A stretch of DNA of 64,000 nucleotides from Diadema antillarum (taxonomy: Eukaryota), in contig NW_027270935.1 in the NCBI RefSeq assembly GCF_040938485.1, forward strand, positions 682,001 through 746,000, given 5' to 3'. Below the pieces are notes generated by a model. That model ran no database searches. It saw only the letters and a program-made list of their open reading frames with translations, and was not told the origin of the DNA. Both the position numbers and the translations under genes were made by a program. Of this stretch, positions 1 to 64,000 are shown piece after piece. Positions within the stretch are counted from its first letter, which is position 1. The number at the start of each line of letters is the position of its first letter.

Positions 1-40897: not shown

Positions 40898-41805
40898 GTA
40901 ACATCAGTACCCGGTATGTATATAAATTTAAACTTCAGATCAATGGACAGGTACAACAGACATTCAAAGCAAGGAAAGCTCTTCAAAATATATATCCATA
41001 CTTTTTCTCTCACTTCCAAATGGTTTGATTTGATAATTGGAGCTAAATACTGTATGTAAATTTCACCTGCTACAATGTATTTACATTGGAATTAATCTGA
41101 AAATGTGTGTGCTTGGGGAGGGGGGGGGATTGCCAAAGTGCTGTTGGTGTTGCATGTGTAATGAAGGGGAGGAGCAAAGGCAATACACTGTACACACATG
41201 ATGCACCCACAGGTCACTGGAACAGTTTACGAAAATAAGAAAAATTACATATACAATTGTACAAAACTGTATTTCCTTCTAACAGGTCATTATTGTTACT
41301 CCTATGTTTTTGGGTAGGGTCTTACCTAAAGCTGGTCAAAATGAAAAACCACAAAGTTTACGTATGTGAGCATACATCTATGTGAGAAATTGGGTTTCAA
41401 AACTCTCAAATGAATTTTCAGGTCAATAATAATTACATCAATTCATGAGTGCATGGATTGTGTACTTACAATGACAGTAAATTGAGAGTATGTGTTTATT
41501 AATTCAGCTTCTCTAGCTGTAAATACATTATGGGTGAATGTGATTGGAGAGCAAACACAGGACAGGAGAGTACTGCAGGTTGATCTTGATTCTTTCTGTC
41601 CTTTTGATGCCTCTTTTATTCACAGCAAACCACTGTGTCTGAATTCCCTGAACAGATAACTAGACATGATGTACAAAGTAGTTTTTATATCACAGCAGAA
41701 TTGTGAAGTGAATACAAGTATAGGCATTCTCCAACACTTGCTCTTCTTTTCCCTTGCTGCAAGTCCAACAAAAAGGCTATTACTCAACAAGGTAGACTAG
41801 AGACT

Positions 41806-42770
41806 ACTTATTGACTAATTACCCTTCATCAACATAAATAAGCACTGATTATTTAACCCTATTTCAACTGGGCTATTTGAGACCAGGCTTTTACTGAGGG
41901 GGGGGTCAATTTGACCCCCCTTCAGATCTCGGCCGCGGATTGCGCGATTGCCGCAAAATTTTGCCTAAACATAGAGCCAGACGTCAACTACAAGATTACA
42001 TGGTTATACAATCAAAAAAAAAATTGATTTTCTATTTTTAGTAAATTAATTGTGCAAATTTAAGCATGAAGTCATATTTTCACCTACAACTCCATTAAAA
42101 AGACTGAAGGATTGCTAAATTTTTGTGTCAGAGTTTCTCAAGACACATCGAACAATTATCTTGTAAAAAATTAGCACAATCAAAATCATTTTCTTTTGTT
42201 TTTTCTTGTTTTGTTAATTTCTTATGTATTTCATTGTTTTTTCGACCTTTTGTTTTCTATTGTTATTTTGCCAAAATTTGTTGCAGGTACTTTTTCAAGC
42301 TTATCTATATTAGAATCGATTAATTTCACTGGTTAAAAGTTGAAATAATCTAATTTATATCAATTTAACCAAAAAACAAAATTTACATTAAATTTGCACA
42401 CGATATCACAAATTTGAGCTGTTTTCGGGTTGACATGCATATGCAAAACATTACGTAACTTCAGAACGGTGTACCTGGACGTCGCAAATTTGGTCTCAAA
42501 ATATGCAGGAGACTTCAGTGAAAAAAGTCATGAAACAAAAAATCTTTGCGCGTTGCAGAATCGTAGCGCGAAATGTCGAGGGGGGGTCAATTTGACCCCC
42601 CCCCCAAGTTGGAATAGGGTTAATGTTCTAGTAGTAGCCATGATTGGAAAAAAAGAAAGTCATGGACATACACACTAGGGTATGCCTGTGATTTCTTTAT
42701 CATGGCTATTACTAGAACACTGAATAATGGGGGCTTGTTTACGTTGATGAAGGGAAATTTGTCAATAAGT
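41806..42770. mobile_element. Older ~195-bp palindromic (foldback) element split by a piggyBac-like insertion
   Basis: 41806-41852 joined to 42624-42660 is the reverse complement of about 42680-42770. Confidence 0.75.
41853..42623. mobile_element. piggyBac-like non-autonomous element (~770 bp)
   Basis: TTAA-CCCTATTTCAACT ... AGTTGGAATAGGG-TTAA. Subterminal palindromes GGGGGGTCAATTTGACCCCCC near both ends. No transposase ORF. Confidence 0.88.
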
Positions 42771-43062
42771 TGCAAAAAACAACAACTAAACACATGAATG
42801 CATTATTGATTTGAGTAAATTAGATGCATATGTAACTCAACAAGTAGAAAAACACTGCTGAAATATGCACTTCATTCTGCAAATATGCATGAATGATCTA
42901 CCATTATTCATATTCATATCTCATACAAAGTGCAAATGTCTATGCAACCAAATCTTACACTGTATGGCATCAACATATCAGTGAGATTTGATGTATATGA
43001 AAGTCCAATTGTCCATGAATAAGTCCATAAATATTTTCACCAAAGACTGTTGAGAATGTGAG

Positions 43063-46000
43063 CTAGAATCCTTTCTCCTCAAGCCACTGTCGAGCTTTAT
43101 CCTCATATAGCCCTTTGTAGCGTATCCTCATGGCGTACTCATTCACGGTGACTGGAATTGCTTTGCCTTCTTGCTCCTCAAGGTAATGCTGTAGATCTGT
43201 TGCAAGTGTCTGTAACACAAAACATAGGAAAATGAACTCAAAACCAACAAGACATTTCTGAGTATATCAGTTTCATCTATTGGATGCAGCCACAGAGAAT
43301 TCTTATAACTTTTTTGAGGTAGTACTTCAAGAGGACACCTGGCTGTGGCTAGTTTGTTAAACTCAACATGTGTATGTTATCAAAGCTTTTTAGCATTCCT
43401 CCCCACATCCAGCATTTCCGTAAACTTACAATATTCTGTAAACTTATCCTTTATTATGCATTGTGATGTAATCTATGTATTCAATTTCTGTAAAGTATTA
43501 ATGTTTCTGTTGGAAAAGGAAAAAAATGCATGAATAGAAATGAAAGTTGGCAACCAATCCTGGACATACTGTAGACACAAATACTTTCAGAAATTAGCTA
43601 TTTGCCAAAATCATTGGGACCACCCTCCCCTCCCCTCTAGTGGACCAAATGAGGCCATCTCCTTGCACTTAGTTAACTTGATGCTAATAAATTAAAGCTG
43701 GGCTAGTCTTCTCCCTTTCCTTATTTTTTTATTTATTCATTTTTTGCTTTTGTTTGCCAGAGCCTGGTCCCTACACCCCTTTTTGTTACTGTACTCATTT
43801 TAACAACTTGAAATTGTATAATCGTGTGGATAACCCCTACATCTCAGTCGGCTAAAATCTCCCTCTAGCACATTTTTCAAGAATGACAAATAAGAAAAAA
43901 ACAAACAACATTTTATCATTATTGCTCATGCCAAGATTCTTGCCAACATTGATCAACCTCAGGAATATCCTTCACAACTTGCATTATTCATTTGGTGTGT
44001 ATGTATATACTTCATGAACTTGGCTCAAGCAGCTCAATCTATGTCTTACATCTTTCAAGAGCAATAAAAGAATAAAGTTTGAATGATTTTGCTGGTTGGT
44101 TTCCACATAATCACAGTGATACCCTAGCTTAAATGGACTGACTTTATAATAGACTTACAGAACTGAATACTGTTTGTCATGGAGAACAGGAAGCGAAGCC
44201 TTACCCATATATCTCCTCTAACATGCTTGATGACAGTCCAATGCTGGTTTGAGCTCCTAGTTTCTAGGTACACTGGAACAGCATGGAATCTTGTCCTTTT
44301 CACCCTGTATGGTGTATCAGCTGAGGCTCCTATGGGTTAAAACGATAAACAATTGAAATTGTAAAATTGTATCACTTTGTAGCTCGAAAACAATGTCTGT
44401 CATTTCATTATGAATCATGCAAAACGCCTACATCTGTTTAAAACTGGAGCAGTAATTAAGTCCTACTTAAAGGCCCAGTAAAATGGGGAAACATAGAAAG
44501 TCCGATTGAATCATTCTTCATTTGCTGCTCACAGGGGTACATTTGAAAACCATCAGAAGTGCCCATTAGCAAATATATGTACCTTAAAGTGTATATGCAA
44601 TGATAATGGTCGATTCCACTTGAGATTCTTTGGCTGTGTGTGTACTTACACAGAGATAAGTGATAAGCTGCACACAATTCGTTTACAAGAATTCTCAAAT
44701 ATATCCAGGCCGGACCAGCCTTCCCACACAATGAATCCCCATGCTACCATTTACAGAACTGTTTATAAAGAAATATAAAACATATTAACTCACCTCACAG
44801 TCACTGTACATCATGAAATGCCCACCTGCTCAGCTGACTATAAGAACAACAAGCTCTACAATCAGTTATGCTTTTATTACATGCTTCCTTCTTACCCCCA
44901 ACTCGAAGAACAAAACTTCAGTTTGAATACCTTTTGGAGGAGACCATCCGGAAGGAGTTGGGTACACCTTGTGTTCAGGAGGTTGGGGGATCTGCAGTGT
45001 TGGTAAAAGACGCTCTACATGCTTAAAGTCCTCTTTGCATTCTATGACCTCTGTCCTTGCTTCATCTTTGATTGGCTCTCTCCTTGGGTAGGGTGAGATG
45101 AAGTAATAATTTCTCTTTGCTCTGCATGGTGAGGTGTGCAAAGGTCTTGGCATGGAAACCTGTCAAAGTCAAGACAGTAAAGGGACATGACACATTGAGA
45201 AGTTGAGAGAAAATGCATTCGAATATTCAAGAAATTATCATTATCAAAGTGTATTTGTAAATAAAACATTCAAATTCTTTGTCAATTGATGCATATAAAA
45301 TTAAATATCATTTCCAAGTATGATTTGATGTAAATATCTCATTCAGTCCATTGAAATCCTTCATTTTGTTACCTTTTTTGAACTGTTTTATTCCATTCCA
45401 ATTTCAAGTAGTTGAAACGGAATTGAGTATTTACAGTTCTTACATTGTACTTCATACTATACATTGTACATCATACATGTTTGCTTTGCGATTTTGTAGC
45501 TAGGGGTAAACTTAGTGTTATTCATTGCTAGACCTTGTAAATTGAGGGTGGATATGAAGATTCTCCAGTATGACCTATTTAGATTGCAAACAGCACATCA
45601 TACAAAATGACACCACATGAACTACACAGCACAGAAAGACAAACACAAACAAACAAAAGACATGCTATATTAATACAATAGCGATAAACACAAATAAAAA
45701 TACTGTGCATTAACATTGGTTGATAGTTATTAGTAACGAGAGGGCTGAACAAACGAGATGAAAACCAGTAATAGTATCTGGCAGTAAATTTAAATCTATA
45801 TCATCATCAGTGAGTGATTTGTCTAGCTTGTGACTGCACAAAGCATAAACTTTCCAATCAAGCAAGCAGTGAGTATGAGTGTCAGTGGTAGAGTGGAAAT
45901 TGGGGAAATTATTAACAGCAAGGACACCATTGTCACCAAAGTGAAAAACAGAACAATTTGGAGAATCCACGGGTAGGGCCCTGCTCACTCCCACAAGGCT

Positions 46001-46462
46001 ACACTATGAACACTTAGTCAAATCATTTCACGCTGTCCATGCACTGGCATAAATATACTTCTGAATTTATACCCTTTTTATATTGCTTTCTTTTCTTTTG
46101 GGTCCCCTGCCTGGCACAGGACCCTGCCTGTGCTGTGTCTAGATCTAGTCTGTGACTAACTGCGACCAGCAGCCCCAACGTACAACGGCGGGTCTCCGGG
46201 GCTAGTCTGTGACTACAGGTGCCGTGACTGAGGCCGAGTCATTATGGCATGGGCGCGCGCGTGGGATGTCTGTGCGACCTCTCGAAGAAGAGCGCAGTTC
46301 GTGGCAATCATCTCATACACGTAGTATTAGATTCTGTCAGAAACAATCAAAACTCACCACTGGATTGAATCTTGTAACTTGCCCTTCATGTCGACCGTGA
46401 AAGGAGCTCATCCATGGTTTCAGTCTAAGAAAACGCACAAGTGACCACCTGGGCGCCGCCAT
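43063..46462 (-). CDS. MRPL49: Mitochondrial ribosomal protein mL49, 201 aa
   Basis: Exons 46462-46358, 45159-44931, 44329-44205 and 43209-43063, with phases 0/1/0 consistent. Motifs EDFKHVERLLP..IPQPPEHKVYPTPSGWSPP, PYRVKRTRFHAVPVY, VRGDIW and terminal WLEEKGF*. The Arg-rich N-terminus resembles a mitochondrial presequence. Confidence 0.95.
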
Positions 46463-46550
46463 ATTTCAAGCGCTTGATCATACATTTGAGGTTGGCGGCG
46501 CTGTTTCCCCAAGAATTTCTTTTCCTTGCGACATCGTGGATTTACGAAAG
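46456..46550. promoter_or_regulatory. Bidirectional MRPL49/FAU promoter core and putative FAU non-coding exon 1 (46519-46550)
   Basis: TTCTTTTCC TCT-initiator/5'TOP tract at 46517-46525. AAG|GTGGTG donor at 46551. YY1-like GCCGCCATATTT overlaps the MRPL49 ATG. TSS and donor are inferred. Confidence 0.6.
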
Positions 46551-48589
46551 GTGGTGAAATAATCTCCCCATATAATGCAAAATTTAAGACTTAGATTGTA
46601 TCTTTGCGATCAGATATCAATCAGACAGTGTCATATATGACTGAGGAATTTTGACTTTCTTTGTGAGTGACTCTTCATGAGATTTGATAGGCCATTTGTA
46701 CTGTTTGAAGGGTAAGATAGTATTTACTTGTGGCTGTGTGGTGTGGGAGCTAACGTGATTAGAAATGCTTGGGCCTGTGTTAGATACACGCACGTAATGC
46801 TGTGCTGTGTGTATGTGTGTGATTGAAGCATTGCATTAGATGTCGACGATATGCATTGCCATTGCATTGGGCCAAGCGTGGAGTTTCTGAATGGCCTAGC
46901 GTAGCGTTAATCACTGTAGGAAGCTCAGCCATCATCGCATGCTACTGCTTTACTATATTTCCCATCCATTTTCGCACTTTTGTCATTCAATTTCAAAGAT
47001 TTATTATTCAATTTTGTCCCGAGAAGCACGTGGAACGCAAATCCTAACTACAGTTTTGTCAGTTGTCATGGGACATTGTAATAATGTATGAATTGTAATT
47101 CGTTTTTCGTCAAGCATTTTTGGGTAATCATGTAGAAATGCACACCTACCGTTCGCTTCGCTGTTTGTCAATAAAATTTTGTGCAGCTATTGGAGATGCT
47201 AAATTGAACCATATCAGAGAGTTTCCATTGAATTAGAAAGCCGAAAAGGTAAGAAAAATGAGAAATCGGAGTTGAAAAGTACGTCGGTCGCGAACATAGT
47301 CTCCAACGTAAAGTGGTGCACCGATTTCGCAGAGAACGATGTCAACGATTGTAATCGATTCTGGTAGTCTCTAATCAGCCGCTTACTAACAATATCGAAC
47401 TTGACTCGTGCAATACGTGTAGCCCCTACTTTCTTTTTCGTATTTTTTTCCTTATTGTTAGCTCACCTGAGTCGAAGGCTCAAGTGAGCTATTGTGATAG
47501 TTGTTTGTTTTCATTGCCACTATCATGATTATCACTATTCAAATTATTGATACGATTATTCATACCAGGATTAAGACACCGATCCTTTCTTTAAAAATTG
47601 TGGCAAGTACAAATGTATTGATTTCATCATGACAAAAGTTGATAATAATTCAAATTGAATAGTGTTGAAGGGAGTAGAATGAGGTTGACGGAAAAGTGGA
47701 AGAAAAAGGTTAGGCTATTACCAGGGAGAGAGAAAGAGAGAGAAAAGAAGATGAGAAGGAAGTTGAATTCAAAGGGGGTTTGTTTCTAGTACCTTCATAA
47801 TTTATAGGCCTAATTAAATTAATAAATTAATGAGAATAGTATTACTAAAAGTGTATGTTACACAATCATGTATTGTGGACTTCTTAAAGTGCTCATTTTA
47901 CCTAAAAAGAAACAGAATATTAATTGAAATGGTAATATGTTTTTGATTGATAAGTTCAACTTAAATTGTTTTTATGATAGTATTTATTTTTCCATTTCAT
48001 TTTCTTAGTTATGTATACAAAAACTGCAACCCCAGTAATGAGTATTTGCTTTTGTTTTGTGGTAAAAATCAATTTTATTGTGCAATATTCATAATGGATA
48101 ATTCCCATTTTTTCATATATCTTTTACTGTTTTGTACACATATTATCTGTCCAACATTTAGTCAGCAAAAAAATGTTGACAGATATACAGTCACACGCAG
48201 GAGAAAATTACATAAAACGATAAAAAACAGACGCATCAAGATCACTTTCTTTCTTCCACATTTTACTGTCGAGCCGACGTAATTATTGTGGTTAAACACC
48301 AAACAAGCGGCTGTATTACAGACTAAAACAATCGATTATCATCGTTATATCGCTCCTCCACATAATCGATCATCCATCATGCTACGCTGACACGGCCGTC
48401 GATCGGCGTACTTTTGAGTCAAAATTAGCTACTTTTCTTCTGCAATTGACTATGAAATTTCATGAAACCGTCAGATATGGTCCATCTTGACATTTCTGAT
48501 AGCCACAAGAAGTTTTCATTAACAAATTAAGGAAGGAAATGGTAGGTGTGCATGGTGTGCATTTCTACACGATTACCCATTTTTGAAGT

Positions 48590-49190
48590 CATGCATTCAA
48601 AATCGTCAATTGTCATTCAAATTCATCCCTCCTGCTGACTGTTCGCAGAATGTGAAGATCAAATTCGTTTTTGTTCACACAATTTCATGAATTTTTCATT
48701 CATATTAGCTAGATGTTGTCGTATGCGAGACGGTACGTCTGTTTGTATCAGTGTGTACTCGGATTGCTTGTGTGTGTACATGTGTGTCTGTATCTGTGGT
48801 TCTGTGTGTGTGGGGGGGGGGGGACACTTGTGTGTATGTCAACTCCTGAATGTAAAATGTGAACGGATACAGATAAAAAAATACATGAATGACTGGGAAA
48901 TCACACCGGATAGAGATATGAGACGAATATGAATGAAAATTTAACGAAAATGATTGACAAAAGACGAAATTGATCCTGCTGTTTTGAGTGCTGCGAGTGA
49001 GACTGACGAATTTGAACTGTAAATGACGAAAATGTATGCCAAATGACTAAATTGAATGGACTTATTTGAAAATGAATGACGAAAGACGAATTTGAAACTA
49101 AGATTGGCCTATTCCCGACATCCCGTGACGAAATTAAAGTAAAAATTTGTGAAATTGAATGAAAAAAGTTTGAAAATGAATGGGAAAACC
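48590..49190. repeat. Degenerate foldback element rich in GACGAAA/TTTCGTC subrepeats in FAU intron 1
   Basis: About 48657-48706 is the approximate reverse complement of about 48927-48976. The centre is (GT)n plus a G-run. Confidence 0.5.
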
Positions 49191-50006
49191 TATGGCTATA
49201 GTACCTGTGGCTGTACAGGTTATATATCTATACAGACAAAGTAAGTAATTCCCAGTTTAGCTCAGATTTAGAAGAAGATTTTGATTTACCAAAAGATTTG
49301 GATTTACCAAAAGATTTGGCCAAATCGTGATATCAGTCCCATCTCGTTCTGCATGTGCATCACCACTATGTGCAAAGTCTCTGGAGGTTGAAAGAAGTCC
49401 CCGGCTATGACGAAATTAATGGCGGTGAATGGAGTGGGGACCTATTTCGCGATAATGCCAAAGATTTTACTGACTTTGAAGATTTTCGAAGTGTTCATGT
49501 TTGACTTTTTCCAATATTTGAGTTACAAATGTTGGCCGCTCAGCTCAGTGCAGTATGAACGTGTATGGTGAACATTGCTTGGTTTTAAAGCTTAGATTGT
49601 GATTTTGATGCATGAATATTAATTAAGTGAAAGATGTTGATTACTCCATTATGAAAGTTATGTTCAGAAGTATGATGGGATTTTGCACTATGTGAAAGAT
49701 AACTTTATTGGGAGGAGTGATTGGCTTAAAGTCCGTAAAAAAAAAATAATAATAGTAATCAGAGGAAATGAATTTTAGATATAGCATCTTGTTCAGGAAT
49801 TATTACCAGAAAATCAAATCACAACTGAACAAGACCCATGACTTCCTGAGCTAGGGACCCACCTCACTAATTGTTTATCAAATGATCGCTCTTTCAAAGG
49901 AGACGAGGCATAGGATGATAGGGATGATGAAGCAGAATTATATCATTTTGTTGTTTTGCTTATAAATTGGTAACTAACTGGCTGTCTCTTACATTTTTGT
50001 ATAGAC

Positions 50007-50039
<33 letters not shown>

Positions 50040-50793
50040 ATGTTATATACACACTTCTTTGGGGGTGTTATTAAGAACATGGACTAGGCAGCATCTTTGT
50101 TGTATGAAGTTTCTTGATATTCCTGTTGAGAGTAACGAGGTTCTCTTGTTGTGTTCATATCTGAATGCCAATAGAAACAATATACACTGTACATACCATT
50201 TGATTCACACGCCATACCCCGGGGTACGGCATTGTGTAGCGCCATCACGTGTCCATTATTATTCAGTTGTGCAATGTTCAGTCATGGCAACTATTTTCTC
50301 ATCATCAGATAAGATGTATGCTATCAGTAAACACGCACTTCATCATTCATTCATTCATTGAATGCTAGAACATTATTGAAAGTAACTGACACTGTCTTGG
50401 ATAATAAACAAAATTTGATTTCCAGTCTCATTCAAAGTCAACTTTACAAAATCAGTTCTTACAATAACATGTACAATAATATTAAACAGTGAAAATTACA
50501 ACAGAGCATGTAAATGAAAAAAAAAATATTTGCATGCATTAATTGTTGCATAATCACAAACAAGAAAACAATTTGTGCATAATGATAGTAAAAAATTATT
50601 TTTACACATTTTTTGGTAACCCAGTGTACAGCACTGAAAAAAAAAAAAATATATATATATATATAATTCAACAAAATGGCAAATTTTCATTTAGTACCCC
50701 AGGGTACAACATATTGCATCATTTAACAATCTGAAATTACATCCTGAGGGAAATGAAAATCTTTTTTTTTTTACTTCTGTGCACAGCATCAAG

Positions 50794-52724
50794 ATGCAAC
50801 TGTTTCTACGAGCTGATCAAACCCTCACCGTTGAGGTGACTGGGGAGGAATCTGTCAGTGATCTGAAGGTAAGTTTAGCTGCCAAGCTTTTTGACATAAG
50901 CTGAACTATCTATCCCCCCCCCCCCGACCCAATGCCCAAATTCTTGAGCTGATGCTTTGTCAGAAATAACATTCTCAGTATACACATGTATTCCTATGAA
51001 TGATCTTGATCACATGATCAGGATGACAGTATAATTCAAGACATGATTATAACCAAGGATTGTGGGCCAAATATTGCAGGAATCATTAGGGGGGGGGGGG
51101 GGGGGGAGGGACTGGATGTAGTTTGTACAGATGATGGTTGTTCCTGAAAGGGAGGCCCCTAGGGTGGGCCCATGCATGCAAAAATAAGGTAAGTTTCATT
51201 CTTTTTATTTACATCCTCTGTTTAAAAACAAGTAGCTGGAATTCGACCAAACTTGGCAGGAGTGATCAGTGGTTAGACCCAAATACTCCAAAGTAGGAGG
51301 GTATTACACCTAAGAGGCCTACATCAATTCCTGGAAGTTCTTTTTTTTTTTTTTTTTTTTTTGAGGGAAAAAGGATGCCCTGCTCAAATTAGGGCTGGAC
51401 TTGTGGGTCTTTTGTTGTGTTTCGTCAGTGAATGAATGAATAAAATGACCATTATCACCTTTTATGCAGGTAATGATCCAGGGGCTGTCTGGACTTCCAG
51501 TCACAGAGCAAGTCCTCTCATGCTGTGGCACCCCACTGGATGAGGACCTGACCCTGACCCAGAATGGACTCCAGGACCTCAGCACAGTGGACCTCTCTGG
51601 CCGCCTGCTTGGAGGCAAAGTTCACGGCTCCCTGGCCCGTGCTGGCAAAGTGCGGGGACAGACGCCAAAGGTATCAATATACCAACACATATGTTAATGA
51701 CATGTTTGCTAGTCATTTAGTAGGTCAATGAAGCTGGTGTTTTCATAGTTCACAAAAATGGCTTGCCTGCTAATTTAAGTATAAAGTAAATTCAATAAAT
51801 CAGATCAGTGTAATATGCTTAATTATTCATTTTAACTGGATTAGCAACCGAACAATATTATGAAACAGTTTAATCAGAAAAGGCCATGACAGCAATATTA
51901 TACTATCATATATGTGTGATATTATCTCATTTTTTCTGCTGTACATGCATGCCAGGCACAACTCATATGTCTTGACTGTAGCACTAAATACTGATTTTGT
52001 GGCTGCACCTGGCAAGCAGCACTGTGTATTTGAGTACTCCCTCTAGAGCCAGAAACACTAAAATACTCTTCTGTAATGATCTGTGGTTTGTCACGGTGTT
52101 AAAGTTAGGCAGCCAAAGAATATAGTTGGTGTCCTGTTTTTCTGTTGACCCGATTCCGATGTATTTTGTCATTGCTTTTTAAGTTGTCTATTTTGTAGAA
52201 TGATATATGAAAGTGTTGAGGTGCCTTATTCCTATTTTTCTGGCATTTTATGTGACCTTTCAAGTTTTCTGCCACAAAGTGCCTTGCTATTGTCCTTGGG
52301 AAGTCAATAAGACATCTTAAATGATGGAAGGGAGTTTCAGTAGAAACCTTTTTTCCTCATGTGATGTAACAATACTGTTATCTGTTATCCCCTTTCAGAA
52401 TTTGGCAAAATTTACACAAACTAGTGTAAATAAAATTGTTATGCTTATTCATAGTTTTAGTGCTGCTGTTTATTTTCTTCATTGTAATGGAATGTCTGTG
52501 TTTCATAAATTGAAATTTTCTATACAGCAGTACAATTTTCACCTAAGGTGCCACTTTACATGAAGTGTCTGACATGTTTTATTTCATCCACTTTGTAGGT
52601 TGACCCTCAGGAAAAGAAGAAGAAGAAGGTCGGCCGCGCCAAACGCCGCATGCAGTACAACCGCCGCTTCGTCAATGTCGTCCAGACCTTTGGAAAGAGG
52701 CGTGGACCGAACTCGAACTCCTAA
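50794..52724 (+). CDS. FAU: FUBI-40S ribosomal protein eS30 fusion, 133 aa
   Basis: Exons 50794-50868, 51470-51670 and 52599-52724, all phase 0. A 74-aa ubiquitin-like domain ends in RLLGG, followed by the 59-aa [18 protein letters not shown]...[19 protein letters not shown]. Confidence 0.98.
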
Positions 52725-52800
52725 GTCATCGTTGCAACTTTCATAGCCCACAAAATGTTGCTCAATTCTACTGTAAAATAATACCAGTGCTATACAGATG

Positions 52801-52806
52801 AATAAA
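52801..52806 (+). terminator. FAU polyadenylation signal
   Basis: AATAAA 77 nt after the stop codon. Confidence 0.75.
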
Positions 52807-53694
52807 ATCATATCTGCATACTAGCAACAGCACTTGCATATGTCAAGACTATTTTATACTGTGACATTCTTTTTAAGGTTTTAGTATTCTGAGAGACGGG
52901 TGTATTTGTTTCTGCCAATGAGGACACACATTTCACACAAAAAGAAGCTTACACTATTAGTTCTGCAAAGCTTGCAATTTGAAATGCCTATGGGCCAGTG
53001 ATGTGTATTCAACTTTTTTGTTTGTTTGGATGTGATTTCTGTGATCTTTTTCCAATAGTAAAGTGAAATTGAGACAAACAACACACAAAGCACTGGAGAT
53101 GAAGAATTAAAATGGGAATTCACTGTCATTAATTTCTCAATACAATGAATTTGATGAAGTGTAAAATTCATGAAACAGCAGTAAAGGAAGCTGTATTTTT
53201 TTTGCCCAGTGCCAAAATGCACATGCACATCTATCCCCTTGTGGTTGTTAATATGGACTTACACGTATTACATTTTGCATTTATATGACCCTTTCATACC
53301 TTTGAACCGTCACCTTGGTGGAAATGAGGTTATCAGGTACTATTAGCGACCCCAGATTAAAGTTGTGATAGACAGAAAGTGGCATGTGTATGAGTGTGTA
53401 TGTGTGTATGTATGTGTGCGCACGCATACAGTCGTCGTATGTAAGTGATTTTTAGGAGAACAGGAGTTATAGAAATGTCAGTGTTAAGCGCTATATAAGT
53501 GTTATTCATTATCATTATATAGGGTTTACATTTTTGTGCACGATATGTGCTTTATTATTGAAACATTGTTTTCTATTCGTACAGTTCCTGCTCAAATAAC
53601 TTCAGACATCGACGGGTAGAATCATTTTGTTTGTAAACAATGCATGTCTCTGCATCGCTGTTTTCACACACCAAGCAAGCATCATATAAGTAAC

Positions 53695-54593
53695 TACAGT
53701 AAACCTCGGATAAGTCGACGTCGAGTGAGTCGAAAATCACTTAACTCGAAGCAAAATAAAAAGTCCCGATTTTCCCCTATGTATTTTCCCTAAGAAATAT
53801 TTGGATAAGCCGAAGTACGAGAGTCGAATTTCGGCTGTGTCGAAGTAAAACATTCAGTCCCTTTTGTTCAAAATACACGGTAGTATACATCACTTGAGCC
53901 GAAGAATTGTCTGGCATTCTCATGACATTTAGAGAACAAAAAAAATCGGCATGTCGCAGAACCCCGTCCCTGACCTGCTGCAGGTAAGCATGCACACTCA
54001 CTGTACCGCTCCGCCGCGCCGCACGCATGTCGAATACATACACATGTATAGTATACACACAGCACATCGATCCATTTATCCATACACACAGCACATCCAT
54101 AGTTTATCCATGTCAAGCCAGAACTCCTTGGTCAACCAATCGCTGCTTTAATATTTTAGTGACAGGCCAAGTGGGCGGAGCTTGTTTGTGCGTGCCCGGC
54201 TGGCTGTATAGTTTTGTTCAATGGAGGTGGGATGGGCCTGGGAGAGTGTTTGTCTCAAGGGTAGGTTGACAGAGATGGCTACCTATATTGCACCATAGAC
54301 ATAACACATGCACATTGCCACATTCTCAAAACTACGTTTAACTACTAGTATTGATACAAATTCCGTGTTCAATTAAGAACAAAATAAGAACATTATCTTC
54401 AAGAACAGACAAATTTGAATGCAAACACACACACGCACGCACACACACACACACACATGCATGCAAATGTACCATAATACATGTACATAACTGTGAGTCG
54501 AAAAAAAATCGACTCTCGCGAGAGTCGAAGTTCACTTAAGTCGACGCATTTTTGTCAGTCCCGAGAGCTTCGACTCATGCGAGGTTTACTGTA
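53695..54593. mobile_element. Tc1/mariner-pogo (Tigger-like) non-autonomous element, ~900 bp
   Basis: TA-CAGTAAACCTCGGATAAGTCGA ... TCGACTCATGCGAGGTTTACTG-TA, with repeated GTCGA/TCGAC subterminal motifs. Confidence 0.85.
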
Positions 54594-56785
54594 TGTGACA
54601 AAGCTCAAGGCAATGAACTGAGATGACCACTGACAATTTGTTTTCACACTACACAATTTATTTCATGTGCATGGAAGACAACATTTCAAGTTCCAAAGAT
54701 GATAACAAACTCGTGATCTTGCTGCACTTCATATCATAGTATAATTGTACCTCAATCAGAGTGCACCATATCTTTTCCTTGTGTGAACTAGAATACTAAT
54801 CAGAACGCCTTACTCATAAGTTCCTGTTCAGTTTGGTATTAACTGTGAGTTTTCTCAGACATATATGTAATCTTCGTAGTCTACAAAATACTGAAAGAAA
54901 GTACCATACGCATGATGTACATGTAATTACTTTGGCAATTTGAGACAGGAAAATTGAAAGTCACAAATATGCATCTTGTGTGTGAAGTAAAATGTCTCGT
55001 GTTCCGTTTGTGCTTGCAAGTAGGTACGTGTATTTAAGAACTCTCATTTTTAGTGTCCAACAATCCACATACTGTACATACCTTCATGAAGAGCAATTTC
55101 TCCCCTGACCGCAACTTTACTTTCGAACATTGTATCTGTACTTCTGTCTTTACAACTGAACATGAAATATCACCTTCAAATGTTGCAACAGTTCATTCAT
55201 TCATCAATCATATGACCAGACAGACCTAACACAACGTCCGTGTATGAAAACCGTTTATACATGCAAGATTTATTAACATACTGCATTATTCTGGTGCAAG
55301 CTTGTGCAGTTGCAGTGCAGTTGCAGTTCACAGACACACCAATTAAGAGAAATAATTGTCATGAGACAGCACTGATACAAACACAGCACTGTACAAATAA
55401 AATGCCACCAATCCAAATTGTGGAGTGCAGTGTCTCACCATTGACTGTCGAGTGTGTTTGGATTATACGACGGCACTTTCCCATTTCAGTTTCTATTCTC
55501 TTATTTTTCTATACATTTTGGAGACATCGTAAGCATGAGGTTTTGACCACAGAATAAAGATTAATAATTATAATGATAATGAAATAAAAAAAAATGGAAT
55601 CAAGAGTAAGTGTTAAGTGAGAACAACTCAAAAGTGGTTATCAACACTGGGGAATATATACAGGAAGGAGAGACATTGTAAAGAAAATAGAGCAAGCCTG
55701 AGTGCTCAGAAGGTTTGTGAGATACAGCATGAAATAAGCTTTATAGTAGAATGTAAAACACTGAAAGCAGCAAATTTCCATTAATTTTAAATACAATATC
55801 CTGAATAAAAATAAAATGGCTAAATTCTTCAATTTGGGATCTCCAGAATACCAAACAGGGTAGATTGGTACATGTATAACATGACAAGAGAAATAGAAAT
55901 ACATTTTCTCATAATAATACATGTAGTGTAATACACTACTGTAATTCTTTTTAAAAGTAAAAGTTCATGATATGTACATGTATCTACTTTCTTGTTTTTC
56001 CTGCAATTAAAGCTTGAAAATATAGGCCTATTGAATAAGACAAAACTGCTGCTGTTATCCCATGTATTCCCATTCATACCTACATCATCATTTTACCAAA
56101 CATGTGACCTTAGTATCATAGACAAAATTATTGAACCTTTCTTCATCCATCTCAAGAAGAAAAGTTTCACTCCAATCAGTGATAGGCATCACACATCTAC
56201 AGCTAATTGCACATTCACCCAGTTAACATTCTATAGAAATGTATAAAAAGCCATTCTTTCTTCAAGGAGAGAGCTAGAGCAACAAGGTTGAAAGACTTTT
56301 TCATAATTGTAACTCAAAGACACACAATTAGTTCAACATGTGCCACTTCAAGATTTGCAAGGCTTAAATATATAAACTACTATGTAAATGTTTGAACAGC
56401 AACTTTTATTTTGATTTCACCATAAAGGTCCTGAATAACAGACTTGCACATGGAAGAATTTTGCTCACACATCCATGGCTTCATTCTTAAATTCTGAGTG
56501 CTTTAATGGCAAAAGGCAGAGTCTTCGGTGGTTTTCGCCGTAGAGTTTCAATTATTTTTTCTGGGGGGAAAGGTAGCAGCATTTAGACATAGTCCACTCT
56601 TCAAGGATCAACAGGAGAAATATACTGGAATGTCACGGTATATAAGTCACCTGTGCAACACCTTTACTCAATACGTTTGCAATTACTAAAGGACACTATC
56701 AAAGCAGGGAATATAGCATATTGTATTGTGGTTCATAGATGTCTTTTTGCATCTCCCCACGTTCTTGTCATTCTACTTTTGGTGC

Positions 56786-56934
56786 ACACATCCCGGACCC
56801 AGGAATTCCGTTAAGGGGAGGCGCCTTTACAAAATAAAAGGAGGCACCTCCTTTTTTCTTTTTATTTCTTTTGTTTTAACAAAAAATAAAGAGGGGGTGC
56901 ACGCCCTGTGCGCGCTCCTCTGGATCCGCCACTG
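56786..56934. mobile_element. CAGTGGCGGATCCAG-type MITE (PIF/Harbinger-like)
   Basis: Right end CTCTGGATCCGCCACTG, degenerate left end CCCGGACCCAGGAATTCCG. Related to 4076-4170. Confidence 0.6.
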
Positions 56935-58347
56935 CATAAGCCACAAGACATCATTTTGATGGAGCCGACAAAAGCTGTCAAAATACACCTTTTTTTTCAG
57001 GGGCGAGGTGAGGGAGCAAAATAGATAAAACACGACTGATGTAAAACACAATATTTTCGCAGCAAAGGTTAAGCAAAAGTATTCTAAAGACCATATCTTT
57101 AATCTTTATCATAGTATATTAATGAATTTGGTCTGGATGTTTATGAGAAGTGTCATGCAAAGAGTTAATGACACAACTTTACCTGAGCTGTAATAAACAT
57201 ACCAGGACATTTCAATTGATACTGAATTACAGTGTCGAGCATATACAGTTAGGAATGTGAACAAACATCAAAATACTCTATCAGAAAGTACATAAGTTAG
57301 CTGTTACACTTGTAAAACTGTGTGCCATGTGCACAACTCTTACTTACATTCTTATACACAATATGAAACATACTCAAACTTCTGAAAGTTGTCCTTATAA
57401 AATTGTACTAACAGCATGAATAAAATCTTTGGTAGGGAAAAATTTCCCTCATAGAGTGAACTATAGGTTGAAGGCATCAAATCTAAACTACATTTTCAAA
57501 TCTATAGCAACATACCTTTCACCCTGTAGATTAAGACTACATTCCATGTAGTACACATGTCAACATATGTATAAAATCTGTACACTATTGTCTAATTATA
57601 AGACAATTTCAAACATATGCCAGATGGATACATATCTAAGAAACAATGCAAAATGTCACAAGGTCTGGATGATACCGCATTAAAAAAGCATGACCAAAAA
57701 ATATGGTTCCCCCGATATTATGGTGCTCGCATTTGCTTTCTTGTCTGAGAAACAAACAAACACTGAAATAAAATACATGTTTTTCACTCTTTCCTTCATT
57801 CTATTTTGTCTCTCCCCTCCCCCCTTCTACAAAAATGAAACACTACACTTAATAGCACTACACAGCATTTCACCCCTTTTCTACTTCACCACGTTTTGGT
57901 ATGTAAGGTGGTTTCATACATTTGAAATCTTTGAAAGCTAGAATGTCTACAGACTTCATTTATCAGATATCATCATAACACTTTTAATAAACTACCAAAG
58001 CATACACTTAGATTGTGTATTTCATGGGAGAAAGCCACATCAAATATCTGTGGGGGTGGGGGAATACATGCACACATGACAAAATGTGTACTAAATATTT
58101 ATGGAATCCATCAGTTCTCTTGGCACAAAATCCTTCTAAACCCTCCAATTTCTATTAAATAGAGCAATGGAATTTTACATCTTTTCGGGTTGTCTTAAAA
58201 AAAGAAGAAGAGTATAAGTGCTAGTTCATGTACCAAATCCTATCATACGGAGATATCAGGGCCACAAAGCAGCTAGATCTGAGATTTTGTGGCACATTAG
58301 TGCCATCCAAAGGTCCCTATTATGATTATATCCCTTACAAACCAAAA

Positions 58348-59664
58348 ACTAGAAATATCACTTAAGGTGATTAATACCCCCGCCCCGTGACGACAGTCTT
58401 ACCCAAGGAACGATCTCTCCTTGATCTTCTACCATTTAATAGCCGTTACCATGGCAACACAGCTTCCGACACGTCCGAAAAATATGTCTTGCACATCTTC
58501 CCACCAAGACTATTGTGTGTGCCACATTTCATAAGCTTTTGTCAAAAACTGAGGAAGTAGTTCAATCCACAAGATCTTTCCTTGATCTTCCACCATTAAT
58601 ATGCCGTTACCATGGCAACGCAGCTTCCGACACGTCCAAAAAATATGTCTTGCACATCTTCCCACCAAGACCAATGTGTGTGCCACATTTCATGAGCTTC
58701 AGTCGAATACGGAGGAAGTAGTTCAATCCGCAAGATTTTTCCTTGATCTTCTGCCATTTATATGCCGTTACCATGGCAACGCAGCTTCCGACACATCTGA
58801 AAAATATGTCTTCCACATCTTCCCACCAAGATCAAGGTGTGTGCCACATTTCATAAGGCTTTGGTCTAAAAACTGAGGAAGTAGTTTAATCCGCAAGATC
58901 TTTCCTTGATCTTCTGCCATTAATATGCCGTTACCATGGCAACGTACTTTCGGGTACTGTCAAAAAATGCGTCTTGCACATCTACAACCAAAGGCACACA
59001 TCTGTACCAAGTTTCATGGAAATTGGGCAAAAACTGAGAAAGTAGTTTGCAACACAAAATTTTCCATCATTTTGGCTCATAATATGTGAGCTGTTACCAT
59101 GGCAACATACTTTTTGTCACTGTCAAGAAATGTGTCATGCTGACCTATATCCTAAGACAAACATTCAATATGAATTCCATGAGAATTGGAAGAACACTGA
59201 TGAAGCAGTTTTGCCATGAAGCATTTTGCCCTATATTTTACCAATAACATGCCGTTACCATGGCAACGCACTTTTTGCCGCTGCGGAAATATGTGTCTTG
59301 CACATTAACATATTCAGATGAACATCTGTACCTAATTTCATAAAAATTGATCAAAAACTGTGGGAGGAGTTCGCGACGCAAGATTTGTACCCATTTTTGC
59401 CCATAATATGCCGTTACCATGGCAACGTACTTTTGGGTACTGTCAAAAAATACGTCTTGCACATCTGCAACCCAAGGCACACTGTGACATCTGTGCCAAG
59501 TTTTATGGGAATCGGTTGAAAACTGAGGAAGTAGTTCGCGACGCAAGATTTGCAACGGACCGACCGCCCGACCGCCCGACCGCCCGACCGACCGCCCGAC
59601 CGCCCGACCGACCGTCCGCTGATTCCTATATACCCCCTTCAAACTTCGTTTGGCGGGGGTATAA
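58348..59664 (+). mobile_element. Helentron-associated (HINE-like) element with seven ~161-bp tandem monomers
   Basis: Perfect 11-bp subterminal IR ATACCCCCGCC (58374-58384) / GGCGGGGGTAT (59652-59662). 3' hairpin TATACCCCC..GGGGGTATA. (CCGA/CCGC)n microsatellite at about 59555-59618. Monomer anchors at 58443, 58604, 58765, 58928, 59091, 59252 and 59411. Confidence 0.88.
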
Positions 59665-59737
59665 TGAATTGCCTATACGTGTAATCATAAATACGATGTA
59701 GATACAATGTACTTGAAAATGATGTTTTGACATATAC

Positions 59738-59830
59738 AGTATATATCGTCGGGTGCCCGTGCATTGGCCACTAATGCAATACAATTTGTATTGCGTTAGC
59801 GGCCAATGCACAGGCACCCGACGATATACT
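59738..59830. repeat. ~90-bp near-perfect palindrome (45-bp arms, 1-nt loop)
   Basis: The arms differ by three transitions and one TA indel. Confidence 0.9.
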
Positions 59831-61337
59831 TTTGCCCTGAATACCCAAAGTCACCATGGAAAGTGCTTGCTCTCTATAAATTCACTGTAAAAGTGAAGTT
59901 CTTACGAACACTAATTTCTTACGAACACTAAAAGTGAAGTTCTTACGAACACTACTTTGCTGTCACATATGTGCATTGTGCCTCATGTGCTATTAGTGTG
60001 TTTTTAAGTTTTGACAAACACATGCAATCCTCCAATTATTTTCCATGTTGTATGATATGCTATATAGCAAGATGCTGGTCAAGTATCCAATTACCAAGTC
60101 TAGCAGGCTTACCATTTCTGTGAAATTCTAGTAATGAAATGCTTTAATGTCCTTCACAGGAGACAAACAAGCAGACATTTGAGACTGATCAAACAACACT
60201 GGTATGAAGTGTTGCTGCACACAGAGTAATATCAATTGCATTCAGTGTAGCACCCATTTACTTTCATGTGGAAGATTTGGGCTCAGCTTCACTAGCTTAC
60301 AAGCAGCCATTTAAAACATCTCATACTTTGGACTGTTGTTTTTTTTTAATCCCATTCACTCCTACTTTGGTAATTACAGTAAATTCTAACATGTATGTTG
60401 TGAAAAACAAAGAGGGATGGCACACACAATCACTGTTTTTCATGTACATGTGCATTTTGACACATAGTATCCTATAACTCACAACATATCATGTTGATAA
60501 ATACACTGTAGCTCCTTTGAAAGAATGTAAAAAGACTGGTAAATCAGAACCGACATATATGCACTGACAGGATCAACCTGTTCCTCTTCGTCTCTTTTTT
60601 TTTTTTTTTTAATGATGGACTCGGCTTCATTCTGTGGTTAAATATTCGACCTACTAAGTCTTAGTACAACTTGACCTTTGGTTACAGGAATCTATCTCTC
60701 TCTCTCAATCACTTTCACTCTCTATTCATCCAACTATGTACCTCTTTATCCATGTGGTGATTCATATATCTTCTCAACTAGCAAGACACTATATACATGT
60801 GAGGTCACATAAATAGGCATCTTGCAACAAGTTTCATTGCATTCATTCTTCAATGAGCAATTTACTCTTAAATGTCACCTACCTACTGAAGGAATATGTG
60901 ACATGAAACAATAAAGAGTCTACACAACACTCAAAATCATATTTGTGTTTCAAAACTGTTTGAGATGTGAAAGACCAGCATATGTATAATTCCAAGATAA
61001 ATTACGATTCCAATTTCAATTGAGGATGACTGATGACCGTTTTCATGTATGAAGAGTACACTTGGTCTCTTGATCAGCTACAACTGAACTCTAATTCTGG
61101 AGCCTTTTCTGCCCTAAAGTGTTATGTCCTCGTAATGACAAAATCGAAATCAAGAAGAAATTCAGAACAAATCATTGAGACATATGATCAACAACTTTCC
61201 AATCATCAGCATACAGTGTTCTTAACACAGAGATGTCCATTTAATCAGATCACATATATACATGTCTTGAGTTTAGAGGTCTTTTTTATATACATCTATC
61301 ATAAGATTTCCCACGTTGTGTTGCCATGGAGACAGTA

Positions 61338-63097
61338 TCATCTACAGCAGCCTCCCAGTTTTGTTCCCTCTTCTGGCTCTGCAGAGCTGTCTTCTCTACT
61401 GTATAACTTGATACTCTGGAGCTGTTCATCTATCTCTTTCTTGTTCTTGTCCATGACATTCTTCACAAGTGTTTCAAATGCCTGCACAGAAAAGATGCCA
61501 GAGTCAAGAATACGCACATCGATAGACGATAAAAGAATCATGTCAAGAATTGATCATTTGCATTTTTATACAGGAACATGTATCAGCCTTCACTAAAGTT
61601 GTCAATCTTAATTCATGAAGCAACAAACAAACACACATTTACTCTTTTTTCTCCTTTTTTTCTTTTAATTTTTCTTCCATACACTGATAGTTTGAAAGCA
61701 AACATAGTGTGTACATTCACATAATAATGATAAATATTATTGGAGATTGGCATGCAGAATTCAATAACTTGAGTTTAAGAGATTGACGAGAGATGAGAGA
61801 CAACCCCTCCCCGCAAAAAAAAAAAAAAAAAAAAAGGAGAGAGAGAGAGAAAAAAAAAATATATAATCAATTCATTAAAGGAGAAATCAGCTGGACTGGC
61901 AACTTGCCATACAAAAACTCACAATTACCTCTGTAAAAATGTCTAAATGGGCAAACAGAGTAAAAGTATGAACAATTAATGAAATACGAACAAAAAAATA
62001 CAATTAAAAAGCAAAAAAAAAGCAGGAAATTCATGCACAATGAAATGGCTGTGTTTGATAGTGCTTTTATGGAGTTGCTCAGCCAATTTTTGATTTGTAG
62101 TAATAATCCTACATAAACCCTTACACCCTTTGGTCTTTTAAATGCCGGTTACAATGAAGTAAAAATTCAGGCCACAACATTATCCACTCTATGTATTTTT
62201 ATTATATATTTGTTTGGTTATAATGAAATTTCGATATAACGAAAGAAAACTGCCGGTCTCGAAGACTTCGTTATTGTGCTTAGCTTTCTATGACATCTAC
62301 AAAATGAATATGCATCTAAATCACATGTGGTCTCCTGTTTTGATTTTATTTCACTGGTCAAAAAAACAACAACAACAACAACAACAACACAAAACAGCTG
62401 AATAACATTTCACTTCTTGACTTGACTTACGAGTTGTATATTGTCTCCATTGAAGGCACTAGCTTCGATGAAGTCAAGATTTTCTTTCTTTGCATACTGT
62501 AACAGAAAATGGGAGAAAAAGAAGTGAAGAAAGAGGAGAAAAGTTTGATCAGAAGAGTGCAGAGTAGGACATATGGTGAATTTAAATAGGTAACACTACA
62601 GCTGTTAGTATGAACAGGAACACTGACCTTAATCACAGAAAAGTCAAAGCCATATACATGCATTTATCACTATCCTCCCTCATTTCTCATTCTATCTCCC
62701 ATTGCCTTTTTTAAAATCGATCCTCTGAAAATAAACAGTTCTTTTAATCTTTAAATGGAACAGCACAATCAGCATGTAGCTGACTAATGCAAACCAAGAC
62801 ATTTTCTCTGGCATGAAACTTTTGCAAAGTTTCAGGATTCGTGAAAGTAAAATGCACCCAAAAGGTTTTGTCTGTATACACAATGCATTGATTGCCAGTT
62901 GCAATTCGCAATTCGCAGTTGCAGTTCATCCCGCGAAAAAGGCCACTGGCTGCAATTCACTAAAGTTTCATGTTGTGAATGTTTCCACTTTTACAGTAAC
63001 AGGTTCTTACCGACTCTCCCTCTTCCTTGGACACTACACGTAATGACTCGGCATCAGATTTATTTGCCACCAATATCTTCACAATGTCTCCAGCATC
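61338..63097 (-). CDS. Rab-family small GTPase, last three coding exons (5' exons not found in window)
   Basis: Exons 63097-63011 (DAGDIVKILVANKSDAESLRVVSKEEGES), 62496-62431 (YAKKENLDFIEASAFNGDNIQL) and 61481-61338 (AFETLVKNVMDK...TKLGGCCR*), all phase 0. G4 NKxD motif, G5 EASA motif and terminal CCX prenylation motif. Confidence 0.88.
62145..62274 (+). mobile_element. Terminally truncated copy of the CAGTGSACTCCC MITE family in a Rab intron
   Basis: CCGGTTACAATGAAGTAAAAATTCAGGCCAC...GAAAACTGCCGG..GACTTCGTTAT matches the interior of 16951-17139. Confidence 0.75.
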
Positions 63098-64000
63098 CTG
63101 CAAGAGACCACATTGGCACAGGAGTAATGTGAGGCAATGTCACATGATGGAGAATGTCATTATCTTCTCATACGCCCTATGATGCATAGTTCTATAAGAT
63201 GAAAATATGGTACTATTTGATAATGCCATGACATATCAAAATACAAAAGTTAATCAATAATTCAAACTTAAATCATTGATAGCAACCAGCTTATCCCAAT
63301 ATGCGGACATCCTGACAACTCAGTAATCATTGCAGCTATAACAGTCTATATTACTGTAATTCGATATCATATGTGTGTGATCAGCCCTAGAATAAAGATT
63401 AAATTATTTGTAGCCAATAATCAACTCTTCCAGTTTCAATAATGGTGGCTGGCTGTGAATTTAGATTTGTAGGTGTATACCTGCACTATCAGCATACCTC
63501 AAACCTGTACCTGTGAATTTTTTGCTTTTTTTCAGCTATTTATGACAAAAATAATTTACATTGATTTACAGATAAAAAAATGCCCAAAATGCATTAAGAC
63601 ATTTTACACAAATTACATTCTCTTCCCTGTTATATATATGCTGGTAAAACAGAAGAAAAGATCCATGAGTATTTGGTATCTTTCCTTCATTTTGGTGAAA
63701 ATTGAAAGGAAAAAATATATACACCTGGTCCAACACAATCAGATTCTCATCTATATCTCCCTGCCTTACAGTGAAACAGAGAGAGAATACATGTAATTGG
63801 ACATTTGGAGGGTAAAGTACCATGGAAAATAAGACAACAAAAGATATGTCAGTATGACTCATATCACGTCATTCTATTTTCTATGGGCTATAAATCGGAT
63901 AGCAGAGCTATAAGCACAATTATCTCCACTGTAAATACCACATGTGTACATTACCTAATAATACACATTAAACATTGGTGGTTGGTTTGCACACTAATGT

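What the first reader, a model, noticed from the sequence alone, without database searches (positions are those of the whole stretch)
43063..52724. MRPL49-FAU head-to-head pair with a ~57-bp core, apparently conserved with human
Seen: the MRPL49 ATG (46462, -) and the FAU TCT/TOP tract (C at 46519, +) are 57 bp apart, so the MRPL49 5' UTR is tiny or overlaps FAU exon 1. A YY1-type motif overlaps the ATG. Known: human MRPL49 was named NOF (neighbour of FAU) and lies divergently next to FAU at 11q13. Inference: the linkage of a cytosolic and a mitochondrial ribosomal protein gene predates the chordate split and is maintained by a shared promoter that may co-ordinate the two ribosomes.
Basis: partly seen in the sequence, partly recalled or inferred. 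Interest (0 to 1): 0.7.

Follow-up and report, generated by a model that had tools for sequence, protein, structure and literature searches.

The report
Sea-urchin MRPL49-FAU head-to-head gene pair
In the sea urchin Diadema antillarum, a mitochondrial and a cytosolic ribosomal-protein gene start back to back about 57 bases apart; an acorn worm has the same layout, so the pairing is old, but other sea urchins have swapped the partner gene, so it is not fixed.

Summary
The window is Diadema antillarum (GCA_040938485.1). MRPL49 lies on the minus strand in 4 exons, with its first in-frame ATG at 46462. FAU lies on the plus strand, with coding exons from 50794 to 52724. It is supported by conservation instead. 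The tract, an invariant 12-mer and an AAG|GTG donor recur upstream of FAU in S. purpuratus and L. variegatus, where the flanks do not align. An acceptor exactly 7 nt before the FAU ATG is shared from urchins to a fish, so the transcription start must lie in an upstream exon. The alternative start near 47200 sits in a transposon that D. setosum lacks. The region just before 50787 has no CpG.

The hemichordate Glandiceps has the same MRPL49 / FAU / Arf-like order, with about 75 bp between the genes, so the pair is ancestral to Ambulacraria. Mammals keep the two genes as close neighbours. Camarodont urchins have FAM177 in MRPL49's place at the same FAU exon 1. Ciona, Lingula and gar faua also lack the pairing. 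The pair is therefore old but breakable, and co-regulation is untested. It is an ordinary bidirectional housekeeping promoter. This scan noted a similar ancient pair (HSPA14-MANF) elsewhere in this genome.

The parts
43063..43209 (-). MRPL49 exon 4, with stop TAG at 43065-43063
   Evidence: Acceptor ...ttacag|ACA; Pfam Img2, E 1.5e-7; the end of NCBI's CDS range maps to 43063
44205..44329 (-). MRPL49 exon 3
   Evidence: Splice sites read; Pfam Img2, 36.2 bits; tblastn match to Glandiceps L007
44931..45159 (-). MRPL49 exon 2
   Evidence: Splice sites read; 68% identical over 41 aa to Glandiceps L007 8493-8371
46358..46462 (-). MRPL49 exon 1. First in-frame ATG at 46462 and second at 46411. The N-terminus is basic with no acidic residues, like a mitochondrial presequence.
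   Evidence: The D. setosum model (207 aa) starts at the homologous ATG. The 12-nt and 6-nt indels between the two Diadema species keep the frame. NCBI's D. antillarum model starts at 46411.
46455..46465 (-). YY1-type box AATATGGCGGC overlapping the MRPL49 ATG
   Evidence: Only match in the window, 0.03 expected; kept in D. setosum
46453..46501 (.). Core with a perfect 9-nt inverted repeat, GCGCCGCCA / TGGCGGCGC, 31 nt between the arms. The right arm lies about 18-26 nt upstream of the FAU start.
   Evidence: both arms kept in D. setosum; a TGGCGC-like box stands at a similar offset in S. purpuratus and L. variegatus
46519..46550 (+). FAU non-coding exon 1 (32 nt): C plus pyrimidine tract, invariant 12-mer 46528-46539, donor AAAG|GT
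   Evidence: the same block stands upstream of FAU in four urchins, with unalignable flanks between Diadema and the camarodonts
46677..46711 (+). Alternative 5' exon or donor used by NCBI isoform X1 (147 aa): ATG at 46677, donor GG|GTAAGA
   Evidence: The N-terminus of P0121 matches this stretch spliced to 50787. The extension is not conserved with the L. variegatus X1 extension.
46958..49187 (.). Non-autonomous element with terminal inverted repeats, inserted in FAU intron 1 and absent from D. setosum
   Evidence: The blastn gap 46946-49198 corresponds to only 11 nt in L003. It has 112-nt terminal inverted repeats (71% complementary) and an inner 26-nt inverted repeat at 96%. No long ORF.
50787..50868 (+). 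FAU exon 2: acceptor 7 nt before the ATG at 50794, then the first 25 codons of FUBI
   Evidence: The same -7 acceptor is present in 7 species.
51470..51670 (+). FAU exon 3: rest of FUBI and the start of eS30
52599..52806 (+). FAU exon 4: eS30 C-terminus, TAA at 52722-52724, AATAAA at 52801-52806

Best explanation
This is a compact divergent (bidirectional) housekeeping promoter shared by MRPL49 (mitoribosomal mL49) and FAU (FUBI-eS30) in Diadema antillarum.

FAU most likely starts at or near C46519 on a pyrimidine (TOP/TCT-type) initiator. It makes a 32-nt non-coding exon 1 that is spliced across a 4.2-kb intron to an acceptor 7 nt before the ATG. That intron was enlarged by a 2.2-kb transposon.

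MRPL49 most likely starts within the roughly 56 bp between the two genes. Its 5' UTR would be very short, and its start codon is embedded in a YY1-type box.

The core sits in the only CpG-rich patch between two CpG-poor gene bodies. It carries a 9-nt inverted repeat, with one arm facing each gene.

The arrangement is inherited from at least the ambulacrarian ancestor, and probably from the deuterostome ancestor. It is not obligatory, because FAU's own start module has been kept while the partner changed in other lineages.

Shown: the gene models, the distances, the motifs, conservation of exon 1 and of the -7 acceptor, and the synteny pattern.

Inferred: the exact transcription starts, YY1 binding, TOP-type control, and any co-regulation.
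For: - Gene models and domains.
- The window equals the D. antillarum assembly, which is annotated with Img2 and FAU genes.
- FAU isoform X2 of NCBI (P0188, 133 aa) equals my exon model.
- Exon 1 block conserved in four urchins. The 12-mer is exact in all four, a pyrimidine tract precedes it, and an AAG|GTG donor follows 10-11 nt later. It is the only non-simple-repeat match between the Diadema and S. purpuratus upstream regions, and in L. variegatus the best one apart from the exon 2 start, though each pairwise hit alone is weak.
- The -7 acceptor is conserved in Diadema (2 species), S. purpuratus, L. variegatus, Glandiceps, Amphiura and gar.
- CpG observed/expected is 0.8-1.0 at 46000-46600, against 0.1-0.5 in the MRPL49 gene body. 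There is no CpG at 50400-50800.
- Single YY1-type hit. Inverted repeat.
- Hemichordate with the same three-gene order and a 75-bp gap.
- Mammalian neighbourhood.
Against:
- NCBI's model of this assembly begins the MRPL49 CDS at 46411. This may mean the transcript evidence did not reach 46462.
- NCBI isoform X1 uses a stronger donor at 46711|46712, so some transcripts differ at the 5' end.
- The donor AAAG|GTGGTG is only moderate.
- The two Diadema species are 91% identical across this stretch (82% over the wider 46302-46945 match), so that comparison does not single out functional elements.
- The YY1-type box is not present at the Glandiceps MRPL49 ATG.
Confidence: 0.8

Rival explanations
1. 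FAU's main first exon is the one NCBI isoform X1 uses (donor after 46711). Its start would lie somewhere in 46551-46676, or at 46519 with read-through of the first donor. The gap to MRPL49 would then be 100-200 bp, and the 57-bp figure would be incidental.
For: The N-terminus of P0121 maps to 46677-46711 spliced to 50787. GG|GTAAGA is a better donor than AAAG|GTGGTG. The stretch is kept in D. setosum.
Against: Such an exon would carry upstream ATGs (for example at 46576 and 46638) and add a 14-residue extension to FUBI. L. variegatus X1 does not share that extension. Cross-order conservation stops at the AAG|GTG donor. D. setosum is annotated only with the 133-aa product.
Confidence: 0.15
2. 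MRPL49 translation starts at the second ATG (46411) and its transcription start lies between 46411 and 46462. The YY1-type box would then act as a promoter element, not a start-codon context. The two transcription starts would be 57-108 bp apart.
For: NCBI's CDS for this assembly starts at 46411 and gives 184 aa. Glandiceps MRPL49 is 176 aa.
Against: The D. setosum model starts at the ATG homologous to 46462. A 12-nt indel between the two ATGs keeps the frame. ATG 46462 has A at -3 and G at +4, and the 17 extra residues are basic with no acidic ones, as in a presequence.
Confidence: 0.3
3. The adjacency in Diadema and in mammals arose independently, because FAU's promoter readily takes up divergent partners.
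For: FAU has different close divergent partners in camarodonts (FAM177), Ciona (RPS27A) and Lingula (FHA-RING). Gar faua lies in a different neighbourhood.
Against: A hemichordate shares not only MRPL49 but also the downstream Arf-like gene, in the same order and orientation. This makes common ancestry within Ambulacraria the simplest reading. For the link to chordates, only mammalian neighbourhood data were available.
Confidence: 0.12

Closest known systems
Human MRPL49 (alias NOF, neighbour of FAU) - FAU pair at 11q13
   Same: The same two orthologous genes lie next to each other. FAU has a non-coding first exon. Papers list FAU and MRPL49 among the nearest neighbours of SYVN1 in human, and in one 62-kb interval in cattle.
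   Different: Orientation and spacing in human were not tested here and rest on my own knowledge. No human sequence was compared. The urchin intron 1 is 4.2 kb and holds a transposon.
Bidirectional CpG-rich housekeeping promoters (divergent gene pairs with starts less than 1 kb apart)
   Same: Divergent orientation, a gap far below 1 kb, a CpG-rich patch, no TATA box seen, and housekeeping genes.
   Different: At 57 bp from ATG to the putative start, it is at the very short end of the range. The transcription starts were not measured.
TOP/TCT-type ribosomal-protein gene starts
   Same: C followed by 8 pyrimidines, a short 5' UTR (32 + 7 nt) without an upstream ATG, and a gene for a ribosomal protein.
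   Different: Initiation at that C has not been shown. An invariant 12-mer follows the tract in echinoids, and I know no counterpart for it.
YY1 motifs overlapping start codons of genes with very short 5' UTRs (a class described in human core promoters; from my own knowledge)
   Same: AANATGGCGGC with its ATG as the first in-frame start codon of a gene for a mitochondrial protein.
   Different: Binding is untested. The motif is absent at the Glandiceps MRPL49 ATG.
HSPA14-MANF head-to-head pair noted earlier in this genome (s1-217817)
   Same: Another divergent pair in Diadema reported as conserved across phyla.
   Different: The genes are unrelated. I did not check that note.

Membership tests
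FAU (FUBI-eS30 fusion gene) | N-terminal ubiquitin-like domain fused to ribosomal protein eS30 | tested here: met
   Pfam ubiquitin plus Ribosomal_S30 on exon 3. The exon pieces align collinearly with FAU orthologues. NCBI D. antillarum isoform X2 is 133 aa.
MRPL49 / mL49 (Pfam Img2) | Img2 domain in a protein of about 170-200 aa with a basic N-terminus | tested here: met
   Img2 on exon 3 (36.2 bits, cut-off 34.4) and on exon 4 (32 bits). The whole annotated product carries PF05046.
Bidirectional promoter pair | Two genes on opposite strands, pointing away from each other | tested here: met
Bidirectional promoter pair | Transcription starts less than 1 kb apart | tested here: inconclusive
   The first ATG of MRPL49 and the conserved FAU exon 1 are 57 bp apart. 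RNA 5' ends were not available.
Bidirectional promoter pair | Co-expression of the two genes | not testable with these tools
TOP/TCT-type ribosomal protein promoter | C at +1 followed by a run of 4-15 pyrimidines | tested here: met
   CTTTTCCTT at 46519-46527. The tract is kept, with only pyrimidine changes, in 4 urchins.
TOP/TCT-type ribosomal protein promoter | Transcription actually initiates at that C | not testable with these tools
   No CAGE or reads.
YY1 start-codon motif class | AANATGGCGGC with the ATG used as start codon | tested here: inconclusive
   The motif is present and unique in the window. Use of this ATG is supported by D. setosum but not by NCBI's D. antillarum model.
Ancient conserved microsynteny | Same neighbours and orientation in different phyla | tested here: met
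   Echinodermata (2 Diadema species) and Hemichordata (Glandiceps). Not met in camarodont urchins, Ciona, Lingula or gar faua.

The most novel reading that the evidence does not exclude
FAU's start module (pyrimidine initiator, about 32-nt exon 1, and the -7 5'UTR intron) is an intrinsically two-way promoter that persists as a unit and repeatedly takes up new divergent partners: MRPL49, FAM177, RPS27A, an FHA-RING gene. On this reading, selection acts on FAU having some partner, or simply tolerates one, and not on coupling the cytosolic and mitochondrial ribosomes. In camarodont urchins the rearrangement breakpoint fell inside the roughly 60-160 bp next to FAU exon 1.
Probability: 0.3. Interest if true: 0.5.

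Novelty: new member of a known kind. Interest (0 to 1): 0.35.

Why it matters
The finding gives a dated natural experiment on whether very short bidirectional promoters lock gene pairs together. One pair is kept from acorn worm to Diadema, and probably to mammals, yet it is broken precisely at the promoter in other sea urchins while FAU's start module survives. That argues against a strong functional coupling of the cytosolic and mitochondrial ribosome genes through this promoter. It also marks a small set of elements worth testing in reporters: the pyrimidine start, an echinoid-invariant 12-mer, and the paired TGGCGGCGC boxes. Otherwise this is an ordinary housekeeping promoter, and both genes are already annotated in this genome.

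Tried and rejected
- Exact look-up of the 133-aa product by reference P0121:15-147 found nothing on record. Two Acropora FAU ids were not on record either, so no cnidarian was tested.
- The first word search with exon 3 alone missed the urchin FAU cluster representatives, which are 147-148 aa and above the length cap. This was solved with an alignment of exon pieces plus full-length orthologues.
- Rfam: no snoRNA or other RNA family in the introns of either gene.
- Alternative FAU start near 47200: rejected. It lies in a TIR element that D. setosum lacks.
- Alternative FAU start near 50700: rejected. There is no CpG at 50400-50800, and a conserved acceptor with a pyrimidine tract stands 7 nt before the ATG.
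- FAM177 in the window: none found by tblastn with the ORFs of the camarodont loci.
- MRPL49 exons within 10 kb of FAU in S. purpuratus, L. variegatus, Amphiura, Lingula, gar and Ciona: none.
- Literature: no paper found on conservation of this pair or on 'neighbour of FAU'. Two papers with both gene names were irrelevant.
- The big protein search was not used.
- The spliced models were searched exon by exon by reference.
Full report
**What is there**

The window is Diadema antillarum. Locus L002 (GCA_040938485.1, JBFRCO010000047.1) is identical to window 36677-62724, apart from 133 masked N. Earlier notes of this scan had named the species.

MRPL49 lies on the minus strand in four exons:
- 46462-46358, 45159-44931, 44329-44205 and 43209-43063, read.
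- Exons 3 and 4 carry Pfam Img2.

FAU lies on the plus strand with three coding exons:
- 50787-50868 (ATG at 50794), 51470-51670, and 52599-52724 (TAA at 52722-4), read.
- Pfam finds ubiquitin plus Ribosomal_S30.
- The exon pieces align collinearly with FAU of a coral, Ciona and Xenopus.
- The 133-aa product equals NCBI isoform X2 of this species.

**The core**

- The first in-frame MRPL49 ATG is at 46462.
- C46519 opens CTTTTCCTT, followed by GCGACATCGTGG and a donor AAAG|GT, with GT at 46551-2. The putative exon 1 is therefore 46519-46550 (32 nt), 57 bp from the ATG.
- AATATGGCGGC on the MRPL49 strand overlaps the ATG. It is the only AANATGGCGGC in 64 kb, against 0.03 expected.
- A perfect 9-nt inverted repeat, GCGCCGCCA / TGGCGGCGC, flanks 31 nt of the core, with one arm facing each gene.
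- CpG observed/expected is 0.8-1.0 at 46000-46600. It is 0.1-0.5 in the MRPL49 gene body and mostly 0-0.6 in the FAU gene from 49600 to 52400.

**Is 46519 really the FAU start exon?**

Pyrimidine tracts alone mean little: there are 11 comparable tracts in 46463-50786. Three lines of comparative evidence support the call.

1. The 12-mer is present exactly once, on the FAU strand upstream of FAU, in D. antillarum, D. setosum, S. purpuratus and L. variegatus.
   - In all four it follows a C plus pyrimidine tract by the same 9 nt.
   - An AAG|GTG donor follows it 10-11 nt later, giving a 31-32-nt exon.
   - The flanks between Diadema and the camarodonts do not align.
2. An acceptor lies exactly 7 nt before the FAU ATG in both Diadema species, S. 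purpuratus, L. variegatus, the hemichordate Glandiceps, the brittle star Amphiura and a gar. FAU therefore has an old 5'-UTR intron, and its start must be in an upstream exon.
   - 46946-49198 is missing from D. setosum. It is an element with 112-nt terminal inverted repeats at 46958-49187, so 47200 lies in a lineage-specific transposon.
   - 50400-50800 has no CpG at all.

NCBI also annotates an isoform X1 (147 aa). Its first coding exon is 46677-46711, spliced to 50787. Its 14-residue extension is not shared with the X1 isoform of L. variegatus, and the exon would carry upstream ATGs. I read it as a minor 5' variant.

**The MRPL49 start**

NCBI's model of this assembly starts the CDS at the second ATG (46411, 184 aa). 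The D. setosum model (207 aa) starts at the ATG homologous to 46462. Between the two ATGs, a 12-nt indel between the species keeps the frame. The extra 17 residues are basic and lack acidic residues, as a mitochondrial presequence would. I favour 46462, with about 0.7 probability. Either way the two genes start within about 110 bp of each other.

**How old is the pair, and how constrained?**

I used FAU as the anchor for all 12 context look-ups.

| Species | Divergent (upstream) neighbour of FAU | Other context |
|---|---|---|
| D. setosum | MRPL49 | Arf-like gene downstream |
| Glandiceps talaboti (hemichordate) | MRPL49 (CDS 6884-8949, minus strand; exons confirmed by tblastn) | FAU ATG at 10001; Arf-like gene downstream; candidate FAU exon 1 (CTTTTC...AGAG\|GTACGT) 75 bp from the MRPL49 ATG |
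| S. purpuratus, L. variegatus | FAM177 | FAU exon 1 and Arf-like gene kept; no MRPL49 exon within 10 kb |
| Ciona | RPS27A | FAU is intronless |
| Lingula | FHA-RING gene | |
| Gar (faua) | none | sits between a PRPF39-like gene and FKBP3/FANCM |
| Amphiura | nothing annotated within 10 kb | |

Papers list FAU and MRPL49 among the nearest neighbours of SYVN1 in human (PMC12164210) and in one 62-kb interval in cattle (PMC6332854). The head-to-head orientation in human and the alias 'neighbour of FAU' are from my own knowledge. No human sequence was fetched or compared.

**Reading**

The pair is ancestral at least to Ambulacraria and, with mammals, most simply to deuterostomes. It has been broken several times. 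In camarodont urchins the break fell right beside FAU exon 1, which stayed with FAU and now faces another gene about 160 bp away. That fits an ordinary two-way housekeeping promoter whose FAU half is the conserved unit. It does not fit a device that must couple the two ribosomes. Co-regulation, YY1 binding and TOP-type control are inferences.

**Limits**

- No RNA 5' ends were available.
- No amphioxus, starfish, tetrapod or cnidarian locus was examined.
- MRPL49 was never used as an anchor, because the word search's length cap excluded full-length MRPL49 when queried with single exons.
- The spliced models were searched exon by exon by reference, and the joined step was left out. Full-length products were used only as stored database proteins.

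Noticed in passing
window 46958-49187: A 2.2-kb element with terminal inverted repeats (112-nt imperfect terminal repeats, an inner 26-nt inverted repeat at 96%, no long ORF) sits in FAU intron 1. It is absent from D. setosum. It is CpG-rich (observed/expected up to 1.5), which makes intron 1 look like a second CpG island.
   Followed up: partly
L001 7805-10402 (Ciona intestinalis): In Ciona the two ubiquitin-fusion ribosomal protein genes, RPS27A and an intronless FAU, lie head to head with about 500 bp between their start codons.
   Followed up: no
L004 7772-7965; L005 9277-9601: In camarodont urchins FAM177 replaces MRPL49 as FAU's divergent partner. In the L. variegatus annotation the FAM177 start codon (9601) lies inside FAU intron 1, about 300 bp past FAU exon 1, so the two genes would overlap at their 5' ends. 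In S. purpuratus they do not overlap.
   Followed up: partly
window 61338-62724 and beyond (minus strand); L003, L004, L005, L007: An Arf-family small GTPase gene (about 205-210 aa) lies tail to tail downstream of FAU in all four urchins and in the hemichordate. This FAU / Arf-like link is more widely kept than the MRPL49 / FAU link.
   Followed up: no
L009 (Lepisosteus oculatus): Gar 'faua' lies between a PRPF39-like gene and FKBP3/FANCM, a different neighbourhood from mammalian FAU. Fish faua may be a different whole-genome-duplication copy from the MRPL49-linked one. faub was not examined.
   Followed up: no
window 42756-42830 (+): A weak SNORD72-like C/D box match (31.5 bits, below the gathering score of 43) lies just beyond the 3' end of MRPL49, in a CpG-rich patch at 42200-42800.
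   Followed up: no
L003 1-8237 (D. setosum): MRPL49 exons 2-4 are not within 8.2 kb of exon 1 in D. setosum, whereas intron 1 is 1.2 kb in D. antillarum. That is a large intron size difference between congeners.
   Followed up: no
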